Assembly: GCF_048403405.1 (NCBI RefSeq) | Contig: NZ_CP183129.1 | Strand: one strand, 5' to 3' | DNA from: Escherichia coli | Lineage (GTDB): Bacteria; Pseudomonadota; Gammaproteobacteria; Enterobacterales; Enterobacteriaceae | DNA: 64,000 nucleotides | Shown: piece by piece, positions 1 to 64,000 of the stretch | How positions within the stretch are numbered: position 1 is the first letter of the stretch | Layout: each line of letters opens with the position of its first letter | Translations under genes and position numbers: made by a program | The notes under the pieces: generated by a model | What the model was told of the DNA's origin: nothing | Database searches by the model: none | What the model saw: the letters and a program-made list of their open reading frames with translations, nothing else

Positions 1-781
1 CCAGACCGAGGTGGCCCAGCACTTTACCGACTTTCGCGTTGCGGGTTTTGCCTTCGCTATCGATGATAGTAACCTGCTGGTTCGGCTTCACTTTACCGCG
101 CTTGATGCGGCCAATGCCGATAACGCCAACATAGCTGTTGTAATCGAGCTGAGAAATCTGCATCTGGAACGGACCGTCAAGGTCAACGTCCGGCGCAGGA
201 ACGTGGTCAACAATCGCCTGATACAGCGGGGTCATGTCTTCCGCCATATCTTCGTGGTCCAGACCCGCGATACCGTTCAGCGCAGAAGCGTAAACGATCG
301 GGAAGTCCAGCTGCTCGTCGGTCGCGTCGAGGTTAACGAACAGATCGAATACCTGATCCACAACCCAATCAGGACGCGCGCCAGGGCGGTCAACTTTGTT
401 GATAACAACAATCGGCTTCAGGCCGTAAGCAAACGCTTTTTTGGTTACGAAGCGCGTTTGCGGCATCGGGCCGTCAAATGCGTCAACCACCAGCAGCACT
501 GAGTCTACCATGGACATTACACGTTCAACTTCACCACCGAAGTCGGCGTGCCCCGGGGTATCAACGATGTTGATACGGTAATCATTCCATTTGATAGCGG
601 TGTTTTTCGCGAGGATGGTAATCCCACGCTCTTTCTCCAAATCGTTGGAGTCCATCACGCGCTCTTGGGTTTCGGCACGAGAGTCGAACGTACCGGATTG
701 TTGGAGCAGCTTGTCTACCAGGGTGGTTTTACCATGGTCTACGTGCGCGATGATGGCGATATTACGCAATTTTTCGATCAC
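1..781 (-). CDS. typA: GTP-binding protein TypA/BipA, N-terminal part (gene 3' end lies beyond the window start)
   Basis: Reverse complement from 781 reads GTG-ATC-GAA-AAA-TTG-CGT-AAT-ATC-GCC... = (M)[19 protein letters not shown] with GTPase P-loop; frame stays open to the window edge; divergent from glnA as in E. coli. Confidence 0.9.
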
Positions 782-932
782 AACTTTGCCTCAGGCATTA
801 GAAATAGCGCGTTATTGTACACGGATTAATCGCACTACAAAACAGGATCACAAACATCCTCCGCAAACAAGTATTGCAGAGTCCCTTTGTGATCGCTTTC
901 ACGGAGCATAAAAAGGGTTATCCAAAGGTCAT

Positions 933-1070
933 TGCACCAATATGGTGCTTAATGTTTCCATTGAAGCACTATATTGGTGCAACATTCACATCGTGGTGCA
1001 GCCCTTTTGCACGATGGTGCGCATGATAACGCCTTTTAGGGGCAATTTAAAAGTTGGCACAGATTTCGCT
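933..1070 (+). promoter_or_regulatory. glnA control region: NtrC enhancer palindromes (TGCACCAATATGGTGC 933-948; GCACTATATTGGTGCA 966-981) and sigma-54 promoter glnAp2 (TGGCAC-N5-TCGCT, 1055-1070)
   Basis: Motifs read directly; they match the known NtrC site consensus and the -24/-12 sigma-54 elements upstream of glnA. Confidence 0.7.
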
Positions 1071-1153
1071 TTATCTTTTTTACGGCGACACGGCCAAAAT
1101 AATTGCAGATTTCGTTACCACGACGACCATGACCAATCCAGGAGAGTTAAAGT

Positions 1154-2563
1154 ATGTCCGCTGAACACGTACTGACGATGCTGAACGAGCACGAAGTGAA
1201 GTTTGTTGATTTGCGCTTCACCGATACCAAAGGTAAAGAACAGCACGTCACTATCCCTGCTCATCAGGTGAATGCTGAATTCTTCGAAGAAGGCAAAATG
1301 TTTGACGGCTCCTCGATTGGCGGCTGGAAAGGCATTAACGAATCCGACATGGTGCTGATGCCAGACGCATCCACCGCAGTGATTGATCCGTTCTTCGCCG
1401 ATTCTACCCTGATTATCCGTTGCGACATCCTTGAACCTGGTACCCTGCAAGGCTATGACCGTGACCCGCGCTCCATCGCGAAGCGCGCTGAAGATTACCT
1501 GCGTTCCACTGGCATTGCCGACACCGTACTGTTCGGGCCAGAACCTGAATTCTTCCTGTTCGATGACATCCGTTTCGGATCTTCTATCTCCGGTTCCCAC
1601 GTTGCTATCGACGATATCGAAGGCGCATGGAACTCCTCCACCCAATATGAAGGTGGTAACAAAGGTCACCGTCCGGCAGTGAAAGGCGGTTACTTCCCGG
1701 TTCCGCCGGTAGACTCTGCTCAGGATATTCGTTCTGAAATGTGTCTGGTGATGGAACAGATGGGTCTGGTGGTTGAAGCCCATCACCACGAAGTAGCGAC
1801 TGCTGGTCAGAACGAAGTGGCTACCCGCTTCAATACCATGACCAAAAAAGCTGACGAAATTCAGATCTACAAATATGTTGTGCACAACGTAGCGCACCGC
1901 TTCGGTAAAACCGCGACCTTTATGCCAAAACCGATGTTCGGTGATAACGGCTCCGGTATGCACTGCCACATGTCGCTGTCTAAAAACGGCGTCAACCTGT
2001 TCGCAGGCGACAAATACGCAGGTCTGTCTGAGCAGGCGCTGTACTATATTGGCGGCGTAATCAAACACGCGAAAGCGATTAATGCCCTGGCAAACCCGAC
2101 CACCAACTCTTACAAGCGTCTGGTCCCGGGCTACGAAGCACCGGTAATGCTGGCTTACTCTGCACGCAACCGTTCTGCGTCTATCCGTATTCCGGTGGTT
2201 TCTTCTCCGAAAGCACGTCGTATCGAAGTACGTTTCCCGGATCCGGCGGCTAACCCGTACCTGTGCTTTGCTGCCCTGCTGATGGCCGGTCTTGATGGTA
2301 TCAAGAACAAGATCCATCCGGGCGAAGCCATGGACAAAAACCTGTATGACCTGCCGCCGGAAGAAGCGAAAGAGATCCCACAGGTTGCTGGTTCTCTGGA
2401 AGAAGCACTGAACGAACTGGATCTGGACCGCGAGTTCCTGAAAGCCGGTGGCGTGTTCACTGATGAAGCGATCGATGCGTACATCGCTCTGCGTCGCGAA
2501 GAAGATGACCGCGTGCGTATGACTCCGCATCCGGTAGAGTTTGAGCTGTACTACAGCGTCTAA
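1154..2563 (+). CDS. glnA: glutamine synthetase
   Basis: 469-aa ORF starting [31 protein letters not shown]; SD GGAGAG upstream; classic GlnA sequence. Confidence 0.97.
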
Positions 2564-2580
2564 TAGTTGAAGTTGTACTA

Positions 2581-2600
2581 CCCGGCGCAACAACGCCGGG
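2581..2600 (+). terminator. glnA stem-loop (CCCGGCG-caacaa-CGCCGGG), weak or partial terminator in the glnA-glnL spacer
   Basis: 7-bp GC stem right after the glnA stop; no strong T-run, consistent with known read-through into glnLG. Confidence 0.45.
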
Positions 2601-2736
2601 ATTTAGTTGCCGTGGAAACTTTCAGCCCATCTCTGCATGGGCTTTTTTCTCCGTCAATTCTCTGATGCTTCGCGCTTTTTATCCGTAAAAAGCTATAATG
2701 CACTAAAATGGTGCAACCTGTTCAGGAGACTGCTTT

Positions 2737-3786
2737 ATGGCAACAGGCACGCAGCCCGATGCTGGGCAGATCCTCAACTCGCTGATTAACAGTATTTTGT
2801 TAATCGATGACAACCTGGCGATCCATTACGCCAACCCCGCCGCGCAACAACTGCTCGCCCAAAGCTCCCGCAAATTGTTTGGTACGCCGTTACCGGAACT
2901 GTTGAGCTACTTCTCATTAAATATCGAGCTGATGCAAGAAAGTCTGGAGGCGGGGCAAGGCTTTACCGATAACGAAGTGACGCTGGTCATCGACGGGCGC
3001 TCGCATATCCTTTCTGTGACGGCCCAGCGTATGCCGGACGGCATGATCCTGCTGGAGATGGCTCCGATGGATAACCAGCGCCGCTTAAGTCAGGAACAGC
3101 TACAGCACGCCCAGCAGGTTGCTGCCCGTGATTTAGTGCGCGGCCTGGCACATGAGATTAAAAATCCGCTTGGCGGTTTACGTGGCGCGGCGCAGCTGCT
3201 CAGCAAAGCATTACCTGACCCGTCACTACTCGAATATACCAAAGTGATTATCGAACAGGCGGACCGGCTGCGAAATCTGGTCGACCGTCTGTTGGGACCG
3301 CAACTGCCCGGTACGCGCGTTACCGAAAGTATTCATAAAGTGGCTGAACGCGTGGTGACGCTGGTGTCGATGGAACTGCCGGACAACGTGCGGTTGATTC
3401 GTGATTACGACCCCAGCCTGCCGGAACTGGCGCACGACCCGGATCAAATTGAGCAAGTGCTCCTGAATATTGTGCGCAATGCGCTACAGGCGCTGGGGCC
3501 AGAGGGTGGTGAAATCATTCTGCGTACCCGCACAGCTTTCCAACTGACCTTACACGGCGAGCGTTATCGGCTGGCGGCGCGAATTGATGTGGAAGATAAC
3601 GGGCCAGGTATTCCGCCTCATTTGCAGGATACACTGTTTTACCCGATGGTCAGCGGCCGCGAAGGTGGCACCGGGCTTGGCTTATCCATCGCCCGTAATT
3701 TGATTGATCAGCATTCAGGCAAAATTGAATTTACCAGTTGGCCAGGTCATACCGAGTTCTCGGTTTACCTGCCTATCAGGAAATAA
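2737..3786 (+). CDS. glnL: nitrogen regulation sensor histidine kinase NtrB (NRII)
   Basis: 349-aa [22 protein letters not shown]...; HisKA/HATPase motifs ([13 protein letters not shown]); glnLp -10 TATAAT at 2694-2699 overlaps an NtrC-like site GCACTAAAATGGTGCA (2700-2715). Confidence 0.95.
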
Positions 3787-3797
3787 AGGTGACGTTT

Positions 3798-5207
3798 ATG
3801 CAACGAGGGATAGTCTGGGTAGTCGATGACGATAGTTCCATCCGTTGGGTGCTTGAACGTGCGCTCGCTGGAGCGGGTTTAACCTGTACAACATTTGAGA
3901 ACGGCGCGGAGGTACTGGAGGCGCTGGCGAGCAAAACGCCGGATGTGCTGCTTTCAGATATCCGTATGCCGGGAATGGACGGGCTGGCGCTGCTCAAGCA
4001 GATTAAACAGCGCCATCCGATGCTTCCGGTCATCATTATGACCGCACATTCCGATCTGGATGCTGCCGTCAGCGCCTATCAACAAGGGGCATTTGATTAT
4101 CTGCCCAAACCGTTTGATATCGACGAAGCCGTGGCGCTGGTTGAGCGCGCCATCAGTCATTACCAAGAACAGCAGCAGCCGCGTAATGTTCAGCTTAACG
4201 GCCCAACGACCGATATCATCGGCGAAGCGCCAGCCATGCAGGACGTGTTCCGTATTATCGGTCGGCTTTCGCGTTCTTCTATTAGCGTGCTGATTAACGG
4301 CGAATCCGGCACCGGTAAAGAGCTGGTCGCTCATGCCCTGCATCGCCACAGTCCGCGAGCCAAAGCGCCGTTTATCGCGCTGAATATGGCGGCTATCCCG
4401 AAGGATTTGATCGAATCAGAACTGTTTGGTCACGAGAAAGGCGCGTTTACTGGCGCGAACACCATTCGTCAGGGGCGTTTTGAACAGGCCGATGGCGGCA
4501 CGTTATTTCTCGACGAAATTGGTGATATGCCGCTGGATGTGCAGACGCGTTTGCTGCGCGTGCTGGCAGACGGTCAGTTTTATCGCGTTGGCGGCTATGC
4601 GCCGGTGAAAGTGGATGTGCGGATTATCGCTGCCACTCACCAGAATCTTGAACAGCGGGTGCAGGAAGGTAAGTTCCGTGAGGATCTGTTCCACCGCCTG
4701 AACGTCATCCGCGTTCATCTGCCACCACTGCGTGAGCGTCGGGAAGATATTCCCCGCCTGGCACGCCATTTTTTACAGGTTGCCGCGCGCGAACTGGGCG
4801 TAGAAGCGAAGTTACTGCATCCGGAAACCGAAGCCGCGCTGACGCGTCTGGCGTGGCCAGGCAACGTGCGCCAGCTGGAAAACACCTGCCGCTGGCTAAC
4901 GGTAATGGCTGCCGGACAGGAAGTGTTGATTCAGGATTTGCCTGGCGAACTGTTTGAATCAACGGTTGCGGAGAGTACTTCGCAAATGCAACCGGACAGT
5001 TGGGCGACGCTGTTAGCGCAGTGGGCAGACAGGGCGCTGCGTTCCGGTCATCAAAATCTGCTTTCCGAAGCGCAGCCTGAGCTGGAGCGGACGTTACTGA
5101 CCACCGCGCTGCGACATACGCAGGGGCATAAACAGGAAGCGGCGCGGCTACTCGGCTGGGGGCGTAACACTCTGACGCGGAAGTTAAAAGAGCTGGGGAT
5201 GGAGTGA
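3798..5207 (+). CDS. glnG: nitrogen regulation response regulator NtrC (NRI), sigma-54 activator
   Basis: Starts [23 protein letters not shown] at the ATG at 3798, 11 nt after the glnL stop; the ORF-track start at 3738 is an in-frame upstream extension overlapping glnL; AAA+ GESGTGKE and GAFTGA motifs; C-terminal HTH. Confidence 0.95.
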
Positions 5208-5318
5208 TTCACGGCTTGTGTGTAAAGATTGATTATTGAGCGCAAATTGCTGGTATTTTGCGCTTTACTGTTCCGATAAGTTCAGTATGATCTTGCCCGG
5301 AAAACGGGGAGAGTCATT

Positions 5319-5429
5319 ATGCTGGAATCAATAATTAATCTGGTATCGAGTGGCGCAGTTGACAGCCACACACCGCAAACTGCCGTTGCTGCCGTGCTGT
5401 GTGCCGCGATGATTGGGCTGTTTAGCTGA
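5319..5429 (+). CDS. yshB: small hydrophobic protein (36 aa) MLESIINLVSSGAVDSHTPQTAVAAVLCAAMIGLFS
   Basis: ATG with SD GGGGAGAG 6 nt upstream; in the glnG-hemN spacer where the small protein YshB is annotated in K-12 (recalled); below the ORF-track size cutoff. Confidence 0.45.
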   Translation: MLESIINLVSSGAVDSHTPQTAVAAVLCAAMIGLFS

Positions 5430-5463
5430 GTTTCAGATTGCTGATGAAGTGCTCTTTGTTCAT

Positions 5464-5552
5464 GCCGGATGCGGCGTGAACGCCTTATCCGGTCTACAAA
5501 AGCAATATTTTCAACAGGTTTTGTAGGCCTGATAAGCGTAGCGCATCAGGCA
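5464..5552. repeat. REP/BIME element (two inverted REP units)
   Basis: GCCGGATGCGGCGTGAACGCCTTATCCGGTCTACA ... TGTAGGCCTGATAAGCGTAGCGCATCAGGCA; canonical enterobacterial REP palindromes. Confidence 0.7.
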
Positions 5553-5618
5553 ATCTTGTTCTCAGCACATTGATGGCGCTTTCGTTTTCTACTTTGTAAA
5601 CGAAGCGCCATTCACTAT

Positions 5619-6992
5619 TTAAATCACCCGTGAGAACTGCTGCATCCGCGCTTTCTGGCGCAGATAGGTATCAAAGCACATGCAAATGTTGCGGATCAGC
5701 AAGCGACCTTTCGCCGTCACCTGAATCCCCTTCTCATCCACATCCACCAGCCCATCTTTTGCTAACGGGGCGAGCAGCTTGAGATCTTCGGCAAAGTAAT
5801 CAGCGAAGTGCAAATCCCACTGTTGCTCAATGGGAGCGTAATCCAGACGGAAGTTGCAGATGAGCGACTTAATCACATCGCGGCGAATACAGTCATCACG
5901 CGTTAGCGCAATACCACGCCACAGCGCATTGCCTTGTTCATCCACTTGCTGATAGTACTGCTTCAACTCTTTCTGGTTCTGCGCGTAGCAGTCGCCAATC
6001 ATGCTGATGGCGGAAACGCCCATCCCCAGCAGATCGGTATCGCCCTGAGTGGTGTAGCCCTGGAAGTTACGATGCAGCACGCCTTCACGCTGGGCCACCG
6101 CCAGTTCGTCATCAGGACGGGCAAAGTGATCCATACCGATAAACTGATAGCCCGATTGCGTCAGGAAGGCGATGGTTTCCTGCAGGATATCGAGTTTTTG
6201 CTGCGGACTCGGCAAGTCAGCATCTTTGATTTTGCGCTGAGCAGCAAAAATGGTCGGCAGATGCGCATAGTTAAAGACGCTCAGACGATCGGGGTTCAGC
6301 TCCGCCACGCGTTTCAGGGTAAAAGCGAAACTCTCCGGCGTTTGTTTCGGCAGGCCGTAAATCAGGTCGATGTTGGTGGAGGTAAAACCAATCTCACGCG
6401 CATGGTTAAGCAGTGCAAAGATGAACTCTTCATCCTGCTCGCGGTTAACCAGACGTTGCACTTCTTTGTTGAAGTCCTGCACGCCCATGCTCAGGCGATT
6501 AAAGCCCTCGGCGCGTAAATGATCGAGTACATCCAGTTCGATTTCGCGCGGATCGACTTCGATCGAAATCTCCGCATCGGCATTGAACTGGAAGTTTTCG
6601 CGCAGCAGCTTCATCAGACGGCTGATTTGCGCTTTGTTCAGATACGTCGGCGTACCACCGCCCCAGTGCAGCTGGCTCACCTTGCGCCCGGCAAAAAGCG
6701 GTGCACGATGGACGATTTCTTGCTCCAGCGCGTCCAGATACTGATCGGCCTTGTGCTGCTGGCGAGTAACAATCTTATTGCAACCGCAGAAGTAACAAAG
6801 CTTATGGCAGAACGGAATATGTACGTAGAGAGATAATGGACGCTCAGGATAGCGCGCCACGGCTTGTAAAAACGCCTGTTCGCCGAAGTCTTCTGAAAAC
6901 TCCAGCGCGGTCGGGTACGAGGTGTATCGTGGCCCGGAATAGTTATATTTCTGGATCAGGGCCAGATCCCAGTCGATTTGCTGTACAGACAT
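5619..6992 (-). CDS. hemN: oxygen-independent coproporphyrinogen III oxidase (radical SAM)
   Basis: ORF MSMSVQQIDWDLALIQKYNYSGPRYTSYPTALEF; CxxxCxxC radical-SAM motif (HIPFCHKLCYFCGC); start taken at the second Met to give 457 aa (the alternative start at 6998 adds 2 aa). Confidence 0.93.
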   Translation of the reverse strand: MSVQQIDWDLALIQKYNYSGPRYTSYPTALEFSEDFGEQAFLQAVARYPERPLSLYVHIPFCHKLCYFCGCNKIVTRQQHKADQYLDALEQEIVHRAPLFAGRKVSQLHWGGGTPTYLNKAQISRLMKLLRENFQFNADAEISIEVDPREIELDVLDHLRAEGFNRLSMGVQDFNKEVQRLVNREQDEEFIFALLNHAREIGFTSTNIDLIYGLPKQTPESFAFTLKRVAELNPDRLSVFNYAHLPTIFAAQRKIKDADLPSPQQKLDILQETIAFLTQSGYQFIGMDHFARPDDELAVAQREGVLHRNFQGYTTQGDTDLLGMGVSAISMIGDCYAQNQKELKQYYQQVDEQGNALWRGIALTRDDCIRRDVIKSLICNFRLDYAPIEQQWDLHFADYFAEDLKLLAPLAKDGLVDVDEKGIQVTAKGRLLIRNICMCFDTYLRQKARMQQFSRVI

Positions 6993-7180
6993 GCTCACTC
7001 CTTCCGATGGCGTCTCTGGCGGCTACGGCGTACCGGCGGATGCCCGTTTCGGGTCATCAGCCGGTTGCGCAGCCACTTTTGTCGCCGCGACAACCGCTGT
7101 AGTTTAACGAATAACCACACCAGATAACATATAACCGGAAGGGTTATCAGCAGAACGGGAAGGCCCACGGCGGCAATCCG

Positions 7181-7690
7181 TTAGTTGCCCCGCAGCAGAC
7201 GCATCATGTCTTCTTGCTTCTCGTCTTCTTCCTCTTCTTCGTCATCGTCATAAGAGAGGCCGAGCTTCTGCATCAACTCATCAATACGATCCAGCTTGGC
7301 ATCCACCCAGGATTGCTCTTCGGCGCTCAGGGTTTCGCCTGCTTCCAGACGTTCCAGCAGCGCATCCAGACGCTCATCCGTTTCCAGTAACTCCAACTCC
7401 GCCTGCGGTGAAAGCATAGGTTTCTCACTCTTCGGTTTGTGCTGTTTGGTGACTTTTTCAGTCACGCCCAATGGAATAGGGGTTTTACTGCCAATACGTG
7501 GATCTTTCGGTGCGTTCTGGCCTTTGCTGCCTGACGTGGTGTTACCGCCCGCTGCGCGGCTGCCCGGCGCATGACCACGACGTTTTTTCTGACGCTTACG
7601 GTCACGAGCTTCCTGATCCAGCTCCTCGCGTGTTTTTCGACGCGCTTTTGCAAGACCTTTGCTGCGTGAGTTTGAAGATGATGGTTTCAT
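7181..7690 (-). CDS. yihI: Der GTPase-activating protein YihI
   Basis: 169-aa product [32 protein letters not shown]..., acidic C-terminus; the ORF-track start at 7753 is an upstream extension. Confidence 0.9.
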
Positions 7691-7759
7691 AATGGTTCGT
7701 CTTTTAGCCGTTTTATTCAGTATAGATTTGCGGCGGAATCTAACAGAAAGCAAGCAAAG

Positions 7760-8001
7760 AAAAAAGGCGACAGATTACTCTGTCGCCTTTTTTCCTGACT
7801 CATAACCCTTAACGGGTCTTACAATCCTTGCAGGCCGCCAACACACCCTGTTTTTCCATTAGCCGGAACAATCCGTGTTGATTCCATTTCCGTTTAATTA
7901 CGTCTCCGGACGTTTGTCTTCCTGACAATCCTCTGTCTTCGCCTCCTGGCGCTCCTGACCCTCATCCTGAGTCATTGTTCCTGTTAGCGTCCTCGCTCTA
8001 T
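7760..8001 (-). ncRNA. csrC: CsrC small RNA (CsrA-sequestering)
   Basis: Minus strand reads ATAGAGCGAGGACGCTAACAGGAACAATGACTCAGGATGAGGGTCAGGAGCG... with many GGA/AGGA motifs, ending in the terminator GGCGACAGAGTAATCTGTCGCC-TTTTTT; lies between engB and yihI as in E. coli. Confidence 0.72.
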
Positions 8002-8271
8002 GGGTGCTACTTTACGCCTTTGCTTTAAACAAACAATCAACCGCCATCAGTATTTGCACATTTTCAGAGTTTTATATAAAAGCAATTAACTGATTTATAT
8101 AGCTTATTTGACATGCATCGCAGAATTTTCTCTGCTATTTCGCATAAAGACTATCGGCAATGTCTCACAAAGCGTATGGCTTTTACTTACAACGCTCACG
8201 CCGAAAAATCCGCCTTTTATTATGGTTCAGGTATAATCGCCGCAAAGCTTTGACTGACGGAGACGACCGCT

Positions 8272-8904
8272 TTGACTAATTTGAATTATCAACAGACGCA
8301 TTTTGTGATGAGTGCGCCTGATATTCGCCACCTACCTTCCGATACCGGAATTGAAGTGGCTTTTGCAGGCCGTTCCAACGCAGGTAAATCCAGCGCGCTG
8401 AACACGCTGACTAACCAGAAAAGCCTGGCTCGTACCTCAAAAACCCCAGGGCGCACCCAGCTTATCAACCTGTTTGAAGTGGCTGACGGCAAGCGTCTGG
8501 TTGACCTGCCCGGCTATGGCTACGCGGAAGTCCCGGAAGAGATGAAGCGCAAATGGCAACGCGCGCTCGGCGAATACCTCGAAAAACGTCAGAGCCTGCA
8601 AGGTCTGGTGGTGCTAATGGATATTCGCCATCCGCTGAAAGATTTGGATCAACAGATGATTGAGTGGGCGGTAGACAGCAATATCGCCGTGCTGGTGCTG
8701 CTGACCAAAGCGGACAAACTGGCAAGCGGCGCACGTAAAGCGCAATTGAATATGGTGCGTGAAGCGGTGCTGGCGTTTAACGGTGATGTGCAGGTTGAAA
8801 CGTTCTCTTCACTGAAGAAACAAGGCGTGGACAAGCTGCGGCAGAAACTGGATACCTGGTTTAGCGAGATGCAGCCTGTAGAAGAAACGCAGGACGGCGA
8901 ATGA
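8272..8904 (+). CDS. engB: ribosome biogenesis GTP-binding protein EngB/YihA
   Basis: 210-aa ORF (TTG start) [41 protein letters not shown]...; G1 motif GRSNAGKSS. Confidence 0.93.
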
Positions 8905-8925
8905 TTTTCTTGCCTTAATGCTTGT

Positions 8926-9005
8926 GCCGGATGTGGCGTATCCGGCCCGTAAATTCAATAGATTACGATTTTACCGTTGGCCTGATAAACATGGCGTATC
9001 AGGCA
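8926..9005. repeat. REP/BIME element
   Basis: GCCGGATGTGGCGTATCCGGCC ... GTTGGCCTGATAAACATGGCGTATCAGGCA palindromic units downstream of engB. Confidence 0.65.
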
Positions 9006-9029
9006 TTACGGATCTTTTCTTTCGCCCAA

Positions 9030-9138
9030 TAAAAAACGCCCCAGTCATTACTGACTGGGGCGGCTAAAATATTCAGCCAAATCCGATTACGTGAAGTAAA
9101 AGGTCTGAAAGATAGAACATCTTACCTCTGTACCCTAC
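9030..9138 (-). ncRNA. spf: Spot 42 small RNA
   Basis: Minus strand reads GTAGGGTACAGAGGTAAGATGTTCTATCTTTCAGACCTTTTACTTCACGTAATCGGATTTGGCTGAATATTTTAGCCGCCCCAGTCAGTAATGACTGGGGCG-TTTTTTATT; matches the recalled Spot 42 sequence and its terminator; immediately downstream of polA. Confidence 0.88.
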
Positions 9139-9285
9139 GCGACTAACTTTACTCTTTTTTGTTCAGTTCAGAAAGCACTTTTTGTAATTTTTTTTCAGTT
9201 GTTGCATAGGAATTTCTAATAGCCATCACAAAACGTGACAGCTTATGTTGCTTACTTACGAAAAAAGGGCATGTTCAGGCGAATC

Positions 9286-12072
9286 TTAGTGCGCCTGATC
9301 CCAGTTTTCGCCACTCCCCACTTCCACCAGCAACGGCACATCCAGACGGGTACAGTTTTCCATCAGTTGATGAATCTGCTTCGCGACGGCATCGACATCA
9401 TCTTTATGAACTTCAAATACCAGTTCATCGTGTACCTGCATGATCATACGTACACGCGGTTGCTCAGCCTGTAGCCACGCATCAACGGCAATCATCGCCC
9501 GTTTGATAATGTCGGCGGCGGTTCCCTGCATTGGCGCGTTAATGGCTGCACGTTCAGCCGCTGCACGACGAGCACCATTGCTGGATTTGATATCCGGCAG
9601 ATACAGACGGCGTCCGTCCAGCGTTTCAACGTAGCCCTGCTCTTTCGCCTGAGCACGGGTGCGTTCCATATACTCCAGCACGCCAGGGTAGCGTTCGAAG
9701 TAAAGGTCCATGTACTTCTGCGCTTCTTTACGTGGAATGTTCAATTGCCGCGCCAGACCGAAAGCACTCATGCCATAAATCAGACCAAAGTTGATCGCTT
9801 TCGCGCTACGGCGTTGCTCGCTGGTGACGGTTTCCAGTGGCAAACCAAACACTTCTGCCGCCGTTGCCCGGTGGATATCTTTTCCTTCCGCGAATGCGGT
9901 CAGCAAGCCTTTGTCACGCGAGAGATGCGCCATAATGCGCAGTTCAATCTGCGAGTAGTCCGCTGAGACAATCACATAATCCTCTGGCGCAATAAACGCC
10001 TGGCGGATACGACGACCTTCTTCGTTACGCACCGGAATGTTTTGCAGGTTAGGATCGGTTGACGATAAACGTCCCGTTGCAGTTACTGCCTGGTGATAAG
10101 AGGTATGCACACGCCCGGTTTTCGGGTTGATCATCAGCGGCAGCTTGTCGGTGTAAGTCGACTTCAGCTTCGCCAGACCACGATACTCCAGAATCACTTT
10201 TGGCAACGGATAGTCCAGCGCCAGTTCTTCCAGTACCTCTTCCGACGTTGACGGCGCGCCACCCGGCGTTTTCTTCAGCGGTTTAATGCCCTGTTTTTCA
10301 AACAGAATGGTTTGTAACTGCTTGGTGGAAGAAAGGTTAAATTCCTCACCTGCAATTTCATGCGCTTTCTTTTCCAGCTCAGCCAGACGAAGGGTGAGCT
10401 CTTCAGAATGATTGTGCAGCACTTTCGGATCGATCTTCACACCGTTACGTTCAATGCGTGAAAGCACCGGCACCAGCGGCATTTCGATATTCTCGAAGAC
10501 GTTCAACGGCCCTTTGTGTTTTTGCAGATCCGGCCACATTTTCAGATGCAACTGCAAGGTGACATCTGCATCTTCGGCGGCGTAACGTCCGGCCTCTTCG
10601 AGGGCAATCTGGTTAAAGGTCAGTTGATTTTTGCCTTTACCAGCAATCTCTTCAAAAGTGATGGTTTTGTGCTTCAACCAACGTTCCGCGAGGCTGTCCA
10701 TATCGTGACGCCCGGCAACGCTATTGAGAATGTAGGACTCCAGCATGGTATCAAACGCAATCCCACGCAGCTCAATGCCGTAGTTCGCCAGAATACCGCG
10801 ATCGTATTTCAGGTTTTGCCCGACCTTCAGCGCCTTTTCATCTTCCAGCAGCGGTTTTAGCAACTCGAGTGCTCGCTCGCGAGAGATTTGATCGGGCGCA
10901 TCAAGATAATCATGAGCAACCGGAATATATGCCGCTACGCCTGGCTCGATAGCAAAAGAAAGCCCGACCAGGTTGGCAGAGATGTTATCGAGGCTGTCGG
11001 TTTCGGTATCAAATGCAAATACCGGCGCTTTTTCCAGCTTCGCAATCCACGCTTTCAGTGTTTCTTCATCAAGGATGGTGACGTAGTTGTCATAAGAAAT
11101 CACCGTTGCCGTCACTTCTGGTGCTTCGTCTGTAACACTGGTTTCCTGCGGCCTGGCTGCGGGTTTCGCCCCTTTAGCCTGTAACCATTTGCCCGCTTCG
11201 ACATCAGCAGTCCAGCGTTTGAACTCATACTTTTTGAACAGCCCCAACAACTCTTCCGCCGCCGGTTGCTGCACTTCCAGTTGTTCACAGGTCAGCTCCA
11301 GTTCAACGTCGGTTTTAATCGTCGCCAGCTGGTATGAGAGATAAGCAACCTCTTTGTTTTGCTCGAGCTTCGCTGCCATTGTTTTCGCGCCACGGAAGCT
11401 CAACCCAGCAATTTTTTCTGGTTCGGCATACAGCGTATCCAGTCCGCCAAGACCTTGCAGCAATGCCTGCGCGGTTTTTTCACCGACGCCCGGTACGCCA
11501 GGGATGTTATCAGAGGAGTCACCCATCAGCGCCAGGAAGTCGATGATCAGTTCTGGCGGCACGCCGTACTTATTCACCACCTCTTCCGGGCCGAGGATGG
11601 TATTCGTCATGGTATTGATAAGCGTAATATTTGGCGTCACCAGCTGCGCCATATCTTTATCGCCAGTGCTGATCAGCACCGGACGCCCGGCTTTTTCGGC
11701 TTCCCGCGCCAGAGTACCGATAACGTCGTCCGCTTCTACGCCAGAAACCGCCAGCAGCGGCAGTCCCATCGCTTTAACCATCGCGTGCAAGGGTTCGATT
11801 TGTGCACGCAGATCGTCCGGCATTGGCGGGCGATGTGATTTGTAATGTTCAAACAGTTCATCACGAAAGGTTTTTCCCTTGGCGTCAAAGACCACCGCTG
11901 CATGCGTCGGTTTATATTGCATGATCAGACTGCGCAGCATGTTGAGGACACCATACATCGCACCGGTCGGCTCGCCTGCGCTGTTAGTCAGCGGGGGAAA
12001 CGCGTGATATGCGCGATAAAGATAAGATGAACCATCTACAAGGATAAGTGGATTTTGGGGGATCTGAACCAT
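9286..12072 (-). CDS. polA: DNA polymerase I
   Basis: 928-aa [45 protein letters not shown]...; 5'-3' exonuclease, 3'-5' exonuclease and polymerase domains. Confidence 0.97.
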
Positions 12073-12435
12073 AATGTCCGTGCCTGTTTATCAGATTATG
12101 GGTAAAGGATGCCACAGACAGGATGAAAACATGAGTTTTTCACCGCTTTTCGTGAAAATCTTTTGTAGATCTTCTGGATCGCTCGCAAATCGTCATGTGG
12201 ATAACTTTGTGCATAAATTATTTACATCGCTTTTAATTTATTATCATGCTTTTTACAGCATGATGTTTGTCTTTGTTTTTCATGAAGTTAAAAATAAGAC
12301 CATCCCTAATAATTGAGATAATGGGATTTTTTCTAATGTGGATAGATATGAATTATTTTTCTCCTTAAGGATCATCCGTTATTTGGGTCGTTTTCTGCTA
12401 AAATCTGCGCCTTGCGCTTCTTTAGCGCACTGTCT

Positions 12436-13368
12436 ATGGCTAACTTTTTGAATAAATTCATTATGACGAGAATACTCGCTGCGATAACCCTTTTGCTGAG
12501 TATCGTATTGACCATTTTGGTCACTATTTTTTGCTCCGTCCCGATCATCATTGCCGGGATTGTAAAACTATTGCTTCCTGTGTCAGTCATTTGGCGAAAG
12601 GTTTCGCGTTTTTGTGATTTTATGATGTATTGCTGGTGTGAAGGTCTGGCGGTATTACTGCATTTGAACCCACACCTGCAATGGGAAGTTCACGGGCTGG
12701 AAGGGTTAAGTAAGAAAAACTGGTATCTGCTTATTTGTAACCACCGTAGTTGGGCAGATATTGTCGTACTGTGCGTGCTGTTTCGTAAGCACATTCCGAT
12801 GAATAAATATTTCCTCAAGCAGCAGCTGGCCTGGGTGCCTTTTCTTGGCCTGGCATGCTGGGCGCTGGATATGCCGTTTATGAAGCGTTATTCCCGCGCT
12901 TATTTATTACGTCATCCGGAGAGACGTGGTAAAGATGTTGAAACTACTCGGCGTTCTTGTGAAAAGTTTCGCCTGCATCCCACCACCATTGTTAATTTCG
13001 TTGAAGGCTCCCGTTTCACGCAAGAAAAACATCAGCAAACGCACTCCACTTTTCAAAACTTGTTGCCACCAAAGGCGGCAGGCATTGCGATGGCGCTAAA
13101 TGTACTGGGTAAACAATTCGATAAACTGCTTAATGTTACGCTGTGTTATCCGGACAATAACCGTCAGCCGTTCTTCGATATGTTAAGCGGTAAACTGACG
13201 CGAATTGTCGTACATGTGGATTTACAGCCTATTGCCGATGAGTTACATGGCGACTACATCAATGACAAAAGCTTTAAGCGCCATTTTCAGCAATGGCTGA
13301 ACTCACTGTGGCAGGAAAAAGACCGACTTCTGACGTCGTTGATGTCATCACAGCGTCAGAATAAGTAA
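12436..13368 (+). CDS. yihG: putative acyltransferase (PlsC-like, membrane)
   Basis: Starts [21 protein letters not shown]; HxxxxD-like acyltransferase motif (NHRSWAD); divergent from polA; the ORF-track start at 12412 is 8 codons upstream. Confidence 0.85.
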
Positions 13369-13408
13369 GTTTTACTCGCCTCTGAATGAGCAGAGGCGAG
13401 TGAGTATT

Positions 13409-14839
13409 TTAATGAACAAAACGTCCGGCACGAGACATAAATTCTTCTTCGCTCATTTCCTGTCCGTTAAAAACAACTTTACCCGGTGTATAACGCAGTT
13501 GCAGCGAGGCGGTATTGTTGTCAATCGTGATTAACTGAAACATCTGACCTAATGTCATCATCCCGCTGATTTGTTTATCAGCCCGCTTTTGCGCTTTTTC
13601 AGCATCCATTCCTTCAGATAAATTAAGCTGTTTTGCGGTTTCTGTGACGACATTAAGCGGTAACTTCACATCAAAATTGAGCGATTTAATATCTTTGTTT
13701 GTGGATGATGAGGATTTGGCTGGGTCGGCAATACTGATATCCAGATTGGCATTTAGTTCGCCGAGTGCATTCTTCCATCTTACCGGTTGTTTAATGGTCG
13801 GCTCACTTTTTTGTAATAACGGTAAATACTCTTTGAACAATGCAGCATTCACTTCTTGCAGAGCAACTTCATCGTTTGCTAACTCAGGGTGTGCAGCAAG
13901 CTGCTTCTGCATCGCAATGTTATACTGGATGACAAATTGGCGCACCGCTGAGGGATCAATAGATTCAGCAATCAATGACCACTCACCACTACCGAGTTGC
14001 TGATTCCTTTTTGTTAACTTATCAAGTTCGTAGGTCAGATTGACATTGATATAATCTTTGTCTTTAACGCGATCCAACCTGGTTTTTGCAACGAAAGCAT
14101 CGATTTGGGCAACGTCTTCCCCGTGATTGATAATGTTAATCTGATTAAATTTCGACTCGCTTTCACCAACCGGAAATTTCTTTTCTTCTAATCGCGCCAG
14201 AGAATCAATGGTAAAACTTTTCGCCGTTACTTTGTTCATCGGTGATAATTGCAGAACAATATCTTCGACTTTGCCTTCAATATCCAGGTTAGACAATGAA
14301 CTACCATCACCATTAAAAGTAAACTGGCCCTCACCAAAAGAAAACTTTCCATACTCTGCAGGGGCAACATCTAATGTCGTAGAGAATGAGCCACCAAACG
14401 CGAATCGCAATGTCGCTTCCACGGGCGATTTATTTTTCGCGGCGATAAATAGCGGTTGTGTCAGTTCATTATTCACTAAGTTCACTTTTGCCGCTGCCAG
14501 TGCTGGGATGACATTACCATGCATTAACATTGTGATGGGCAACGGACCGTGCTCAACATCCACATCAAATACAACTTTCTGGCCTGGCTTGATATTGAGA
14601 TCGGGTGCACCGTTATCGAATGTCATTTGCATTTGAAAACGGGAATTAAAAAAGCCTTTGTCAAAATTTTGATAACTTAACGTCATATCGTAGGCATGTT
14701 CACCTTTCTTTTTAGCATCGTTAAAATCTTTAATAAATTTTTCGACACCAGGCTGAATTTGCGTACCTGTGTACCATGTGCCACCACCCCAGATTACGGC
14801 TAACGCAACAATAACACCTGTAGCTGACTTACGTATCAT
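13409..14839 (-). CDS. yihF: DUF945-family protein YihF
   Basis: 476-aa product from MIRKSATGVIVALAVIWGGGTWYTG (N-terminal signal/TM); the ORF-track start at 14881 is upstream. Confidence 0.85.
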   Translation of the reverse strand: MIRKSATGVIVALAVIWGGGTWYTGTQIQPGVEKFIKDFNDAKKKGEHAYDMTLSYQNFDKGFFNSRFQMQMTFDNGAPDLNIKPGQKVVFDVDVEHGPLPITMLMHGNVIPALAAAKVNLVNNELTQPLFIAAKNKSPVEATLRFAFGGSFSTTLDVAPAEYGKFSFGEGQFTFNGDGSSLSNLDIEGKVEDIVLQLSPMNKVTAKSFTIDSLARLEEKKFPVGESESKFNQINIINHGEDVAQIDAFVAKTRLDRVKDKDYINVNLTYELDKLTKRNQQLGSGEWSLIAESIDPSAVRQFVIQYNIAMQKQLAAHPELANDEVALQEVNAALFKEYLPLLQKSEPTIKQPVRWKNALGELNANLDISIADPAKSSSSTNKDIKSLNFDVKLPLNVVTETAKQLNLSEGMDAEKAQKRADKQISGMMTLGQMFQLITIDNNTASLQLRYTPGKVVFNGQEMSEEEFMSRAGRFVH

Positions 14840-14950
14840 ATAAATATTCCCTGATAAAACAGCAAAACTTTGAATATCCACTTATGCTGAAATAATGTCC
14901 AGCGGCAGGACGCATTATCAGAATGTATTTATATTTATTAAATAATAAAA

Positions 14951-14970
14951 AAGCCCGTGAATATTCACGG
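14951..14970 (-). terminator. rho-independent terminator downstream of dsbA
   Basis: GCCCGTGA-atat-TCACGGGC hairpin followed on the minus strand by TTTTTTATT. Confidence 0.6.
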
Positions 14971-14992
14971 GCCTTATGTAATTCACAATGAA

Positions 14993-15619
14993 TTATTTTT
15001 TCTCGGACAGATATTTCACAGTATCAGCATACTGCTGAACAAAAACATCCATATTGCTGGTATCCATACCCTGCGGATTCAGCTGATATTTACCGTTAAC
15101 AAACATCGCCGGAACACCACGCAATTGCACGTCAGCTGCGGCTTTTTCCTGCTGAGCGACCAGAGATTTCACCACGAAGCTGTTCCACGCCGCGTCGTAC
15201 TCTTCACCTTTAATACCTGCGTTGATAAATACATCGCGGATATCAGATGCTGAACGAATGGTCTGGGTTTTCTGTACGCCTTCAAACAGCGGAACAGTGA
15301 CTTTGTCTTCCACGCCCAGTGCCATCGCCACTGCCCATGCCTGAGTCAAATCTTTGCCCAGGTCACCACCCATGAAGTTGACGTGATATTTAGTCATCTT
15401 CACGCCTTCTGGCAGTTTTTTCTTCACGTTATCAGAAATATGCAGAACTTCTTCAAACTGATAGCAGTGCGGGCAGAAGAAAGAGAAAAACTCCAGCACT
15501 TGCGGCGCGCCAGCTACCGGTTTTTCCAGGGTAGTATACTGTTTACCATCTTCATACTGCGCCGCCGATGCGCTAAACGCTAAAACTAAACCAGCCAGCG
15601 CCAGCCAAATCTTTTTCAT
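14993..15619 (-). CDS. dsbA: periplasmic thiol:disulfide oxidoreductase DsbA
   Basis: 208 aa, signal peptide [19 protein letters not shown], active site CPHC. Confidence 0.96.
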
Positions 15620-15635
15620 GATCTACTCTCTCCGA

Positions 15636-16622
15636 TTAATACATAGGTGTTAATTGCAAAGGGGGTTCTTGTAGAACTTTTGCCTGTTCTATAAAAGTCG
15701 CCGTCTGTCGCAGCCAGTAATCTTCCCCGGTTAACCACGGGAAATTTTTCGGGAACGCGGGATCAGCCCAACGCCGCATTAGCCAGGCAAGATAATAAAC
15801 CAAACGCATGGCGCGTAAAGGTTCAATCAGTCCGATTTCAGCGGTGTCGAACTCGCTAAATTCTTCATAAGCTTCAATAATAGTTTCCAGTTGCATCCGC
15901 TGCTCGGCTTTATCGCCATTGAGCAACATCCACAAATCCTGAACGGCTGGACCATTACGTGCATCATCCAGATCAACAAACATTGGACCATCGCGCCAGA
16001 GAATATTCCCAGCGTGGCAGTCTCCATGTAGCCGCAGAACGGTGAAATCTTCCCGCCAGTGTGCTGTAACGGCGGCGATCAGCTCATCTGTCGCTTTCAG
16101 AAATGCCGCTTTCAACCCGGAAGGTATCAGTGTAGCGTCCTCAAACAGCTTGCGAGGCTCAATGAGATATTCATTCAGACCGATGGTCGGGCGATGGATA
16201 AAAAGCTGTTTGCGCCCCGTCTGGTGCATACGCCCTAAATAACGCCCAACCGCTTCCATCTGATCGATATTATCAGCTTCGAACTGGCGACCACCGACGC
16301 TTGGAAAAACAGCGAAATAAAATCCCTGATGATTCAATAAAGTCTGACCGTTAAAGGCCACAGGTGCTGCGACCGGAACTTCATCATTTACCAACTGCAA
16401 CGCAAATTGATGTTCTTCGAGGATTTGATCGGGTGTCCAACGTTCAGGACGATAAAATTTGACGACAAAACGTCGACGATCTTCGTCCTGAAATTGATAG
16501 ACACGGTTTTCATAGCTGTTAAGCGGGGTAAGACCGGAATCCACCCGGATCCCTTGCTCAAATAGAGCATCCATGATGGTATCCGGATGTAGTGTCTGGA
16601 AAGTAAAAGCGCTGTTGTTCAT
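15636..16622 (-). CDS. srkA: stress response Ser/Thr kinase SrkA (YihE)
   Basis: 328-aa ORF MNNSAFTFQTLHPDTIMDALFEQGIRVDSG...; kinase-like HGDCHAGN motif; directly upstream of dsbA. Confidence 0.92.
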   Translation of the reverse strand: MNNSAFTFQTLHPDTIMDALFEQGIRVDSGLTPLNSYENRVYQFQDEDRRRFVVKFYRPERWTPDQILEEHQFALQLVNDEVPVAAPVAFNGQTLLNHQGFYFAVFPSVGGRQFEADNIDQMEAVGRYLGRMHQTGRKQLFIHRPTIGLNEYLIEPRKLFEDATLIPSGLKAAFLKATDELIAAVTAHWREDFTVLRLHGDCHAGNILWRDGPMFVDLDDARNGPAVQDLWMLLNGDKAEQRMQLETIIEAYEEFSEFDTAEIGLIEPLRAMRLVYYLAWLMRRWADPAFPKNFPWLTGEDYWLRQTATFIEQAKVLQEPPLQLTPMY

Positions 16623-16698
16623 CCCATCATCCGGAAAACATTACGAATGATGAAGGATATCATTTCACGATGATTTTGGTGGCGCCGCTTACAAGCTT

Positions 16699-16968
16699 TT
16701 ACTCTTTAATTACGCCGCGAGCGCGTAACAGCGCCGTTTTGAAGTCTTCTTCATAATCTTTCTGCAAACCCGGGATCACCGCATCTTTCGCGGAATCACG
16801 CATTTTCAGGTGATAGATCAGAATGTCATCCGTCAAATCCGCCAGTTCGCCGTCAAAACCTGACTCTTTCGCCAGTTTCTGCAAAAATTGCAGCAGGTTA
16901 AGGTCTGGCTCTTTTTGCCAGGCTGGCTGGAGGAGTTCAATAACTTCATTCAGACGTTTACATTTCAT
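16699..16968 (-). CDS. yihD: DUF1040 protein YihD
   Basis: 89 aa [38 protein letters not shown]...; the ORF-track start at 16998 is upstream. Confidence 0.88.
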
Positions 16969-17037
16969 AGTAATGCTCCTTACTCTTGAGACAGACACGT
17001 TAGCAGGGTCAATCCCACAATAAAAGAGGCGATATCG

Positions 17038-17622
17038 GTGAATCTGATGACGACGATAACAGGCGTTGTGCTGGCGGGCGGTAAAGCCAGACGAATGGGC
17101 GGCGTAGATAAAGGATTGCTGGAATTAAATGGCAAACCGCTGTGGCAACATGTCGCTGACGCGCTTATGACGCAGCTCTCTCACGTCGTGGTTAATGCTA
17201 ATCGTCATCAGGAAATCTATCAGGCAAGCGGTCTGAAAGTGATTGAAGATTCACTGGCGGATTACCCAGGCCCTCTGGCAGGAATGCTTTCAGTAATGCA
17301 GCAGGAAGCTGGTGAGTGGTTTTTGTTTTGTCCGTGCGATACGCCTTACATTCCCCCAGATTTAGCCGCCCGGCTTAATCATCAGCGCAAAGATGCGCCT
17401 GTCGTGTGGGTCCATGACGGTGAACGCGATCACCCGACTATTGCTCTGGTAAACCGCGCTATTGAGCCTTTATTACTGGAATATCTGCAAGCAGGAGAAC
17501 GCCGGGTAATGGCATTTATGCGTCTGGCTGGCGGTCATGCGGTTGATTTCAGCGATCATAAAGATGCATTTGTTAACGTGAATACGCCAGAGGAGCTTGC
17601 CCGATGGCAGGAAAAACGATGA
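17038..17622 (+). CDS. mobA: molybdenum cofactor guanylyltransferase
   Basis: 194 aa [36 protein letters not shown]; LAGGxxxRMG motif. Confidence 0.93.
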
Positions 17623-18131
17623 TACCGTTACTCGCCTTTGCCGCGTGGAGTGGTACCGGAAAAACTACGCTTTTGAAAAAACTGATCCCGGCATTATGCG
17701 CCAGAGGGATCCGTCCAGGGCTGATTAAGCATACGCACCATGATATGGATGTTGATAAGCCAGGCAAAGATAGCTATGAGCTGCGCAAGGCTGGCGCGGC
17801 ACAAACCATCGTTGCCAGCCAGCAACGATGGGCCTTGATGACGGAAACACCAGACGAAGAAGAGCTGGATCTACAGTTTCTCGCAAGTCGAATGGATACC
17901 TCAAAGCTGGATTTGATTCTGGTCGAAGGGTTTAAGCATGAAGAGATCGCAAAGATTGTGCTGTTTCGCGATAGAGCCGGACATCGACCTGAAGAATTAG
18001 TGATAGACAGGCATGTTATTGCTGTAGCCAGTGATGTGCCGCTTAATCTTGATGTCGCATTACTGGATATTAATGATGTTGAGGGGCTGGCTGATTTTGT
18101 GGTGGAGTGGATGCAAAAGCAGAACGGATAA
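17604..18131 (+). CDS. mobB: molybdopterin-guanine dinucleotide biosynthesis adapter protein MobB
   Basis: 175 aa with Walker A GTGKTT; overlaps the mobA 3' end by 19 nt. Confidence 0.9.
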
Positions 18132-18142
18132 GCAAGAGTAGG

Positions 18143-18174
18143 CTGGATAAGACGCGCCAGCGTCGCATCCGGCA
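18143..18174. repeat. REP element followed by a T8 run (likely mobB terminator)
   Basis: CTGGATAAGACGCGCCAGCGTCGCATCCGGCA then TTTTTTTT. Confidence 0.55.
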
Positions 18175-18189
18175 TTTTTTTTGCACCAA

Positions 18190-18220
18190 CGCAAAAAGGC
18201 CATCCTGACGGATGGCCTTT
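18190..18220 (-). terminator. rRNA operon terminator downstream of 5S rRNA
   Basis: GGCCATCC-gtca-GGATGGCC hairpin followed on the minus strand by TTTTTGCGTT. Confidence 0.6.
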
Positions 18221-18231
18221 CGCTTAATTTG

Positions 18232-18351
18232 ATGCCTGGCAGTTCCCTACTCTCGCATGGGGAGACCCCACACTACCATCGGCGCTACGGCGTTTCACTT
18301 CTGAGTTCGGCATGGGGTCAGGTGGGACCACCGCGCTAAGGCCGCCAGGCA
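18232..18351 (-). rRNA. rrfA: 5S ribosomal RNA
   Basis: 120 nt; minus strand reads TGCCTGGCGGCC...GGGAACTGCCAGGCAT, matching E. coli 5S; rrnA assigned from flanking hemG and mobB and the Ile/Ala spacer tRNAs. Confidence 0.95.
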
Positions 18352-18445
18352 AATTCTGTTTTATTAACCCGCTTGTCGCCGGTTAATTTAATCTGTATCA
18401 GGCTGAAAATCTTCTCTCAATCCGCCAAAACAGCTTCGGCGTTGT

Positions 18446-21349
<2,904 letters not shown>

Positions 21350-21533
21350 TCACAACCCGAAGATGTTTCTTTCGATTCATCATCGTGTTGCGAAAATTTG
21401 AGAGACTCACGAACAACTTTCATTGTTCAGTGTTTCAATTTTCAGCTTGATCCAGATTTTTAAAGAGCAAAACTTCGCAGTGAACCTTTGCAGGTACACT
21501 CTGAAGTATTTTTTATTTAATCACTACAGAGAT

Positions 21534-21609
21534 GGTGGAGCTATGCGGGATCGAACCGCAGACCTCCTGCGTGCAAAGCAGGCGCTCTCCCAGCTGAGCT
21601 ATAGCCCCA
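21534..21609 (-). tRNA. alaT: tRNA-Ala (anticodon UGC)
   Basis: Minus strand GGGGCTATAGCTCAGCTGGGAGAGCGCCTGCTTTGCACGCAGGAGGTCTGCGGTTCGATCCCGCATAGCTCCACCA, 76 nt, in the 16S-23S spacer. Confidence 0.96.
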
Positions 21610-21651
21610 TAACATGTAGTTAAAACCTCTTCAAATTTGCGGTGCAAATTT

Positions 21652-21728
<77 letters not shown>

Positions 21729-21795
21729 TAGAGGTTTTACTGCTCATTTTCATCAGACAATCTGTGTGAGCACTGCAAAGCACAGTTCTTTAAGG

Positions 21796-23337
<1,542 letters not shown>

Positions 23338-23518
23338 AAAAGTTTGATGCTCAAAGAATTAAACTTCGTAATGAATTACGTGTTCACTCTTGAGACTTGG
23401 TATTCATTTATCGTCTTGCGACGTTAAGAATCCGTATCTTCGAGTGCCCACACAGATTATCTGATAAATTGTTAAAGAGCAGTGCCGCTTCGCTTTTTCT
23501 CAGCGGCGCGGGGTGTGC

Positions 23519-23730
23519 ATAATACGCTTTCCCGCTACAGAGTCAAGCATTTTTTTTGCTTTTCCCTGTTGAGATTCTCAGGAGAACCCCGCTGACCCGG
23601 CGGCGTGTTTGCCGTTGTTCCGTGTCAGTGGTGGCGCATTATAGGGAGTTATTCCGGCCTGACAAGAGGAAATTTAAAATAATTTTCTGACCGCGCATTT
23701 TTTATTCTTTATGCTTATTTCAGCGTCGGT
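23519..23730 (-). promoter_or_regulatory. rRNA operon tandem promoters P1 and P2 with upstream AT-rich UP/Fis region and leader
   Basis: Minus strand P1 TTGTCA(23665-23660)-N16-TATAAT(23644-23639); P2 TTGACT(23548-23543)-N18-TATTAT(23524-23519); GC-rich discriminator; upstream region overlaps the hemG 3' end. Confidence 0.7.
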
Positions 23731-24260
23731 TTGTCGGTTAAATGGGCGATTTCTCGGGCGAAATTCGCCACCTGCTCCCAATCGGTATAGACAACTTCTT
23801 TGCGCGTATCCGTTTCACCGCCTGACATCTTCATAATTAACTTGATCATAAAACGGTCATACCAGCGATAACGTGGGTAACGCAGCGCCCCGGCAATGAC
23901 CGCGCAGCGATCGGGACGCCATTGTGAACTCATCAGAAACTTCCGCGCGTAGCTGTTGGTCTGTGGAGTACGCTTCTCAGGTTTACGCGCCACCAGGTTT
24001 ACGGAGTAAAAGGCGCTCGGCATCGAATTCAGCCGCGTCGCATGCTTTTTGACAAATTCCTGGAACGCAGAGTGGTAGTGACCATAGCGAATAGAAGCAC
24101 CAATGACCACACGGTCGTAGTTTTCCCACTGTGGTTCTTCAATGCGGTGCACATTGGCGACATCCGCCTGGATCCCCAGTTCTTTCAGTTCCGAAGCCAG
24201 GTAGGAGGCAATCTCGCGCGTTTGTCCGTCCCTTGTTGAGAAAAGAATTAATGTTTTCAC
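23715..24260 (-). CDS. hemG: protoporphyrinogen IX dehydrogenase (menaquinone-dependent), flavodoxin-like
   Basis: 181 aa [29 protein letters not shown]... Confidence 0.95.
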
Positions 24261-24271
24261 GTATTACTCCA

Positions 24272-25723
24272 TCATTCACGCCAGAAAGTCGGGGTAAAGA
24301 GCACCAGCAATGTAAAGACCTCAAGACGACCAAACAGCATGTTGGCAATCAGGATCCATTTAGCCACCGGGTTCATACTGGTAAAGTTATCAGCAACCAC
24401 GCCAAGCCCTGGCCCCAGGTTATTCAATGTCGCAACAACTGAGGCAAAGGCAGAAAAGTCATCCACGCCCGTGGCGATAATCGCCAGCATACTGACAATA
24501 AACACCAATGCATAGGCGGAGAAAAATCCCCAAACGGCTTCGAGGATACGTTCCGGCAGTGCGCGATTCCCCAGCTTAATGCTATAGACGGCGTTCGGAT
24601 GCACCAGTCGTTTCAGCTCACGGTTCCCCTGCTTAAACAGCAGCAGGATGCGGATCACTTTCAGGCCACCGCCCGTTGACCCGGCACAACCGCCGATAAA
24701 AGCTGAACATAAGAGCAGTACCGGCAAAAAGAGCGGCCAGCGGGCAATGCTGTCAGTCGTAAACCCGGCGGTTGTCGCCATCGACACCACCTGGAAAAAC
24801 GCCTGGTTAATTGTCATCAGCGCCGAACTATAGACATTATGAAACCACAGCACGAGGGTACAAATAATCACCAGCGTAAACTGTACGCCGATAAACATGC
24901 GAAATTCCGGATCGCGCCAATAAACCTTCAGACTACGCCCACTTAACAGCGAAAAGTGCAGACCGTAGTTACATCCGGAGATCAACAGGAAGATAGCAAT
25001 GATAGTGTTAATTGTCGGGCTGTCGAAATAACCGATACTGGCATCATGTGTCGAGAAGCCGCCAATAGCGATAGTCGCAAAGCTATGGCCGATGGCATCA
25101 AAGGCATCCATTCCGGCAAACCACAACGCCAGCGCACAGGCGACGGTCAGCAAGACATAAATCAACCACAGGGTTTTCGCCGTTTCCGCAATTCGCGGGC
25201 GCATTTTGTTATCTTTCAGCGGGCCGGGCATTTCTGCGCGATAGAGCTGCATCCCACCCACGCCGAGGATAGGCAGTATCGCAACCGCCAACACGATGAT
25301 CCCCATCCCGCCAAACCATTGCAGCATCTGGCGATAAAAGAGGATGGCGTGAGGGAGCGAATCCAGCCCCACCAGCGTAGTGGCCCCCGTGGTGGTCAGG
25401 CCAGAGAAAGATTCAAAAAACGCATCGGTAATCGTGAGGTTCGGGCTTTCCGAGAAGATAAAAGGGAGCGCACCGACGCTACCCAGCACGGTCCAGAACA
25501 GCACCACTATCAGAAACCCCTCACGGGATTTCAGTTCGCCCTTCTCTTTGCGGTTCGGCCACCACAGCATAGAGCCAATGGCGAGGGCGACAAAAAAGGT
25601 CTGGGTAAAAGCGCGGCCCGCTCCATCCCGGTAGATGAGTGCTACCAGCCCAGGGATAATCATGGTCCCTGAAAATAAGATGACCAGTAGTCCAACGATT
25701 CGGGTAATGGCGCGAAAATGCAT
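24272..25723 (-). CDS. trkH: Trk system potassium uptake protein
   Basis: 483 aa polytopic membrane protein MHFRAITRIVGLLVILFSG... Confidence 0.95.
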   Translation of the reverse strand: MHFRAITRIVGLLVILFSGTMIIPGLVALIYRDGAGRAFTQTFFVALAIGSMLWWPNRKEKGELKSREGFLIVVLFWTVLGSVGALPFIFSESPNLTITDAFFESFSGLTTTGATTLVGLDSLPHAILFYRQMLQWFGGMGIIVLAVAILPILGVGGMQLYRAEMPGPLKDNKMRPRIAETAKTLWLIYVLLTVACALALWFAGMDAFDAIGHSFATIAIGGFSTHDASIGYFDSPTINTIIAIFLLISGCNYGLHFSLLSGRSLKVYWRDPEFRMFIGVQFTLVIICTLVLWFHNVYSSALMTINQAFFQVVSMATTAGFTTDSIARWPLFLPVLLLCSAFIGGCAGSTGGGLKVIRILLLFKQGNRELKRLVHPNAVYSIKLGNRALPERILEAVWGFFSAYALVFIVSMLAIIATGVDDFSAFASVVATLNNLGPGLGVVADNFTSMNPVAKWILIANMLFGRLEVFTLLVLFTPTFWRE

Positions 25724-25761
25724 CTCTGCCGCTTCCTTAGTTCTGCAAAACGAAGTGGGGA

Positions 25762-26376
25762 TTATTCTTCAATCGCTAACAATTGCAATGAACCACGGCT
25801 AAAATCCGCCAGCTTTGCGGAAAATTCAGCCACTTTCGCCGCCGGAAGCGCCACCCGCAGCAGAACGAATGCCTGATAATCACTGTTGATAATTTTGCCG
25901 TCACACTGCCCCAGCAACGCTTCAATGCCGGTTAACTGACTATATTCACATTGCAAAGTATATTCGGTTAATGGCGTCTTGCGTTGGGTCGTTAGCTGGC
26001 GCAGCGCCTGATTCACTCCGCCGCCATACGCTTTCACTAACCCACCGGTACCAAGCAATATGCCGCCGTAGTAGCGCACCACCACAGCGGTAATTTCCCC
26101 GACGCCGCTGCCCATTAGTTGGGCGAGCATCGGTTTACCGGCCGTTCCCGCCGGTTCCCCGTCGTCAGAGAAACCGAGCTGTTGAGAATCATCCGGCGCA
26201 CCCGCCACCCACGCCACGCAATGGTGGCGGGCATCGGGGTGTTCTGCCCGCACCGATTCAACAAACGCTTTCGCCGCCTCAACGCCATCGGTATGCGCCA
26301 ACATCGTTATGAAGCGGCTCTTTTTGATCTCTTCAACGACCGTGACTGGTGCCGCAGGAATTAACCAGCTTTCCAT
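25762..26376 (-). CDS. yigZ: IMPACT-family protein YigZ
   Basis: 204 aa [31 protein letters not shown]; ATG shares a base with the pepQ TGA stop. Confidence 0.9.
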   Translation of the reverse strand: MESWLIPAAPVTVVEEIKKSRFITMLAHTDGVEAAKAFVESVRAEHPDARHHCVAWVAGAPDDSQQLGFSDDGEPAGTAGKPMLAQLMGSGVGEITAVVVRYYGGILLGTGGLVKAYGGGVNQALRQLTTQRKTPLTEYTLQCEYSQLTGIEALLGQCDGKIINSDYQAFVLLRVALPAAKVAEFSAKLADFSRGSLQLLAIEE

Positions 26377-27707
26377 CACGCCAGTTTCAGATCCCGGGTC
26401 ATGTTTTCCACGTTGTTTTCGTGGATCACCACGTTGTCTTCGATACGAATGCCGCCGAACGGTTTCAGTGCTTCAATTTTCTGCCAGTTAAAGTGTTTAC
26501 TGAACTGCCCTTCACGCCACGGTGCCAGTAGCGATTCGATGAAGTAGATACCCGGCTCGATGGTTAACACCATGCCCGGCTGGAGAATACGGGTGCAGCG
26601 CAGGTACGGATATTTTGCCGGTGCCGCGAGGTGTGTACCGCTATCATCCTGCATAAAACCGGCGACGTCATGCACCTGCAGGCCCAGCGGATGACCGATA
26701 CCGTGCGGCATAAACGGTCCGGTGAGATCGTTTTCGACCATCGCTTCTTCACTCATATCGGTGATAATTTGATGTTTACGCAGCAATTTGGCGATGCGCT
26801 GATGGAACTGGATGTGGTAATCCACATAGCTGACGCCAGCTTTCATGGTGGCGATCAGCGCAAGTTGTTCATCATTTACGTCGTTCACCAGCTGTGCGTA
26901 GTCGTTGTCGCTTTTTGCCGACCAGGTACGGGTCAGGTCAGCCGCATAGCCGTTATATTCGGCCCCGGCATCCAGCAGGAAGCTGCGCATCTCTTCCGGT
27001 GCCTGGTGGTCCAGTTTGGTGTAATGCAGCACCGCAGCGTGTTCGTTAAGCGCCACAATGTTGCTGTAAGGTACGTCGGTATCACGATGACCGGTCGCGG
27101 TCAGATAGGCAATATTGATATCAAACTCGCTCATGCCAGAACGGAACGCTTCTTCTGCCGCGCGATGACCGTTGACCGCCATTTTCTGCGCTTCACGCAT
27201 ACAGGCCAGTTCGTACTCGGTTTTGAAGGAGCGGTAGTAATGCAGGTAGTCGATCACCCCTTTCGGGTTGATATTGCTGGCCTCAATACCCAGTTGCAGC
27301 GCACGCTCCGGCACCGGACCGATATAACCGATATTCCCGCGCGCAGCAGGCAGCAGGCTACCAATGCCATCGGCTTTCGGCAGCGCGATCACTTCTACAT
27401 CTTCAGTCCAGAAGGAGGTCGGCAGCGGTTCGACGTTGTGCCAGTAATCAACCGGCAGATAAAACCACAGTTTCGGCTTGTTCACGCCATCCACCAACAG
27501 CCAGCAGTTTGGCACCTGAGTTACCGGCACCCACGCTTTGAATTGCGGATTCACTTTAAACGGATAGGGATGATCGTCGAGAAAAACGTTGAACAGTTCG
27601 CCGGAGTGAATAAGTAACGCATCCAGCTTGAAGCGCGCCAGCGCATCGCGAGTCCGTTCTTGTAAGGTAGCTATATGATTTTTATAGAGTGAGGCCAGTG
27701 ATTCCAT
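26376..27707 (-). CDS. pepQ: Xaa-Pro dipeptidase (prolidase)
   Basis: 443 aa [37 protein letters not shown]...; M24 metallopeptidase motifs. Confidence 0.95.
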
Positions 27708-27854
27708 TTTTTACCCTTCTGTTTTTTTGACCTTAAGTCTCCGCATCTTAGCACATCGTTCATCCAGAGCGTGATTTCTGCCGAGCGTGATCAGATCGGC
27801 ATTTCTTTAATCTTTTATTTGCATATTTTTAACACAAAATACACACTTCGATGC

Positions 27855-27871
27855 ATCTGGTACGACCAGAT
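27855..27871. promoter_or_regulatory. FadR operator in the fadBA promoter
   Basis: Perfect palindrome ATCTGGTACGACCAGAT 26 nt upstream of the fadB ATG; matches the FadR consensus. Confidence 0.7.
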
Positions 27872-27896
27872 CACCTTGCGGATTCAGGAGACTGAC

Positions 27897-30086
27897 ATGC
27901 TTTACAAAGGCGACACCCTGTACCTTGACTGGCTGGAAGATGGCATTGCCGAACTGGTATTTGATGCCCCAGGTTCAGTTAATAAACTCGACACTGCGAC
28001 CGTCGCCAGCCTCGGCGAGGCCATCGGCGTGCTGGAACAGCAATCAGATCTAAAAGGGCTGCTGCTACGTTCGAACAAATCAGCCTTTATCGTCGGTGCT
28101 GATATCACCGAATTTTTGTCCCTGTTCCTCGTTCCTGAAGAACAGTTAAGTCAGTGGCTGCACTTTGCCAATAGCGTGTTTAATCGCCTGGAAGATCTCC
28201 CGGTGCCGACCATTGCTGCCGTCAACGGCTATGCGCTGGGCGGTGGCTGCGAATGCGTGCTGGCGACCGATTATCGTCTGGCGACGCCGGATCTGCGCAT
28301 CGGTCTGCCGGAAACCAAACTGGGCATCATGCCGGGCTTTGGCGGTTCTGTACGTATGCCACGTATGCTGGGCGCTGACAGTGCGCTGGAAATCATTGCC
28401 GCCGGTAAAGATGTCGGCGCGGATCAGGCGCTGAAAATCGGTCTGGTGGATGGTGTAGTCAAAGCAGAAAAACTGGTTGAAGGGGCGATGGCGATTTTAC
28501 GCCAGGCCATTAACGGCGACCTCGACTGGAAAGCGAAACGTCAGCCGAAGCTGGAACCGCTAAAACTGAGCAAGATTGAAGCCACCATGAGCTTCACCAT
28601 CGCTAAAGGGATGGTCGCACAAACGGCGGGGAAACATTATCCGGCCCCCATCACCGCAGTAAAAACCATTGAAGCGGCGGCCCGTTTTGGTCGTGAAGAA
28701 GCATTAAATCTGGAAAACAAAAGCTTTGTCCCGCTGGCGCACACCAACGAAGCCCGCGCACTGGTCGGCATTTTCCTTAACGATCAATATGTAAAAGGCA
28801 AAGCGAAGAAACTCACCAAAGACGTTGAAACACCGAAACAGGCCGCTGTACTGGGCGCAGGCATCATGGGTGGCGGCATTGCTTACCAGTCTGCGTGGAA
28901 AGGTGTGCCGGTTATCATGAAAGATATCAACGACAAGTCGTTAACCCTCGGCATGACTGAAGCCGCGAAACTGCTGAACAAGCAGCTTGAGCGCGGCAAG
29001 ATCGATGGTCTGAAACTGGCTGGCGTGATCTCCACAATCCACCCAACGCTCGACTACGCCGGATTTGACCGCGTGGATGTTGTGGTAGAAGCGGTTGTCG
29101 AAAACCCGAAAGTGAAAAAAGCCGTGCTGGCAGAAACCGAGCAAAAAGTACGCCCGGATACCGTGCTGGCGTCTAACACTTCAACCATTCCTATCAGCGA
29201 GCTGGCCAACGCGCTGGAACGTCCGGAAAACTTCTGCGGAATGCACTTTTTTAACCCGGTACACCGGATGCCGTTGGTAGAAATTATTCGCGGCGAGAAA
29301 AGCTCCGACGAAACCATCGCGAAAGTCGTCGCCTGGGCGAGCAAGATGGGCAAAACGCCGATTGTGGTTAACGACTGCCCCGGATTCTTCGTTAACCGCG
29401 TGCTGTTCCCCTACTTCGCGGGTTTCAGCCAGCTGCTGCGCGACGGCGCGGATTTCCGCAAGATCGACAAAGTGATGGAAAAACAGTTTGGCTGGCCTAT
29501 GGGTCCGGCATATCTGCTGGACGTTGTGGGCATTGACACCGCGCATCATGCCCAGGCTGTCATGGCAGCAGGCTTCCCGCAGCGGATGCAGAAAGATTAC
29601 CGCGATGCCATCGACGCGCTGTTTGATGCCAACCGCTTTGGTCAGAAGAACGGCCTCGGTTTCTGGCGTTATAAAGAAGACAGCAAAGGTAAGCCGAAGA
29701 AAGAAGAAGACGCCGCTGTTGACGACCTGCTGGCAGAAGTGAGCCAGCCGAAGCGCGATTTCAGCGAAGAAGAGATTATCGCACGCATGATGATCCCGAT
29801 GGTCAACGAAGTGGTGCGCTGTCTGGAAGAAGGCATTATCGCCACTCCGGCAGAAGCGGATATGGCGCTGGTCTACGGCCTGGGCTTCCCTCCGTTCCAC
29901 GGTGGCGCGTTCCGCTGGCTGGACACCCTCGGTAGCGCAAAATACCTCGATATGGCACAGCAATATCAGCACCTCGGCCCGCTGTATGAAGTGCCGGAAG
30001 GTCTGCGTAATAAAGCGCGTCATAACGAACCGTACTATCCCCCGGTTGAGCCAGCCCGTCCGGTTGGCGACCTGAAAACGGCTTAA
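27897..30086 (+). CDS. fadB: fatty acid oxidation complex alpha subunit (enoyl-CoA hydratase / 3-hydroxyacyl-CoA dehydrogenase)
   Basis: 729 aa from [32 protein letters not shown]; SD CAGGAG; the ORF-track start at 27771 is an upstream extension across the promoter. Confidence 0.96.
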
Positions 30087-31259
<1,173 letters not shown>

Positions 31260-31265
31260 TCACTT

Positions 31266-31378
31266 GCCGAATGCGGCGTGAACGCCTTATCCGGTCTACC
31301 GATCCGGCACCAATGTAGGCCTGATAAGACGCGCCAGCGTCGCATCAGGCATCGTGCACCAATTGCCGGATGCGACAT
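31266..31378. repeat. REP/BIME cluster (2-3 REP units)
   Basis: GCCGAATGCGGCGTGAACGCCTTATCCGGTCTAC ... TGTAGGCCTGATAAGACGCGCCAGCGTCGCATCAGGCA ... GCCGGATGCGACA. Confidence 0.7.
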
Positions 31379-31419
31379 AGATCTAAATGCCACTGAATAA
31401 AGTTTTAGTTGCCGCTCTT

Positions 31420-31446
31420 CCCGCCTGTCAGGGGCGGGTTTTTTAT
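31420..31446 (+). terminator. rho-independent terminator of the fadBA operon
   Basis: CCCGCC-tgtcagg-GGCGGG followed by TTTTTTAT. Confidence 0.6.
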
Positions 31447-31449
31447 ATC

Positions 31450-32151
31450 TCAGATAAATGCAAACGCATCGCCAAACAGGCGATCTTCCCGTGCATTACG
31501 CTCACTGCAAAACAGGTCACGGGCAATTTTCGCCATCTCAAAACGTCCGGCAATATAGATATCATGCTCTGCCAGCGTACCGTGATCCTGCAATACCGCC
31601 GTTAACACGGTGCCAGTACGCCCACGCCAGCCCGCTTCCGGTTGTTCAACCACCGGCACCACTTGCAGACCAGGATGCTTAAGCGAAAGCGCCTCAAGCT
31701 CGGAGAGATCATAAAGATGCTGCTCTTCACGCCCGCCCCAGTAAATGGTGATATCACGGTTTGGGTTACGCGCCAGCGCCGTCAGCAAAATCGAGCGCGC
31801 ATAAGAGAACCCGGTGCCGCCCGCGATGAGAATCATTGGACGTTCTTCATCATCGCGCAGCCATGCCTCACCGTGCGGAATATCGACCACGATTTGATGA
31901 TCTTTAAGAATGCGGTCCATGACTGCTTTCGCGTAAAGGTTGATTTCAGAAGCGCCAATATGCAGCTCGATGAAACCTTTTTCATCCGGCGTCGAAGCCA
32001 TTGAGAACGGACGTTTGTCACGCTCATCCATCACTACCATCAAATACTGACCAGCACGAAAAGAAAAGGCCGCGTCTGGCACGATGCGGACACGATATAC
32101 GGTATCCGTGATAGCTTCTACCGAGGTCACTTTACAGCTTAAGGTTGTCAT
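31450..32151 (-). CDS. fre: NAD(P)H-flavin reductase
   Basis: 233 aa [40 protein letters not shown]...; the ORF-track start at 32184 is upstream. Confidence 0.93.
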
Positions 32152-32196
32152 GCGCTTTCTCTGTCGGATCGATAAATAGGGCAAAACAAACGCGCA

Positions 32197-33690
32197 TCAG
32201 GCGCTTTTACCGTTGTTAAAAATAGCCAGTTCATCCCAGATGGCGTCAATATGCGCGACAACATCCGGATCTTTTTTGATGGGACGTCCCCATTCACGCT
32301 GGGTTTCCCCTGGCCATTTATTCGTGGCATCCAGCCCCATTTTTGAACCCAGCCCGGACACAGGCGAGGCAAAATCCAGATAATCAATAGGCGTATTTTC
32401 GACCAACACCGTGTCCCGCGCCGGGTCCATACGGGTGGTAATCGCCCAAATCACATCGTTCCAGTCGCGTGCGTTGACGTCATCATCGCAAACGATCACA
32501 AATTTAGTGTACATAAACTGGCGTAAGAACGACCAGACGCCCATCATGACGCGCTTCGCGTGTCCGGCGTACTGTTTTTTGATCGTCACTACCGCCAGGC
32601 GATAAGAGCAGCCTTCCGGCGGCAGGTAAAAATCGACAATTTCCGGGAACTGTTTTTGCAGAATCGGCACAAACACTTCGTTCAGTGCGACACCCAGCAC
32701 CGCAGGTTCATCCGGCGGACGCCCGGTATAGGTGGAATGATAAATCGCATCTTCACGCTGGGTAATATGCGTCACAGTAAATACCGGGAAACTATCGACT
32801 TCGTTATAGTAACCGGTGTGGTCGCCATACGGCCCTTCCGGCGCAGTTTCGCCTTGTTCGATATACCCTTCCAGCACTATCTCCGCACTGGCGGGCACTT
32901 CAAGGTCATTGGAGATACACTTCACCACTTCGGTCTTGGTGCCGCGCAGCAATCCGGCAAACGCATACTCTGAAAGCGTATCTGGAACGGGGGTGACTGC
33001 ACCGAGAATCGTGGCGGGATCGGCACCCAGCGCCACAGAAACCGGGAAACGTTCGCCCGGATGCGCCGCACACCACTCCTGGAAATCCAGCGCGCCGCCG
33101 CGATGCGACAACCAGCGCATAATCAGTTTATTTTTACCAATCAACTGTTGACGATAAATACCCAGATTCTGCCGCTCTTTATGCGGGCCACGCGTCACGG
33201 TCAACCCCCAGGTAATCAGCGGCGCGGCGTCTTCCGGCCAGCAGGTCATAATGGGGATACGGTGAAGATCGACGTCATCGCCGGAGATAATTTTTTGCTG
33301 ACACGGCGCACCACGCAGTCGCTTTGTCGGCATGTTCAATACTTGCTTGAACTGCGGCAGTTTATCAAACAGGTCGCGGAAACCTTTTGGCGGCTCCGGC
33401 TCTTTCAGAAACGCCAATAATTTACCAACTTCACGCAGCGCCGAAACATCTTCCTGCCCCATGCCCATCGCCACGCGCTTTGGCGTACCGAACAGGTTGC
33501 ACAGCACCGGCATTGAGTAGCCTTTAGGGTTTTCGAACAACAGCGCAGGCCCACCGGCACGCAAAGTACGGTCAGCAATTTCAGTGATTTCCAGATGCGG
33601 ATCCACCGGGAGCGTGATACGTTTTAGCTCACCCTGCTGTTCAAGCAGCGTCAAGAAGTCGCGTAAATCGTTATATTTCATGGCGTCCAT
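32197..33690 (-). CDS. ubiD: 3-octaprenyl-4-hydroxybenzoate decarboxylase
   Basis: 497 aa [41 protein letters not shown]... Confidence 0.96.
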
Positions 33691-33811
33691 TGTAGCCTCT
33701 TAATCTGCGCCCATTATACGGCGTTCATCTTTGCGATGCTGTAAATTTGTTAAATTAGCGTGAACTCTGACGGTATAACGCAAACCGGGGAATATAATTA
33801 ACTTAGCGTAA

Positions 33812-35124
<1,313 letters not shown>

Positions 35125-35165
35125 CCTGAACTCCATATGACAACCGCCCTGACGGGCGGTTGAAT

Positions 35166-35942
35166 TTATTCTTCAGTTTTTTCGCTTTCTGCTTCAGCGT
35201 CGTTTTCCTCTTCCCGATTTCGCCCTTTACCAACGTAAAAGCGTGAGAAGAAGACACCGATTTCAAACAGGCAGTACATCGGGATCGCCAACAGCGTTTG
35301 CGAGAAGACATCCGGCGGCGTCAGCAGCATCCCGACAACAAATGCACCAACCAGCACATACGGGCGTTTTTTGCGTAAGTCTTCTGGCGAGGTAATCCCC
35401 ATCCAGCACAGCAGCACTATTGCCACCGGCACTTCAAAGGAGACACCAAACGCCATAAACAGCGCCATAACGAAGCTTAAATAGCTGGCGATGTCGGTGG
35501 ATACCTGTACCCCTTCCGGCGCGGTATTGGCAAGGAAGCCAAATGCCAGCGGAAAGACCACAAAGTAGGCGAACGCCATGCCGATATAAAACAACAGAGA
35601 GCTGGAAACCAGCAGCGGCACCACCAGGCGACGTTCATGCTTATACAGCGCTGGGGCGATAAACGCCCACACCTGATAGAGAATCACCGGCGCTGACAGA
35701 ATCAGCGACACCATAAAGGTCAGCTTGATCGGCGTAAAGAACGGTGAGGCCACGTCGGTGGCGATCATCGTTGAACCTTGCGGCAACTGCTTGATCAATG
35801 GCGCGGATACCAGGTGATAGATGTCATTGGCGAAATAGACCAGACACAGGAATATCACGATCACCGCGATAATGCAGTTCAGCAGACGCTTACGCAGCTC
35901 AATCAGATGCGTGATAAGCGGTTGAGTATCTTCTACAGACAT
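35166..35942 (-). CDS. tatC: twin-arginine translocase subunit TatC
   Basis: 258 aa [32 protein letters not shown]... Confidence 0.96.
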
Positions 35943-35944
35943 GT

Positions 35945-36460
35945 TTACGGTTTATCACTCGACGAAGGGGAAGGTGCAGCGGTTTTCGGTTCAGCGTCCG
36001 CAGCAGGTTTTACCACCGGCTCTGGCGTGGTTTCTGGCTTCTGTTCCGGCGAACTGGCCTGCGTTTGTGCAGCAGCAGGCGTTACGCCTTCATGCGCAGC
36101 TTCATTGTCTTTCACCACCGGGTTGTGGATGGTGTGCGCTTCATCACTCGCCTTTTCAGGATCGTTTGCAACGTAGGAACGCTTCATCGACTCCGCGGCC
36201 TGGCGTAGTTCATCCATCGACGCTTTCAGTTCGGGCGTCAGGTTAGTGAGGCTCGCCTTTTCAACCTTTTTCAGACTGTCCTGAAACTCCTGGAGTTTTA
36301 ACTCCTGGGTCAGTTCGTTCTGCACCGTTGTCGCCAGTGAACGCAACGCGCGAATCCAGCCCGCGACCGTTTTTACCGCCACAGGCAGTCGTTGCGGCCC
36401 CAGAACGACGAGGCCGATGATGAATACCAATAGCAGTTCGCTAAAACCGATATCAAACAC
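35945..36460 (-). CDS. tatB: twin-arginine translocase subunit TatB
   Basis: 171 aa (M)[29 protein letters not shown]... Confidence 0.95.
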
Positions 36461-36463
36461 GGA

Positions 36464-36733
36464 TTACACCTGCTCTTTATCGTGGCGCTTCGCGTCTTCT
36501 GTTTTAGCCTGTTCCTGATTCGTATCCGCCTGCTTATCGGCGATAGTTTTCGCAGTAAAATCAGCATCCTGACTGGTTTTATCCTGCTTTGGTTCATCAT
36601 CGCTCATTGCTTTTTTAAAGCCTTTGATCGACGCACCAAGATCGGAACCGATGGAGCCGAGCTTTTTGGTGCCAAAAAGCAGTACAACGATGACGGCAAT
36701 AATCAATAACTGCCAAATACTGATACCACCCAT
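36464..36733 (-). CDS. tatA: twin-arginine translocase subunit TatA
   Basis: 89 aa [43 protein letters not shown]...; the ORF-track start at 36775 is an upstream extension. Confidence 0.93.
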
Positions 36734-36811
36734 ACATGTTCCTCTGTGGTAGATGATGATTAAACAAGGCCGCATTATACGTTACACGGCCCGCCTTGAG
36801 CGATGAAAAAA

Positions 36812-39054
<2,243 letters not shown>

Positions 39055-39067
39055 TTCCGGTCTCCTG

Positions 39068-39823
39068 TCAGAACTTATAACCACGATGCAGCGCCACAAC
39101 CCCTGCCGTCAGATTGTAGTAGTCGACACTTTCGAATCCGGCATCTTGCATCATGGCTTTCAGGGTATCCTGATCGGGATGCATACGGATGGATTCTGCC
39201 AGATAACGGTAGCTGTCGGCGTCGTTCGCGACCAATGAGCCAATACGCGGCAGCACATGGAAGGAGTATGCATCATAGGCTTTGCTCAGCGGCTCGATAA
39301 TTGGCTTCGAGAACTCAAGCACCAGCAGGCGGCCGCCGGGTTTCAGCACGCGATACATTGAACGCAGTGCTTTATCTTTGTCGGTGACGTTACGCAGACC
39401 AAACGAAATGGTGATGCAATCAAAGGTGTTATCCGGGAACGGCAGCGCCTCAGCGTTCGCCTGAACATACTCAACGTTGCCAATCACACCGATATTACGC
39501 AGCTTCTCGCGTCCCATTTTGAGCATGGATTCATTGATATCAGCAAGGACCACTTTGCCAGTTTCTCCGACCAGGCGGGAGAATTTCGCTGTCAGGTCGC
39601 CGGTGCCACCAGCCAGATCCAGCACGGTCTGCCCGCGGCGTACGCCGCTGCAATCAATCGTGAATCGCTTCCACAAACGATGAATACCAAATGACATCAA
39701 ATCATTCATGACATCGTATTTTGATGCCACGGAATGGAAAACGTGGGCGACCATATCCGCTTTTTGTTCCTTCGCGACGGTCTGAAAACCAAAGTGCGTC
39801 GTTTCTTGTGACTTATCCACCAT
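39068..39823 (-). CDS. ubiE: ubiquinone/menaquinone C-methyltransferase
   Basis: 251 aa [41 protein letters not shown]...; SAM motif LDLAGGTGD. Confidence 0.96.
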
Positions 39824-39917
39824 CTCAATGCCTGCTCATCAAAAAATTGTTCCAGAAGTGTAACAGATTGGGCGTCGATGCCCTAGATTTCTACCCGGCT
39901 TAACTACCCCCAATGGG

Positions 39918-41345
39918 CTAGCGCGACTGCTGATTATATTCATCATCGCGTTGATAAGCTTCATCATTCGGCTGCTCCGGAACCGACCGCAGTCGATACT
40001 CTTCATCCTGGCTCACCGCCTGTTCAGCCAAATCCGGATTAATCTCGCGTTTAATTTCTACCCCTAAACCGCGAAACGCTTCTGCCTGCGCCAGCACATT
40101 TCCGCGACCTGAAGAGAGTTTTTTCATTGCCTGGCGGTAGTTATCCTGCGCTTTGTCGAGACTTTGACCAATCGCGGACATGTCATCGATGAACAAACGC
40201 ATCTTGTCGTACAGCTTGCTGGCACGATCGGCGATTTGCTGGGCGTTGCGGCTTTGATGCTCATAACGCCACAGGTTGGCGATAGTGCGCAGCGCCACCA
40301 GCAGCGTAGTCGGGCTAACCAGCATGATATTGTTTTTCAACGCTTCGGTGATCAGCTCCGGCTGGCGGTCAAGCGCCAGTAAAAAAGCGGGTTCAACGGG
40401 AATAAACATCAGCACGTAATCCAGGGTTCGCAGCCCCGGCAGCTGTTGATAATCTTTGCGTCCCAGCAAACGGATATGGTTACGCACCGACGCGATATGT
40501 TCCTGTAGCGCGCTTTCGCGGGTGTAGTCATCTTCGGCGTTGAAATAGCGTTCATAGGCGACCAGCGTCATTTTGGCGTCGATCACCACATCTTTTCCCT
40601 GCGGCAACCGCACGATGACATCCGGCTGCATCCGCGAGCGGGCGTCATTTTCGATGCTGACCTGGGTTTCATATTCATACCCTTCACGCAGACCGGAAGC
40701 CTCCAGCACCCGCGTCAATACTACCTCGCCCCAGTTGCCCTGGGTTTTATTGTCGCCTTTCAGCGCGCGCGTCAGGTTGATCGCTTCCTGGGCCATTTGC
40801 GCGTTGAGCTGCTGGAGATTGCGAATTTCGTGGGTCAGGGTATGGCGTTCTTGTGCTTCTTTACCAAAGCTGTCCTGAACCTGACGGCGGAAACCGTCCA
40901 GTTGTTCACGTAGCGGCGACAACAGGCTGTTCAGACTCTGACGGTTTTGCTCATCAACCCGGCGATTGCTGTGCTCAAAAATACGGTTGGCGAGGTTTTC
41001 AAACTGCTCACTGAGGCGCTGCTCGCTGTTAATCATCTGGCGAATTTTATCGTCAGCATGTTGCTGTGCGGCTTCCATCCGCGTGGTTACTTCACGCAGA
41101 TCGGCCTCCAGAGAGGTGTTAATACTTTGCAGGCTGCGCACTTCGTTATTGAGTAACTCGCACTCAGCGCGCCAGTGCTCGCTTTGGGTAATTTGTTGTT
41201 TTGCCGCGCTTAACTCCGCGACCATCTCTTCACGTTCAGCTAATTGCTCGGCTTTTTGCTGCGCATGTTGATAACTGGCAAACAGCCAGCCAATTGCCAC
41301 ACCCACCAACGCAATAACTGCGTAAACCATGATTGAGAAATCCAC
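39918..41345 (-). CDS. rmuC: DNA recombination protein RmuC
   Basis: 475 aa MDFSIMVYAVIALVGVAIGWLFASYQHAQQKAEQLAEREEM...; N-terminal TM and coiled coil. Confidence 0.93.
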   Translation of the reverse strand: MDFSIMVYAVIALVGVAIGWLFASYQHAQQKAEQLAEREEMVAELSAAKQQITQSEHWRAECELLNNEVRSLQSINTSLEADLREVTTRMEAAQQHADDKIRQMINSEQRLSEQFENLANRIFEHSNRRVDEQNRQSLNSLLSPLREQLDGFRRQVQDSFGKEAQERHTLTHEIRNLQQLNAQMAQEAINLTRALKGDNKTQGNWGEVVLTRVLEASGLREGYEYETQVSIENDARSRMQPDVIVRLPQGKDVVIDAKMTLVAYERYFNAEDDYTRESALQEHIASVRNHIRLLGRKDYQQLPGLRTLDYVLMFIPVEPAFLLALDRQPELITEALKNNIMLVSPTTLLVALRTIANLWRYEHQSRNAQQIADRASKLYDKMRLFIDDMSAIGQSLDKAQDNYRQAMKKLSSGRGNVLAQAEAFRGLGVEIKREINPDLAEQAVSQDEEYRLRSVPEQPNDEAYQRDDEYNQQSR

Positions 41346-41435
41346 AACGCCTCCTGACGCAACAACTTACCCGCACAAAATAGAATTGTGCTGTACAAAC
41401 GTCCAGTTGGAAAGGCATTTCCTGCGAGGCGCTAC

Positions 41436-41468
41436 GCAAAAATACAAAAGGCCGAACGCGTCGGCCTT
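41436..41468 (-). terminator. rho-independent terminator downstream of udp
   Basis: AAGGCCGA-acgcg-TCGGCCTT hairpin followed on the minus strand by TTTTGTATTTTTG. Confidence 0.6.
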
Positions 41469-41485
41469 CAGACAGGAGAAGAGGA

Positions 41486-42247
41486 TTACAGCAGACGACG
41501 CGCCGCTTCCACCACGATTTTCACCGCTTGGCTTTCAGTTTGTTTCATCGTCTCAGCATTCGGGATCTCTTGCTGGGTGCGGTTAACGATAACACCCGCT
41601 ACCATACCGGCACGTAGGCCCTGACTTGCACACATGGTCAGCAGGGTTGCAGATTCCATTTCATAGTTCATTACGCCCATCGCCTGCCACTCTTCCATAG
41701 AACCTTTAAAGTGACGAACTACGCGACCAGAGTAAGTATCGTAACGTTCCTGACCTGGGTAGAAGGTATCAGAAGAAGCCGTCACGCCAACGTGAGTCGT
41801 CGCGCCGATGGATTTCGCAGCCTCAACCAGCGCAGTCGTACATTCGAAATCAGCGACAGCCGGGAATTCCAGCGGTGCGAAGTGCAGGCTCGCGCCATCC
41901 AGACGAACAGACGCCGTGGTAACCAGGACATCACCCACATTAATATGCGGCTGAATAGCGCCCGTTGTACCGATACGCAGGAAGGTGCGAATGCCCAGCT
42001 GTGCCAGCTCTTCAACAGCAATAGAGGTAGACGGGCCGCCGATACCGGTAGAGCAGACGATAACAGGTTTACCATCCAGCTCTGCACGCCAGGTGGTGAA
42101 TTCGCGGTGAGATGCCAGCTTAACCGGCTTATCCATCAGCGCGGCGATCTTTTCCACACGATCCGGGTCGCCAGGGACGATGGCAAGCGTAGCCCCTTGT
42201 AAATCGTTTTTAGTGAGGCCGAGATGAAAAACATCAGACTTGGACAT
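41486..42247 (-). CDS. udp: uridine phosphorylase
   Basis: 253 aa [39 protein letters not shown]...; the ORF-track start at 42253 is 2 codons upstream. Confidence 0.95.
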
Positions 42248-42372
42248 ATACAACTCCTCTGTGAATCGGTTTAGTCAGAAGAAGCAAAAAGACACTTTAC
42301 CGAAGGGTTTAACATTTTTTCGTGATACTCATCACCATGACGCAAATGCGTTGCATAAATTTACCCACCAAA

Positions 42373-42388
42373 AGTGATGCAAATCACA
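42373..42388. promoter_or_regulatory. CRP-type site in the udp promoter region
   Basis: Minus strand TGTGATTTGCATCACT (TGTGA-N6-TCACt); the udp promoter is CRP/CytR-controlled in E. coli (recalled). Confidence 0.45.
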
Positions 42389-42508
42389 TAAATCACTCTT
42401 CATTCTGCAGGACTGCATAAAAGATGAGCCGATTCAGGCAATGTGATTTGTTGCATGCTGACTATAGTTAACATTGCGCAACATTTTTATAAGGGTACGG
42501 AGAATACC

Positions 42509-43318
42509 ATGGCAACAACACAACAATCTGGATTTGCACCTGCTGCATCGCCTCTAGCTTCGACCATCGTTCAGACCCTGGACGACGCGATTGTGGCGGG
42601 CTTCACCTCTATCCCTTCACAAGGGGATAACATGCCTGCTTACCATGCCAGACCAAAGCAAAGCGATGGCCCACTGCCAGTGGTCATTGTAGTGCAGGAA
42701 ATTTTTGGCGTGCATGAACATATTCGCGACATTTGTCGCCGTCTGGCGCTGGAGGGGTATCTGGCTATCGCACCTGAACTTTACTTCCGCGAAGGCGATC
42801 CGAATGATTTTGCCGATATCCCCACGTTGCTTAGCGGTCTGGTAGCAAAAGTGCCTGACTCGCAGGTGCTGGCCGATCTCGATCATGTCGCCAGTTGGGC
42901 TTCCCGCAACGGCGGCGATGTTCATCGTTTAATGATCACCGGATTCTGCTGGGGTGGACGTATCACCTGGCTGTATGCCGCGCATAATCCACAGCTAAAA
43001 GCCGCAGTGGCGTGGTACGGCAAACTGACGGGCGATAAGTCGCTGAATTCACCGAAACAACCTGTTGATATCGCAACCGATCTTAACGCGCCGGTTCTCG
43101 GCTTATATGGCGGCCAGGATAACAGCATTTCGCAAGAGAGCGTGGAAACGATGCGCCAGGCGCTGCGGGCAGCAAACGCGAAAGCAGAAATTATCGTGTA
43201 CCCGGATGCAGGGCATGCGTTCAACGCCGATTATCGTCCGAGCTATCATGCCGAGTCTGCGAAAGACGGCTGGCAGCGAATGTTGGAATGGTTTACACAG
43301 TATGGTGTTAAAAAGTAA
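42509..43318 (+). CDS. ysgA: dienelactone hydrolase-family protein (carboxymethylenebutenolidase-like)
   Basis: Starts MATTQQSGFAPAASPLASTIVQTLDDAIVAGF... at the ATG at 42509 with SD GGAGAA; the ORF-track start at 42443 is upstream; divergent from udp as in E. coli. Confidence 0.85.
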   Translation: MATTQQSGFAPAASPLASTIVQTLDDAIVAGFTSIPSQGDNMPAYHARPKQSDGPLPVVIVVQEIFGVHEHIRDICRRLALEGYLAIAPELYFREGDPNDFADIPTLLSGLVAKVPDSQVLADLDHVASWASRNGGDVHRLMITGFCWGGRITWLYAAHNPQLKAAVAWYGKLTGDKSLNSPKQPVDIATDLNAPVLGLYGGQDNSISQESVETMRQALRAANAKAEIIVYPDAGHAFNADYRPSYHAESAKDGWQRMLEWFTQYGVKK

Positions 43319-43574
43319 CGCCATAGTCGCTAAATCTGATGATTAAGCTCACACAATTTCAACGATTTTTTTAATCTCAAAACCATACAGCATCAAAAAA
43401 TTTGTTGCTGTATGCCACTCTTTGACTCCCTTCACATTCGTCATCACACCACCTGCTGAATGCAAAAATTTCGTTGCTGTGCGGCAAACTTTTTTCCTGT
43501 TTTGTGCCGCTTTTCTCCTGAATACTCGTTCTCAGAACAACTGGATCGTTTAAACATCAGACAGGAGATTTACC

Positions 43575-44243
43575 ATGACGCAATCCATTTTTCAGGCTCA
43601 ACCCTTTGAATTACCTTTTGATCCGCGCACAACTGCACTGGTCATGATCGACATGCAGCGTGACTTTGTCGAAGCAGGGGGCTTCGGTGAGGCACTGGGC
43701 AATGATGTTTCACTGGTACGCACGGCTATCGCACCATGTACAGAGGTGCTGGCAGCCGCACGTCAAAAAGGAATTATGGTTATTCATACTCGTGAAGGCC
43801 ATCGTGCAGACTTAAGCGACTGCCCGCCAGCCAAACTGACGCGCGGCGGAAAAACCTTTATTGGTGAACCAGGACCGATGGGACGCATTCTGGTCAGAGG
43901 TGAAGCAGGTCATGACATCATTCCTGAACTGTACCCGGTGGCAGGCGAACCGGTGATTGATAAGCCTGGCAAAGGCGCGTTTTATCAAACCGACTTACAT
44001 CTGATTTTGCAAAACCACGGTATCAAGACGCTGATAGTTTGTGGTGTAACAACCGAAGTTTGCGTAACCACCACCGTGCGCGAAGCAAATGATCGTGGCT
44101 ATGAATGCATTATCCCGGAAGATTGTGTCGGCTCCTATTTCCCGGAATTCCAGAAATACGCCCTCGAGATGATCAAAGCACAAGGTGCCATTTTCGGTTG
44201 GGTTACTGATTCCAAAGCCATTATTGCAGGTCTGGAAGGCTAA
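43575..44243 (+). CDS. isochorismatase-family cysteine amidohydrolase (RutB / biuret hydrolase / N-carbamoylsarcosine amidase-like); first gene of accessory module A
   Basis: 222 aa; SD AGGAG; VMIDMQRDF Asp motif and the C-G-V-T-T-E-V-C-V nucleophile region typical of isochorismatase-like hydrolases; exact enzyme not determinable. Confidence 0.78.
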   Translation: MTQSIFQAQPFELPFDPRTTALVMIDMQRDFVEAGGFGEALGNDVSLVRTAIAPCTEVLAAARQKGIMVIHTREGHRADLSDCPPAKLTRGGKTFIGEPGPMGRILVRGEAGHDIIPELYPVAGEPVIDKPGKGAFYQTDLHLILQNHGIKTLIVCGVTTEVCVTTTVREANDRGYECIIPEDCVGSYFPEFQKYALEMIKAQGAIFGWVTDSKAIIAGLEG

Positions 44244-44248
44244 CGCCG

Positions 44249-45109
44249 ATGGCACAGATTACGCTTTGCGCATCGTCGTTGGGATATCTTTTCCCGCAGA
44301 ATGAAACGCAAGATTTACGTCTGCATAGCGCTTTTAAACATGCGGTAAATCTGTATTCAGAAGCGGGAACATTCATCACTCTGTTGTGTGCGCAAACGTA
44401 TCTGAATCTCCCTGATGCTGCCAGAGTCTGGCTACCTGAATGTTGGGACTGGCGAAGAGAGATTGCCCATTCCGATCCCGTTCAGTTAACCCCAGGCTTA
44501 CTGCAGACACCTCGCTTTTGTGTGGCTCTCGATAACGCAACGCTCTGGCAGCCGTCATTTGTGGGAGGAAGGCTGACACTTGAGGCGTTCCCTTTGGTTT
44601 TCCAGCACTACCCAACGATGGCATCGCAACGGCTTTTATTTTGTCTGGAGCATAACGTTCAAAGCACATTGCACCTGCCGGATAGTCTCACGCACCAGGG
44701 ATTAGCGATTATGGAACATCCAGATGCGCTGGAACGCCAGGTGCCACAACTGATCGGCTTTGGTAAAGGCTTAACGCCCGATGGAGATGACTATTTGTTG
44801 GGCTATCTGGCAGCACTCTGGTTATGGCAACTCCCTGCACCACTTGCCGATCATCAATACCGGTTGCAGCAGGCAATTGATCAACATGCGCACAACACCA
44901 CGGATATCAGTCGTCATTATCTGGAGCGTGCGCTTCAGGGACATTTTTCAGAACCGATTTGCCAGTTACTCGCACAACTGGTTGGGAGCGCATCGGCAAT
45001 GACAATCGCATCCTGTGCAGAACAGGTCATGCAATTTGGCGCAACGTCAGGAGTAGATTGCCTTGCAGGAATGCTGCATGGCTTTCGAACCCTGAACACC
45101 ATGAATTGA
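44249..45109 (+). CDS. DUF2877-like protein (YahE/YlbF-type)
   Basis: 286 aa; 5 nt after the upstream stop; G-rich loop IGFGKGLTPDGDD; family assignment is by size and gene context (recalled family), not by search. Confidence 0.55.
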   Translation: MAQITLCASSLGYLFPQNETQDLRLHSAFKHAVNLYSEAGTFITLLCAQTYLNLPDAARVWLPECWDWRREIAHSDPVQLTPGLLQTPRFCVALDNATLWQPSFVGGRLTLEAFPLVFQHYPTMASQRLLFCLEHNVQSTLHLPDSLTHQGLAIMEHPDALERQVPQLIGFGKGLTPDGDDYLLGYLAALWLWQLPAPLADHQYRLQQAIDQHAHNTTDISRHYLERALQGHFSEPICQLLAQLVGSASAMTIASCAEQVMQFGATSGVDCLAGMLHGFRTLNTMN

Positions 45110-45203
45110 TTTCAACCTTTTCTCCTGTAGCTCATTTATGGCGCTACACGGGGATGCTTTGCCCGAATTTTACTATCGGGCGGAATGAAACAGGCGTAAC
45201 AGC

Positions 45204-46763
45204 ATGAAAGTTAAATATAAAGTTTTCAGTAATCTTTATCAGGACTCAGTTTCTCTGATGCAGATTTCCGCGCAAATCAGCAAGTTGCCCGGTATTCAAC
45301 AGGCCTCGGTCGTCATGGGAACACCCAATAATCTCGAACAATTGCGCGATGCGGGTCTGGGTAACGAAATCAACGCCAGTCCCAATGATTTAGTGATTGC
45401 AGTCATGGGTGAAGAAGATATTTGCAATGAAGCACTGGCACTGGCCCAGCAACGTCTGACCAGCAAACCCGATGATGAAACGGATAGTGGCATTAAAACA
45501 CCGGAAAATGTCAGCCTGGACATGGCACTGGAAGCCGAACCCGAAGCCAACCTGGCACTCATTTCTGTACCGGGAGACTACGCCGCCGCCGAAGCAATTA
45601 AAGCGTTAAACCTCGGAATGAACGTGATGATGTTCAGCGATAACGTCAGTATCGCGCAGGAAAAATCCATCAAAATACTTGCCCGAGAACGTCAGCGCAT
45701 CGTAATGGGACCTGACTGTGGAACCGCCATTGTTAACGGCATTCCGTTAGGCTTCGCTAATGTGGTGAAACGCGGAGCAATTGGTGTTATTGGCGCGTCA
45801 GGCACCGGGCTACAGGAAGTGACTTGCCGAATCGACCAGCTCGGAGCGGGTATTTCTCAGGCGCTGGGAACAGGCGGGCATGATCTCAGTGAAGAGATTG
45901 GTGGAATATCGATGCTCTTCGCTTTAGATGCGCTGGCGCAAGACGATGAAACTCGCGTAATTGTGCTGATTTCAAAACCGCCTTCACCGATCGTTGCCCG
46001 GACTATTCTGGAGCGTGCCGAGGCTTGTGGAAAACCCGTGGTGGTGAATTTCCTCGGTGCGAATCCGCATGATCTGGCACGTCCCAATATCACTGCCGCC
46101 ACCACACTTGCCAGCGCCGCCGACATCGCTGTGGCGTTACTGAATGCTCAGCCACTTCCGGCTGTCGAGACCGAGATTTCCTGCGCCGATCTCACAATGT
46201 TACAAAACGCCTGTCAGCGCCTGCCAGCCCATCGCCAGGCGATACGCGGTGTTTTCGCCGGAGGAACCTTCTGCTACGAAGCGCAACTTATCTGCCAGCA
46301 AAAGGGATTCCGCGCCGCCTCCAATACGCCAGTTGCGAGTAATCGTACTCTGGCAAATATCTGGCAAAGCGAAGATCACACGCTGATCGATATGGGCGAC
46401 GATGATTTCACCCGTGGCAAACCGCATCCAATGATCGACCCGACTCTGCGCAATCAACGTCTGCTCAACGAACTCAACGACTCACACACTGCCGTCGTGT
46501 TATTCGACCTGGTACTTGGTTATGGCGCTTCCGCTACACCTGCCAGCGAATTACTGGACCAACTTTCACACATCGACATGAATAACGCACCGTTGCTGAT
46601 TGCGCACGTTTGCGGAACGGAAGCTGATCCGCAAATACGCAGTCAGCAGATAAGCGCACTACAAAATGCGGGCATCATCATTGCCAGCAGCAATGCACAG
46701 GCGGCGCTATGGGCCAGCGTCGTTGCGCAGACTCAGTTGCAGAAAAAGGGGCTAAACGCATGA
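45204..46763 (+). CDS. FdrA-like protein (NDP-forming acyl-CoA synthetase / succinyl-CoA synthetase alpha-like fold)
   Basis: 519 aa; shares recalled FdrA blocks: QDSVSLM, LALISVPG-YAA, NVMMFSDNV, VMGPDCGT, GVIGASGTG, DMGDDDFTRGKPHPMIDPTLRNQ. Confidence 0.7.
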   Translation: MKVKYKVFSNLYQDSVSLMQISAQISKLPGIQQASVVMGTPNNLEQLRDAGLGNEINASPNDLVIAVMGEEDICNEALALAQQRLTSKPDDETDSGIKTPENVSLDMALEAEPEANLALISVPGDYAAAEAIKALNLGMNVMMFSDNVSIAQEKSIKILARERQRIVMGPDCGTAIVNGIPLGFANVVKRGAIGVIGASGTGLQEVTCRIDQLGAGISQALGTGGHDLSEEIGGISMLFALDALAQDDETRVIVLISKPPSPIVARTILERAEACGKPVVVNFLGANPHDLARPNITAATTLASAADIAVALLNAQPLPAVETEISCADLTMLQNACQRLPAHRQAIRGVFAGGTFCYEAQLICQQKGFRAASNTPVASNRTLANIWQSEDHTLIDMGDDDFTRGKPHPMIDPTLRNQRLLNELNDSHTAVVLFDLVLGYGASATPASELLDQLSHIDMNNAPLLIAHVCGTEADPQIRSQQISALQNAGIIIASSNAQAALWASVVAQTQLQKKGLNA

Positions 46764-48184
46764 ATACCTTATTTAATCAGCCTTTGAAGGTTGTGAACGC
46801 GGGACTACACAGTTTTGCTGACAATATTCAACATGCCGGGGGAAGCGCAATTGCACTCAACTGGCAGCCACCAGCACAAGGCGATATTGACGCTGGATTG
46901 GATCTGGCATCGTTGCTACGTCATCCACTGGTAGAAAATGCCAACCAAATCGCCATGACACGTTATCTCGAAGCACAGCCCGTGCTGGTAGATGTCATGC
47001 TCGCTAAAGAGGCCATTCCAGCAATGGCTGAACAAAAACGTATTTTGCACTCTGGCCCGCCGATTGCCTGGGAAGAGATGTGTGGTCCGGTAAAAGGGGC
47101 GATTATTGGTGCCATGCTGTACGAAGGTTGGGCCACCAGCCAGCAAGACGCTGAAAACCAGATAAACGCAGGCGAAATCGACCTTGCCCCTTGTCATCAT
47201 TATCACGCGGTTGGCCCAATGGCTGGCATCATCAGCCCGTCGATGCCGTTATGGGTGGTAGAAAACAAAACCAACGGCCACCGTACTTTTAGCAATTTCA
47301 ATGAAGGTCTGGGTAAGGTTCTCCGTTTTGGCGCCAATAACGATGAAGTTCTCAATCGTCTGGCCTGGATGCGCGATGAACTGGCGCCGGCAATGAAAGC
47401 AGCAATCGCACAACACGGCGAGCTGGAACTCAAGCCATTAATGGCGCAGGCGCTGCATATGGGGGATGAAGTTCATAACCGCAATGCTGCCGCTACCGGT
47501 TTGCTGATTAAGCGCCTGCTCCCGGCATTGCTGGCCTGCTCTCTTCCACAGGAACATATCCAGCGCGTCGTGGCATTTATCACCGGTAACGATCACTTCT
47601 TCCTCAATCTGTCGATGGCTGCCTGTAAAGCAATGATGGATGCCGCCGCCAATGTACCGTTCAGTTCAATGGTTACGGTGATGGCGCGTAACGGGGTGAA
47701 TTTTGGTATTCGGCTTTCCGGTACTGGCGATCGCTGGTTCCAGGCTCCTGCCAATGCCGTTGAAGGTCTGTTCTTCCCCGGATTTGGCGTTGACGACGCT
47801 GCTGCTGACCTGGGTGATAGCGCAATTACTGAAACCGCAGGTGTGGGTGGCTTCGCGATGGCGTCGTCTCCGGCGATCGTCAAATTTGTGGGAGGCACCC
47901 CTGCCGATGCCACCAATAACAGCCGTCGGATGCAAGCCATCACCCTCGGCGGTAACCCCGCATTTACACTTCCAGCCCTCAATTTTGCCCCCACCGCAGC
48001 AGGGATTGATGCGCGTAAAGTGACCGATCGCGGCATTTTACCGGTCATCAATACGGGTATCGCCCACAAACAAGCGGGGGTCGGGCAAATTGGTGCCGGG
48101 ATCACCACTGCGCCGATGGCCTGTTTTGTCGCCGCTGTACGTGCACTGGCGGAGATCGTCGCAAAGGAGAACCATCATGGTTAA
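46760..48184 (+). CDS. DUF1116-like protein (YlbE/YahG-type)
   Basis: 474 aa from MNTLFNQPLKVVNAGLHSF; ATG overlaps the upstream TGA (ATGA coupling); size and position match the YahG/YlbE partner of FdrA-like proteins (recalled). Confidence 0.6.
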   Translation: MNTLFNQPLKVVNAGLHSFADNIQHAGGSAIALNWQPPAQGDIDAGLDLASLLRHPLVENANQIAMTRYLEAQPVLVDVMLAKEAIPAMAEQKRILHSGPPIAWEEMCGPVKGAIIGAMLYEGWATSQQDAENQINAGEIDLAPCHHYHAVGPMAGIISPSMPLWVVENKTNGHRTFSNFNEGLGKVLRFGANNDEVLNRLAWMRDELAPAMKAAIAQHGELELKPLMAQALHMGDEVHNRNAAATGLLIKRLLPALLACSLPQEHIQRVVAFITGNDHFFLNLSMAACKAMMDAAANVPFSSMVTVMARNGVNFGIRLSGTGDRWFQAPANAVEGLFFPGFGVDDAAADLGDSAITETAGVGGFAMASSPAIVKFVGGTPADATNNSRRMQAITLGGNPAFTLPALNFAPTAAGIDARKVTDRGILPVINTGIAHKQAGVGQIGAGITTAPMACFVAAVRALAEIVAKENHHG

Positions 48185-49133
48185 GCCACTGGCTGTTGTC
48201 GCGGTTGGCGGCAATGCGCTCATTCAGGACGAGCAACGCAATAGTATTCCCGATCAATATGTTGCAGTGATGGAAAGCGTGCAGCATATCGTTGATATGG
48301 TTGAAGCCGGATGGGACCTGGTGCTAACCCACGGTAATGGCCCGCAGGTGGGCTTTATTCTGCGCCGCTCTGAACTCGCCAGTAACGAAGTTTCTCCGGT
48401 TCCACTTGATTACGCCGTGGGTGATACACAAGGTGCAATTGGCTACATGTTCCAGAAAGCGCTGCATTACGAATTGGCTCGCCGTGGCATAAACAAACCG
48501 GTAATTGCCCTGGTGACACAAACGCGAGTCAGCCCACATGACGATGCTTTCGCCAACCCCAGTAAACCGATTGGCGCGTTTCTCGATGAAGCAACGGCCC
48601 AACAACGCCAACAACAACTCGGCTGGACGCTGATGGAGGACGCCGGGCGTGGTTGGCGGCGTACAGTTCCCTCTCCTGCACCACTGGAAATTATTGAGCA
48701 CGACACCATCGCTCACCTGGTGCGCCAGGGATATCTGGTTATTGCCTGCGGCGGCGGCGGTATTCCGGTGGTGCGAGACGGGCAACAACTGAAAGGTGTA
48801 GAAGCCGTGATCGATAAAGATCTGGCCTCCGCGCTGCTCGCCAGTCAGTTAGGCGCAGATCTGCTGGTGATCCCCACCGGTGTAGAAAAAGTGGCGATTA
48901 ACTTTGGTACACCACAACAACAGTGGCTCGACGCTATCAGCGTTGCCGAAGCGCAAACGCTGTTGCGGGAAGGTCAGTTTGGTGTCGGCAGTATGCAACC
49001 CAAAGTGGAAGCCATTGTTGATTTCATCAATGCCAGCCAGCAACAAGGCAAACAGGCCAGCGGCCTGATTACTTCACCGCAAACCATAAAAGCAGCCCTG
49101 GCGCATCAGAGCGGTACATGGATAACCCTTTAA
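48177..49133 (+). CDS. carbamate kinase
   Basis: 318 aa from MVKPLAVVAVGGNALIQDEQ; SD AAGGAGA; carbamate/amino-acid kinase motifs VVAVGGNAL and IACGGGGIPV; start overlaps the upstream gene by 8 nt. Confidence 0.85.
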   Translation: MVKPLAVVAVGGNALIQDEQRNSIPDQYVAVMESVQHIVDMVEAGWDLVLTHGNGPQVGFILRRSELASNEVSPVPLDYAVGDTQGAIGYMFQKALHYELARRGINKPVIALVTQTRVSPHDDAFANPSKPIGAFLDEATAQQRQQQLGWTLMEDAGRGWRRTVPSPAPLEIIEHDTIAHLVRQGYLVIACGGGGIPVVRDGQQLKGVEAVIDKDLASALLASQLGADLLVIPTGVEKVAINFGTPQQQWLDAISVAEAQTLLREGQFGVGSMQPKVEAIVDFINASQQQGKQASGLITSPQTIKAALAHQSGTWITL

Positions 49134-49149
49134 ATCTCTGGAGAACACA

Positions 49150-49539
49150 ATGACTACAACGCTTTTAGCCGTTAACGGAACGCTGATGCGCGGCCTGGAA
49201 CTCAACCCAAATATGAAAAAAGCGGGCGGTATTTTTGTCCGTGAAGACCGAACTGACGCCCATTACCGGTTGTGGAGTATTAACGATCGCCATCCGGGAA
49301 TGATTCGCGTGAATGAAGGAGGAACACACGTCGACGTAGAAATTTGGCAATTACCGCTGGCCAGTTTTGCCGCTCTGTTAATGAGCGAACCCGCTGGGCT
49401 GGCAATTGGCAAAATCAAACTTGCCGATGGTAGCGAAGTGCTGGGCGTACTGGCAGAAAACTGGCTGACCGAAGGCCAACGGGAAATTACAGAACTGGGC
49501 GGCTGGCGCAAATACACCGGGCATTTTCATACTGTGTAA
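49150..49539 (+). CDS. small GGCT/AIG2-like protein (gamma-glutamyl cyclotransferase-like fold), function unknown
   Basis: 129 aa; N-terminal LLAVNGTLMRG resembles the YGSL/GTLxxG motif of AIG2/GGCT-like proteins; weak, motif-based. Confidence 0.45.
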   Translation: MTTTLLAVNGTLMRGLELNPNMKKAGGIFVREDRTDAHYRLWSINDRHPGMIRVNEGGTHVDVEIWQLPLASFAALLMSEPAGLAIGKIKLADGSEVLGVLAENWLTEGQREITELGGWRKYTGHFHTV

Positions 49540-49564
49540 CGCGCATTTATAAAGGGAACATACT

Positions 49565-50788
49565 ATGCGTAAAAAAGAAGAGAATCTGAATACGGCATCA
49601 GGATTGCGTATTGCCATGATTTTGCTGGGTATTGCCGTCACACCTGTGCTGTTGTCATCCTCAAGCCTCGGCAATCAACTTTCCAGCGGCAGTTTAATTA
49701 GCGTCGTATTGTTAGGCGGCGTCATTCTGACCTTACTTTCAGCCATCACCATTAGCGTGGGAGAAAAAGCCCGCCTGCCAACGTATGGCATTGTGAAATA
49801 TTCGTTTGGCGAAAAAGGGGCCATCGCCATTAACATTTTGATGGCGATAAGTCTGTTCGGCTGGATTGCCGTTACCGCCAATATGTTTGGTCATTCGGTA
49901 CATGACTTACTGGCTCAACATGGACTGGAAGTTCCACTGGCACTGTTAGTGGCGGCTGGCTGTGTCATTTTTGTCGCCTCTACGGCATTTGGCTTTGCCG
50001 TTCTGGGAAAAATTGCCCAGGTTGCCGTGCCGGTTATCGCGCTGGTGCTGTGTTACATCCTCTATGTGGCAACCCATACCGAAGTGGCAGTACCAGCGGC
50101 GATTGTGGAGATGAATACAGGTGTCGCCGTTTCCACCGTTGTTGGCACCATTATTGTGCTGGTTGCCACACTGCCTGATTTCGGTAGTTTTGTGCATAAC
50201 CGCAAACATGCACTGATTGCCGCAGGCGTGACGTTTCTGGTTGCCTACCCTCTGCTCTACTGGGCGGGTGCAACGCCGAGCGCCATTAGTGGTCAGGGAT
50301 CTTTACTGGGTGCGATGGCGGTATTCGGTGCGGTTCTGCCTGCGGCGCTGTTGTTGATTTTCGCCTGCGTCACCGGTAACGCGGGCAATATGTTCCAGGG
50401 CACGCTGGTGGTTTCCACACTGCTTACCCGCTTTCCCAAATGGCAGATTACCGTGGCGCTGGGTATCCTTTCCGCCATCGTAGGCAGTATGGATATTATG
50501 GCGTGGTTTATTCCGTTTCTGCTGTTCCTGGGTATCGCCACGCCACCCGTTGCCGGAATTTATATCGCTGACTTTTTCCTTTATCGCCGTAATGGCTATC
50601 AAGAGTCAGTGTTAGCCCAGGAGTCACAGATTAAAGTGCTGACATTCGCAGCATGGATCATAGGCGCAGCGGTTGGCTTTATGACCGTAAAAGGCTTATT
50701 CACCCTGACGACGATCCCTTCGGTAGACTCGATTCTGGTGGCATGTATCGCGTATGCGATTCTCAGTCGGGCAAGTCAACACCGCTAA
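49565..50788 (+). CDS. NCS1-family permease (CodB-like nucleobase/cytosine-type transporter)
   Basis: 407 aa, multi-TM; C-terminal block IPPVAGIYIADFFLYRRNGY closely resembles the recalled CodB IPPVGGVIIADYLMNRRRYE. Confidence 0.75.
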   Translation: MRKKEENLNTASGLRIAMILLGIAVTPVLLSSSSLGNQLSSGSLISVVLLGGVILTLLSAITISVGEKARLPTYGIVKYSFGEKGAIAINILMAISLFGWIAVTANMFGHSVHDLLAQHGLEVPLALLVAAGCVIFVASTAFGFAVLGKIAQVAVPVIALVLCYILYVATHTEVAVPAAIVEMNTGVAVSTVVGTIIVLVATLPDFGSFVHNRKHALIAAGVTFLVAYPLLYWAGATPSAISGQGSLLGAMAVFGAVLPAALLLIFACVTGNAGNMFQGTLVVSTLLTRFPKWQITVALGILSAIVGSMDIMAWFIPFLLFLGIATPPVAGIYIADFFLYRRNGYQESVLAQESQIKVLTFAAWIIGAAVGFMTVKGLFTLTTIPSVDSILVACIAYAILSRASQHR

Positions 50789-50865
50789 TTCCTGGGTATA
50801 CTCAGGCAATGATTACGGCTGAATCTGGAGAGATTCAGCCACTTTACCACTGACCAGGGAGCCTT

Positions 50866-51771
50866 ATGTTCATCTCAGACGAAACGCTTCGTGTTATTCA
50901 TCTGGTCGCCAGACACCAGAGCATTACCATCGCAGCCGAGCAGTTAAATAAAGTCCCTTCCGCCATCAGTTACACCATCAAGAAAGCGGAAGAGAGCCTG
51001 GGCGTTGAACTGTTCATTCGTAAGGGACGCTATATTGAATTATCGCCAGCGGGAAGTTACTTCATCGAACATAGCAAAACTATTCTTGGCGACCTGGAAG
51101 CATTAAAGCGCAACACAGTGCTGATTCACGATGGTATTGAGCGTGAACTGACAATTGCGGTAAACAATATTATTCCTGGTAATTTGCTGGTGGCATTTAT
51201 TCGAGATTTTGAACGGCAATTCACATCAACAACACTGACGGTAGATCTTGAGGTATACAACGGCTGCTGGGATGCGCTGTACAGTAAGCGTGCTGATCTG
51301 GTCTACGGTGCTCCTCATGCAGTACCAAGTAGTGAAGGCATCATTAGCGAACCGGTCGGACAAATGGAATGGGATTTTGTCGTCAGCCCACTCCACCCAC
51401 TGGCAGCGAAGCGGCATCCATTAGAAAACAGTGAATTGCGTCATTATCCAGCGGTTTGTATCCGCGATACCTCCGTTAACTTCCCCCCGATGCAAGCCTG
51501 GTTGTTGGAAGGACAAAAACCCATTTTTGTTCCTGACTTCGCTACGGCAATCGCCTTAATAGAACAAAACGTCGGTATTGGTTATATTCCACATCATCTG
51601 GCATTGCCGTTATTGAACAGCGGTAAATTGCTTAAAAAGCCAATGCGCGAACATAAACACGCCACCAAGTTATTTCTTGCCGCTCGTTCCGATGGTATGG
51701 GCAAAGCCTGTCAGTGGTGCATAGAATATTTAAGAAACCCGCAATTAATGACACGATTTGTATTTAATTGA
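50866..51771 (+). CDS. LysR-family transcriptional regulator
   Basis: 301 aa; N-terminal wHTH (SITIAAEQLNKVPSAISYTIKKAEESLGVELFIRKGR) and LysR substrate-binding domain; SD GGGAG. Confidence 0.85.
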   Translation: MFISDETLRVIHLVARHQSITIAAEQLNKVPSAISYTIKKAEESLGVELFIRKGRYIELSPAGSYFIEHSKTILGDLEALKRNTVLIHDGIERELTIAVNNIIPGNLLVAFIRDFERQFTSTTLTVDLEVYNGCWDALYSKRADLVYGAPHAVPSSEGIISEPVGQMEWDFVVSPLHPLAAKRHPLENSELRHYPAVCIRDTSVNFPPMQAWLLEGQKPIFVPDFATAIALIEQNVGIGYIPHHLALPLLNSGKLLKKPMREHKHATKLFLAARSDGMGKACQWCIEYLRNPQLMTRFVFN

Positions 51772-51970
51772 CAATACAATGATAAAAATATAAGTCTTGC
51801 TTTAATTAGAGCGCCCGTTTAAATTATTTTTGTGCAGTTGACGTAACTCATGAAAATTAACCGGTCTGTTAATCATTACGTTCACTGCACACCTTCATTT
51901 TTTCACACCTATCCACGCCTGAAAACTATGTTATAATCAGCACTTTCTGTCAGAATGAAATTTACTAATT

Positions 51971-52816
51971 ATGAATAACATAACCGTAAAAAGTCTGATT
52001 CAAAGCAATTACCCTACACTGCATCAGGCGGAAAAAAAGGTCGCCGACTATATTCTTAGCCACGCACATGAAGTCGTGAACTATAGTGTCACTGAACTAT
52101 CAGAAAAAAGCCATGCCAGTGAAGCGACTATCGTGCGCACCTGTAAGAAATTAGGTTATCAGGGTTATTACCATTTAAAAATTGCATTAGCAAAAGAAGT
52201 CATTAATCCTGACAATAGCTATCCTGATAATACCGATTTTACCGATATAACGTCGCTGGCCACATTTTTATTAAAAAAACAGGCCGAAGATTTAATACAA
52301 TCAACGCAATTTTTTAATGCCGAAGTGCTTGAGTCCATTCTCAAACTACTTGCTAATTGCGATACTATTTTCTTTTTTGCTGCCGGAAATTCAAACCCTC
52401 TGGCCGTTTATGGTGCTTATAAATTCAGCCAACTCGGATTAAAAACCGTTGTTCACGTCAGCCCGGAAATGCAAATTAATGCGGCATATTCTATGGGGAA
52501 ACGCGACCTGGCGATTGGTATTTCTAACTCTGGCAGCACCAACTTAATGGTCGATATCTTTAAAGTGGTGAAAGAGCGCGGTGCCAAATCCGTTTGTATC
52601 ACTAACTATATTAAATCTCCGTTATCAAAACTCTCCACCCATCAACTCAATACCGCGGTCAGCGATAAAATCTTCTTTGAAGCCTTCGACTCCACTCGCG
52701 TTCCGGCAATGGGCGTTATTGATATGCTGGTGCTGTTGTTTATGTATAAAAACAAGGCGCATTACGAGAAATACCGCACCCGTGAAGAGTTTCTCGGCTC
52801 CCGTTTCAAGGGGTAA
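51971..52816 (+). CDS. RpiR/MurR-family transcriptional regulator (HTH plus SIS domain)
   Basis: 281 aa MNNITVKSLIQSNYPTLHQAEKKVADYILSH...; HTH_6 then SIS sugar-phosphate-binding domain. Confidence 0.85.
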   Translation: MNNITVKSLIQSNYPTLHQAEKKVADYILSHAHEVVNYSVTELSEKSHASEATIVRTCKKLGYQGYYHLKIALAKEVINPDNSYPDNTDFTDITSLATFLLKKQAEDLIQSTQFFNAEVLESILKLLANCDTIFFFAAGNSNPLAVYGAYKFSQLGLKTVVHVSPEMQINAAYSMGKRDLAIGISNSGSTNLMVDIFKVVKERGAKSVCITNYIKSPLSKLSTHQLNTAVSDKIFFEAFDSTRVPAMGVIDMLVLLFMYKNKAHYEKYRTREEFLGSRFKG

Positions 52817-52838
52817 AAGGTCATCCTTTCACCCCTTG
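52807..52838. terminator. bidirectional stem-loop between convergent rpiR-like and transketolase genes
   Basis: CAAGGGGTAAAAGG-tcat-CCTTTCACCCCTTG (14-bp stem, one mismatch); the left arm includes the rpiR stop codon. Confidence 0.55.
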
Positions 52839-52845
52839 TGCAGGT

Positions 52846-54843
52846 TTAGCTATTCAGTAGCTCACGCGCCTGCGCCAGGACATTTTCCGGCGTAAAACCA
52901 AAGTGTTTGAACAACACATTCGCCGGAGCAGACTCACCAAAGCTCGTCATCCCAATGACTTTACCATCCAGACCGACGTAGCGTTCCCAGAATCCGGCGA
53001 TGCTGGCTTCTACCGCCAGACGTTTGCGTACAGCTTTTGGCAATACCGATTCTTTGTACGCCGCATCCTGATTATCGAAACGCTCGGTACACGGCATGGA
53101 AACTACGCGAACTTTACGCCCTTCTTCCGTTAACGCTTTTGCGGCGCTGACCACTAACTCAATCTCTGAACCCGCAGAAATGAGGATCATCTCAGGCTGA
53201 CCGTCACAATCACTCAGTACATAACCACCACGCGCAATCTCTGCCAACTGTGCAGCGGTGCGCGGCTGTTGCGCCAGCGGTTGGCGCGTTAATACCAACG
53301 ACGTTGGGCCATCTTTGCGCTCAATCGCCTGTTGCCAGGCCACCGCCACTTCCACCTGATCGCAACCGCGCCAGGTTTCCATATTCGGCGTCAGACGCAG
53401 CGACGCCAGTTGCTCAACGGGCTGATGTGTCGGGCCGTCTTCGCCCAGGCCGATGGTATCGTGGGTATAAACAAACACCGAGCGGATCTTCATCAGCGCC
53501 GCCATGCGCAGTGCATTACGCGCATATTCCATAAACATCAGGAAAGTACCGCCGTAAGGGATAAACCCACCATGCAGCGCAAGACCGTTCATGATGGCCG
53601 ACATACCAAATTCACGCACGCCATAGGAGATGTAATTCCCCGCCGGATTTTCCCCGGTGAAATCAACCGATTTCTGATGGCGAGTCAGGTTAGAGGGCGA
53701 CAAGTCCGCCGAGCCGCCCATCAGTTCCGGCAGCATATCAGCGAAGTGATTGAGGCATTTCTGGCTGACCTGACGGGTTGCCAGCGCCGCCGGATGGGAT
53801 TGCAGATCGTGCACATATTTCTGCATATTCTCGGCCCAGCCAGCAGGCAAATCACCCTTCATGCGACGAGTAAACTCCGCCGCCAGTTCCGGCCACTGCT
53901 TCGCGTAGTCAGCAAACAGTGCATCCCATTCCTGTTGAACCTGCGCGCCTTTCTCGGTCGCATCCCATTCGGCATAAATTTCACCAGGAATTTCGAAAGG
54001 GGCATACGGCCATTGCAGACGTTCACGCACCAGCGCCACTTCATCTGCACCCAGCGCCGAGCCGTGGCAATCGTGGCTGTTGGCTTTATTTGGTGAACCA
54101 AAACCGATAATCGTTTTGCAGCACAGCAGACTGGGCTTATCCGTGACGCTTTTCGCTTCACGCACCGCAGCATCTACCGCTTCTGGATCGTGACCATCAA
54201 CGCCTTCAATGACATGCCAGCCGTAGGCACGAAAACGGGCAGCCGTATCTTCAGCGAACCAGCCTTCTACGTGACCATCGATCGAAATACCGTTATCGTC
54301 CCAGATAGCAATCAGATTGCCGAGCTTCAGCGTTCCTGCAAGACCACAGGCCTCGTGGGAGATCCCTTCCATCAGGCAGCCATCACCCAAAAATAGCCAT
54401 GTGTGATGATCAACAATATTAAAGCCCGGTTTGTTAAATTCTGCCGCCAGCGCCTTCTCCGCAATCGCCATCCCCACCGCATTAGCTACGCCCTGCCCCA
54501 ACGGGCCGGTGGTGGTTTCAACACCCGGCGTATAACCATATTCTGGATGACCCGGCGTGCGGGAGTGGAGCTGACGAAAGTCGCGAATATCATCCATCGA
54601 CAGGTCGTAGCCTGTAAGATGCAGCAAAGCGTAAATCAACATGGAGCCGTGACCGTTCGACTGAACATAGCGGTCGCGGTTAAACCACTGCGGATTTTTT
54701 GGGTTATGACGCAGGTGACGACGCCAGACCACTTCGGCAATATCCGCCATCCCCATCGGCGCGCCCGGATGACCGGAGTTCGCTTTCTGGATCGCATCAA
54801 CACTTAACATTCGGATGGCATTAGCCAGTAATTGTGAATTCAT
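52846..54843 (-). CDS. transketolase (third paralogue, distinct from TktA/TktB)
   Basis: 665 aa [44 protein letters not shown]...; TPP-binding [10 protein letters not shown]; diverged from recalled TktA/TktB (identity not computed). Confidence 0.93.
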
Positions 54844-54893
54844 ACTTCAGCTCTCTCTGTCTGGCGGGCTGAAACCAGCCCGCTAATCTCGAA

Positions 54894-56402
54894 TTAGTTA
54901 GCACAGGCCACTGTCATTTCTGTCGGGCGCGGTCTGCTCATTACGGTTTTAATTTCGTCGCGCAGGATTTGCGATTTGCCGCCAAATATCACCTGTACAC
55001 CGCCATCACCCAGTTTCACTAACCCCGCAGCCCCCAACTCCTTCAGCCGTTTTTCATTCACTTTCTTATCGTCTACCAGCGCCAGCCTCAGGCGTGTTGC
55101 GCAGGCATCCACATCTTCGATATTGTCGAAACCACCTACTGCTTCGATGATTTGGTATGGACGTTCTTCGCGCGTTAATGTGGTTGCAACGGCAATCTCT
55201 TCATCCTCACGTCCCGGTGTTTTCAGATTCAACTTGCGGATCAGTACCCGAAATACGGTGTAGTAAATCGCTGCATAGCCCGCGCCTGCCAGGAACACCA
55301 GATACCACGGCGTGCGGTTTGGCATAACGCCATTCAGTACGAAATCAATAAGACCGCCAGCAAAAGGATGACCAATGTGCACATTCAGGATGTTCATCAG
55401 CACAAATGAAGTGGCATATAAGAAGATGTGAATGATGTAGAGAACCGGAGCTGCAAACAAAAATGCATATTCCAGCGGCTCCGTAATCCCGGTAACAAAT
55501 GTGGTCAGCGCACCGGAGAGTAAAAGGCCTTTAATCAGCGCCTTACGTTCCGGTTTTGCTTCCTGATACATCGCCAACGCGGCGGCAGGTAACGCAAACA
55601 TCATGATCGGGAAACGACCTGTCATAAACAGCCCCGCCGTCAACGGAACACCGTCGCGCAATTGGGCAAAGAACACCGGAATATCGCCCGTCACCAGTTG
55701 CCCGGATTTGGTCATGTAGTCGCCAAAGTTGTAATAAAACGGCACGTTCCAGATATGATGCAGGCCAAAAGGAATCAGCGAACGTTCGCCAACGGCGTAA
55801 ATAAAGGCCGCGAAGTTCGCGTTATGCCCACTGGTCACCAGCGTTGAAAGCGACGCCAGACCTTTTTGTACCGGTATCCACAGCCACGGCAATAAATAGC
55901 CGACAATAATTGCCGCCACCGCCGTAATAATCGGTACAAAGCGTTTTCCACCGAAGAAACCAAGAAACTGAGGCAATTCAATATTGTGGAAGCGGGTATA
56001 GAGCAGATAAACAAAGATGGCGACAATCAAACCGCCAAACACTCCCGTTTGTAACGTCGGTACCCCGAGGATCATCGCATAGTCACCGTTACTGGCTGCA
56101 ACGGACTCCGCGGTAATGCCAAGTTGCGTTCCCATCGTGGCATTCATGATCATGTAACTGATAATCGCTGAAAGTGATGAAGAACCATCACCTGTCAGGC
56201 CAATCACAATACCGACACAAAACAGCAAAGGAAGGTTGGCGAAAATCAGGCCGCCGCAATTCGCCAGCAGCTCAATGTTAAATGAAATCCCGATGGCTAA
56301 AATCAAACCCGCCGCCGGAAGAATGGCGATTGGTAACATCAGAGCAGAAGAAAATTTCTGCAACTTCTTGAAGTTAAACAAGGATGTTATTTTTTTGCTC
56401 AT
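54894..56402 (-). CDS. PTS glucose-family EIICB component
   Basis: 502 aa; EIIC motif GITEPLEYAF; C-terminal EIIB phospho-cysteine motif DACATRLRLALVD; SD CAGGAGAA; no EIIA domain or gene nearby. Confidence 0.9.
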   Translation of the reverse strand: MSKKITSLFNFKKLQKFSSALMLPIAILPAAGLILAIGISFNIELLANCGGLIFANLPLLFCVGIVIGLTGDGSSSLSAIISYMIMNATMGTQLGITAESVAASNGDYAMILGVPTLQTGVFGGLIVAIFVYLLYTRFHNIELPQFLGFFGGKRFVPIITAVAAIIVGYLLPWLWIPVQKGLASLSTLVTSGHNANFAAFIYAVGERSLIPFGLHHIWNVPFYYNFGDYMTKSGQLVTGDIPVFFAQLRDGVPLTAGLFMTGRFPIMMFALPAAALAMYQEAKPERKALIKGLLLSGALTTFVTGITEPLEYAFLFAAPVLYIIHIFLYATSFVLMNILNVHIGHPFAGGLIDFVLNGVMPNRTPWYLVFLAGAGYAAIYYTVFRVLIRKLNLKTPGREDEEIAVATTLTREERPYQIIEAVGGFDNIEDVDACATRLRLALVDDKKVNEKRLKELGAAGLVKLGDGGVQVIFGGKSQILRDEIKTVMSRPRPTEMTVACAN

Positions 56403-56443
56403 TTTTATTCTCCTGTAGGGTATCGAGCAAATAACGGCGACGA

Positions 56444-57001
56444 CTATTCCAGATTGGCGTGGCGCTTAAACAGTTCACTTTCCGGCGCACCACTTTCAGC
56501 AGCCATCTTCATCACTAATGCATCGGCAATCACCAGCAAAGCTTGCTCATACAACGACGCCATCGGCTGTGCCGAGCGGAAAACAGAATCTTTTTGATTT
56601 TTGGAAGGGGCATTGATTTGCACGATGACGTCGACAAACTCGGTGATAGTGGCGTGTCGATTCGTGGTTAACACCGCCACAGCGCCGCCAAGCTGACGTG
56701 CTTTTTTCGCCAGTGCCACCAGTTGTGCTGTCTCACCGGAAGCGGAAGAAACGATAAACAGATCGCCAGGCCCAAAGTTCGGCGTAATGGTTTCCGTCAG
56801 AAAGTAAACCTCTTTTCCCATATGCATCAGGCGCATGGTGAAGGCTTTCATGGAAAAGCCGGCGCGTCCCAGGCCATAGCAGAAAACGCGCTGGCTTTGC
56901 TGAATAGCGTCGATCAATTTGGTGCAGTCATCCTCACGGATAGAGTCCTTAACGAAGGTTAATTCATTGATGATCTCAGTGATGTACAGCTTTGCGTCCA
57001 T
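56444..57001 (-). CDS. SIS-domain sugar-phosphate isomerase (6-phospho-3-hexuloisomerase-like)
   Basis: 185 aa from MDAKLYITEIINELTFVKD (SD AGGTG upstream; the alternative start at 57013 adds 4 aa); single SIS domain with GLGRAG and SSASGET motifs. Confidence 0.72.
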   Translation of the reverse strand: MDAKLYITEIINELTFVKDSIREDDCTKLIDAIQQSQRVFCYGLGRAGFSMKAFTMRLMHMGKEVYFLTETITPNFGPGDLFIVSSASGETAQLVALAKKARQLGGAVAVLTTNRHATITEFVDVIVQINAPSKNQKDSVFRSAQPMASLYEQALLVIADALVMKMAAESGAPESELFKRHANLE

Positions 57002-57008
57002 TTCACAC

Positions 57009-57214
57009 CTCATGAAATAATTTTCTCAAACACAAAATCTCATGAAATTTTATTTCATTCCAATGCATCAGTATGAAATGTGAAGCTAGTCACAAGAAAG
57101 ATCATAGGTTGATATGTTTTTCATTAAAAAACATATAGATATCAAGTAATTTTTAATATGTGATGGAGAGGCAGATAGAAAAAATGGCGGAAATGACGAA
57201 ATTTATTTCATGAG
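57009..57214 (-). promoter_or_regulatory. control region of the SIS-PTS-transketolase operon: consensus CRP site (TGTGAAGCTAGTCACA, 57078-57093) and repeated CTCATGAAAT motifs (57009-57018, 57039-57048; inverted copy 57205-57214)
   Basis: Motifs read directly in a ~290-bp AT-rich spacer upstream of the first operon gene; a possible -10 TAAAAT on the minus strand at 57052-57047. Confidence 0.55.
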
Positions 57215-57309
57215 AAGGGAATAAAGAAGATTTTCTTAAACAGGGTATGAACTGATATCTGGAATGGTTTACGCAGTATGCTGGGAAGACGTCGCTGTAA
57301 TGAGAAAAG

Positions 57310-57332
57310 ACCGGGTGGTATTACCACCCGGT
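57310..57332 (-). terminator. metE terminator hairpin (probably bidirectional)
   Basis: ACCGGGTGG-tatta-CCACCCGGT, 8 nt after the metE stop, followed by a T-rich run on both strands. Confidence 0.6.
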
Positions 57333-57339
57333 TTGGATT

Positions 57340-59601
57340 TTACCCCCGACGCAAATTCTGCGCCGCCTGCACCATGTTCGCCAGTGCCGCGCGAGTTTCT
57401 GGCCAGCCGCGCGTTTTCAGGCCACAGTCCGGGTTGACCCACAGACGCTCTGCCGGAATGCGTTTTGCCGCTTTCTTCAGCAAGGCTTCAATCCATTCCA
57501 CGCTCGGTACGTTTGGCGAGTGAATGTCATAGACGCCAGGACCGATTTCATTTGGATAATCAAACTCTTCAAACGACTCCAGCAACTCCATGTCGGAACG
57601 CGAGGTTTCGATGGTGATGACGTCTGCGTCCAGCGCCGCAATCGAATCCATGATGTCGTTGAACTCGCAGTAACACATGTGAGTGTGGATTTGTGTGTCA
57701 TCTTTCGCCACGGCGGCGTTGATACGGAAAGCCTCTACGCCCCACTGGAGATATGCATCCCAGTCGCTACGACGCAGCGGTAAACCTTCGCGCAGCGCCG
57801 GTTCATCAATCTGAATGATGCCAATTCCAGCGGCTTCCAGGTCCGCGACTTCATCACGCAGCGCCAGCGCAATTTGTTTGGCGATGGTTTCACGGCTGAC
57901 ATCTTCACGCGGGAACGACCAGCAGAGAATGGTCACTGGGCCAGTCAGCATCCCTTTCACCGGTTTATCAGTCAGCGATTGCGCATACTTCGCCCACTCC
58001 ACGGTAATCGGTGCCGGGCGGCTAACGTCACCAATAACAATCGGTGGCTTCACGCAGCGGGAACCGTAGCTCTGTACCCAACCGTTTTGCGTAAAGACAA
58101 AGCCATCCAGATGCTCGCCAAAGTATTCCACCATGTCATTACGCTCGGCCTCGCCATGTACCAGCACATCCAGTCCCAAACGTTCCTGCTCAACAATGGC
58201 CTGCTTGATATGTTCCGCAATGCCCGTGCGGTAGTTGTTAGCGTCGAGATTACCCTTTTTAAAATCCAGACGCAGGGTACGAATCTCCGTGGTTTGCGGG
58301 AAGGAACCAATCGTGGTGGTCGGCCACGCGGGCAGTTTAAAACGCGCACGCTGGGCTTCAGCACGCACTTCATAGACATTCGCACGCTGACTGTCCTGGG
58401 CGGTGATCGCCGCCAGACGCTTTTCTACTGCCGGATTATGAACACGAGTAGAGTGACGACGCGCCTGAATCGGAGCGCTCCACTCTGCCAGAGCAGCCGT
58501 GTCACCACTGTTCAGCGCATCGCGCAGCAGTGCCAGTTCATGACATTTTTGCAGGGCGAAGGCAAACCAGCTTTTCACTTCTGCATCAAGACGCGTTTCC
58601 ACGCTCAGGTCGATGGGGCTGTGCAGCAGTGAGCAGGAAGATGCCACCCACAAATCGCGTTTGCCGACAATGTCCTTAATTTGCGCATACTTCTCGGTAA
58701 GATCGGCGCGCCAGACGTTACGACCATTGATCAGACCCGCAGACAGTAGCCAGTCAGAAGGCAGACGCTTGTGCAGTTCAGCAACGTCATCTTTACCATG
58801 TACAAGGTCCACATGCAGCCCCTGAACAGGCAGCGCAGTAATCGTGTCGAGATTTGGCGTTACGCCTTCAAAATAGGTAGTCAGCAGCAGTTTCACCTGG
58901 CCCTGAAGCGCGTCGTAAGCGGGTTTGTATGCGTCCAGCCACGCCTGCGGTAGTTCCAGTACCAGTGCGGGTTCGTCGATCTGTACCCACTCAATGCCGC
59001 GTTTTGCCAGTTCTGCCAGTACTTGCTGATAAACCGGCAGAATGTCGTTTAGCAGGCTCAGGCGGTCAAACTGTTCACCTTTCACTTTCCCAAGCCATAG
59101 GTAGGTAACCGGCCCCAGCAGCACAGGTTTCACCTTGTGGCCCAGCGCCAGCGCCTCGTCCACTTCCTCCAGCAGCTGCGTCCAGGTCAGTTTGAACTGC
59201 TGGCCTTTAACGAACTCCGGCACCATGTAGTGATAGTTGGTGTTAAACCATTTGGTCATTTCCGCTGCCGCCGCAGGTTCGCCAGTCGGCGCACGTCCAC
59301 GACCAATACGGAACAGGGTGTCGATATCTACCGAACCATCTTTGTTCTGATGACGTGGCGGAACATTACCCAGCAGCAGACTGGTGGTCAGTACATGATC
59401 GTACCAGGCAAAATCGCCCACCGGCAGCAGGTCGATACCCGCCTGCTTTTGTTGATCCCAGTGACGGGCACGCAGTTCACGCCCTACTGCCAGCAGTTCT
59501 TCACGCGTGGAGTTCCCCGCCCAATAACTCTCTTGCGCTTTTTTCAGCTCGCGACGCAGGCCAACGCGAGGGAAACCGAGGGTGTGATTAAGAATTGTCA
59601 T
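57340..59601 (-). CDS. metE: cobalamin-independent methionine synthase
   Basis: 753 aa [48 protein letters not shown]... Confidence 0.97.
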
Positions 59602-59631
59602 TATATGCCCCTTATGGAATTTTTAGTATTT

Positions 59632-59655
59632 AGCCGTCCAGATGTTTACACATCC
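59632..59655. promoter_or_regulatory. tandem MetJ boxes in the metE-metR divergent control region
   Basis: AGCCGTCC-AGATGTTT-ACACATCC: three contiguous 8-mers resembling the AGACGTCT met-box; a TGAA-N5-TTCA MetR-like motif at 59707-59719 abuts the metR ATG. Confidence 0.45.
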
Positions 59656-59718
59656 ATAATTGGCGGTTACTGTATATTCCTCAAGCGCAAATTATTCATG
59701 CCGAAGTGAAGGACTTTC

Positions 59719-60672
59719 ATGATCGAAGTAAAACACCTGAAAACGCTACAAGCGTTGCGGAACTGCGGCTCGCTCGCAGCCGCTGCGGCGACGTTGCATC
59801 AGACGCAATCCGCCCTATCTCACCAGTTTAGCGATCTGGAACAACGCCTTGGCTTCCGGCTATTTGTGCGTAAGAGCCAGCCGCTTCGCTTTACACCGCA
59901 GGGAGAAATCCTGTTGCAACTGGCAAACCAGGTGCTGCCACAAATTAGCCAGGCACTGCAAGCCTGCAATGAACCGCAGCAGACGCGTCTGCGCATCGCC
60001 ATTGAGTGCCATAGCTGTATACAGTGGCTGACGCCCGCGTTAGAAAATTTCCATAAGAACTGGCCGCAGGTCGAGATGGACTTTAAATCGGGCGTGACGT
60101 TTGACCCGCAGCCTGCGTTGCAACAGGGCGAGCTGGATCTGGTGATGACGTCAGATATTCTGCCGCGCAGTGGCCTGCATTATTCGCCGATGTTCGACTA
60201 TGAAGTACGCCTGGTGTTAGCACCTGACCATCCATTGGCGGCAAAAACGCGTATTACACCGGAAGATCTCGCCAGCGAGACGCTGTTGATTTATCCGGTG
60301 CAGCGTAGCCGACTGGATGTCTGGCGGCATTTTCTTCAGCCGGCAGGCGTCAGCCCGTCACTGAAAAGCGTCGATAACACCTTATTGTTGATTCAGATGG
60401 TTGCCGCGCGGATGGGTATTGCCGCCCTGCCGCATTGGGTAGTAGAGAGTTTTGAGCGCCAGGGTCTGGTGGTGACCAAAACCCTGGGCGAAGGCTTGTG
60501 GAGCCGACTGTACGCCGCCGTGCGCGATGGCGAGCAGCGTCAGCCGATTACTGAAGCGTTTATTCGCTCAGCGCGCAATCACGCCTGCGATCATCTGCCG
60601 TTTGTGAAGAGCGCGGAGCGACCCACTTACGATGCACCCACAGTGAGGCCAGGATCACCAGCGCGCCTGTAA
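59719..60672 (+). CDS. metR: LysR-family activator MetR
   Basis: 317 aa [63 protein letters not shown]... Confidence 0.95.
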
Positions 60673-61459
60673 TGAACGTTGGCCAGTGCGGCTGTTGGTG
60701 CCAGATAGCCAGGTTTACCAGCAGCCCTGCCGGAACGTGCATATTATTCATAATACCCAGCGTTCCGGCGTCTACTTGGGTTGCGCCGTAGTTCCACATA
60801 AAGTAGCCAATCCCGGAAGCCACCACGCCAAGAAACACCAGAATGCCCCATTGCAACGTGGTTTGCGGCATTTTCTGCGCATTTCCCAGCAAGAACCATG
60901 CAATCACCGCCACCAGGAACGCGCCAAGATAGAACCACGCAAAGGCGTTATGCTGCGGCATCGGGCGAGTTTCCATCAGGCGTTTGTAACCCACCATGCC
61001 GATGGCAAATGTGATATTGGAGAGTTGCACCAGCAGCAAGCCAGTCCAGAAATGGTCGGTGACCTGATCATAGCGAATAATCCCGGCACCAATCACCGCC
61101 AGCAAGGCGCTAAAAGCATAGCCCCAGCGCAGACGGCGCTTACTCATGATGTCATAAATCAGCGTGATGTAGAGCGGCGTCAGTACGGTGAACAGCAGCA
61201 GTTCGGAGACCGTCAGGTAGAGATAGGCGCGGAAACTCAGCATATACATCACGCCGAGCTGCATCGCGCCCACCAGCATATACAGGCCGACCGTTTTCAG
61301 GCTATTGCCACGGGTACGCAGAAACGGCAGAAAAACGAGTGCCGCCAGGCCAACGCGCACCAGCACCGCAAAATAGCTATCGACGTGCCCCGCAAGGTAC
61401 TCGCCATAAAAGCTAAAGGAGAAGGCCCACAGAATCGTGGTGATGATAAGTAGCGCCAC
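60560..61459 (-). CDS. yigM: DMT/EamA-family transporter YigM (biotin transporter)
   Basis: 299 aa [43 protein letters not shown]...; 3' end overlaps the metR 3' end convergently by ~113 nt. Confidence 0.88.
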
Positions 61460-61534
61460 AATGGAAAACTCTTTGATTAACGAGTATCCATTGTAGCGAA
61501 GTATCAGGTTGACAACTGACCAAATAAAGAACGA

Positions 61535-62335
61535 TTACGATAAATAGAGCTTACGCAGATAATGCGGCACTGCGTCTTCGGCGTTAGTACCAATCACTTC
61601 CAGCTCTGGATGCAGATCTTTCAGCCGTTGGTGCGCACTGCCCATAATGCAGCCTTTCCCCGCCATCGACAGCATTTCGGCGTCGTTCATCCCGTCACCA
61701 AACGCAATACAATCCTTCAGGCTGTAGCCCAGTTTCTTCGCCACTGCTTCCAACGCATGGCCTTTCGACACGCCGCCCGCCATCACTTCCAGACAGGTTA
61801 AGGTAGAGAAACTAACGTTGACGCGATCGCCCCAGCGAGCGTTGATCGCCTGCTCCAGCGGCAGCAGTTGTTCATGGGAATCGCAGGTGAAGAACACTTT
61901 GCTGACGCCTTCCGGCTCCAGTAATCCCGGCTCATACAGCGCATATTTGAACACCACTTCTTTAAAAAAGCGCATCTCTTCCGGGCGATGGCGATTCATA
62001 AACCATTCGTCGTCGCGATAAACGTTAGTAATGATGTCCGGATTGTCGTTGACTACGCCAAACAGATCGCTGGCAATGTCGCGATCCAGGTTATGAGCAA
62101 AAATCAGATTGCCATCCAGATCGTGAACGCGCGCGCCATTGGAGGTAATCATGTAAGACTTAATCTCCAGATTATCGCGAATTTGCCCCACATCAACGTG
62201 GTGACGACCGGTCGCAAACACAAAGTTGATGCCGCGCGCGGTGAGCAGCTTCAGAGTTTCTTTGGCGTAAGGGGATAACGTATGGTCGGGAGAAAGTAAC
62301 GTGCCATCTAAATCAGACGCAACAACCTGGTACAT
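61535..62335 (-). CDS. yigL: HAD-family (Cof-type) sugar phosphatase YigL
   Basis: 266 aa from MYQVVASDLDGTLLSPDHTLSPYAKETLKLL (HAD motif I DLDGTL); the ORF-track start at 62461 is an upstream extension. Confidence 0.88.
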   Translation of the reverse strand: MYQVVASDLDGTLLSPDHTLSPYAKETLKLLTARGINFVFATGRHHVDVGQIRDNLEIKSYMITSNGARVHDLDGNLIFAHNLDRDIASDLFGVVNDNPDIITNVYRDDEWFMNRHRPEEMRFFKEVVFKYALYEPGLLEPEGVSKVFFTCDSHEQLLPLEQAINARWGDRVNVSFSTLTCLEVMAGGVSKGHALEAVAKKLGYSLKDCIAFGDGMNDAEMLSMAGKGCIMGSAHQRLKDLHPELEVIGTNAEDAVPHYLRKLYLS

Positions 62336-62342
62336 AAGAAAT

Positions 62343-63365
62343 TTAAACCTCTGTAGAGCGGTTTCCGCTGGGTGAGTTATGCCTGTTGAAAAAATCAACG
62401 ATGGCGTGGAGCGCGACTGAGCGCATTGCGTCCTTTTCAAAAAGGATCTCATGGTACGCACCTTTAATTACCAACGGCCGTCCACCTTCGACAGGATGGC
62501 CCGCGGCGGTGCGGAGTTCACAAAAACGGTCGTGCATGCGGTTATCCACCACGCGTTCCTCTTCAGCTTGTAAGAGAAGCGTTGGCGTGGCGTCATCACC
62601 CGCACCGGCTAACACCTGTTCGCCAGCCAGAATACTTTCGCGTACCCAATGGTAGGTCGGCCCACCGACGCGAATCGTTGGGTCATCAGCATAGAAGCGT
62701 AAGTTACGTCGATATCGCTGTCTGCTGTGGGTCAGTACGTTGATAGCAAACGGCAACGCGCGCCAGCGCCCGGTGCCTATTGCATAGCCATCGCGGAAAC
62801 GTGGATGCGCTTCGGCCCAGTTGAGGATCTGCCGTGCCATAAATGACGGCATACGAATCACGATCCCAAACATTGGCGCAGTTAGCGCAATGGCGTCACA
62901 TACACCTGGATGGCGTTGCAGAAATAATGTGGAGATCGCACCGCCCATCGAGTGCGCCAGTATATAGCGTTTACGCCACGGACCGGGCTGAACCTCCTGT
63001 TGCCAGAATGCCGCCAGATCATCAACATAATCATTAAAGCGATTAACATGCCCGAGATGCGGATCGGCTAACAGGCGACCGGAACGTCCCTGCCCGCGAT
63101 GGTCGATGATTAAGACATCAAACCCTAAATGGAACAGGTCGTAAGCCAGTTCCGCATATTTTACGTAGCTCTCAATACGCCCCGGGCAGATGACTACCAC
63201 CCGGTCATGGTGCTGCGCGCGAAAACGGACAAAGCGCACCGGAATGTCATCCACACCAGTAAATTCTGCTTCATCACGCTGACGCCAGAAATCAGTCAGC
63301 GGTCCCATGGTAAAAGCAGCAAACGCGTTTTCTCTTGTTTCCCAGTCTTTTTGCTGCTGAAACAT
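62343..63365 (-). CDS. pldB: lysophospholipase L2
   Basis: 340 aa MFQQQKDWETRENAFAAFTMGPLTDFWRQRDEAEF...; lipase motif AHSMGG. Confidence 0.93.
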   Translation of the reverse strand: MFQQQKDWETRENAFAAFTMGPLTDFWRQRDEAEFTGVDDIPVRFVRFRAQHHDRVVVICPGRIESYVKYAELAYDLFHLGFDVLIIDHRGQGRSGRLLADPHLGHVNRFNDYVDDLAAFWQQEVQPGPWRKRYILAHSMGGAISTLFLQRHPGVCDAIALTAPMFGIVIRMPSFMARQILNWAEAHPRFRDGYAIGTGRWRALPFAINVLTHSRQRYRRNLRFYADDPTIRVGGPTYHWVRESILAGEQVLAGAGDDATPTLLLQAEEERVVDNRMHDRFCELRTAAGHPVEGGRPLVIKGAYHEILFEKDAMRSVALHAIVDFFNRHNSPSGNRSTEV

Positions 63366-63475
63366 CGGGTAATCTGCCTCTTAAACCACGTAAAATCGTT
63401 TTTTTAAGCGTGCCTGACACAACGCTGCGACAGTAGCGTATTGTGGCACAAAAATAGACACACCGGGAGTTCATC

Positions 63476-64000
63476 ATGACCTTAGAATGGTGGTTTGCCT
63501 ACCTGCTGACATCGATCATTTTAAGCCTGTCGCCAGGCTCTGGCGCAATCAACACCATGACCACCTCGCTCAACCACGGTTATCGCGGCGCGGTGGCGTC
63601 TATTGCTGGGCTTCAGACCGGACTGGCGATTCATATTGTGCTGGTTGGCGTGGGTTTGGGGACGCTATTTTCCCGCTCAGTGATTGCGTTTGAAGTGTTG
63701 AAGTGGGCAGGCGCAGCTTACTTGATTTGGCTGGGAATACAGCAATGGCGCGCCGCTGGTGCAATTGACCTTAAATCGCTAGCCTCTACTCAATCGCGCC
63801 GACATTTGTTCCAGCGCGCAGTGTTTGTGAATCTTACCAATCCCAAAAGTATTGTGTTTCTGGCAGCGCTATTTCCGCAATTCATCATGCCGCAACAGCC
63901 GCAGCTGATGCAGTATATCGTGCTCGGCGTCACCACTATTGTGGTCGATATTATTGTGATGATCGGTTACGCCACCCTTGCTCAACGGATTGCTCTATGG
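63476..64000 (+). CDS. rhtB: homoserine/homoserine-lactone efflux protein RhtB (LysE family), 5' part; continues past the window end
   Basis: ATG at 63476 opens a frame with no stop to position 64000: [53 protein letters not shown]...; not in the ORF track because no stop lies inside the window. Confidence 0.9.

What the first reader, a model, noticed from the sequence alone, without database searches (positions are those of the whole stretch)
43575..51771. Candidate novel ATP-yielding carbamoyl-compound catabolic operon
Eight co-directional, tightly spaced genes: isochorismatase-family amidohydrolase, DUF2877-like, FdrA-like, DUF1116-like, carbamate kinase, GGCT-like, NCS1 permease, LysR regulator. 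The FdrA/DUF1116/DUF2877 trio next to a carbamate kinase mirrors the fdrA-ylbE-ylbF-ybcF genes at the allantoin locus and the yahEFG-yahI cluster of K-12 (recalled). Such trios have been proposed to act as a carbamoyltransferase (oxamate transcarbamylase-type) feeding carbamoyl phosphate to carbamate kinase for substrate-level ATP formation; this is from memory and needs checking. This copy differs by its own RutB/biuret-hydrolase-like amidohydrolase, a CodB-like permease and a dedicated LysR regulator. That suggests uptake of a nucleobase-, hydantoin- or ureide-like compound, hydrolytic ring opening or deamidation, then carbamoyl transfer and ATP generation. The substrate is unknown; I cannot name a characterised pathway with this exact gene set.
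Basis: partly seen in the sequence, partly recalled or inferred. Interest (0 to 1): 0.85.

Follow-up and report, generated by a model that had tools for sequence, protein, structure and literature searches.

The report
Triuret-type, ATP-yielding nitrogen catabolism operon
This E. coli accessory operon, common in extraintestinal pathogenic strains and on poultry-strain plasmids, most likely breaks down triuret or biuret (chains of urea units, which can arise from oxidised uric acid) and recovers ATP through carbamoyl phosphate; this route has not been described.

Summary
Eight co-directional, tightly packed genes lie at 43575-51771: cysteine hydrolase, AllH-like, AllF/FdrA-like, AllG-like, carbamate kinase, AH_C-fold protein, NCS1 permease and LysR regulator. 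They are APECO1_2632-2639 of the known tkt1 island, inserted between ysgA and metE. The cluster is in 29% of complete E. coli genomes and, alone, on 82 conjugative plasmids. No experiment has addressed these genes.

AllFGH was shown in 2024 to be oxamic transcarbamylase feeding the carbamate kinase AllK. This set is a third paralogue, 41-48% identical for the F and G subunits.

New here:
- The hydrolase is TrtA-type (triuret hydrolase), not RutB or BiuH. It has every catalytic and discriminating residue of TrtA, and its orthologues sit in the TrtA slot beside genuine BiuH and allophanate hydrolase.
- Hydrolase + AllF + AllG + CK + AH_C is conserved across several phyla.
- ORF6 is a Leu-type variant of the allophanate hydrolase C-domain. 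Elsewhere it is fused to BiuH/TrtA-type hydrolases or to CK.
- Cluster-positive Nissle 1917 grows on biuret nitrogen; K-12 does not.

Proposed route: triuret is deamidated, an N-carboxy intermediate is decarboxylated, a carbamoyl group is transferred to phosphate, and ATP is formed. The exact carbamoyl donor is unresolved. Verdict: new variant of a known kind; interest 0.68.

The parts
43384..43414 (+). Inverted repeat CATACAGCATCAAA / TTTGTTGCTGTATG (T-N11-A type). Candidate LysR recognition site upstream of ORF1.
   Evidence: the repeat finder I1. The core CAGCATCAA...TTG is conserved in 12 Enterobacterales upstream regions. Its function is inferred.
43460..43492 (+). Second conserved site (ATGCAAAAnTTTCGTTGCTG), a direct repeat of the first. 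Candidate LysR activation site overlapping the -35 position.
   Evidence: Direct repeat D1 with 69-nt spacing. Invariant or near-invariant columns across 12 genera. Function inferred.
43520..43526 (+). Conserved GAATACT, a candidate -10 hexamer. The Shine-Dalgarno sequence AGGAG lies at 43563-43567.
   Evidence: Conserved block 'CTGAATACTC' in the alignment and sequence. The generic sigma-70 scan found nothing above chance, which fits an activator-dependent promoter.
43575..44243 (+). ORF1: TrtA-type (triuret-hydrolase-like) cysteine hydrolase, 222 aa.
   Evidence: Best PDB match is TrtA 6XIX (270 bits, 58% identity), ahead of BiuH (237 bits, 53.5%) and far ahead of RutB (105 bits). The catalytic residues D24/K129/C162, the binding residues E72/K132/Q202, and all six TrtA-versus-BiuH discriminators (F35, N41, A134, E160, Y187, I205) are TrtA-type. 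Five of the six are invariant in 80 orthologues; A134 is Ala in 73 and Ser in 7. It falls below the NCBIfam BiuH cutoff, 279.8 against 370.
44249..45109 (+). ORF2: AllH-like (DUF2877) subunit, 286 aa. Fast-evolving and dispensable in some lineages.
   Evidence: Pfam PF11392, E 5e-27. 26% identical to YahE and to AllH. Absent from 14 of 71 modules.
45204..46763 (+). ORF3: AllF/FdrA-like subunit with a succinyl-CoA-synthetase-alpha-like fold, 519 aa.
   Evidence: NCBIfam FdrA 497 bits, above the cutoff. PDB 3DMY FdrA 290 bits. 42% identical to YahF and 41% to AllF.
46760..48184 (+). ORF4: AllG-like (DUF1116) subunit, 474 aa. Its start overlaps the ORF3 stop.
   Evidence: Pfam PF06545, E 9e-99. 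PDB 3CLQ 405 bits. 13 subfamily-specific invariant residues.
48177..49133 (+). ORF5: carbamate kinase, 318 aa. Overlaps ORF4 by 8 nt.
   Evidence: TIGR00746 arcC 365.8 bits against a cutoff of 358.25. 48% identical to YahI and 39% to AllK.
49150..49539 (+). ORF6: free-standing Leu-type AH_C domain protein, 129 aa. Proposed to decarboxylate or handle an N-carboxy-ureide (carboxybiuret or allophanate).
   Evidence: Pfam AH_C, E 8e-42. 98% identical to the orphan PDB entry 5C5Z. The His of the GAH[LM] motif in fused allophanate hydrolases is Leu in all 55 orthologues, which carry their own invariant polar residues. Fused elsewhere to BiuH/TrtA-type hydrolases and to CK.
49565..50788 (+). ORF7: NCS1-family permease, CodB-like but not CodB, 407 aa. 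Presumed substrate importer.
   Evidence: NCBIfam cytosine permease 145.7 bits against a cutoff of 326. PDB CodB 7QOA 84.5 bits. Replaced in other loci by an unannotated permease family, a Urt-type ABC system or a UT urea channel.
50866..51771 (+). ORF8: LysR-type regulator, 301 aa. Presumed inducer-dependent activator of the operon.
   Evidence: NCBIfam PunR 286 bits and AllS 214 bits, both below their cutoffs. 34% identical to YahB. Present in 48 of 80 loci, upstream of the hydrolase in Vibrionaceae.

Best explanation
The eight genes form a LysR-activated operon for uptake and breakdown of triuret or a very close oligo-urea such as biuret. The route saves energy instead of hydrolysing everything.

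Proposed steps:
1. The NCS1 permease imports the compound.
2. ORF1, a TrtA-type cysteine hydrolase, deamidates it to an N-carboxylated ureide (1-carboxybiuret) plus ammonia.
3. ORF6, a variant of the allophanate-hydrolase C-domain, decarboxylates or hands on an N-carboxy intermediate (carboxybiuret to biuret, or allophanate to urea).
4. The AllF/AllG(/AllH)-like enzyme, ORF2-4, transfers a terminal carbamoyl group to phosphate, by analogy with oxalurate + Pi giving carbamoyl phosphate + oxamate.
5. Carbamate kinase, ORF5, converts carbamoyl phosphate + ADP to ATP and carbamate, which decays to NH3 + CO2.

Predicted net reaction: triuret + Pi + ADP gives 2 NH3 + 2 CO2 + urea + ATP, or 4 NH3 + 2 ATP if allophanate is also phosphorolysed.

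What is shown: the family memberships, the TrtA-type active site, the conservation of the module, and the fusions.
What is inferred: the substrate identity, the order of steps 3 and 4, the carbamoyl donor (biuret, carboxybiuret or allophanate), and the regulation.
For: Chemistry of the core:
- AllFGH is an experimentally proven phosphorolytic transcarbamylase coupled to the kinase AllK (PMC11326118, PMC9843812).
- ORF3 and ORF4 keep 90 of 125 and 100 of 158 family-invariant positions shared with both E. coli paralogues. Only 7 and 13 positions are invariant and subfamily-specific. This fits the same chemistry on another substrate.
- ORF5 passes the arcC equivalog cutoff.

Substrate class:
- ORF1 is closest to TrtA and has all TrtA-specific residues.
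- Its orthologues (69-71% identical) sit beside genuine BiuH (73-79% identical to Rhizobium BiuH). They also sit beside full-length allophanate hydrolase and an AtzE-type amidase in loci that lack AllFG.
- Urea-type transporters recur next to the module: UrtB/UrtD above their equivalog cutoffs and a UT channel.

Module coherence:
- Hydrolase, AllF, AllG, CK and AH_C occur in 80, 71, 69, 63 and 55 of 80 loci. The taxa include Enterobacterales, Vibrionaceae, Burkholderiales, Neisseriales, Mycobacterium, Chloroflexi and a Desulfotomaculum MAG.
- The block is mobile on IncF plasmids.

ORF6 link:
- Leu-type AH_C is fused to BiuH/TrtA-type hydrolases and to CK.

Phenotype:
- Nissle 1917 carries the intact cluster with the same hydrolase protein. 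It grows on biuret as sole N source, and K-12 does not (PMC7924626).
Against: - No enzyme of this cluster has been assayed.
- ORF1 is only 58% identical to the characterised TrtA and forms its own subfamily, so a related but different ureide could be the substrate.
- Herbaspirillum TrtA hardly touches biuret. The Nissle phenotype therefore needs the AllFGH-like enzyme to accept biuret, or triuret impurity in the biuret. It is also only a two-strain correlation.
- ORF6 lacks the His that I recall as catalytic in allophanate hydrolase C-domains, so its catalytic role is uncertain.
- AllH is missing from 14 of 71 modules, although E. coli OXTCase needs all three subunits.
- E. coli usually lacks urease, so half the nitrogen would be lost as urea in the favoured variant.
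- The 2025 nitrifier study read the same co-location as separate triuret and oxalurate pathways.
Confidence: 0.6

Rival explanations
1. It is a second oxalurate pathway. ORF1 deamidates an oxalurate precursor such as oxaluramide (or a ring-opened parabanate derivative). ORF2-4 are then a true oxamic transcarbamylase isozyme feeding ORF5.
For: ORF2-4 belong to the AllH, AllF and AllG families and sit next to a carbamate kinase. RefSeq names ORF2 'oxamate carbamoyltransferase subunit AllH family'. The nitrifier paper interprets allFGHK next to biuH/trtA as oxalurate catabolism.
Against: The F and G subunits are only 41-48% identical to AllF/AllG, and the set is equidistant from the uncharacterised Yah set. 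No allantoin genes are nearby. The hydrolase active site is TrtA-type throughout the family, and its orthologues sit in canonical trtA-biuH-atzF clusters. The AH_C fusions and urea transporters point to allophanate or urea chemistry.
Confidence: 0.12
2. It is a pyrimidine or nucleobase salvage and degradation operon, as the BEN2908 paper suggests. A CodB-like permease imports cytosine or uracil-like bases, a RutB-like hydrolase releases carbamate, and carbamate kinase handles it.
For: ORF7 is CodB-like. ORF1 hits RutB weakly, at 112 bits. The BEN2908 paper makes this proposal.
Against: RutB scores far below TrtA and BiuH, 105 against 270 and 237 bits. ORF1 has none of the Rut context: no RutA ring-opening enzyme appears in any of the 80 loci. 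ORF7 is well below the CodB cutoff, 145.7 against 326. In other taxa it is swapped for unrelated permeases, including urea-type transporters. Carbamate kinase working on free carbamate would consume ATP rather than yield it.
Confidence: 0.05
3. It is a catabolic module for a different, still unidentified N-carbamoyl amide that merely resembles triuret, for example a guanylurea-, carboxyguanidine- or formylurea-type compound or another urate oxidation product. The architecture is the same: hydrolase, then carbamoyl phosphorolysis, then ATP.
For: ORF1 orthologues form a tight subfamily, at least 67% identical to each other but only 54-62% to TrtA. ORF6 has a remodelled site. An unannotated permease family accompanies the hydrolase. 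The paralogous yah cluster shows that the architecture is reused with other hydrolases.
Against: Every first- and second-shell residue that distinguishes TrtA from BiuH is retained. The subfamily occupies the TrtA position next to BiuH and AtzF. The biuret growth phenotype of Nissle fits oligo-ureas.
Confidence: 0.2

Closest known systems
allFGHK operon of E. coli K-12 (oxamic transcarbamylase AllFGH plus catabolic carbamate kinase AllK; Kim & Kim 2022, 2024)
   Same: Same three protein families plus a carbamate kinase in one operon. Presumed same chemistry: phosphorolysis of an N-carbamoyl amide to carbamoyl phosphate, then ATP formation.
   Different: Only 26-48% identical. Different gene order (H-F-G-K rather than F-G-H-K). 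Not in the allantoin regulon. Has its own TrtA-type hydrolase, AH_C protein, permease and LysR regulator. The substrate is probably not oxalurate. Located in a mobile island and on plasmids.
yahEFG-yahI(-yahJ) cluster of E. coli K-12 (uncharacterised)
   Same: Same gene order (DUF2877, FdrA-like, DUF1116, CK). LysR regulator nearby (YahB, 34% identical). A dedicated hydrolase is present. Marginally the closest paralogue for the CK (48%).
   Different: Its hydrolase is an amidohydrolase-superfamily protein (YahJ), not an isochorismatase-type one. It has no AH_C protein and no NCS1 permease. Its function is also unknown, so it offers no functional transfer.
Triuret/biuret hydrolytic pathway of Herbaspirillum and Rhizobium (TrtA, TrtB, BiuH, AtzF; Tassoulas 2021, Esquirol 2018)
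   Same: The first enzyme is of TrtA type with an identical active-site constellation. Relatives of ORF1 are found in exactly such clusters. ORF6 shares its fold with the AtzF C-domain.
   Different: No BiuH, no amidase domain of AtzF, and no TrtB (an AtzH-family protein). These are replaced by AllFG(H)-like proteins plus carbamate kinase, which would make the route phosphorolytic and ATP-yielding rather than purely hydrolytic.
biuH/trtA-allFGHK co-location in comammox Nitrospira and ammonia-oxidising archaea (mSystems 2025, PMC12625717)
   Same: The same pairing of isochorismatase-type ureide hydrolases with AllFGHK homologues, sometimes with codB.
   Different: Those loci also keep BiuH and/or AtzF. 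They were interpreted as two separate pathways, triuret and oxalurate. The E. coli-type module has only the TrtA-type hydrolase and a free AH_C.

Membership tests
AllFGH-type transcarbamylase (oxamic transcarbamylase family) | Presence of AllF (FdrA), AllG (PF06545) and AllH (PF11392) family proteins encoded together | tested here: met
   NCBIfam FdrA 497 bits against a cutoff of 433. Pfam AllG E 9e-99 and AllH E 5e-27.
AllFGH-type transcarbamylase (oxamic transcarbamylase family) | Adjacent catabolic carbamate kinase | tested here: met
   ORF5 scores 365.8 bits on arcC against a cutoff of 358.25, and its start overlaps the end of ORF4.
AllFGH-type transcarbamylase (oxamic transcarbamylase family) | Orthology to E. 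coli AllFGH and location in the allantoin regulon | tested here: not met
   41%, 48.5% and 26% identity to AllF, AllG and AllH, and equidistant from YahFGE. Different gene order. The locus lies in the tkt1 island between ysgA and metE.
AllFGH-type transcarbamylase (oxamic transcarbamylase family) | Oxalurate/oxamate-dependent carbamoyl phosphate turnover | not testable with these tools
   Needs an enzyme assay.
Triuret hydrolase TrtA | Catalytic triad D24/K129/C162 and binding residues E72, K132, Q202 | tested here: met
   All are present in ORF1 and in 80 of 80 orthologues. Residue definitions come from PMC7948467.
Triuret hydrolase TrtA | TrtA-versus-BiuH discriminating residues F35, N41, A134, E160, Y187, I205 | tested here: met
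   ORF1 has F, N, A, E, Y and I. Five of the six are invariant in the 80 orthologues; A134 is Ala in 73 and Ser in 7.
Triuret hydrolase TrtA | Genomic association with biuH and atzF | tested here: inconclusive
   Not met in E. coli or in 71 of 80 loci, which have AllFG and CK instead. Met for orthologues in L070 and L079 (BiuH) and in L066 and L079 (allophanate hydrolase).
Triuret hydrolase TrtA | Specific hydrolysis of triuret to carboxybiuret | not testable with these tools
   Needs an enzyme assay. Sequence identity to the characterised TrtA is 58%.
Biuret hydrolase BiuH | NCBIfam equivalog cutoff and BiuH consensus residues (Y35, Y41, S134, D160, T187, V205) | tested here: not met
   279.8 bits against a cutoff of 370. 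None of the six residues is BiuH-type.
RutB ureidoacrylate amidohydrolase | Equivalog score and rut operon context | tested here: not met
   111.9 bits against a cutoff of 377.95. No rut genes are in the locus.
Allophanate hydrolase (AtzF/DUR1,2 AH) | N-terminal amidase-signature domain | tested here: not met
   ORF6 is 129 aa and matches only positions 472-595 of the 600-position model.
Allophanate hydrolase (AtzF/DUR1,2 AH) | C-domain GAH[LM] motif His (recalled as K. lactis His492, proposed catalytic) | tested here: not met
   The position is Leu in ORF6 and in all 55 orthologues, and His in the four fused AHs compared. In the representative library, GAH occurs in long AH-type proteins and NGTLM in the standalone proteins. 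The residue's catalytic role is from memory; that paper is not held.
Carbamate kinase (ArcC) | Curated equivalog score | tested here: met
   TIGR00746 365.8 against a cutoff of 358.25, and NF009007 375.4 against a cutoff of 266.
Cytosine permease CodB | Curated equivalog score | tested here: not met
   145.7 bits against a cutoff of 326. It is an NCS1 superfamily member only (PDB 7QOA, 84.5 bits).

The most novel reading that the evidence does not exclude
This module is the first phosphorolytic, energy-conserving pathway for oligo-ureas. It would contain two new enzymes. One is a carbamoyltransferase of the AllFG(H) family that cleaves biuret, carboxybiuret or allophanate with phosphate, giving substrate-level ATP from triuret or biuret. 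The other is a new N-carboxy-ureide decarboxylase, the Leu-type AH_C already crystallised as orphan entry 5C5Z.

In B2 ExPEC and on APEC plasmids it would let E. coli feed on urate oxidation products. The TrtA paper notes that peroxynitrite converts urate to triuret. Such products could be available in urine, inflamed tissue or uricotelic birds.
Probability: 0.4. Interest if true: 0.82.

Novelty: new variant of a known kind. Interest (0 to 1): 0.68.

Why it matters
- It would assign a function to eight genes carried by most phylogroup-B2 extraintestinal E. coli and by poultry-pathogen virulence plasmids. These genes have been listed since 2012 without explanation.
- It would add a second substrate class to the newly discovered AllFGH transcarbamylase family.
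- It would give a role to an orphan crystal structure and to the disputed C-domain of allophanate hydrolase.
- It would show that triuret or biuret nitrogen can be mineralised with ATP gain. That matters for fertiliser-impurity turnover and for the nitrifier loci where the same gene pairing was noticed.
- It would explain why Nissle 1917 uses biuret although E. coli has no biuret hydrolase.

Tried and rejected
- RutB or pyrimidine reading: rejected on scores and context.
- ORF6 as a homologue of TrtB, the carboxybiuret decarboxylase: rejected. TrtB belongs to the AtzH/HpxZ family.
- ORF6 as an ordinary detached allophanate-hydrolase C-domain: rejected, because the motif His is replaced by Leu.
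- Generic sigma-70 promoter and terminator scans: nothing above shuffled controls.
- Rfam scan for a riboswitch that might name the ligand: only one sub-threshold hit, E 0.78.
- Papers on allophanate hydrolase structure (Fan 2013, Balotra 2015) and on TrtB (Aukema 2020): not held. Statements on His492 and on the C-domain's function rest on my memory.
- Context of AH_C-BiuH fusions: most are algal, so they have no operon. The one long prokaryotic contig was fragmented and uninformative.
- Two further 'biuret' literature hits were the protein assay, not the compound.
- A His at ORF3 position 225, where AllF and YahF have Arg, did not appear among the invariant subfamily-specific residues. I dropped it.

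Full report
OBSERVATION.

The window is E. coli DNA, 100% identical over 8.5 kb to several human isolates. Bases 43575-51771 carry eight co-directional ORFs. They are annotated in RefSeq as cysteine hydrolase, AllH-family protein, FdrA, YlbE-family/DUF1116 protein, carbamate kinase, allophanate hydrolase-related protein, cytosine permease and LysR-family regulator.

The gaps between them are 5, 94, -4, -8, 16, 25 and 77 nt. Two pairs overlap, which suggests translational coupling.

Independent family searches confirm every label:
- NCBIfam FdrA, 497 bits against a cutoff of 433.
- arcC, 365.8 bits against a cutoff of 358.
- Pfam AllH (E 5e-27), AllG (E 9e-99) and AH_C (E 8e-42).

The specific family is the C-terminal domain of allophanate hydrolase.

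GENOMIC SETTING.

In K-12, metE and ysgA are 39 bp apart. Here about 14 kb is inserted between them. It contains the eight genes followed by rpiR, tkt1, a ptsG-like gene and hxlB.

This is the published 'tkt1 genomic island' (APECO1_2632-2646). It is found in 70-94% of phylogroup-B2 ExPEC (PMC3349570). The 2026 BEN2908 paper lists it as 'GR 29' and speculates on pyrimidine use (PMC12928451). Neither paper tested the eight genes.

The cluster is present in 1559 of 5426 complete E. coli genomes. A copy about 94.5% identical, holding exactly the eight genes without the tkt1 part, sits on 82 conjugative plasmids. Of these, 78 are Escherichia and 4 Klebsiella, and many come from chickens, including APEC IncF plasmids.

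THE CORE CHEMISTRY IS NOW KNOWN FOR A PARALOGUE.

This has since been shown. [quoted passage not shown]

The present set is a third E. coli paralogue, roughly equidistant from the all and yah sets:

| Protein | Identity to All | Identity to Yah |
|---|---|---|
| ORF3 | 41% (AllF) | 42% (YahF) |
| ORF4 | 48.5% (AllG) | 46% (YahG) |
| ORF2 | 26% (AllH) | 26% (YahE) |
| ORF5 | 39% (AllK) | 48% (YahI) |
| ORF8 | not compared | 34% (YahB) |

Gene order is that of yahEFG-yahI.

Most family-invariant positions are shared with both paralogues: 90 of 125 in ORF3 and 100 of 158 in ORF4. Only 7 and 13 positions are invariant in the orthologues yet differ from both paralogues. This pattern fits conserved chemistry with a different substrate.

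THE HYDROLASE IS TrtA-TYPE.

Against solved structures, ORF1 matches the Herbaspirillum triuret hydrolase TrtA best (6XIX, 270 bits). BiuH follows at 234-237 bits, and RutB is far behind at 105 bits.

The TrtA paper defines three residue sets (PMC7948467):
- the catalytic triad D24/K129/C162;
- the binding residues E72, K132 and Q202;
- six positions that separate TrtA (F35, N41, A134, E160, Y187, I205) from BiuH (Y, Y, S, D, T, V).

ORF1 has the TrtA residue at every one. All 80 orthologues retrieved from a one-genome-per-species collection do too, except that position 134 is Ser in 7 of them.

ORF1 is 58% identical to TrtA and 53.5% to BiuH. Its orthologues are at least 67% identical to it, so it forms a distinct, tightly conserved TrtA-like subfamily.

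In the few loci without AllFG, this subfamily occupies the TrtA slot of the canonical hydrolytic pathway:
- L079: allophanate hydrolase (839 bits), a BiuH 79% identical to Rhizobium BiuH with BiuH residues, then the ORF1 orthologue.
- L070: the ORF1 orthologue with a BiuH 73% identical to Rhizobium BiuH.
- L066: allophanate hydrolase (802 bits), the ORF1 orthologue, then an AtzE-family amidase (727 bits).

This is the strongest argument that the substrate is triuret or something very close to it.

THE MODULE IS CONSERVED FAR BEYOND E. COLI.

Among the 80 loci, the counts are: hydrolase 80, AllF 71, AllG 69, CK 63, AllH 56-57, AH_C 55, NCS1 49 and LysR 48. They usually appear in the E. coli order.

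Taxa include Enterobacterales, Vibrio, Photobacterium, Shewanella, Aeromonas, Avibacterium, Dyella, Caballeronia, Paraburkholderia, Neisseriales, Pseudovibrio, Mycobacterium, Chloroflexi MAGs and a Desulfotomaculum MAG.

AllH is the least conserved part, at 25-60% identity. It is absent within 10 kb in 14 of 71 modules, including all six Mycobacterium loci.

The permease slot is variable:
- NCS1 in 49 loci.
- An unannotated ~530-aa membrane protein with no Pfam, NCBIfam or PDB relative in 23 loci.
- A Urt-type urea ABC transporter directly upstream in Rahnella and other loci, with UrtB and UrtD above their equivalog cutoffs.
- A UT-family urea channel in one metagenomic module.

The recurrence of urea-type transporters fits oligo-urea substrates and/or urea as a product.

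ORF6.

ORF6 is 98% identical to PDB 5C5Z, an orphan structure deposited as 'Glutamyl-tRNA amidotransferase'. It aligns to the C-domains of the Granulibacter and Kluyveromyces allophanate hydrolases.

From memory, since the paper is not held, that C-domain was proposed to decarboxylate N-carboxycarbamate using His492. [quoted passage not shown]

The His of the GAH[LM] motif is present in all four fused hydrolases I compared. It is Leu in ORF6 and in all 55 orthologues. These have their own invariant polar residues instead: N9, R14, N21, E32, D46, H48, E80 and K88.

A scan of 1.8 billion representative proteins shows that the 'AVNGTLMRG' type is a large, mostly free-standing family. It also found these fusions:
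- to carbamate kinase: P0003, inside a hydrolase-AllF-AllG-[CK-AH_C]-UT module, plus the fragments P0066 and P0104;
- to BiuH-type hydrolases in both orientations: P0012, and P0017 with 74% identity to BiuH, mostly from streptophyte algae;
- to BiuH plus a TrtA-like domain in a triple fusion: P0077.

ORF6-type proteins therefore work with the ureide hydrolases independently of AllFG. The simplest reading is that they act on the hydrolase's N-carboxylated product, allophanate or carboxybiuret. I suggest, as inference, that the His-to-Leu change reflects a substrate whose far end is a neutral ureido group rather than the second carboxylate of N-carboxycarbamate.

PHENOTYPE.

A phenome study reports that Nissle 1917 grows on biuret as sole nitrogen source in Biolog PM3, whereas K-12 does not (PMC7924626).

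I located the island in the Nissle chromosome. All eight genes are intact, and the hydrolase has the same protein accession as in the window's genome.

To my knowledge E. coli has no BiuH, so this cluster is the obvious candidate. The evidence is only a two-strain correlation, and commercial biuret may contain triuret.

MECHANISM.

Shown: family memberships, active-site type, conservation and fusions.

Inferred: the pathway. Three variants remain.
- P1: triuret -ORF1-> carboxybiuret + NH3 -ORF6-> biuret + CO2 -ORF2-4, Pi-> carbamoyl phosphate + urea -ORF5-> ATP. This explains the growth on biuret and the urea transporters.
- P3: carboxybiuret is phosphorolysed to carbamoyl phosphate + allophanate, and ORF6 then decarboxylates allophanate to urea. 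The net reaction is the same as P1. The substrate is anionic like oxalurate, and ORF6 has the same substrate as in the BiuH fusions.
- P2: two successive phosphorolyses down to carbamate, giving 2 ATP and releasing all four N. This leaves ORF6 without an evident role.

I favour P1 or P3. The overall class, 'triuret-type ureide, carbamoyl phosphorolysis, ATP', gets 0.6.

REGULATION.

Generic promoter scans are uninformative and no Rfam element is present.

The 256-bp region upstream of ORF1 holds three elements conserved in 12 Enterobacterales genera:
- an inverted repeat at 43384-43414;
- a related site 69 nt downstream, at about 43460-43492;
- a conserved GAATACT at 43520-43526.

This layout is expected for a LysR-activated promoter, with ORF8 as the activator. 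That assignment is inferred.

COMPARISON AND NOVELTY.

The parts are members of known families. AllFGH/AllK chemistry and TrtA are both characterised, so the finding is not categorically new. The gene cluster itself has been catalogued.

What has not been described in the literature I could search is the combination as one pathway. In it, BiuH and the AtzF amidase are replaced by a phosphorolytic transcarbamylase plus a carbamate kinase, and a remodelled AH_C is retained. The 2025 nitrifier study saw biuH/trtA next to allFGHK but read them as two separate pathways.

I rate it a new variant of a known kind, with interest 0.68. Its appeal comes from several points:
- its wide distribution;
- its association with ExPEC and APEC;
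- a possible link to urate oxidation products, since the TrtA paper notes triuret in human urine and its formation from urate by peroxynitrite;
- the fact that it is directly testable.

Noticed in passing
L051:10666-12258 (also L056, L065, L066, L069, L070, L076, L077, L079, L082-L084 and others): A ~530-aa multi-pass membrane protein follows the TrtA-type hydrolase in 23 loci and is often duplicated. It has no Pfam, NCBIfam or PDB match. It is probably an unannotated transporter family for triuret-like compounds.
   Followed up: partly
window 51971-57001: The second module of the tkt1 island (RpiR-family regulator, tkt1 transketolase, PTS IIBC, 6-phospho-3-hexuloisomerase) lies on the opposite strand. 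A GC dip to 0.38 at about 51.5-52.5 kb marks the joint. Plasmid copies carry only the eight-gene module, so the island looks composite.
   Followed up: partly
L068, L071-L073, L078, L080 (Mycobacterium); L039, L040, L044, L053 (Caballeronia); L014, L020, L060, L006: AllH (DUF2877) is missing from 14 of 71 modules, and the hydrolase gene abuts allF directly. Yet E. coli OXTCase was reported to need all three subunits. AllH is also the fastest-evolving component.
   Followed up: partly
window 49150-49539 / PDB 5C5Z: ORF6 is 98% identical to a deposited crystal structure labelled 'Glutamyl-tRNA amidotransferase', which appears to be a misnomer. 3DMY (FdrA) and 3CLQ (DUF1116) are further orphan structures of this system's families.
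   Followed up: partly
P0077, P0017, P0156-P0162 (eukaryotic proteins): Streptophyte and green algae (Chlorokybus, Klebsormidium and others) encode AH_C-BiuH fusions and an AH_C-BiuH-TrtA-like triple fusion. This implies a eukaryotic triuret/biuret route that uses the Leu-type AH_C.
   Followed up: partly
L089:1246-7300: A metagenomic module has the order hydrolase, AllF, AllG, CK-AH_C fusion, UT urea channel (PF03253). It has no AllH and no NCS1.
   Followed up: no
L022, L026, L027, L030, L070 (upstream of the hydrolase): A complete Urt-type urea ABC transporter, and in several loci a GntR regulator of the same cluster as in the Chloroflexi loci, sits immediately upstream of the module.
   Followed up: partly
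L020:2738-8759: Avibacterium gallinarum carries a second, more distant AllF/AllG pair with its own LysR and a c18-type permease upstream of the main module.
   Followed up: no
L003 (K-12 yahB-yahJ): The K-12 yah cluster has the same architecture (LysR, DUF2877, FdrA-like, DUF1116, CK) but an amidohydrolase-superfamily hydrolase, YahJ. It is still uncharacterised and may be a third substrate-specific version of this pathway type.
   Followed up: no
L087:42749-44456 (Nissle 1917, between metE and hxlB): Nissle carries small hypothetical genes and a tssD pseudogene at the metE end of the island. These are absent from the strain matching the window, so the island varies at that end.
   Followed up: no

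What the first reader, a model, noticed from the sequence alone, without database searches (positions are those of the whole stretch)
46760..48184. Translational coupling across the FdrA-like, DUF1116 and carbamate kinase genes
The DUF1116 start overlaps the FdrA-like stop (ATGA at 46760-46763) and the carbamate kinase ATG at 48177 overlaps the DUF1116 3' end by 8 nt. Hydrolase to DUF2877 is separated by 5 nt. Such coupling is typical of subunits made in fixed stoichiometry and supports the three proteins acting as a complex that hands its product directly to carbamate kinase. A small stem-loop (GCCCGA...TCGGGC, 45161-45181) sits in the only sizeable gap, between the DUF2877 and FdrA-like genes.
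Basis: seen in the sequence. Interest (0 to 1): 0.4.

Follow-up and report, generated by a model that had tools for sequence, protein, structure and literature searches.

The report
Overlapping genes in a carbamoyltransferase operon
Three neighbouring E. coli genes do overlap at their stop and start codons; this ordinary operon design fits two of them (FdrA-like and DUF1116/AllG-like) being subunits of one enzyme, but it does not show that carbamate kinase joins the complex.

Summary
Every coordinate in the finding is correct. NCBI's annotation and conserved protein N-termini support the same start codons.

The window is the E. coli ExPEC "tkt1 island". The genes belong to a conserved eight-gene module:
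- TrtA-like cysteine hydrolase
- AllH-like (DUF2877)
- AllF/FdrA-like
- AllG-like (DUF1116)
- carbamate kinase
- AH_C domain protein
- NCS1 permease
- LysR regulator

It is an uncharacterised paralogue of the published AllFGH oxamate carbamoyltransferase plus AllK kinase.

**FdrA-like/DUF1116 pair.** The gap is -4, -1 or at most +16 nt in 28 species. A complex is supported by evidence other than the overlap:
- Natural single-chain fusions exist.
- The break point between the two polypeptides moves by about 54 residues between paralogues.
- An AlphaFold model of the joined chain has pTM 0.86.
- AllF and AllG co-purify.

**DUF1116/kinase pair.** The overlap is kept in 25 of 29 orthologues but not in the paralogues. 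Nothing supports channelling to the kinase.

**DUF2877.** It is not coupled to FdrA and is missing from six orthologous operons.

**Stem-loop.** It is a real 9-bp hairpin, conserved in Enterobacterales, and is not a terminator.

The coupling itself is ordinary. The more interesting lead is that the hydrolase carries the full triuret-hydrolase signature.

The parts
43575..44243 (+). First gene of the operon: an isochorismatase-like cysteine hydrolase of TrtA (triuret hydrolase) type. It is followed by a 5-nt spacer (44244-44248).
   Evidence: Best PDB match is Herbaspirillum TrtA 6XIX (270.6 bits, 58.7% identity), ahead of BiuH 6AZO (237.5 bits). The catalytic D26/K130/C163 and all six TrtA-versus-BiuH discriminating residues are TrtA-type. 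The same holds in all 26 other hydrolase sequences from the fetched loci (a second E. coli strain and 25 other species). The NCBIfam BiuH model scores 279.8 bits, below its cutoff of 370.
44249..45109 (+). AllH-family (formerly DUF2877) gene, 5 nt after the hydrolase stop.
   Evidence: Pfam PF11392 AllH, E 5.4e-27. PGAP names it 'oxamate carbamoyltransferase subunit AllH family protein'. An AllH-like ORF is absent from 6 orthologous operons.
45121..45154 (+). Hairpin 1 in the 94-nt AllH-to-FdrA intergenic region.
   Evidence: RNA fold of 45107-45210: -30.7 kcal/mol, z = -2.69, 2 of 200 shuffles fold as well. A hairpin at the equivalent place, with a different sequence, occurs in Citrobacter, Rahnella and Serratia.
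45158..45184 (+). It ends 19 nt before the FdrA-like ATG and has no T-run after it.
   Evidence: RNAalifold on 13 Enterobacterales sequences predicts the same helix. In that alignment 92.3% of cells are paired, 2 pairs show compensatory changes (8 cells; 1 of 500 shuffles reaches this), and the covariation score is 0.386 against 0.277 (4 of 500). The stem is invariant between E. coli lineages, with the one substitution in the loop. It is not called a terminator and has no Rfam match.
45204..46763 (+). AllF/FdrA-like subunit gene. It has its own weak SD (AGG at 45192-45194; conserved ACAGGTA in orthologues).
   Evidence: NCBIfam PRK06091 FdrA, 497 bits (cutoff 433). Pfam CoA_binding + Ligase_CoA. 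PDB 3DMY, E 3.4e-85.
46746..46751 (+). SD-like AAGGGG for the DUF1116/AllG-like gene, embedded in the last codons of the FdrA-like gene.
   Evidence: Sequence. A GGAG/GGGA-type motif sits at the same position in orthologues.
46760..46763 (+). ATGA: the start codon of the AllG-like gene overlaps the FdrA-like stop codon (-4).
   Evidence: Across 28 species the gap is -4 in 11, -1 in 4, and +4 to +16 in 13.
46760..48184 (+). AllG-like (DUF1116) subunit gene. Its first ~55 residues are homologous to the C-terminal tail of K-12 AllF.
   Evidence: Pfam PF06545 AllG, E 8.6e-99. PDB 3CLQ, E 4.3e-120, aligned from residue 57. Residues 6-42 match the C-terminal end of the FdrA profile. The concatenated alignment shows the shifted break point.
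48164..48169 (+). SD AAGGAG for the carbamate kinase gene, inside the 3' end of the AllG-like gene.
   Evidence: Sequence. A GGAG-like purine-rich motif sits at this position in most Enterobacterales orthologues and is weaker in Caballeronia.
48177..48184 (+). 8-nt overlap of the kinase ATG (48177-48179) with the last codons and TAA stop (48182-48184) of the AllG-like gene.
   Evidence: In orthologues the gap is -4 in 22 species, -8 only in E. coli, -16 and -1 once each, and +10 or +18 in 4.
48177..49133 (+). Catabolic-type carbamate kinase gene.
   Evidence: NCBIfam TIGR00746 arcC, 365.8 bits (cutoff 358.25), and PRK12352, 375.4 bits.
49150..49539 (+). Stand-alone protein made of the allophanate hydrolase C-terminal domain (AH_C), 16 nt after the kinase.
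   Evidence: Pfam PF21986 AH_C, E 8.2e-42. It matches positions 472-595 of 600 in the NCBIfam allophanate hydrolase model.
49565..50788 (+). NCS1-family (CodB-like) permease, last structural gene of the module.
   Evidence: NCBIfam PRK11017, 145.7 bits, below its cutoff. Conserved in this position in orthologous operons.
50866..51771 (+). LysR-type regulator that travels with the module.
   Evidence: Best NCBIfam hits are PunR (285.9 bits) and AllS (213.6 bits), both below cutoff. Present with the operon on plasmids.

Best explanation
**What it is.** The overlaps are real, inherited features of one polycistronic catabolic operon: hydrolase, AllH-like, AllF-like, AllG-like, carbamate kinase, AH_C and permease. 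This is a mobile eight-gene module, counting its LysR gene. It is a paralogue of the E. coli allFGHK genes for oxamate carbamoyltransferase and carbamate kinase.

**How the coupling most likely works (inferred).**
- A ribosome finishing the FdrA-like ORF at UGA 46761-46763 can reinitiate at AUG 46760-46762, helped by the embedded AAGGGG.
- A ribosome finishing the AllG-like ORF at UAA 48182-48184 can reinitiate at AUG 48177-48179, helped by AAGGAG.
- Both start regions are also accessible to fresh initiation, so the coupling is facilitated rather than enforced.

**FdrA-like and AllG-like proteins.** For this pair the coupling serves equimolar, possibly co-translational, assembly of two halves of one enzyme. 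In other organisms these halves are a single polypeptide or are split at a different point.

**Carbamate kinase.** This overlap reflects tight co-expression of consecutive pathway steps. It does not demonstrate a physical complex or channelling.

**AllH-like protein.** It is expressed from a separate translational unit, coupled to the hydrolase. It is separated from the FdrA-like gene by a 94-nt spacer with two hairpins, so its amount need not match the other two.

**Shown here:** the coordinates, conservation, fusions, shifted split site and family memberships.
**Inferred:** reinitiation itself, subunit stoichiometry, and any role of the hairpins.
For: **Coordinates and starts.**

**Conservation of the junctions across species**.
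- FdrA-like to AllG-like: never more than 16 nt in 28 species, overlapping in 15.
- AllG-like to kinase: overlapping in 25 of 29.
- SD-like motifs embedded upstream of both starts.

**The FdrA-like and AllG-like proteins form one enzyme.**
- Searching 1.84 billion representatives with the concatenated pair returns full-length single-chain homologues as the top hits: P0121 (1007 aa, query 4-982 in one stretch), then P0122-P0126, P0131 and P0139.
- P0121 and P0123 have the Pfam architecture HMA_AllF_N + CoA_binding + Ligase_CoA + AllG. P0123 lies on a 28-kb contig and is followed by an AllH gene.
- The split point is at alignment column 530 in this operon and in yahF/yahG, but at column 584 in allF/allG. 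The summed lengths are 993, 987 and 974 aa.
- Both split types recur among the representatives.
- AF2 of the concatenation: mean pLDDT 93.5 and pTM 0.86. The only long disordered stretch is at the junction, residues 510-523.
- Published for the paralogue: untagged AllG co-elutes with His-AllF, and the two are seen in similar amounts (PMC11326118).

**General rules from the literature.** Coupling needs overlaps or very short gaps. Such pairs are 4.5-fold enriched for subunits of heteromeric complexes (PMC10666635).

**Single transcription unit.** No terminator or promoter consensus falls in the spacers between the hydrolase and the permease. The paralogous allFGHK genes are co-transcribed.
Against: - Nothing here measures translation.
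- Both downstream genes have their own SD. Their start regions are not more structured than the others: mean unpaired probability is 0.65 for AllG-like and 0.47 for the kinase, against 0.50 for the FdrA-like gene. Independent initiation could therefore account for all expression.
- In Caballeronia, Burkholderia, Limnobaculum and a Klebsiella plasmid, the same FdrA-like and AllG-like genes are 4-16 nt apart. At those distances reinitiation is weak, so the overlap is not required for function.
- K-12 allF and allG are 9 nt apart.
- The AF2 model is a single-chain prediction whose alignment contains natural fusions, and only the global pTM is available, not the interface.
Confidence: 0.7

Rival explanations
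1. The overlaps are neutral by-products of gene packing in an operon. Each cistron is initiated independently from its own SD, and the overlaps carry no information about complexes.
For: - In E. coli, 24% of same-strand pairs lie at -8 to +6 nt, and 69.6% of close pairs do not encode complex subunits.
- 6 of 20 neighbour pairs around this locus are that close.
- Both downstream genes have SDs and open start regions.
- Thirteen orthologous operons have 4-16-nt spacers between the FdrA-like and AllG-like genes, and K-12 allF/allG has 9 nt.
Against: - The junctions stay at or below 16 nt (FdrA-like to AllG-like) and mostly overlapping (AllG-like to kinase) across Entero- and Burkholderiales. Other spacers in the same operon vary from 10 to 127 nt.
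- The FdrA-like and AllG-like proteins are independently shown to belong together.
Confidence: 0.2
2. One reading: the FdrA-like, DUF1116 and DUF2877 proteins and carbamate kinase form a metabolon that channels labile carbamoyl phosphate straight to the kinase.
For: - The AllG-like/kinase overlap is kept in 25 of 29 orthologues.
- allH and allK also overlap by ATGA in K-12.
- Carbamoyl phosphate is chemically labile (my own knowledge), so channelling would be useful.
- AF2 of the AllG-like protein joined to the kinase gives pTM 0.69, which does not exclude contact.
Against: - yahG and yahI are separated by 421 nt.
- The kinase is distant or absent in more remote FdrA/AllG loci (L032-L036, L041).
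- No kinase fusion appears among the 150 best relatives or the 120 kinase homologues.
- Purified AllFGH and purified AllK are each active alone. Loss of allK has only a slight effect, which the authors suggest is probably because carbamoyl phosphate feeds other pathways.
- A pTM of 0.69 is close to the ~0.65 I estimate for two well-folded but unplaced domains of 474 and 318 residues (inference).
- DUF2877 is not coupled and is dispensable in 6 operons.
Confidence: 0.12
3. The hairpins in the AllH-to-FdrA spacer are a functional RNA element. Candidate roles are a processing or stability element, or an insulator of the FdrA-like ribosome-binding site. They would uncouple expression of the hydrolase/AllH pair from the FdrA-like/AllG-like/kinase genes. 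They are neither a terminator nor a chance palindrome.
For: - The spacer folds better than shuffles (z = -2.69).
- The same helix is predicted from 13 Enterobacterales sequences, with compensatory changes and variable loop length.
- The stem is invariant between E. coli lineages while the loop varies.
- A hairpin before the FdrA-like SD persists in operons that lost AllH.
- The spacer is always 36-127 nt, whereas the other junctions are tight.
Against: - Across 26 loci the mean folding z-score is only -0.73. It is not significantly different from coding controls (Wilcoxon p = 0.24 and 0.09).
- Several orthologues lack a convincing hairpin (L015, L022, L031).
- There is no U-tract, no Rfam family and no promoter or terminator consensus.
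- The sequences are related, so the covariation counts are inflated.
- A 6-bp stem is expected by chance in roughly one of six such spacers (my estimate).
Confidence: 0.4

Closest known systems
AllFGH oxamate carbamoyltransferase with AllK carbamate kinase (E. coli K-12 b0518-b0521; Kim & Kim 2022 and 2024, PMC9843812 and PMC11326118)
   Same: - The same four protein families are present (FdrA/AllF, AllG/DUF1116, AllH/DUF2877, carbamate kinase), in one operon.
- The pathway logic would be the same: phosphorolysis of an N-carbamoyl compound to carbamoyl phosphate, then ATP formation.
- AllF and AllG co-purify.
   Different: - This is a paralogue, not an orthologue: 44% identity over the concatenated pair.
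- Gene order is H-F-G-K rather than F-G-H-K.
- The F/G polypeptide break lies ~54 residues earlier.
- The junctions are -4 and -8 here, against +9, +10 and -4 in K-12.
- There are no allantoin genes nearby. The partners are a TrtA-type hydrolase, an AH_C protein and an NCS1 permease, so the substrate is probably not oxalurate.
YahE-YahF-YahG and YahI cluster of E. coli K-12 (b0319-b0323), uncharacterised
   Same: - Gene order is H-F-G.
- The F/G split point is the same (column 530).
- F and G overlap tightly (-1).
   Different: - Only 44.5% identical.
- yahE overlaps yahF by 11 nt, rather than being 94 nt away.
- The kinase yahI lies 421 nt downstream.
- It is accompanied by an ankyrin protein and the YahJ amidohydrolase, not a TrtA-like hydrolase.
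Triuret pathway TrtA-(TrtB)-BiuH-AtzF of Herbaspirillum sp. BH-1 and Rhizobium leguminosarum (Tassoulas et al. 2021, PMC7948467)
   Same: The first enzyme here is 58.7% identical to TrtA. It has the catalytic triad, the substrate-binding residues and all six residues that separate TrtA from BiuH.
   Different: - The module has no BiuH, no AtzF amidase domain and no TrtB.
- In their place it has the AllFGH-like enzyme, carbamate kinase and a stand-alone AH_C domain.
- Co-location of trtA/biuH with allFGHK and codB has been reported for comammox and archaeal ammonia oxidisers, but was read as two separate pathways (PMC12625717).
Overlapping gene pairs translationally coupled by termination-reinitiation (Huber et al. 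2019 and 2023, PMC6728339 and PMC10666635)
   Same: The gaps of -4 and -8 nt are the first and third most common classes in E. coli. The SD is embedded in the upstream ORF. The pair encodes subunits of a heteromer.
   Different: Nothing differs in kind. Coupling has not been measured for this pair.

Membership tests
AllFGH-type carbamoyltransferase operon | AllF/FdrA subunit (NCBIfam PRK06091; CoA_binding + Ligase_CoA domains) | tested here: met
   497 bits against a cutoff of 433. Pfam domains confirmed. PDB 3DMY, E 3.4e-85.
AllFGH-type carbamoyltransferase operon | AllG subunit (Pfam PF06545, formerly DUF1116) | tested here: met
   E 8.6e-99. PDB 3CLQ, E 4.3e-120.
AllFGH-type carbamoyltransferase operon | AllH subunit (Pfam PF11392, formerly DUF2877) | tested here: met
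   E 5.4e-27. However, no AllH-like ORF is found in 6 orthologous operons.
AllFGH-type carbamoyltransferase operon | Catabolic carbamate kinase in the same operon | tested here: met
   TIGR00746, 365.8 bits against a cutoff of 358.25. The kinase is adjacent in 29 orthologous loci.
AllFGH oxamate carbamoyltransferase proper (orthologue of b0518-b0520) | Orthology to AllF/AllG and linkage to allantoin genes (allB/C/D/E) | tested here: not met
   41-47% identity to AllF and AllG. The neighbours are a TrtA-like hydrolase, AH_C and an NCS1 permease, with no all genes.
AllFGH oxamate carbamoyltransferase proper (orthologue of b0518-b0520) | Oxalurate + phosphate gives carbamoyl phosphate + oxamate | not testable with these tools
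   This needs an enzyme assay.
Obligate FdrA-like/AllG-like heteromer | Fused single-chain homologues and a variable split site (Rosetta-stone criterion) | tested here: met
   At least 8 full-length fusions matching in one stretch. Pfam architecture and contig context confirmed for two. Shifted split site. AF2 pTM 0.86.
Translational coupling by termination-reinitiation | Same-strand pair at -8 to +6 nt with an SD in the upstream ORF | tested here: met
   Gaps of -4 and -8, with AAGGGG and AAGGAG embedded upstream.
Translational coupling by termination-reinitiation | Translation of the downstream gene depends on translation of the upstream gene | not testable with these tools
   Folding shows no occlusion of the downstream start regions, so dependence cannot be inferred.
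TrtA triuret hydrolase | Catalytic Asp/Lys/Cys triad, plus Lys132, Gln202 and Glu72 | tested here: met
   D26, K130, C163, K133, Q203 and E74.
TrtA triuret hydrolase | Six residues that distinguish TrtA from BiuH (F35, N41, A134, E160, Y187, I205) | tested here: met
   F37, N43, A135, E161, Y188 and I206. These are identical in all 26 other hydrolase sequences from the fetched loci, while the archaeal L042 homologue is BiuH-type.
TrtA triuret hydrolase | Specific hydrolysis of triuret to carboxybiuret | not testable with these tools
   This needs an enzyme assay.
Intrinsic (Rho-independent) terminator | GC-rich stem immediately followed by a U-run | tested here: not met
   The stem is followed by GGAATGAAACAGG. 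The scan does not call it.
Any curated RNA family (Rfam 15) | Covariance-model match in 43200-52000 | tested here: not met
   The only match is a chance-level one (E 0.75), located elsewhere.

The most novel reading that the evidence does not exclude
The module may encode an undescribed phosphorolytic, ATP-yielding route for triuret or a related polyureide. It occurs in 29% of complete E. coli genomes and on 82 conjugative plasmids.

Proposed steps:
1. The NCS1 permease imports the compound.
2. The TrtA-type hydrolase makes 1-carboxybiuret. This has the same H2N-CO-NH-CO-X-COO- skeleton as oxalurate, the AllFGH substrate.
3. The AllFGH-like enzyme transfers the terminal carbamoyl group to phosphate. 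It may then do the same with allophanate.
4. Carbamate kinase turns each carbamoyl phosphate into ATP, NH3 and CO2.
5. The AH_C protein handles a carboxylated intermediate.

This route would replace the BiuH/AtzF steps that the module lacks. It would let urease-negative ExPEC use a urate-oxidation product reported in human urine (PMC7948467).
Probability: 0.35. Interest if true: 0.65.

Novelty: new member of a known kind. Interest (0 to 1): 0.33.

Why it matters
The coupling adds little that is new. It is the expected layout for an AllFGH-type enzyme, whose multi-subunit nature was published in 2024.

Two results are useful beyond the finding.
- The fusion proteins and the shifted split site are sequence-level proof that the FdrA-like and DUF1116 proteins are two halves of one enzyme. 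This should guide structural work on this new class of carbamoyltransferase, and it shows that DUF2877 is the loosely attached, sometimes dispensable part.
- The module pairs this enzyme with a hydrolase carrying the complete triuret-hydrolase signature, and it lacks the known downstream enzymes. That gives a concrete, testable substrate hypothesis for an uncharacterised, mobile, ExPEC-associated operon.

Tried and rejected
- **Rfam scan of 43200-52000.** It gave one chance-level hit elsewhere and nothing in the spacer.
- **Promoter and terminator scan.** No site falls in any spacer of the operon on the + strand. The counts do not exceed those from shuffled sequence.
- **Structure-enforced coupling.** I tested whether the downstream start regions are sequestered in structure. 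They are not; the AllG-like start is the most open in the operon.
- **Folding z-scores upstream of the FdrA-like SD.** Across 26 loci the mean is -0.73, not significantly different from coding controls. I therefore rely only on the Enterobacterales subset and give the hairpin modest confidence.
- **Hairpin as a LysR-type operator.** Rejected because the spacing between the conserved outer half-sites varies from about 10 to 15 nt between genera.
- **Classifying split types from the MAFFT alignment A2.** This was unreliable because AllG-only rows were scattered. I used the phmmer coordinates instead.
- **Apparent -2387 'fusion' in L030.** This was a script artefact. The FdrA-like gene there ends in TAA, 16 nt before the AllG-like gene.
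- **Literature search on the AH_C domain.** It returned nothing usable. I recall a proposed role in decarboxylating N-carboxycarbamate, but I could not verify it here.
- **AF2 of the AllG-like protein joined to the kinase.** It gave pTM 0.69, which is inconclusive.
- **Conserved -1 frameshift site.** I considered that G AAA AAG at 46742-46748 might be a conserved site making an F-G fusion. The motif is not conserved in orthologues.

Full report
**Where the window comes from.** Region 43500-49600 is 100% identical to several E. coli chromosomes. It is present in 1559 of 5426 complete E. coli genomes. It lies between ysgA/udp and metE. This is the 16-kb "tkt1 island" (GR 29), associated with phylogroup B2 ExPEC (PMC12928451). 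The same seven structural genes also occur at about 95% identity on 82 conjugative plasmids. One of these, the Klebsiella plasmid pLYS105A-1, carries just the seven genes plus the LysR gene, with identical junctions.

**The observation.** All coordinates are correct.
- ATGA at 46760-46763 joins the FdrA-like ORF (45204-46763) and the DUF1116 ORF (46760-48184).
- The kinase ATG at 48177 lies 8 nt inside the end of DUF1116 (TAA at 48182-48184).
- The hydrolase and DUF2877 are 5 nt apart.
- GCCCGA...TCGGGC is at 45161-45181, in the 94-nt DUF2877-to-FdrA spacer.

PGAP uses the same starts. Orthologues from 28 other species align from residue 1 of these products. The longer mechanical ORFs starting at 46709 and 48090 are therefore not the genes. 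SD-like motifs sit inside the upstream ORFs: AAGGGG at 46746-46751 and AAGGAG at 48164-48169. Equivalent motifs occur in the orthologues.

**Is it more than chance?** As a pattern, no.
- In E. coli, -4 is the most common same-strand distance, followed by -1 and -8. In total, 24% of such pairs lie at -8 to +6 nt (PMC10666635).
- Around this locus, 6 of 20 annotated same-strand pairs are that close, including ubiJ/ubiB at -4.

What goes beyond chance is conservation across 29 species-level orthologous loci from Enterobacterales and Burkholderiales.
- FdrA-like to AllG-like: -4 in 11, -1 in 4, and +4 to +16 in 13.
- AllG-like to kinase: -4 in 22, -8 only in E. coli, -16 and -1 once each, +10 or +18 in 4.
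- DUF2877 to FdrA-like: always 36-127 nt.

**What the genes are.**
- FdrA-like: NCBIfam FdrA, 497 bits, above cutoff; Pfam CoA_binding + Ligase_CoA.
- DUF1116: Pfam PF06545, now named AllG.
- DUF2877: Pfam PF11392, now named AllH.
- Carbamate kinase: passes the arcC equivalog cutoff.

Kim & Kim showed that the K-12 paralogues fdrA-ylbE-ylbF encode oxamate carbamoyltransferase (AllFGH) and that ybcF encodes its carbamate kinase (AllK). The four genes are co-transcribed. Untagged AllG co-purifies with His-AllF, whereas AllH tagged alone does not retain the others (PMC11326118, PMC9843812). The window genes are a third E. coli paralogue set. The concatenated FdrA-like/AllG-like pair is 44% identical to both AllF/AllG and YahF/YahG.

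**Independent evidence that the FdrA-like and AllG-like proteins are one enzyme.**
- The N-terminus of the window AllG-like protein matches the C-terminal end of the FdrA profile.
- Aligning the concatenated pairs shows the chain break at column 530 here and in yahF/yahG, but at column 584 in allF/allG. A ~54-residue segment therefore belongs to either polypeptide, and the total lengths are conserved (993, 987 and 974 aa).
- Searching 1.84 billion representative proteins with the concatenation puts full-length single-chain homologues at the top. These are P0121-P0126, P0131 and P0139, each 1003-1095 aa and matching in one stretch across the junction. Both split types also appear.
- P0121 and P0123 have the Pfam architecture HMA_AllF_N + CoA_binding + Ligase_CoA + AllG. 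P0123 is on a 28-kb contig and is followed by an overlapping AllH gene.
- AF2 of the window concatenation gives mean pLDDT 93.5 and pTM 0.86. Disorder is confined essentially to the junction, residues 510-523. I estimate about 0.6 if the two halves were unplaced relative to each other.
- Foldseek finds 3CLQ for the AllG half and 3DMY plus ACD/SCS-alpha for the FdrA half. No solved structure spans both.

The ATGA therefore sits in a linker of what is elsewhere one polypeptide. Equimolar coupled synthesis is a sensible reading of that.

**Limits on the coupling inference.**
- Both downstream start regions are predicted to be open, so nothing forces dependence on upstream translation.
- Thirteen orthologues and K-12 allF/allG have 4-16-nt spacers. 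Coupling falls off steeply over that range.
- Only 30.4% of close E. coli pairs encode subunits of a complex.

**Carbamate kinase.** The overlap is conserved in orthologues, but not in the paralogues.
- yahG and yahI are 421 nt apart, and in K-12 the kinase follows allH.
- The kinase is remote or absent in more distant FdrA/AllG loci.
- No kinase fusions were seen.
- AllFGH and AllK are each active alone. Deleting allK has little effect, which the authors suggest is probably because carbamoyl phosphate is consumed elsewhere.
- AF2 of the AllG-like protein joined to the kinase gives pTM 0.69, close to my ~0.65 estimate for unplaced domains.

Direct hand-over of the product is therefore unsupported, though not excluded.

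**DUF2877/AllH.**
- It is translationally adjacent to the hydrolase: 1-6 nt in 13 of 18 loci.
- It is the fastest-evolving gene in the operon.
- It is absent from six otherwise intact operons. In five of these the hydrolase is followed directly by the FdrA-like gene.

**The stem-loop.**
- It extends to 9 bp (45158-45184) and follows a second hairpin (45121-45154). The spacer folds with z = -2.69.
- RNAalifold on 13 Enterobacterales sequences recovers the same helix. Two positions change compensatorily and the loop length varies.
- Between E. coli lineages only the loop differs.
- It has no U-run, is not called a terminator, and matches no Rfam family.
- Across all 26 loci the structural signal is weak.

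A role in mRNA processing or stability, or in insulating the FdrA-like ribosome-binding site, is a low-confidence inference.

**Context that changes the biology.**
- The first gene is closest to Herbaspirillum triuret hydrolase TrtA (58.7% identity), ahead of BiuH.
- It carries the catalytic triad and all six residues that Tassoulas et al. used to separate TrtA from BiuH. So do all 26 other hydrolase sequences from the fetched loci.
- The module has no BiuH, no AtzF amidase domain and no TrtB. It has only a stand-alone AH_C domain.
- The TrtA product, carboxybiuret, is a close analogue of oxalurate and decays with a half-life of about 20 min.
- The substrate of this AllFGH-like enzyme may therefore be carboxybiuret or allophanate rather than oxalurate. 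This is a hypothesis.
- Co-location of trtA/biuH with allFGHK and codB has been noted in nitrifier genomes but was interpreted as two pathways. I found no paper that links this E. coli island to triuret.

**Verdict.** The coupling is ordinary, and the operon is a new, uncharacterised member of the AllFGH/AllK kind.

Noticed in passing
window 43575-44243: The 'cysteine hydrolase' has the complete triuret hydrolase (TrtA) signature and not the biuret hydrolase one. The module lacks BiuH, AtzF and TrtB. This suggests a triuret or carboxybiuret substrate for the AllFGH-like enzyme.
   Followed up: partly
window 46760-46930, compared with L002 7190-7348: The first ~55 residues of the DUF1116 protein are homologous to the C-terminal tail of K-12 AllF, so the gene boundary has moved between paralogues. 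Single-chain F-G fusions exist in metagenomes.
   Followed up: yes
L008, L013, L020, L021, L022, L030 (interval between the hydrolase and the FdrA-like gene): Six orthologous operons have no AllH/DUF2877-like ORF within about 8 kb, yet they keep the hydrolase, the FdrA-like and AllG-like genes, the kinase, AH_C and the permease. L008 has an 870-nt non-coding remnant in that place.
   Followed up: partly
window 46742-46748: G AAA AAG lies 12 nt before the ATGA. It resembles the dnaX-type A AAA AAG -1 frameshift heptamer (my own knowledge). The DUF1116 frame is the -1 frame and is open from 46709, so a slip here would produce an F-G fusion protein. The motif is shared only with Citrobacter L026 and is not conserved elsewhere, so it is probably incidental.
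   Followed up: partly
window 43575-51771; plasmid locus L048: The operon occurs on 82 conjugative IncF-type plasmids of E. coli and Klebsiella at about 95% identity. In the one plasmid examined (pLYS105A-1), the eight-gene module is present without the tkt1/ptsG/hxlB part of the chromosomal island.
   Followed up: partly
window 49150-49539: A 129-aa protein consists only of the allophanate hydrolase C-terminal domain (AH_C), with no amidase domain anywhere in the module. It is conserved directly after the kinase in orthologues. Its function is unknown.
   Followed up: no
window 38449-38452 (- strand): ubiJ and ubiB overlap by the same 4 nt, and tatA/B/C are 2-3 nt apart. This shows how common such junctions are in this window.
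   Followed up: yes
window 51971-56000 (RpiR regulator +; tkt1, ptsG-like, hxlB-like on - strand): The rest of the island encodes an RpiR regulator, the transketolase Tkt1, a glucose-type PTS IIBC component and a 6-phospho-3-hexuloisomerase. This is a separate sugar-phosphate module, unrelated to the carbamoyl module.
   Followed up: no
window 46916-47206, 47593-48108 and 47666-47935 (- strand): Antisense ORFs of 96, 171 and 89 aa lie inside the DUF1116 gene. PGAP does not annotate them and I did not test them. They are probably chance ORFs.
   Followed up: no
L036, L037, L038: In some Clostridia and Oscillospiraceae genomes, two DUF1116/AllG paralogues lie in tandem. In L037 and L038 no FdrA-like gene was detected next to them.
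   Followed up: no

What the first reader, a model, noticed from the sequence alone, without database searches (positions are those of the whole stretch)
49150..50788. GGCT-like small protein and CodB-like permease as clues to the module A substrate
The NCS1-family permease points to a nucleobase, hydantoin or allantoin-like substrate. The adjacent 129-aa protein with an AIG2/GGCT-like N-terminal motif (LLAVNGTLMRG) would fit a cyclotransferase or lyase acting on a gamma-glutamyl- or carbamoyl-amino compound. Neither component occurs in the allantoin-locus fdrA cluster as I recall it, so this looks like a distinct pathway variant.
Basis: inference. Interest (0 to 1): 0.5.

Follow-up and report, generated by a model that had tools for sequence, protein, structure and literature searches.

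The report
Triuret-type ureide catabolic cassette genes
The small protein is c4763, an E. coli protein whose crystal structure is already solved, and with the permease next to it it closes a mobile operon that most likely breaks down triuret-like urea oligomers, not nucleobases, and makes ATP through carbamoyl phosphate.

Summary
Both genes are real and sit where stated. The 129-aa protein is c4763 of uropathogenic E. coli. Its crystal structure is solved (PDB 5C5Z) and has a GGCT-like fold. It is a stand-alone allophanate-hydrolase C-terminal domain (Pfam AH_C, E 8e-42).

The 407-aa protein belongs to the NCS1 family but is only 26-27% identical to CodB. It lacks the Gln and Phe that hold cytosine in CodB.

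The two genes end a conserved cassette: TrtA-signature cysteine hydrolase, AllH/AllF/AllG-like proteins, carbamate kinase, AH_C, permease, LysR. About 62 of the 80 best species-genome loci carry this core, in several proteobacterial orders. The cassette is also in 29% of complete E. coli genomes and on 82 conjugative plasmids.

The AH_C protein belongs to a distinct subfamily (motif AVNGTLMRG). In other lineages this domain is fused to biuret hydrolase or to carbamate kinase. It almost always lies beside a TrtA-type hydrolase, and no amidase domain was found in any of the 80 loci.

Best reading, inferred and not assayed: uptake of triuret, hydrolysis to carboxybiuret, AH_C-assisted decarboxylation, phosphorolysis to carbamoyl phosphate, then ATP. 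The nucleobase and gamma-glutamyl suggestions do not.

The parts
43384..43414 (.). Inverted repeat CATACAGCATCAAA / TTTGTTGCTGTATG upstream of the first cassette gene; candidate operator for the LysR regulator
   Evidence: 14-nt arms, 93% complementary, 3 nt apart. Its function is inferred only. The promoter scan gave no enrichment.
43575..44243 (+). Isochorismatase-family cysteine hydrolase with the triuret hydrolase (TrtA) signature
   Evidence: Best PDB hits are Herbaspirillum TrtA 6XIX/6XJ4/6XJE (270 bits), ahead of BiuH 6AZO (237 bits). The D-K-C triad, the contact residues and all six TrtA-versus-BiuH discriminating positions (F35 N41 A134 E160 Y187 I205) are of TrtA type (positions from PMC7948467). 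The NCBIfam BiuH score of 279.8 is below the cut-off of 370.
44249..45109 (+). AllH-like protein (DUF2877 / Pfam AllH)
   Evidence: RefSeq annotation. Orthologues carry PF11392 AllH. 26% identical to both YahE and YlbF.
45204..46763 (+). AllF/FdrA-like subunit (succinyl-CoA-synthetase-alpha-like)
   Evidence: NCBIfam NF004760 scores 497 bits, above the cut-off of 433. 42% identical to YahF and 41% to FdrA.
46760..48184 (+). AllG-like subunit (DUF1116 / Pfam AllG)
   Evidence: 46% identical to YahG and 49% to YlbE.
48177..49133 (+). Carbamate kinase
   Evidence: NCBIfam TIGR00746 scores 365.8 bits, above the cut-off of 358. 48% identical to YahI and 39% to YbcF/AllK.
49150..49539 (+). c4763: stand-alone AH_C domain, GGCT-like fold, 'type A' subfamily (AVNGTLMRG motif)
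49565..50788 (+). Dedicated NCS1 permease, a divergent CodB-like clade; predicted importer of the pathway substrate
   Evidence: It lies directly after AH_C in about 55 of 80 loci.
50817..50840 (.). Perfect 10-bp hairpin (GGCTGAATCT-ggag-AGATTCAGCC) between the permease and LysR genes, with no T tract
   Evidence: Its role is unknown.
50866..51771 (+). LysR-family regulator (PunR/AllS-like), conserved with the cassette
   Evidence: below the cut-offs for PunR and AllS. Present next to the cassette in most loci, upstream in the Vibrionales.

Best explanation
The two genes are the last structural genes of a horizontally mobile operon for the catabolism of triuret-type acyclic ureides. The proposed pathway has five steps. 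(1) The NCS1 permease imports the substrate, with triuret the best candidate. (2) The TrtA-type cysteine hydrolase deamidates it to 1-carboxybiuret plus NH3. (3) The AH_C protein c4763 handles the unstable N-carboxylated intermediate, most likely by decarboxylation. It acts either on carboxybiuret (giving biuret) or on allophanate (giving urea). (4) The AllH/F/G-like enzyme, a third paralogue of oxamic transcarbamylase, cleaves the carbamoyl-urea bond with phosphate to give carbamoyl phosphate. (5) Carbamate kinase converts carbamoyl phosphate and ADP to ATP, NH3 and CO2. What is shown here: the gene identities, the structure and fold, the signature residues, the conserved synteny and the domain fusions. 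What is inferred: the substrate, the order of steps 3 and 4, and any catalytic activity of c4763.
For: 1. The cassette is syntenic in Escherichia, Caballeronia, Photobacterium and Dyella. Its core is present in about 62 of the 80 best species loci, across Enterobacterales, Burkholderiales, Neisseriales, Xanthomonadales, Vibrionales, Aeromonadales and others.
2. Of the 68 loci with a hydrolase, 67 carry the full TrtA signature FNAEYI with an intact D-K-C triad (define the residues).
3. The type A AH_C domain is fused to carbamate kinase (P0123, and locus L006), to BiuH-type hydrolases (P0132, P0137) and to BiuH plus a TrtA-like domain (P0197).
4. Verrucomicrobial loci pair a TrtA-type hydrolase, a true BiuH (411-417 bits) and AH_C, without AllFG or carbamate kinase. 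No amidase domain occurs in any of the 80 loci.
5. 49 of 129 columns are invariant across orders, many of them polar. This fits an enzyme or a specific interface.
6. AllFGH is an experimentally shown oxalurate-phosphorolysing carbamoyltransferase that works with carbamate kinase (PMC11326118). Carboxybiuret, allophanate and biuret are close analogues of oxalurate (this analogy is my own inference).
7. Carboxybiuret and allophanate decay spontaneously to biuret and urea, which are dead ends for organisms lacking BiuH or urease (PMC6219798; carboxybiuret half-life about 20 min).
8. The permease clade is 63-75% identical within itself and has a binding site that is identical across genera but is not that of CodB. 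In other lineages it is replaced by an unrelated 530-aa membrane protein or by a urea-transporter-family protein.
9. Co-location of trtA/biuH with allFGHK (and in some ammonia-oxidising archaea codB) was reported independently in nitrifiers (PMC12625717).
Against: No activity has been measured for any protein of this cassette. The hydrolase is only 58% identical to TrtA, against 52% to BiuH, and could have a related but different specificity. In AH-fused C domains the motif is GAH. From my memory of Fan et al. 2013, that His is implicated in C-domain catalysis; here it is an invariant Leu. So c4763 may use different chemistry or be non-catalytic. The AtzF C-terminal fragment is dispensable for amidase activity and affects the oligomeric state (PMC3944691). 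The known carboxybiuret decarboxylase TrtB belongs to another family, AtzH/HpxZ. If urea is an end product, most E. coli, being urease-negative, would waste half of the nitrogen. The natural abundance of triuret in the gut or in urine is low and poorly known.
Confidence: 0.5

Rival explanations
1. c4763 is a non-catalytic partner or scaffold. It would hold the hydrolase, the AllH/F/G-like enzyme and carbamate kinase together so that unstable intermediates (carboxybiuret, allophanate, carbamoyl phosphate) are channelled. It would carry out no chemistry itself.
For: The AtzF C-terminal 14-kDa fragment is not needed for amidase activity and changes the oligomeric state. The His of the AH-type GAH motif is Leu here. 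Fusions to three different partners fit an adaptor. The crystal form is a dimer (from my memory of Kim et al. 2015).
Against: The invariant polar residues (N9, R14, R31, E32, D36, Y39, R40, D46, H48, E64, E80, K88, E103, R120, Y122) are more than an interface usually needs. The GGCT-fold cavity elements G10 and E64 are kept in both subfamilies.
Confidence: 0.2
2. The cassette serves urea utilisation, as proposed when c4763 was crystallised. On this reading c4763 stands in for allophanate hydrolase downstream of urea carboxylation.
For: Homology to the AH C domain. UPEC lives in urea-rich urine. A later paper cites c4763 in this way (PMC7558591). One metagenomic variant has a urea-transporter-family gene.
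Against: The cassette has no urea carboxylase and no amidase-signature domain, and no amidase was found in any of the 80 related loci. The first gene is a TrtA-type hydrolase, which has no role in urea carboxylation. The original study, as far as I recall, reported structure only and no activity.
Confidence: 0.07
3. The cassette is a pyrimidine or nucleobase-derived ureide pathway. The CodB-like permease would import cytosine, uracil or a ring-opened pyrimidine. The RutB-like hydrolase would release carbamate, and the AllFGH-like enzyme would act on oxalurate or a similar compound.
For: RefSeq calls the permease 'cytosine permease'. RutB is the second-best NCBIfam hit for the hydrolase (111.9 bits). 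AllFGH acts on oxalurate. The authors of PMC12625717 read such clusters as biuret plus oxalurate pathways.
Against: The permease scores 145.7 bits against a CodB cut-off of 326 and lacks the Q105 and F204 equivalents. The hydrolase scores 2.5 times higher on BiuH/TrtA than on RutB and matches TrtA at every discriminating site. The AllH/F/G-like proteins are not orthologues of AllFGH. E. coli already has the all operon for oxalurate.
Confidence: 0.13

Closest known systems
c4763 of E. coli CFT073 (PDB 5C5Z; Kim et al. 2015, Acta Cryst F 71:1042)
   Same: It is the same protein: 127 of 129 residues are identical and the AF2 model matches it best.
   Different: Nothing structural differs. The published functional suggestion (urea utilisation) does not fit the gene context found here. 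I could not read the paper, which is not held.
C-terminal domain of allophanate hydrolase (K. lactis 4ISS, Granulibacter 4GYR, AtzF)
   Same: Same Pfam family, AH_C, over the full length. Same fold, TM 0.79. Shared core residues T35, Y39, E64, E103, W119, R120, Y122.
   Different: It stands alone and is never next to an amidase in the cassette. The motif is NGTLMR instead of VGAHL. D46, E80, G83 and V100 replace variable, V, P and F respectively. About 27% identity.
Triuret pathway of Herbaspirillum sp. BH-1 (TrtA, TrtB, BiuH, AtzF; PMC7948467)
   Same: The first enzyme has the TrtA signature and 58% identity. The same unstable intermediate, carboxybiuret, is expected.
   Different: The cassette has no BiuH, no AtzF amidase and no TrtB (which belongs to the AtzH/HpxZ family). 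It has an AllH/F/G-like enzyme, carbamate kinase and a stand-alone AH_C instead. This predicts phosphorolytic, ATP-yielding cleavage in place of hydrolysis.
Oxamic transcarbamylase AllFGH with carbamate kinase AllK of E. coli (PMC11326118)
   Same: The same three protein families plus carbamate kinase in one operon.
   Different: Identity is 26%, 41% and 49%, and the set is equally far from YahEFG. The gene order is H-F-G-kinase. The cassette lies outside the allantoin regulon and has a hydrolase, AH_C and a permease added.
Cytosine permease CodB (P. vulgaris 7QOA; E. coli b0336)
   Same: NCS1 family and the LeuT fold are implied. The Trp108 equivalent is kept.
   Different: 26-27% identity. 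Q105->L, F204->I, F33->V, R216->S, N275->A, T279->G, N282->G, Y285->F. The score is below the NCBIfam cut-off.
trtA/biuH + allFGHK (+codB) clusters of comammox Nitrospira and ammonia-oxidising archaea (PMC12625717)
   Same: The same unusual co-location of IHL-family ureide hydrolases with AllFGHK-type genes, and sometimes an NCS1 permease.
   Different: Those clusters keep full-length AtzF and BiuH, and the authors read them as two separate pathways. The cassette here is pared down to TrtA-type hydrolase, AH_C and AllH/F/G-like proteins with carbamate kinase.

Membership tests
AH_C (Pfam PF21986, allophanate hydrolase C-terminal domain) | Full-length match to the family HMM | tested here: met
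   E 8.2e-42, residues 5-123 on model positions 2-122 of 123.
AH_C (Pfam PF21986, allophanate hydrolase C-terminal domain) | Fold of the K. lactis / Granulibacter AH C domain | tested here: met
   Foldseek TM 0.79 and rmsd 2.7-2.8 to 4ISS and 5I8I. The solved structure 5C5Z is the protein itself.
Allophanate hydrolase (EC 3.5.1.54) | Amidase-signature N-terminal domain in the same polypeptide or an adjacent gene | tested here: not met
   The protein is 129 aa. NCBIfam AH scores of 103-106 bits are far below the cut-offs of 487-511. tblastn with an AH amidase domain found nothing in 80 related loci.
Allophanate hydrolase (EC 3.5.1.54) | VGAH motif of the C domain (this His is reported as catalytic, from my memory of Fan et al. 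2013) | tested here: not met
   His is present in 9 of 10 AH-fused domains. Leu is present in 20 of 20 type A domains.
GGCT / GGACT / AIG2 (PF06094) | Sequence match to the family HMM | tested here: inconclusive
   E 0.0025, 18.8 bits.
GGCT / GGACT / AIG2 (PF06094) | GGCT-like fold | tested here: met
   Foldseek hits 2RBH, 3CRY, 3JUC, 1VKB and 6KY1 with probability 0.98-1.00 and TM 0.46-0.61.
GGCT / GGACT / AIG2 (PF06094) | Catalytic Glu (GGACT E82) in an equivalent position | tested here: inconclusive
   hhalign places E82 opposite M78. The invariant E80 lies two residues away. A superposition of 5C5Z on 3JUC is needed.
Cytosine permease CodB | NCBIfam equivalog score above the cut-off | tested here: not met
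   145.7 bits against a cut-off of 326.
Cytosine permease CodB | Cytosine-contacting side chains Gln105, Trp108 and Phe204 (PMC9379551) | tested here: not met
   The equivalents are L, W and I, identical in four genera.
NCS1 transporter family | Match to Pfam Transp_cyt_pur over the full length | tested here: met
   E 3.6e-14, residues 10-399.
Triuret hydrolase TrtA | Asp-Lys-Cys triad and substrate contacts D24, F29, E72, K132, Q202 | tested here: met
   All are conserved.
Triuret hydrolase TrtA | Six positions that separate TrtA from BiuH (F35 N41 A134 E160 Y187 I205) | tested here: met
   FNAEYI in the window protein and in 67 related loci.
Triuret hydrolase TrtA | Triuret-specific hydrolysis | not testable with these tools
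   An enzyme assay is needed.
Biuret hydrolase BiuH | NCBIfam NF050097 equivalog cut-off | tested here: not met
   279.8 bits against a cut-off of 370. True BiuH proteins in verrucomicrobial loci score 411-417 bits.
Oxamic transcarbamylase AllFGH | Three subunits of the AllF, AllG and AllH families encoded together with carbamate kinase | tested here: met
Oxamic transcarbamylase AllFGH | Orthology to E. coli AllF/G/H and a place in the allantoin regulon | tested here: not met
   41%, 49% and 26% identity, with similar distances to YahF/G/E. The cassette lies in an island between ysgA and metE.
Oxamic transcarbamylase AllFGH | Oxalurate + Pi -> carbamoyl phosphate + oxamate | not testable with these tools
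   An enzyme assay is needed.

The most novel reading that the evidence does not exclude
E. coli (notably UPEC-type strains and conjugative plasmids) and many other Proteobacteria carry an undescribed, ATP-yielding route for triuret or biuret-type ureides. In it, a third AllFGH-type enzyme phosphorolyses a carbamoyl-urea (biuret, carboxybiuret or allophanate) to carbamoyl phosphate. The GGCT-fold protein c4763 would be a new N-carboxy-ureide decarboxylase, not homologous to TrtB or AtzH. The NCS1 permease would be the first transporter assigned to triuret or biuret.
Probability: 0.35. Interest if true: 0.72.

Novelty: new variant of a known kind. Interest (0 to 1): 0.55.

Why it matters
If the model holds, it would do five things.

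- It would assign a function to c4763, a structurally solved 'UPEC-specific' protein that has stayed orphan since 2015.
- It would give the second known substrate class for the recently discovered AllFGH-type carbamoyltransferases. That may also help with the still unassigned YahEFG set of K-12.
- It would reinterpret the trtA/biuH-allFGHK clusters seen in nitrifiers as one pathway instead of two.
- It would add a substrate-level-phosphorylation route for urea oligomers. These occur as fertiliser impurities and as urate oxidation products in human urine.
- It would warn against annotating this permease clade as 'cytosine permease'.

Tried and rejected
- **Papers not held.** Kim 2015 on c4763, Fan 2013 on the K. 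lactis AH, Balotra 2015 on AtzF and Aukema 2020. The role of His492 and the content of the c4763 paper therefore rest on my memory.
- **Literature search.** A search for 'carboxycarbamate' or AtzF gave nothing useful.
- **Promoter and terminator scan.** No enrichment over shuffles: 6 against 8.8 promoters and 9 against 10.9 terminators. It was not used as evidence.
- **Fusion protein contexts.** Gene context of P0137, P0132 and P0197 could not be retrieved. I therefore could not use TrtA-free BiuH::AH_C loci to decide whether AH_C acts before or after the carbamoyl cleavage.
- **More distant stand-alone AH_C genes.** Firmicutes-like loci L010-L012 and cyanobacterial loci L088-L091 have uninformative neighbours.
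- **hhalign of the family against human GGACT.** Too weak to place the catalytic Glu.
- **The 530-aa alternative permease.** No Pfam, NCBIfam or PDB match.
- **Rejected readings.** Canonical cytosine permease. Bona fide BiuH. Complete allophanate hydrolase. Orthologue of AllFGH or of YahEFG. TrtB homologue.
Full report
**Observation.** The two ORFs exist as stated: 49150-49539 (129 aa) and 49565-50788 (407 aa), both on the + strand. Each has a Shine-Dalgarno-like sequence. They lie 16 nt and 25 nt after the preceding genes. The window is an E. coli chromosome segment. The genes sit in an accessory island between ysgA and metE. RefSeq names them 'allophanate hydrolase-related protein' and 'cytosine permease'. 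The 8.3-kb segment 43500-51800 is found in 1559 of 5426 complete E. coli genomes. The cassette is also on 82 conjugative plasmids of Escherichia and Klebsiella at about 94-95% identity.

**The 129-aa protein.**
- Pfam gives a full-length match to AH_C, the allophanate hydrolase C-terminal domain (E 8e-42). The match to GGACT is marginal (E 0.0025).
- The protein is 127/129 identical to PDB 5C5Z, 'c4763, a uropathogenic E. coli-specific protein'.
- An AF2 model (pLDDT 79) finds 5C5Z first. Next come the K. lactis AH C domain (TM 0.79), PH0828, GGCT, GGACT and ChaC2.
The precise family is AH_C.

**Two AH_C subfamilies.** An alignment of 20 stand-alone homologues from several orders (63-87% identity) has 49 invariant columns, many of them polar. 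I compared 20 'type A' domains (stand-alone or fused to non-amidase partners) with 10 domains from full-length allophanate hydrolases.
- Both groups share T35, Y39, E64, E103, W119, R120 and Y122.
- They switch at the N-terminal motif: A-V-N-G-T-L-M-R in type A against A-V-V-G-A-H-L in the hydrolases.
- They also switch at D46, E80, G83 and V100.
- As I recall from Fan et al. 2013 (not held), the His of the GAH motif was implicated in the decarboxylation of N-carboxycarbamate by the C domain. In c4763-type proteins this position is an invariant Leu.

**Context.** The operon reads as follows:

| Coordinates | Gene product |
|---|---|
| 43575-44243 | cysteine hydrolase |
| 44249-45109 | DUF2877 / AllH-like |
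| 45204-46763 | FdrA / AllF-like |
| 46760-48184 | DUF1116 / AllG-like |
| 48177-49133 | carbamate kinase |
| 49150-49539 | AH_C |
| 49565-50788 | NCS1 permease |
| 50866-51771 | LysR regulator |

- The same order occurs in Caballeronia, Photobacterium and Dyella.
- A scan of one genome per species found 451 genomes encoding a relative of c4763. In the best 80 loci, about 62 carry hydrolase-(AllH)-AllF-AllG-kinase-AH_C, and about 55 have the NCS1 gene directly after AH_C.
- No amidase-signature domain was found in any of the 80 loci.
- The AllH/F/G-like proteins and the kinase are 26%, 42%, 46% and 48% identical to YahE/F/G/I, and 26%, 41%, 49% and 39% identical to YlbF/FdrA/YlbE/YbcF. They form a third paralogous set.
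- Only AllFGH has a demonstrated activity: oxalurate + Pi -> carbamoyl phosphate + oxamate (PMC11326118).

**The hydrolase gives the substrate clue.**
- Its best solved relatives are Herbaspirillum triuret hydrolase TrtA (6XIX, 6XJ4, 6XJE; 270 bits), ahead of the biuret hydrolases (234-237 bits).
- It fails the NCBIfam BiuH cut-off, scoring 279.8 against 370.
- The TrtA paper defines the catalytic triad, the substrate contacts and six second-shell positions that separate TrtA from BiuH.
- The window protein and its orthologues are TrtA-type at all of them. Across the 80 loci, 67 hydrolases read FNAEYI with an intact triad.
- BiuH-type copies (YYSDTV) appear only as a second hydrolase in verrucomicrobial-type loci that lack AllFG and the kinase.

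**Domain fusions tie AH_C to this chemistry.** In the representative library, type A AH_C is fused to four kinds of partner:
- carbamate kinase (P0123);
- a BiuH-type hydrolase (P0132, P0137);
- BiuH plus a degenerate TrtA-like domain (P0197).

The kinase fusion sits in a contig with hydrolase-AllF-AllG and a urea-transporter-family gene. Other type A genes lie next to AtzG/AtzE-like or other amidases. What these partners share is that each makes or uses an N-carboxylated (carbamate-type) compound.

**The permease.**
- It is an NCS1 member but only 26-27% identical to E. coli and P. vulgaris CodB. It scores 145.7 against the CodB cut-off of 326.
- Of the side chains shown to bind cytosine (PMC9379551), Trp108 is kept. 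Gln105 is Leu, Phe204 is Ile and Phe33 is Val. The conserved Arg216-Tyr285 pair is Ser and Phe.
- These residues are identical in four genera.
- In the Phytobacter/Kosakonia group and in Verrucomicrobia, a 530-aa membrane protein with no Pfam, NCBIfam or PDB match takes its place.
- An NCS1 member that carries the biguanide metformin is a precedent for non-nucleobase substrates.

**Mechanism (inferred).** Triuret enters through the permease and is deamidated to carboxybiuret. There are then three sub-models.
- c4763 decarboxylates carboxybiuret to biuret, and the AllH/F/G-like enzyme phosphorolyses biuret to carbamoyl phosphate plus urea.
- The enzyme phosphorolyses carboxybiuret to carbamoyl phosphate plus allophanate, and c4763 decarboxylates allophanate.
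- A third version uses two rounds of phosphorolysis and leaves c4763 a minor or scaffolding role.

In every case carbamate kinase then makes ATP. My data do not separate these sub-models. The alternation of BiuH and AllFG-kinase as partners of the TrtA-AH_C pair fits the first two equally well. The instability of carboxybiuret and allophanate, which decay to dead-end products, explains why a dedicated handler would be selected. The known carboxybiuret decarboxylase TrtB belongs to the unrelated AtzH/HpxZ family.

**Relation to published work.** Co-location of trtA/biuH with allFGHK, and sometimes codB, was reported in comammox Nitrospira and ammonia-oxidising archaea. The authors read it as two pathways, biuret and oxalurate. 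I found no paper in the library that proposes a single pathway or assigns c4763 to it. Triuret has been detected in human urine and arises from urate oxidation. That makes a link with uropathogenic strains plausible but unproven.

**Verdict.** This is a new variant of known ureide catabolism, built from known protein families in an undescribed combination. No biochemical test has yet been made.

Noticed in passing
L075:10398-11996; L074:7225-8817; L093:7984-9615: A conserved membrane protein of about 530-543 aa (N-terminus ...LWV.GD.NAFFG..TN...) replaces the NCS1 permease next to AH_C in the Phytobacter/Kosakonia group and in verrucomicrobial TrtA-BiuH-AH_C loci. It has no Pfam, NCBIfam or PDB match and may be an undescribed transporter family for ureides.
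   Followed up: partly
window 43575-50788, compared with the plasmid collection: The whole cassette is on 82 plasmids, all predicted conjugative (78 Escherichia, 4 Klebsiella). Identity is about 94-95%, so this is an allele distinct from the chromosomal one. Hosts include poultry, pigs and human urine or blood isolates. In the E. coli genome collection, 129 places are on plasmids.
   Followed up: partly
window 51971-57013: A second island module follows the cassette: an RpiR regulator (+), then transketolase, a PTS glucose-type IIBC and 6-phospho-3-hexuloisomerase on the - strand, ending at metE. G+C drops to 38-42% at about 51000-52500, between the two modules. A 2010 comparison lists the matching CFT073 genes c4756-c4759 as UPEC-associated.
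   Followed up: no
window 43384-43414: An inverted repeat with 14-nt arms (CATACAGCATCAAA / TTTGTTGCTGTATG) lies about 160 nt upstream of the first cassette gene. A second, overlapping A/T-rich repeat is at 43360-43407. Both are possible regulator binding sites.
   Followed up: no
window 50817-50840: A perfect 10-bp stem with a 4-nt loop lies between the permease stop codon and the LysR start codon, with no T tract after it. It is not a canonical terminator.
   Followed up: no
L094 and L095: Two metagenome-assembled genomes labelled as different phyla (Trueperaceae and Gemmatimonadota) share about 11 kb at 99-100% protein identity around an orphan AH_C gene. That gene lies beside a gamma-glutamyltransferase-like gene and an M20 deacylase gene. 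This looks like a binning artefact or a very recent transfer.
   Followed up: no
L026 and L028: An assembly labelled Chryseobacterium sp. 18061 carries an Enterobacterales-type cassette whose identity values match those of Citrobacter sp. 18056 from the same study. Contamination of the Chryseobacterium assembly is likely.
   Followed up: no
P0163, P0159, P0140, P0128, P0136: Type A AH_C domains are also fused to other partners: a multi-pass membrane region with an HExxH-like motif (P0163, P0159), a flavodoxin-like domain (P0140), a ChrR-type cupin (P0128) and a second AH_C copy in tandem (P0136). This suggests roles for the domain beyond ureide catabolism.
   Followed up: no
L013 (E. coli K-12 yahD-yahJ): The K-12 yahE-yahF-yahG-yahI set has the same H-F-G-kinase gene order as the island cassette. 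It is flanked by an ankyrin protein (YahD) and an amidohydrolase (YahJ) instead of a TrtA-type hydrolase, AH_C and a permease. Its substrate is still unassigned.
   Followed up: no

What the first reader, a model, noticed from the sequence alone, without database searches (positions are those of the whole stretch)
50817..50840. Perfect 10-bp stem-loop between the permease gene and the terminal LysR gene
GGCTGAATCT-ggag-AGATTCAGCC lies 29 nt after the permease stop and 25 nt before the LysR start, with no T-run. It may be an RNA-stabilising or processing element, or an attenuator setting regulator expression relative to the structural genes. A LysR gene co-directional at the end of its target operon, rather than divergent, is unusual.
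Basis: seen in the sequence. Interest (0 to 1): 0.3.

Follow-up and report, generated by a model that had tools for sequence, protein, structure and literature searches.

The report
Conserved RNA hairpin gating a LysR gene
The stem-loop is real and is the tip of an ~80-base RNA fold, kept by compensating mutations in related bacteria, that sits where relatives have the operon's terminator and pairs the regulator gene's ribosome-binding site with the bases just after the permease stop codon; this is an ordinary kind of operon-internal control element, though this one has not been described.

Summary
GGCTGAATCT-GGAG-AGATTCAGCC lies at 50817-50840, 28 nt past the permease stop and 25 nt before the lysR ATG. 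No T-run follows it.

The window is an E. coli accessory island, found in 1555 of 5426 genomes and on ColV-type plasmids. It carries an uncharacterised operon: cysteine hydrolase, allH/fdrA/ylbE paralogues, carbamate kinase, AH_C protein, NCS1 permease, lysR.

A strong hairpin sits at this junction in 38 of 40 distinct orthologous spacers, but its sequence differs between genera. In 23 distinct spacers from Escherichia, Citrobacter, Lelliottia, Edwardsiella and Buttiauxella, 7 of its 10 pairs show compensatory changes.

It is the apical helix of a three-helix fold. The outer helix pairs TTCCTGG, directly after the stop codon, with CCAGGGA, the lysR Shine-Dalgarno. A conserved TATAAT-like box lies in the bulge.

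G·U cells outnumber A·C cells 32 to 9, so the sense RNA is what folds. It is not a LysR operator, not a dispersed repeat, and matches no Rfam family. Rahnella, Silvimonas and Aeromonas have a true terminator at the same place.

Best reading: a boundary element without a U-tract that limits or gates lysR expression from operon read-through. The box probably gives lysR its own weak promoter. It is a new member of a known kind, of modest interest.

The parts
49565..50788 (+). NCS1 ('cytosine permease' family) transporter gene, last structural gene of the operon; stop TAA at 50786-50788
   Evidence: ORF list; RefSeq annotation of identical DNA; Pfam PF02133 on orthologues
50789..50795 (+). 5' arm of the outer helix (TTCCTGG), starting directly after the stop codon; complementary to the lysR Shine-Dalgarno
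   Evidence: MFE fold of the spacer. In 23 spacers the four core pairs are paired in every sequence, and pair 50793-50856 is U-A in 14, C-G in 8 and U-G in 1
50797..50802 (+). TATACT, a -10-like hexamer (TATAAT in most orthologues) in the bulge between the outer and middle helices; candidate -10 of a lysR promoter, with a predicted start near 50808-50809
   Evidence: T, A, T invariant and the best-conserved unpaired segment. Kept about 63 nt before the ATG where the permease is not adjacent (L016, L018, L028). A TATAAT-like hexamer lies about 32 nt before the ATG in loci where lysR is the first gene. No -35 match
50802..50806 (+). 5' arm of the middle helix (TCAGG)
   Evidence: All 6 consensus pairs of this helix show changes on both sides across 23 spacers
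50817..50840 (+). The flagged hairpin: 10-bp perfect stem, GGAG loop, dG -15.7 kcal/mol; apical helix of the spacer fold
   Evidence: RNAalifold recovers it with 7 of 10 pairs compensatory. 96.5% of cells paired in 23 sequences
50848..50853 (+). 3' arm of the middle helix (C-A-CTGA, A50849 bulged)
50854..50860 (+). 3' arm of the outer helix (CCAGGGA), overlapping the lysR Shine-Dalgarno AGGGAG (50856-50861)
50866..51771 (+). lysR-type regulator gene (301 aa; HTH_1 + LysR_substrate)
43384..43414 (+). Probable LysR operator at the operon promoter: CATACAGCA-N13-TGCTGTATG with core ATCAAAAAATTTGTT (43392-43406). Used as a control showing what this regulator's box looks like
   Evidence: ATCAAA-N3-TTTGAT-like palindromes (T-N11-A) recur upstream of the first gene in all lineages. 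This is the best match in the window, with none in the spacer

Best explanation
The hairpin is a cis-acting RNA structure on the sense (operon) transcript. It marks the 3' boundary of the structural-gene message, the spot where relatives carry the operon's intrinsic terminator. In the E. coli lineage it has no U-tract. It forms the tip of a three-helix fold whose outer helix pairs the lysR Shine-Dalgarno (50854-50860) with the 7 nt that follow the permease stop codon (50789-50795).

The proposed effect is that lysR on read-through operon mRNA is translationally masked. A ribosome terminating at the permease stop must melt the outer helix, so lysR translation is at most weakly coupled to permease translation. 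Untranslated lysR RNA would also be open to Rho-dependent termination and 3' trimming back to the hairpin, which would protect the upstream message. The conserved TATAAT-type box in the bulge probably gives lysR a weak promoter of its own. Transcripts from it would lack the anti-SD arm and would be translatable independently of operon induction.

Shown: the conserved fold, its strand, its position, the SD pairing and the conserved box. Inferred: masking or coupling, Rho and exonuclease involvement, and promoter activity.
For: A strong hairpin lies between the permease and lysR in 38 of 40 distinct orthologous spacers, with differing sequences.

Covariation. In the MAFFT-only alignment of 16 spacers, 90.4% of cells are paired against 20-49% when partners are slid. 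Twelve pairs change on both sides, and 0 of 500 shuffles reach the observed score. With 23 spacers, 7 of them not used to build the model, 90.9% are paired and 14 of 23 pairs are compensatory. That includes 7 of 10 inner pairs, 6 of 6 middle pairs, and outer pair 50793-50856 (U-A 14, C-G 8, U-G 1).

Strand. G·U cells number 32 and A·C cells 9, so the + strand RNA is the folding strand.

Thermodynamics. The E. coli spacer's minimum-energy structure is exactly this fold, z = -3.58. The outer helix has mean probability 0.73 across the spacers and 0.89 in E. coli.

Position. A true terminator occupies the same place in Rahnella, Silvimonas, L023 and L037. One also follows the permease in Aeromonas, where the permease is the last gene. 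The hairpin is absent from the lysR leader where lysR is the first gene, and it is decayed or absent where no permease precedes lysR.

The TATAAT box travels with lysR. The RNA-unfolding coupling model, with rpmI-rplT at +52 nt spacing, is established (review PMC12548453).
Against: There are no transcript or translation data for this locus.

Outer-helix covariation rests on one pair. Its other positions are the SD itself and a conserved TTCC that could be constrained for other reasons.

With 60 nt of upstream context, the E. coli main allele leaves the SD 47% unpaired. A local hairpin CCUGGG/CUCAGG competes with the outer helix, and truncating at the predicted start does not raise accessibility (0.47 against 0.34).

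Flipping the inner stem in silico barely changes the outer helix in E. coli (0.89 to 0.92). The flagged hairpin is therefore not needed thermodynamically for SD masking.

Serratia and Rahnella spacers lack the outer and middle helices. The putative promoter has no -35. In Rahnella a full terminator lies downstream of the box, which is awkward for a promoter reading.
Confidence: 0.5

Rival explanations
1. The hairpin is a plain leaky intrinsic terminator (attenuator). It stops a fraction of RNA polymerases after the permease gene so that lysR is transcribed at a low fixed ratio. The outer and middle helices are incidental.
For: It has a stable stem with 5 of 10 G-C pairs and a 4-nt loop. Orthologous positions hold canonical terminators with U-tracts in Rahnella, Silvimonas, L023 and L037, and in Aeromonas after the permease. 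No terminator-like site follows lysR itself.
Against: The E. coli tail ACTTTACC has only 3 T in 8, with the first at position 3 and T-score 0.90. All E. coli-type spacers score below 1.5, and the scan does not call a terminator. The tail bases are used in the covarying middle helix, which a terminator does not need.
Confidence: 0.17
2. The fold is a positive coupling device. Its purpose is to make LysR synthesis proportional to permease translation, giving positive feedback on induction, rather than to insulate lysR from the operon.
For: The anti-SD arm starts within 1 nt of the stop codon in all 23 sequences, so a terminating ribosome must open it. The fold brings the stop and start codons to the two ends of one helix. 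This is the same logic as rpmI-rplT (PMC12548453).
Against: Lineages with a real terminator at this position block rather than couple. The conserved -10 box suggests independent expression. Coupling efficiency is known to fall with distance, and 77 nt is long (PMC12548453).
Confidence: 0.13
3. The hairpin is a 5'-UTR element of lysR's own transcript, which would start about 8 nt upstream at roughly 50808-50809. It would act as a 5' stem-loop that protects that mRNA from RNase E or RppH-dependent decay.
For: The conserved TATAAT box lies 14 nt upstream of the stem at a fixed distance from the ATG. The box, hairpin and SD travel together in Serratia sp. DD3, where 1.8 kb is inserted after the permease.
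Against: Where lysR is the first gene, the box is kept but there is no hairpin in the leader. The hairpin is decayed or absent in L018, L019 and L141, which lack an upstream permease. The covarying middle and outer 5' arms lie upstream of the predicted start, so the selected RNA is the read-through transcript.
Confidence: 0.1
4. The hairpin presents a GGA motif in its loop to an RNA-binding protein such as CsrA, which would bridge to the GGA in the SD and repress lysR. Alternatively the loop acts as an SD-like decoy or standby site for 30S subunits.
For: The E. coli loop is GGAG, with the SD AGGGAG 26 nt downstream. GGA occurs in the apical loop in 11 of 23 spacers, in about 5 of 11 lineages (read from the alignment). 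That is more than the roughly 8% I estimate by chance.
Against: The motif is not conserved. Edwardsiella, Lelliottia, C. amalonaticus, B. izardii and all Serratia and Rahnella loops lack GGA. No binding data exist.
Confidence: 0.06
5. The palindrome is a DNA operator for LysR itself or another dimeric regulator.
For: It is a perfect 24-bp dyad close to the lysR start. LysR-type regulators commonly autoregulate (general knowledge).
Against: The arm sequences change wholesale between genera by compensatory substitutions, while the LysR HTH is invariant. There are 32 G·U cells, which are meaningless for duplex DNA symmetry. The regulator's conserved box ATCAAA-N3-TTTGAT upstream of the operon has no match with 3 or fewer mismatches in 50789-50865.
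Confidence: 0.02

Closest known systems
RNA-unfolding translational coupling across a structured spacer (E. coli rpmI-rplT, +52 nt; phage MS2 coat-lysis/replicase)
   Same: The downstream SD is held in a helix whose partner lies within reach of the ribosome finishing the upstream ORF, and the spacer is tens of nucleotides long (review PMC12548453; fold).
   Different: Here the partner strand lies just after the stop codon, not inside the upstream ORF. The downstream gene is a transcription factor rather than a stoichiometric partner. Dependence on upstream translation is untested.
Operon-internal partial terminators and attenuators that lower distal-gene expression (for example the terminator between rpsU and dnaG in the rpsU-dnaG-rpoD operon, which also has internal promoters; from general knowledge)
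   Same: A stem-loop lies between a highly expressed proximal block and a low-abundance distal gene, with a likely internal promoter. Orthologues carry true terminators at this site.
   Different: The E. coli element has no U-tract. The -10 box lies upstream of the hairpin, not downstream of it.
Intercistronic stem-loops that block 3'-5' exonucleases and stabilise upstream cistrons (REP in malE-malF, puf operon hairpins; from general knowledge)
   Same: [quoted passage not shown]
   Different: It is a single-copy, locus-specific sequence, not a dispersed REP. No decay data exist.
Canonical Rho-independent terminator
   Same: Stem length, loop size and position after the last structural gene. 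It is positionally equivalent to terminators in Rahnella, Silvimonas and Aeromonas.
   Different: It lacks the defining U-tract.

Membership tests
Rho-independent (intrinsic) terminator | G+C-containing stem of about 5-14 bp with a 3-8 nt loop | tested here: met
   10 bp, 5 G-C pairs, 4-nt loop, dG -15.7 kcal/mol
Rho-independent (intrinsic) terminator | U-tract immediately 3' of the stem (about 5 or more U in 8) | tested here: not met
   Tail ACTTTACC has 3 T in 8 and T-score 0.90. The consensus scan does not list it
Rho-independent (intrinsic) terminator | Transcript 3' ends map just after the stem | not testable with these tools
   No Term-seq or RNA-seq data available
SD-sequestering intercistronic structure (RNA-unfolding translational coupling) | The downstream gene's SD is base-paired in a conserved structure | tested here: met
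   Outer helix 50789-50795 / 50854-50860. Its four core pairs are paired in 23 of 23 sequences, and one pair is compensatory (U-A 14, C-G 8). It is part of the MFE fold. The support is weaker with long flanks in the E. coli main allele
SD-sequestering intercistronic structure (RNA-unfolding translational coupling) | The partner strand lies where a ribosome on the upstream ORF occludes it | tested here: met
   The arm starts 0-1 nt after the stop codon in all 23 spacers. That a terminating ribosome covers these bases is general knowledge
SD-sequestering intercistronic structure (RNA-unfolding translational coupling) | Downstream translation depends on upstream translation | not testable with these tools
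   Needs reporter fusions with premature stops
Dispersed extragenic palindromes (REP/BIME-like) | Many copies per genome sharing a consensus | tested here: not met
   The 45-nt query finds a median of 1 place per genome, in 1556 genomes, about the same number (1555-1558) that match the island queries. It has one copy in the window
LysR-type regulator operator (T-N11-A dyad) | Sequence conserved together with the regulator's HTH, and resembling its box at the regulated promoter | tested here: not met
   The HTH is invariant but the arms covary. The box ATCAAA-N3-TTTGAT is absent from the spacer
Any described RNA family (Rfam 15) | Covariance-model match | tested here: not met
   Only chance-level hits with E above 3 in 50000-51500
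Sigma-70 promoter (for the TATACT box in the bulge) | -10 hexamer close to TATAAT | tested here: met
   TATACT at 50797-50802. It is TATAAT in most orthologues, with T1, A2 and T3 invariant, and it is also kept in lysR-first loci
Sigma-70 promoter (for the TATACT box in the bulge) | -35 hexamer at 16-18 nt, or a TGn extended -10 | tested here: not met
   Not listed by the scan. The aligned -35 region inside the permease gene is not conserved. TGn is present only in Serratia sp. DD3
Sigma-70 promoter (for the TATACT box in the bulge) | A mapped primary 5' end | not testable with these tools
   No dRNA-seq data found

The most novel reading that the evidence does not exclude
The spacer is a two-isoform switch. 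A -10 box sits in the bulge of an SD-sequestering hairpin. Operon read-through mRNA then carries the anti-SD and keeps lysR silent, or only ribosome-coupled, with Rho and exonucleases trimming back to the hairpin. The internally initiated mRNA lacks the anti-SD and is freely translated. This would uncouple a terminal, co-directional LysR activator from the positive feedback its position would otherwise create. It would do at the translation level what a terminator does in Rahnella and Silvimonas.
Probability: 0.25. Interest if true: 0.5.

Novelty: new member of a known kind. Interest (0 to 1): 0.33.

Why it matters
The operon is an uncharacterised nitrogen-catabolic paralogue of the allFGH/allK oxamate branch. 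It is carried by about 29% of E. coli genomes and by ColV-type virulence plasmids. Knowing how its regulator is expressed would help anyone trying to induce or dissect it. More generally, the locus is a clean, covariation-supported case for asking how bacteria deal with a LysR activator placed at the end of its own target operon. Different genera appear to have solved this differently at the same site: a terminator in some, a masked ribosome-binding site in others. It does not challenge existing concepts.

Tried and rejected
1. DNA operator reading. Rejected: the arms covary, G·U cells are in excess, and the real LysR box is absent from the spacer.

2. REP-like repeat. Rejected: single copy per genome.

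3. Rfam. Nothing found.

4. Chromosome-versus-plasmid conservation. The spacer sits in a 155-nt identical run (50732-50886) although the loci are about 92-93% identical. Runs of 186-191 nt also occur inside coding sequence, so this is not diagnostic.

5. 'Clamp' role for the flagged stem, meaning it is needed to bring the anti-SD and SD together. Not supported: flipping one arm in silico leaves the outer helix at 0.92 in E. coli, and the mean falls only from 0.73 to 0.58.

6. SD accessibility in full-length versus promoter-proximal transcripts. The predicted difference is clear for Buttiauxella A111, L134, Citrobacter and Lelliottia, but absent for the E. coli main allele.

7. Extending the covariance model to Serratia and Rahnella spacers. 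No matches, because those lineages have only the hairpin.

8. Literature search for transcription-start maps of island-positive E. coli. Nothing usable.

9. The second MAFFT alignment (A4) shifted the E. coli middle-helix arm by one column, so I did not use it for counting. I used the MAFFT-only A3 and the model-fitted A5 (which leans towards the structure).

Full report
**Observation**

The window holds GGCTGAATCT-GGAG-AGATTCAGCC at 50817-50840.
- The permease ORF (49565-50788) stops at TAA 50786-50788.
- The lysR ORF (50866-51771) starts 25 nt after the stem.
- The tail ACTTTACC is not a T-run: 3 T in 8, T-score 0.90. The terminator scan does not call it.

A perfect 10-bp hairpin somewhere in 64 kb is not improbable. 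Shuffles give 0.73 on average, and 47% have at least one. The other seven such hairpins in the window look like ordinary terminators. Falling inside one 77-nt spacer is about a 1e-3 event by my arithmetic. The 83-nt spacer folds far better than shuffles: -28.4 kcal/mol, z = -3.58, 0 of 200.

**Context**

The DNA is an E. coli accessory island between ysgA/udp and metE. Its operon runs from 43575 to 51771 on the + strand:
- cysteine hydrolase
- AllH-family protein
- FdrA
- YlbE-family protein
- carbamate kinase
- AH_C ('allophanate hydrolase-related') protein
- NCS1 permease
- LysR

An unrelated rpiR/tkt/ptsG/hxlB block follows. The island is in 1555 of 5426 complete E. coli genomes. It is also on ColV/IncF-type plasmids, at about 93% identity by BLAST and 91.7% over my MAFFT alignment. 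A genome paper lists it as an uncharacterised region, 'GR 29', and guesses at nitrogen acquisition from a pyrimidine-like compound (PMC12928451). The characterised relatives are allFGH and allK of the oxamate branch (titles).

**Comparative evidence**

A genome-collection scan with an alignment of LysR orthologues returned 80 loci. A metagenome scan and eight contig look-ups added more.

Gene order:
- ...carbamate kinase, AH_C, permease, lysR is kept in Enterobacterales, Silvimonas/Amantichitinum, Dyella, Paraburkholderia and Caballeronia.
- Vibrionaceae, Shewanella and Motilimonas put lysR first and co-directional.
- Aeromonas has lysR convergent with the permease.
- Crenobacter and Laribacter have lysR divergent from the hydrolase.

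Of 40 distinct permease-lysR spacers, 38 contain a strong hairpin, and its sequence is unrelated between genera. Examples:

| Lineage | 5' arm |
|---|---|
| E. coli | GGCTGAATCT |
| Buttiauxella izardii | AGTGACCTGGCTC |
| Serratia | ACTGCCAGC |
| Rahnella | AAGGAAATCCGTC |

Rahnella, Silvimonas, L023 and L037 add a U-tract, which makes a canonical terminator. The E. coli-type spacers do not.

**The structure**

RNAalifold on a MAFFT alignment of 16 distinct spacers recovers the flagged stem. These come from Escherichia, Citrobacter, Lelliottia, Edwardsiella, Buttiauxella and metagenomes. Seven of the 10 pairs are compensatory.

The individual folds suggested two more helices, and I tested a three-helix model:
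- outer: 50789-50795 with 50854-50860;
- middle: 50802-50806 with 50848-50853;
- inner: 50816-50841.

| Measure | 16 spacers, MAFFT only | 23 spacers, model-fitted |
|---|---|---|
| Cells paired | 90.4% | 90.9% |
| Cells paired when partners are slid | 20-49% | 24-48% |
| Pairs changed on both sides | 12 (slid controls 1-7) | 14 of 23 |
| Shuffles reaching the covariation score | 0 of 500 | 0 of 500 |

Seven of the 23 spacers were not used to build the model. That alignment leans towards the structure.

Per helix in the 23-spacer set:
- Inner: 96.5% paired, 7 of 10 pairs compensatory.
- Middle: all 6 pairs compensatory.
- Outer: four core pairs are paired in every sequence. Pair 50793-50856 switches U-A (14) to C-G (8) in what look like at least three or four lineages: L113/L134, Edwardsiella, B. 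izardii/L176 and L190/L191.

G·U cells (32) outnumber A·C cells (9), so the sense-strand RNA is the folding species.

The outer 3' arm CCAGGGA overlaps the lysR Shine-Dalgarno AGGGAG. The 5' arm TTCCTGG begins directly after the permease stop codon.

**The box in the bulge**

Between the outer and middle helices lies TATACT (50797-50802). It is TATAAT in most orthologues and is the best-conserved unpaired segment.
- It keeps its distance of about 63 nt to the lysR ATG where the permease is not adjacent. This holds in Serratia sp. Ag1, S. microhaemolytica, and Serratia sp. DD3 with its 1.8-kb insertion.
- A TATAAT-like hexamer also sits about 32 nt before the ATG where lysR is the first gene. 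There is no hairpin after it in those loci.

I read it as the -10 of a weak lysR promoter, with about 0.6 confidence. No -35 is evident. The predicted start near 50808 lies downstream of the outer and middle 5' arms. Those helices can therefore form only in read-through transcripts, and their covariation says that this transcript is under selection.

**What the hairpin is not**

- Not the LysR operator. The regulator's HTH is invariant. A conserved ATCAAA-N3-TTTGAT (T-N11-A) palindrome recurs upstream of the first operon gene in every lineage. Its best window match is at 43392-43406, and there is none in the spacer.
- Not a dispersed repeat. It occurs once per genome.
- Not an Rfam family.

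**What it most likely does**

Its position equals that of the operon-end terminator.
- Aeromonas, where the permease is the last gene, has a canonical terminator about 35-45 nt after it.
- Several lysR-downstream lineages have U-tract versions.
- The hairpin is missing from lysR leaders that have no upstream operon.

I therefore take it as the 3' boundary stem-loop of the structural message. In E. coli it has lost its U-tract, so it is at best a weak terminator and probably an exonuclease barrier. It is combined with SD sequestration, which keeps lysR on read-through mRNA silent or only coupled to permease termination. This is the RNA-unfolding model, as for rpmI-rplT (PMC12548453). The internal box supplies basal LysR independently.

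Terminator-bearing and SD-masking lineages would then be two solutions to one problem: limiting feedback on a regulator placed after its own operon. All functional steps are inferred.

**Caveats**

- The outer-helix covariation is a single pair.
- With long flanks, the E. coli main allele has a competing local hairpin, and the SD is 47% unpaired.
- Disrupting the flagged stem in silico hardly affects the outer helix, so its contribution must be something other than nucleating SD masking.
- Serratia and Rahnella lack the outer helices.
- In Rahnella a full terminator lies downstream of the box, which I cannot explain.
- GGA occurs in the apical loop in 11 of 23 spacers. This hints at CsrA or an SD-like decoy, but the motif is not conserved.

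**Verdict**

The feature is real and is an RNA structure under selection. It is a new, undescribed member of known kinds of operon-internal control elements. Interest is modest.

Noticed in passing
window 43384-43414 and about 43455-43485: There are two related boxes upstream of the first operon gene: CATACAGCATCAAAAAATTTGTTGCTGTATG and CTGAATGCAAAAATTTCGTTGCTGTG. The core ATCAAA-N3-TTTGAT (T-N11-A) recurs upstream of the orthologous hydrolase gene in Vibrionaceae, Shewanella, Crenobacter and others. This is probably the LysR operator pair of the operon.
   Followed up: partly
window 43575-51771: This is an uncharacterised eight-gene operon paralogous to allFGH/allK, with an added cysteine hydrolase, AH_C-domain protein and NCS1 permease. 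It is in 1555 of 5426 E. coli genomes and, at about 93% identity, on ColV/IncF and IncK plasmids. Its substrate is unknown.
   Followed up: partly
L002 (pAPEC-O2-ColV) 3071-6260: In this plasmid copy the hydrolase, allH and fdrA homologues each align in two pieces (tblastn), and the record annotates no genes there. They are possibly frameshifted pseudogenes or old sequencing errors. In plasmid pLH50-c-A the lysR copy is split into two ORFs.
   Followed up: no
window 50791-50806: A local alternative hairpin CCUGGG-UAUA-CUCAGG, specific to E. coli, competes with the outer helix and contains the TATACT box in its loop. It wins in the MFE when longer flanks are folded.
   Followed up: partly
window 50827-50830 and orthologous loops: GGA or SD-like purine motifs (GGAG, AGGAA, AGGAUA, GAGGAAC) occur in the apical loop in 11 of 23 spacers. 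This may be a CsrA site or a 30S decoy.
   Followed up: no
window 50803-50815 and orthologues: A second conserved -10-like box, GCATAAT, lies about 11 nt after the first TATAAT in Buttiauxella, Serratia and Rahnella. It is degenerate in E. coli (GCAATGAT, or GCAATAAT in strain E69). It could be a tandem -10 element, a sigma-70 pause signal, or the A-tract of the Rahnella terminator.
   Followed up: no
L028 (Serratia sp. DD3) 4133-6000: A 1.8-kb insertion carrying another membrane-protein-like ORF lies between the permease and lysR. The box, hairpin and SD module is retained directly after the inserted gene, here with a perfect extended -10 (TGGTATAAT).
   Followed up: no
window 51772-51970: No terminator-like hairpin follows lysR. 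The AT-rich spacer contains TTGACA overlapping the lysR stop (51769-51774) and GTTATAAT about 40 nt before the rpiR start, probably the rpiR promoter.
   Followed up: no
window 7760-7793, 9037-9062, 13374-13401, 17806-17831, 18195-18220, 57112-57136, 57310-57332: Seven other perfect hairpins of 10 bp or more occur in the window, far more than the 0.73 expected. Several have flanking A or T runs and look like ordinary terminators.
   Followed up: no
L013 (record titled Chryseobacterium sp. 18061) versus L014 (Citrobacter sp. 18056): The two loci gave identical tblastn coordinates and identities and identical model matches. The 'Chryseobacterium' assembly contig is probably contaminating or mislabelled enterobacterial DNA.
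   Followed up: no

Follow-up and report, generated by a model that had tools for sequence, protein, structure and literature searches.

A sugar-phosphate locus was found in the window, i.e., the whole 64,000-nucleotide stretch of Escherichia coli DNA that was analysed. It comprised the following genes and signals:

51971–52816, plus strand: rpiR-family regulator gene; ORF of 281 aa with HTH_6 and SIS domains, convergent with tkt1.
52846–54843, minus strand: tkt1, third transketolase; ORF of 665 aa, closing the operon.
54894–56402, minus strand: glucose-family PTS EIICB; ORF of 502 aa, without a IIA domain.
56444–57001, minus strand: PHI-like sugar-phosphate isomerase with a single SIS domain, annotated hxlB; 185 aa, heading the operon.
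57002–57309, minus strand: AT-rich region separating the hxlB start from the metE terminator hairpin; predicted promoter and leader of hxlB-EIICB-tkt1.
57044–57056, no strand assigned: candidate RpiR operator O1; palindrome GAAAT-TTT-ATTTC, ~45 bp upstream of the hxlB start.
57198–57209, no strand assigned: candidate RpiR operator O2; palindrome GAAAT-TT-ATTTC.
57310–57332, minus strand: metE intrinsic terminator; hairpin and T-run, marking the right-hand limit of the module in this strain.

The ORF map bore out the four genes and coordinates given in an earlier note on this DNA, together with the operon order and the convergent RpiR regulator, and profile models upheld the gene identities for all four families. 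The longest ORF of the SIS gene spanned 56444–57013 (189 aa); the end of 57001 proposed earlier coincided with the RefSeq start (185 aa), which had the ribosome-binding site GAGGTG ahead of it. The minus-strand genes were spaced by 41 and 50 bp, and the stop codons of rpiR and tkt lay 29 bp apart.

The locus has already been published: it is the operon of the tkt1 genomic island in extraintestinal pathogenic E. coli (ExPEC), so that the view of it as an unrecognised operon has to be dropped. It makes up the right-hand half of this 16-kb island, which was described from phylogroup-B2 ExPEC, is located between metE and ysgA, is absent from K-12 (Li et al., 2012, BMC Microbiol 12:51, PMC3349570) and has also been named 'GR 29' (PMC12928451). 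The metE–ysgA insertion contained tkt1, a glucose-type IIBC gene, regulators, a permease and a carbamate-kinase-like gene, in the order ysgA, cysteine hydrolase, DUF2877, fdrA, DUF1116, arcC, allophanate-hydrolase-related gene, permease, LysR, RpiR, tkt, ptsG, hxlB, metE. Compared to the tkt1 island of APEC O1, it was the same locus with the same gene content and no structural difference. A 5.5-kb query spanning the module was 100% identical between the window and E. coli TUM14771, and 1135 of the 5426 complete E. coli genomes (~21%) carried the island. The earlier note had named a described operon with a known substrate as grounds against its proposal; the description exists, and the island literature names no substrate. 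In that literature hxlB-EIICB-tkt1 and rpiR were not treated as one pathway, nor was the SIS enzyme set apart from the PHIs of the RuMP pathway, and the isomerase, PTS and RpiR genes were still given as uncharacterised in a 2026 paper.

All four genes were under purifying selection within E. coli: comparison of two alleles gave dN/dS values of 0–0.07 (0.044 for rpiR vs. the Nissle allele), with 44 synonymous vs. 8 non-synonymous differences for the four genes pooled. Several independent frameshifted hxlB alleles occurred in public E. coli data.

The RpiR protein matched the MurR/RpiR, HexR and AlsR models over its full length (E values of 1e-23 to 1e-31), and its orthologues, including one in Klebsiella with 78% identity, showed the Pfam HTH_6 and SIS domains of the family. 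The palindrome GAAAT-N2-4-ATTTC had two matches in the window, O1 and O2, vs. 0.37 expected, and was found again, 11–56 bp ahead of the SIS gene, in Klebsiella, Serratia, Enterococcus, Sebaldella and loci L033, L044, L045 and L056. Judging from this sequence pattern, the palindrome is a likely RpiR operator marking the hxlB promoter. Since the distal upstream region is replaced in Nissle-type strains, O2 is not universal. All three copies of ATTTCATGA in the 64-kb window lay within 57002–57309. A sigma-70 consensus scan returned no promoter-like site in this hxlB upstream region (57002–57309), so the hxlB promoter itself is a predicted one. On its far side, directly after the metE stop codon, the metE terminator had perfect 11-bp arms (of which the scan counted 10 pairs, 7 of them G-C) followed by the T-run.

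The EIICB permease showed a IICB architecture, with a IIC domain carrying the GITE motif followed by a IIB domain with a phosphorylatable cysteine; the EIIB model TIGR00826 covered residues 389–474. Invariant in four orthologues were DACATRLRL (with Cys434, the IIB phosphorylation site), GITEP (305–309, IIC) and His215-His216. The protein narrowly passed the PTS-II-BC-glcB model TIGR02002 (608.6 bits, cutoff 591.8) and fell below the cutoff of the E. coli PtsG equivalog NF008301 (442.9 vs. 647 bits). RefSeq names the gene ptsG, and its product is 44% identical to K-12 PtsG (PMC12928451). The RefSeq annotation of an identical genome contained no EIIA gene in the island, in line with the earlier note, which had proposed that the permease borrows EIIA-Glc. 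Relatives lend support to such a dependence on an EIIA-Glc-type partner: in them a IIA function was encoded either as a separate PTS_EIIA_1 gene (cluster L016) or as a fused domain (Enterococcus and actinobacterial versions).

The SIS protein scored 205.2 bits against the HxlB model TIGR03127 (cutoff 160), was 40% identical to B. subtilis HxlB/YckF (PDB 1M3S) and retained the PHI motifs MRLMHMG, SGSGET, QPMxSLxEQ and HANLE. It kept all 32 positions that were at least 95% conserved across both PHI clades; four residues were clade-specific, two of them in the G(L/A)GR(A/S)G loop. Given this near-complete conservation of the active site, chemistry like the conversion of D-arabino-3-hexulose-6-P to fructose-6-P is likely for the enzyme. 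In a neighbor-joining tree, the clade of the E. coli SIS protein comprised 19 members, none with an adjacent hexulose-phosphate synthase gene, whereas in the sister clade (36 sequences including B. subtilis HxlB) the synthase was directly upstream in nearly all members with sufficient upstream flank. An apparent exception, locus L035 with the order HPS-SIS-EIICB, was rejected as a low-coverage chimeric contig whose two parts meet at the conserved MRLMHMG motif. Members of the E. coli clade, from four phyla, were instead neighboured by a PTS or ABC transporter, a full-length or split transketolase and often a trio of oxidoreductase, TIM-barrel and hydrolase genes. The island too was free of a synthase gene in its RefSeq annotation. 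Because there is no synthase partner here or anywhere in the clade, a RuMP role is doubtful, and the "HxlB" of this operon is probably not a RuMP enzyme. The earlier assignment as 6-phospho-3-hexuloisomerase-like stood at family level and is doubtful as regards a RuMP function. Compared to the RuMP pair HxlA/HxlB of B. subtilis and methylotrophs, the enzyme shares the HxlB model and motifs but belongs to an operon without synthase and to a separate clade linked to PTS/ABC transporters and transketolase.

Tkt1 matched the transketolase model TIGR00232 over its full length (1009.3 bits, cutoff 682.25) and was 68.7% identical in amino acids to K-12 TktA, with equal length and the same three-domain architecture as TktA and TktB. 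A script comparison with TktA found 22 of 22 checked cofactor, catalytic and phosphate-binding positions to be identical, including H26, H66, H100, D155, N185, I187, H261, R358, S385, E411, H461, D469, H473 and R520; the same 22 were identical in three other SIS-linked transketolases. Tkt1 and these three had the substitutions A383S, L389R, P493G and N522P in common, three of which adjoin, in sequence, the phosphate-binding residues S385 and R520; they were also absent from the 8QMF enzyme, as read by eye from the alignment, the script having covered TktA only. Unlike TktA and TktB, Tkt1 is accessory (~21% of complete genomes) and encoded within a PTS operon. Genomes positive for tkt1 had three tkt places and others two, which confirmed the proposal of a third transketolase paralogous to TktA and TktB. 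The tkt1 gene shared ~68% nucleotide identity with the resident tkt genes over 98% of its length; the statement of Li et al. (2012) that tkt1 and tktA lack nucleotide similarity is therefore wrong.

On the basis of its conserved residues, Tkt1 looks like an active, catalytically intact transketolase. With Tkt1 over-expressed from pBAD-tkt1, the K-12 tktA mutant BJ502 still failed to grow on L-arabinose, from which "very little transketolase activity" was concluded (PMC3349570). Taken at face value, this is the failure of activity that the earlier note had said would count against it. Non-complementation of BJ502 is indirect evidence and conflicts with the full conservation of the catalytic residues. 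The APEC O1 tktA mutant retained growth on arabinose (PMC3349570), indicating some other transketolase activity in APEC O1. In Biolog plates, the wild type and the tkt1 deletion mutant did not differ on carbon sources. A reproducible and complementable defect of the tkt1 mutant was reported on two dipeptide nitrogen sources, Pro-Ala and Phe-Ala, and in chickens a transposon mutant in tkt1 lost out in competition by a factor of 2 to 1000 (PMC3349570).

The same four-gene module was found in Klebsiella at 78–90% amino-acid identity, where the tkt orthologue had the Pfam domains Transketolase_N, Transket_pyr and Transketolase_C and the EIICB orthologue PTS_EIIC and PTS_EIIB. Serratia ficaria had the module without tkt. 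In Sebaldella (Fusobacteria), EIICB was 70% identical and a split TktN/TktC replaced the full-length transketolase, and Enterococcus, actinobacterial and metagenomic versions joined SIS proteins of this clade to different PTS types, or to an ABC transporter and ROK kinase, and again to a transketolase. That both transporter and transketolase were exchanged for non-orthologous ones while the isomerase stayed the same speaks for a real pathway in need of transketolase. A trio encoding a GFO-family oxidoreductase, an AP_endonuc_2 TIM-barrel protein and an alpha/beta-hydrolase accompanied the SIS gene in Klebsiella, Serratia, Glutamicibacter, Rhodococcus and loci L010, L016, L041 and L045; the Klebsiella and Serratia modules were also flanked by a glycerate kinase gene. 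As the trio is joined to the module in many relatives, the E. coli version is possibly incomplete. Modules of PTS, SIS and Tkt without the trio occurred in Sebaldella, Enterococcus and loci L040, L042, L044, L047 and L056, several of them with RpiR, which points to the PTS/SIS/Tkt core as a recurrent functional unit. The context of L041 included rare-ketohexose genes, namely a psicose 3-epimerase, a tagatose-kinase-like and a GatZ-like gene.

We consider the chances about even that the locus works as a self-contained catabolic operon under the control of RpiR; its sugar would most probably be a rare ketohexose or a glucose-like hexose. Judging by homology, the sugar would be imported and phosphorylated by EIICB, with phosphoryl groups passing from EI via HPr and EIIA-Glc (Crr, encoded elsewhere) to Cys434 of IIB. 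The PHI-like SIS enzyme would then move the carbonyl of the sugar 6-phosphate via an enediol, comparable to the 3-ketose/2-ketose chemistry of its family, to yield a 2-ketose 6-phosphate, i.e., fructose-6-P or a close analogue. Tkt1 would transfer the C1–C2 ketol unit to an aldose phosphate, delivering xylulose-5-P and a tetrose-4-P to the non-oxidative pentose-phosphate pathway. RpiR would repress the operon at the GAAAT-N2-4-ATTTC palindromes in the hxlB promoter and be released upon binding of a sugar phosphate in its SIS domain. The sequence data establish the gene identities, the intact active sites, the purifying selection, the gene linkage recurring in several phyla and the conservation of the palindrome; we infer the substrate, the order of the isomerase and Tkt1 steps and the direction of flux. 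Comparative genomics supported the coupling of PTS, isomerase and transketolase that the earlier note had put forward, and its scheme of import, isomerisation and transketolase entry is the best model, still putative. If the isomerase product were plain fructose-6-P, a dedicated transketolase would be superfluous, and Serratia ficaria indeed lacks tkt.

More tentatively, the operon could represent the smallest core version of a sugar pathway, as yet undescribed and spread over several phyla, in which a PHI-like clade departed from RuMP and the uptake substrate is one absent from standard phenotype plates. Its signature would be the isomerase, always accompanied by an uptake system that phosphorylates the sugar at position 6 and in most cases by a transketolase; fuller versions also have the GFO-family dehydrogenase, AP_endonuc_2 TIM-barrel protein and hydrolase, and in a few loci RpiB or glycerate kinase. 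The substrate may come from the host or diet, for instance a rare ketohexose, a 3-keto/anhydro-hexose or a heptose.

Decay offers another account of the same data: if the ancestral pathway needed the trio and glycerate kinase, E. coli, retaining only rpiR and hxlB-EIICB-tkt1, would carry a truncated remnant that contributes little and was made common by the success of B2. The widespread trio–SIS linkage fits this, as do the frameshifted hxlB alleles, the lack of a Biolog carbon phenotype, the absence of a close DNA homologue of the Klebsiella trio from complete E. coli genomes, and the position of rpiR, which comes last in the trio unit of Klebsiella and Serratia and stands alone behind an AT-rich junction in E. 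coli. We nevertheless regard it as unlikely given the continuing purifying selection on all four genes, the recurrence of trio-less modules and the attenuation of the tkt1 mutant in chickens. It is similarly improbable that the sugar is nothing exotic and that the operon provides a second PTS for glucose, or a very common hexose, with extra isomerase and transketolase capacity for channelling hexose phosphate into the non-oxidative pentose-phosphate pathway, towards pentoses and erythrose-4-P, during growth in the host. EIICB did exceed the curated NCBI threshold for glucose-specific IIBC, Tkt1 is by sequence a canonical transketolase, and the locus has been linked to invasive ExPEC (PMC3349570) and to NEC-risk UPEC clades (PMC4819403). 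Nonetheless, the PtsG equivalog was missed and identity to PtsG is 44%, a dedicated RpiR regulator and a PHI-type instead of a PGI-type isomerase would be unexpected, and relatives such as L041 occur in rare-ketohexose contexts.

The proposal of Li et al. (2012) that Tkt1 is transketolase-like, essentially inactive as such and involved in dipeptide nitrogen metabolism accounts for BJ502 and for the defect on Pro-Ala and Phe-Ala. It is very unlikely in view of the conserved catalytic, ThDP/Mg and phosphate-binding residues, the similarity to TktA in protein and to the tkt genes in nucleotide sequence, the arabinose growth of the APEC O1 tktA mutant and the position of tkt1 in a sugar-PTS operon whose equivalents in other phyla use unrelated split transketolases. 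Hardly credible is a true RuMP 6-phospho-3-hexuloisomerase assimilating or detoxifying formaldehyde: although the HxlB equivalog was passed, nearly all residues conserved in HPS-linked PHIs were kept and transketolase also occurred in RuMP clusters (L069, L079, L086 and L087), the clade-wide lack of a synthase neighbour speaks against it, and a PTS transporter would have no role in formaldehyde fixation.

The self-contained catabolic operon favoured here resembles the murQP-murR (N-acetylmuramic acid) and glv-type PTS operons in combining a glucose-family permease that has no IIA of its own, an enzyme of the SIS fold that acts on a sugar 6-phosphate and a RpiR/MurR-family regulator with a sugar-phosphate-sensing SIS domain. 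It differs from murQP-murR in that the SIS enzyme is of the PHI family and not a MurQ etherase, a transketolase lies within the operon, and the permease is PtsG-like with C-B order and not MurP-like (IIBC order). Identity with the MurNAc operon was rejected, as the etherase model NF003915 missed the SIS enzyme and weakly matched the regulator only, while the MurP model NF007152 matched only the IIB domain of EIICB (41 bits vs. 516). Transketolase-dependent routes for rare sugars include the sulfoquinovose sulfo-TK pathway and the D-apiose/apulose-4-P transketolase pathway, in which a dedicated isomerase forms a ketose that a pathway-specific transketolase cleaves to central metabolites; operons of this type employ split TktN/TktC enzymes. 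Compared by description, the present operon is conceptually alike in pairing a dedicated isomerase with a pathway-specific transketolase, but neither pathway is known to involve a PTS or a PHI-family isomerase.

This locus counts among the metabolic islands that set phylogroup-B2 ExPEC apart from commensal and K-12-type strains. The B2 group includes uropathogenic, neonatal-meningitis, avian and NEC-associated strains as well as the probiotic Nissle 1917. Identification of the substrate would reveal a host or dietary nutrient exploited by B2 lineages and would correct the database names "hxlB", "ptsG" and "glucose-specific", all three of which are likely over-specific. If the operon is indeed the core of an undescribed pathway, use of its sugar would give B2 ExPEC a niche advantage. 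The comparative result, a PHI-like clade set apart from formaldehyde fixation and associated time and again with transketolase, provides a concrete and testable handle on an orphan pathway present also in Klebsiella, Enterococcus, actinobacteria and Fusobacteria.

The four genes of the module were found as open reading frames (ORFs) where the earlier note had placed them, and curated family models agreed with its gene calls.

Genes of the module, with window coordinates
51971-52816, plus strand, rpiR (ORF of 281 aa)
52846-54843, minus strand, transketolase gene tkt1 (ORF of 665 aa)
54894-56402, minus strand, PTS EIICB gene (ORF of 502 aa)
56444-57013, minus strand, SIS protein gene hxlB (ORF; RefSeq start at 57001, giving 185 aa, with a GAGGTG ribosome-binding site ahead)

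The minus-strand genes are separated by gaps of 41 and 50 bp, and rpiR and tkt1 are convergent, with 29 bp between their stop codons. The transketolase scored 1009 bits against TIGR00232 (cutoff 682), EIICB 608.6 against PTS-II-BC-glcB TIGR02002 (cutoff 591.8) and the SIS protein 205 against HxlB TIGR03127 (cutoff 160), while the regulator matched the curated MurR/RpiR, HexR and AlsR models. A possible weak terminator acting in both directions, not picked up by the terminator scan, is an 8-bp inverted repeat (CAAGGGGT ... ACCCCTTG, 16-nt loop) at 52807-52838, reaching from the end of rpiR into the 29 bp before the tkt1 stop codon.

The locus is the tkt1 genomic island, already published and partly studied, and is thus no discovery. 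The view that this is not a characterised K-12 operon is true, though incomplete, since the island was described in APEC O1, CFT073 and 536 by Li et al. in 2012 (PMC3349570). By PCR, tkt1 was detected in 85-99% and the complete island in 70-94% of B2 ExPEC (PMC3349570). The same island is "GR 29" in BEN2908, where the SIS_PHI, PTS and RpiR genes were still listed as uncharacterised in 2026 and island ORFs were found to resemble Photobacterium profundum genes (PMC12928451); hxlB was also flagged among markers of NEC-risk UPEC clades (PMC4819403). A 5.5-kb query across the module was 100% identical to E. coli TUM14771, in which the order is ysgA, cysteine hydrolase, DUF2877, fdrA, DUF1116, arcC, allophanate-hydrolase-related gene, NCS1 permease, LysR, RpiR, tkt, ptsG, hxlB and metE. 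The module was present in 1135 of 5426 complete E. coli genomes, including Nissle 1917, and tkt1-positive genomes carry three transketolase genes, other genomes two. The left half of the island (43575-51771) is a separate LysR-linked, nitrogen-type module encoding a RutB-like cysteine hydrolase, DUF2877, FdrA-like and DUF1116 proteins, carbamate kinase, an allophanate-hydrolase-related protein and a cytosine-type NCS1 permease. As a set it is paralogous to the K-12 fdrA-ylbE-ylbF-ybcF region, and its LysR protein scored best against the PunR and AllS models.

Scanning metagenomes with an alignment of SIS proteins yielded 79 loci, which were annotated by tblastn using reference proteins; the reference for hexulose-phosphate synthase (HPS) gave strong matches just upstream of the SIS gene at many loci. 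When the SIS proteins were placed in a neighbour-joining tree, that of E. coli fell in a clade of 19 distinct sequences, for none of which (0/19) did the tblastn annotation place an HPS gene next to the SIS gene; almost all members with enough flanking sequence were accompanied by PTS, transketolase or trio genes (the trio encodes a GFO_IDH_MocA oxidoreductase, an AP_endonuc_2 TIM-barrel protein and a PcaD-like alpha/beta-hydrolase). The sister clade comprised 36 sequences, including B. subtilis HxlB, and there the synthase gene nearly always directly precedes the SIS gene. Only four positions differ consistently between the two clades (L44/A, A47/S, Q93/S and G106/A) and 32 almost invariant positions are common to both, so the enzyme probably still catalyses keto-isomerisation of a phosphosugar, one with a source other than formaldehyde fixation. 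Judged by its context, the SIS enzyme is probably not an enzyme of the RuMP pathway. The sole contig with an apparent HPS-SIS-EIICB order (L035, human gut, 1646 bp) was rejected as almost certainly a chimeric assembly: its coverage was 1.27x, and its SIS gene is a hybrid, Firmicute-like over the first ~55 residues and of E. coli type from the conserved MRLMHMG onward.

Klebsiella carries an orthologous four-gene module (identities of 87% for Tkt, 90% for EIICB, 80% for SIS and 78% for RpiR), and Serratia ficaria has hxlB-EIICB and rpiR without tkt. In Sebaldella (Fusobacteria) the order is SIS-TktN-TktC-EIICB-RpiR, with an EIICB 70% identical to that of E. coli and an unrelated split transketolase; Enterococcus combines AKR, SIS, TktN, TktC, a BglF-type EIIBCA and RpiR, and in two proteobacterial metagenome loci Tkt-SIS lies beside ROK genes and an ABC sugar transporter. 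From this conservation of context, the isomerase, the 6-phosphorylating uptake system and the transketolase appear functionally coupled, because transporter and transketolase have each been replaced non-orthologously around the same isomerase. In Glutamicibacter and Rhodococcus, the SIS gene comes first in an operon with a PTS (fused IIA domain), HPr and EI, together with the GFO_IDH_MocA oxidoreductase, AP_endonuc_2 protein and alpha/beta-hydrolase. Metagenomic locus L016 encodes on a single strand AP_endonuc_2, GFO, hydrolase, SIS, TktN, TktC, EIICB, RpiB, an EIIA-Glc-type protein and RpiR, and metagenomic locus L041 has an additional psicose 3-epimerase, a tagatose-kinase-like gene and a GatZ-like gene. 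The relatives indicate that the system needs an EIIA-Glc-type partner, which supports the earlier note's suggestion that in E. coli Crr is borrowed for this role. The Klebsiella and Serratia modules are flanked by the same trio and a MOFRL glycerate kinase gene; the Klebsiella trio DNA had no match in any complete E. coli genome. On this comparison, the E. coli module may be a minimal version of a larger pathway.

A contig scan with the EIICB alignment, with peptide patterns that were too strict, returned 2 loci and gave no picture of distribution. One record titled Chryseobacterium sp. 18061 (CACSKA010000003.1, 555 kb; L013) encodes an EIICB with 90% identity to that of E. coli and is probably mislabelled or contaminated by an enterobacterial genome. 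In S. ficaria (L004, 6071-7762), a gene encoding an SgrR paralogue (240 bits, cutoff 476) immediately precedes hxlB-EIICB. SgrR regulates the response to sugar-phosphate stress, and this position hints that the EIICB substrate can cause such stress.

In Proteobacteria and Actinobacteria, and on metagenome contigs without an assignment, the trio accompanies the PHI-like gene.

Positions of the trio in the compared loci
L002, 13211-16558
L004, 647-5872
L012, 10782-13530
L015, 13830-16587
L016, 5942-8669

It is joined by a glycerate kinase gene of the MOFRL type in Klebsiella and Serratia and of the GlxK type in L016 and L045. Searches of PDB and NCBIfam found no characterised relative; distant matches were to inositol dehydrogenases, DgpA, a psicose/L-ribulose-5-P 3-epimerase-like fold and PcaD-like hydrolases. 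Speculatively, the trio might oxidise its substrate to a diketone and cleave a C-C bond hydrolytically to glycerate and a triose or tetrose phosphate, a scheme inapplicable to E. coli because the trio is missing there.

A strong hairpin followed by a T-run at 57310-57332 ends metE, and hxlB-EIICB-tkt1 therefore needs its own promoter in the AT-rich stretch 57002-57309; a sigma-70 promoter scan upstream of hxlB gave nothing convincing. Only two GAAAT-N2-4-ATTTC palindromes occur in the 64-kb window (57044-57056 and 57198-57209; expected 0.37), and both lie in the hxlB upstream region, as do all three copies of the nonamer ATTTCATGA. Klebsiella, Serratia, Enterococcus, Sebaldella, L033, L044, L045 and L056 also carry the palindrome, 11-56 bp ahead of their SIS gene, and all palindrome-bearing relatives that extend far enough encode an RpiR orthologue. 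Given this footprint and co-occurrence, the palindrome is a probable RpiR operator. Regulators of the MurR, HexR and RpiR/AlsR family bind a sugar phosphate with their SIS domain; by analogy, repression of the operon would be relieved in this way. The hxlB-metE junction is variable (window 57101-57309; L018 6704-7190): Nissle-type strains, which the query covers only up to about 57101, have other DNA in place of the distal promoter region and its 57198-57209 palindrome, and this DNA leads to a tssD (Hcp) pseudogene interrupted by an internal stop.

Li et al. reported that growth of BJ502, a K-12 tktA mutant, on L-arabinose was not restored by pBAD-tkt1, that tkt1 deletion left Biolog carbon-source phenotypes unchanged and impaired nitrogen use from Pro-Ala and Phe-Ala, and that a tkt1 transposon mutant lost competition in chickens; their conclusion was that Tkt1 shows little activity as a transketolase (PMC3349570). 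A role for Tkt1 in dipeptide-nitrogen metabolism, their reading, is in our view very unlikely. Since TktA and TktB can take over, the deletion would not be expected to give a carbon phenotype. Tkt1 and TktA are 68.7% identical across 659 residues, and all 22 ThDP/Mg-binding, catalytic and phosphate-binding positions checked are the same, which argues against the little-activity conclusion and gives reason to doubt the "inactive transketolase" of 2012. The published statement denying nucleotide similarity to tktA (PMC3349570) is wrong, as tkt1 (52846-54843) shares ~68% nucleotide identity with resident tktA/tktB of E. coli genomes over 98% of its length. In a homologue search with Tkt1, the 120 matches listed were all at least 98% identical to it and, where the source was named, all from E. 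coli, so the search does not inform the origin of the lineage; a "Tkt1 clade" is based on only four sequences and the substitutions they share.

That the module is a decayed remnant, hitch-hiking with B2, seems improbable. Public E. coli data contain hxlB products with at least four distinct frameshifts (P0019, P0027, P0034 and P0004), three of them sharing one out-of-frame tail (...KILFSARH(S/N)RWRRCMSKLCW). These may reflect true pseudogenes or sequencing errors in homopolymers; unless they are assembly errors, independent frameshifts imply loss in some strains. Comparison of the window and Nissle alleles of the four genes gave 44 synonymous and 8 non-synonymous differences (dN/dS: rpiR 0.044, tkt1 0.067, EIICB gene 0, hxlB 0.059), and dN/dS against Klebsiella was 0.015-0.028 for genes where it was estimable, indicating that the module genes are under purifying selection. 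Likewise unlikely is that the module serves as another glucose system with an outlet into the pentose-phosphate pathway. The data give reasons to doubt the database names ptsG and hxlB. Least probable, and barely credible, is service in formaldehyde fixation; the SIS protein matches the HxlB model, and its clade is the one lacking adjacent synthase genes.

With moderate confidence, we favour a mechanism in which EIICB would take up and phosphorylate a glucose-like hexose or rare ketohexose through Crr, the PHI-like isomerase would turn the phosphate ester into a 2-ketose 6-phosphate, and Tkt1 would move a ketol unit to an aldose phosphate, bringing carbon into the non-oxidative pentose-phosphate pathway, while RpiR would keep the operon repressed until the sugar phosphate appears. 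Among candidate substrates, 1,5-anhydroglucitol, 3-keto-glucose, glucosylglycerate, heptoses/sedoheptulose and rare ketohexoses had no support beyond gene-context hints. Nothing relevant came from literature searches on 1,5-anhydroglucitol catabolism or on a described pathway in which PHI and transketolase occur together with PTS and a GFO/MocA enzyme. The comparative data offer a moderately interesting lead, namely a PHI-like clade that appears to have parted from RuMP and is linked time and again to transketolase.
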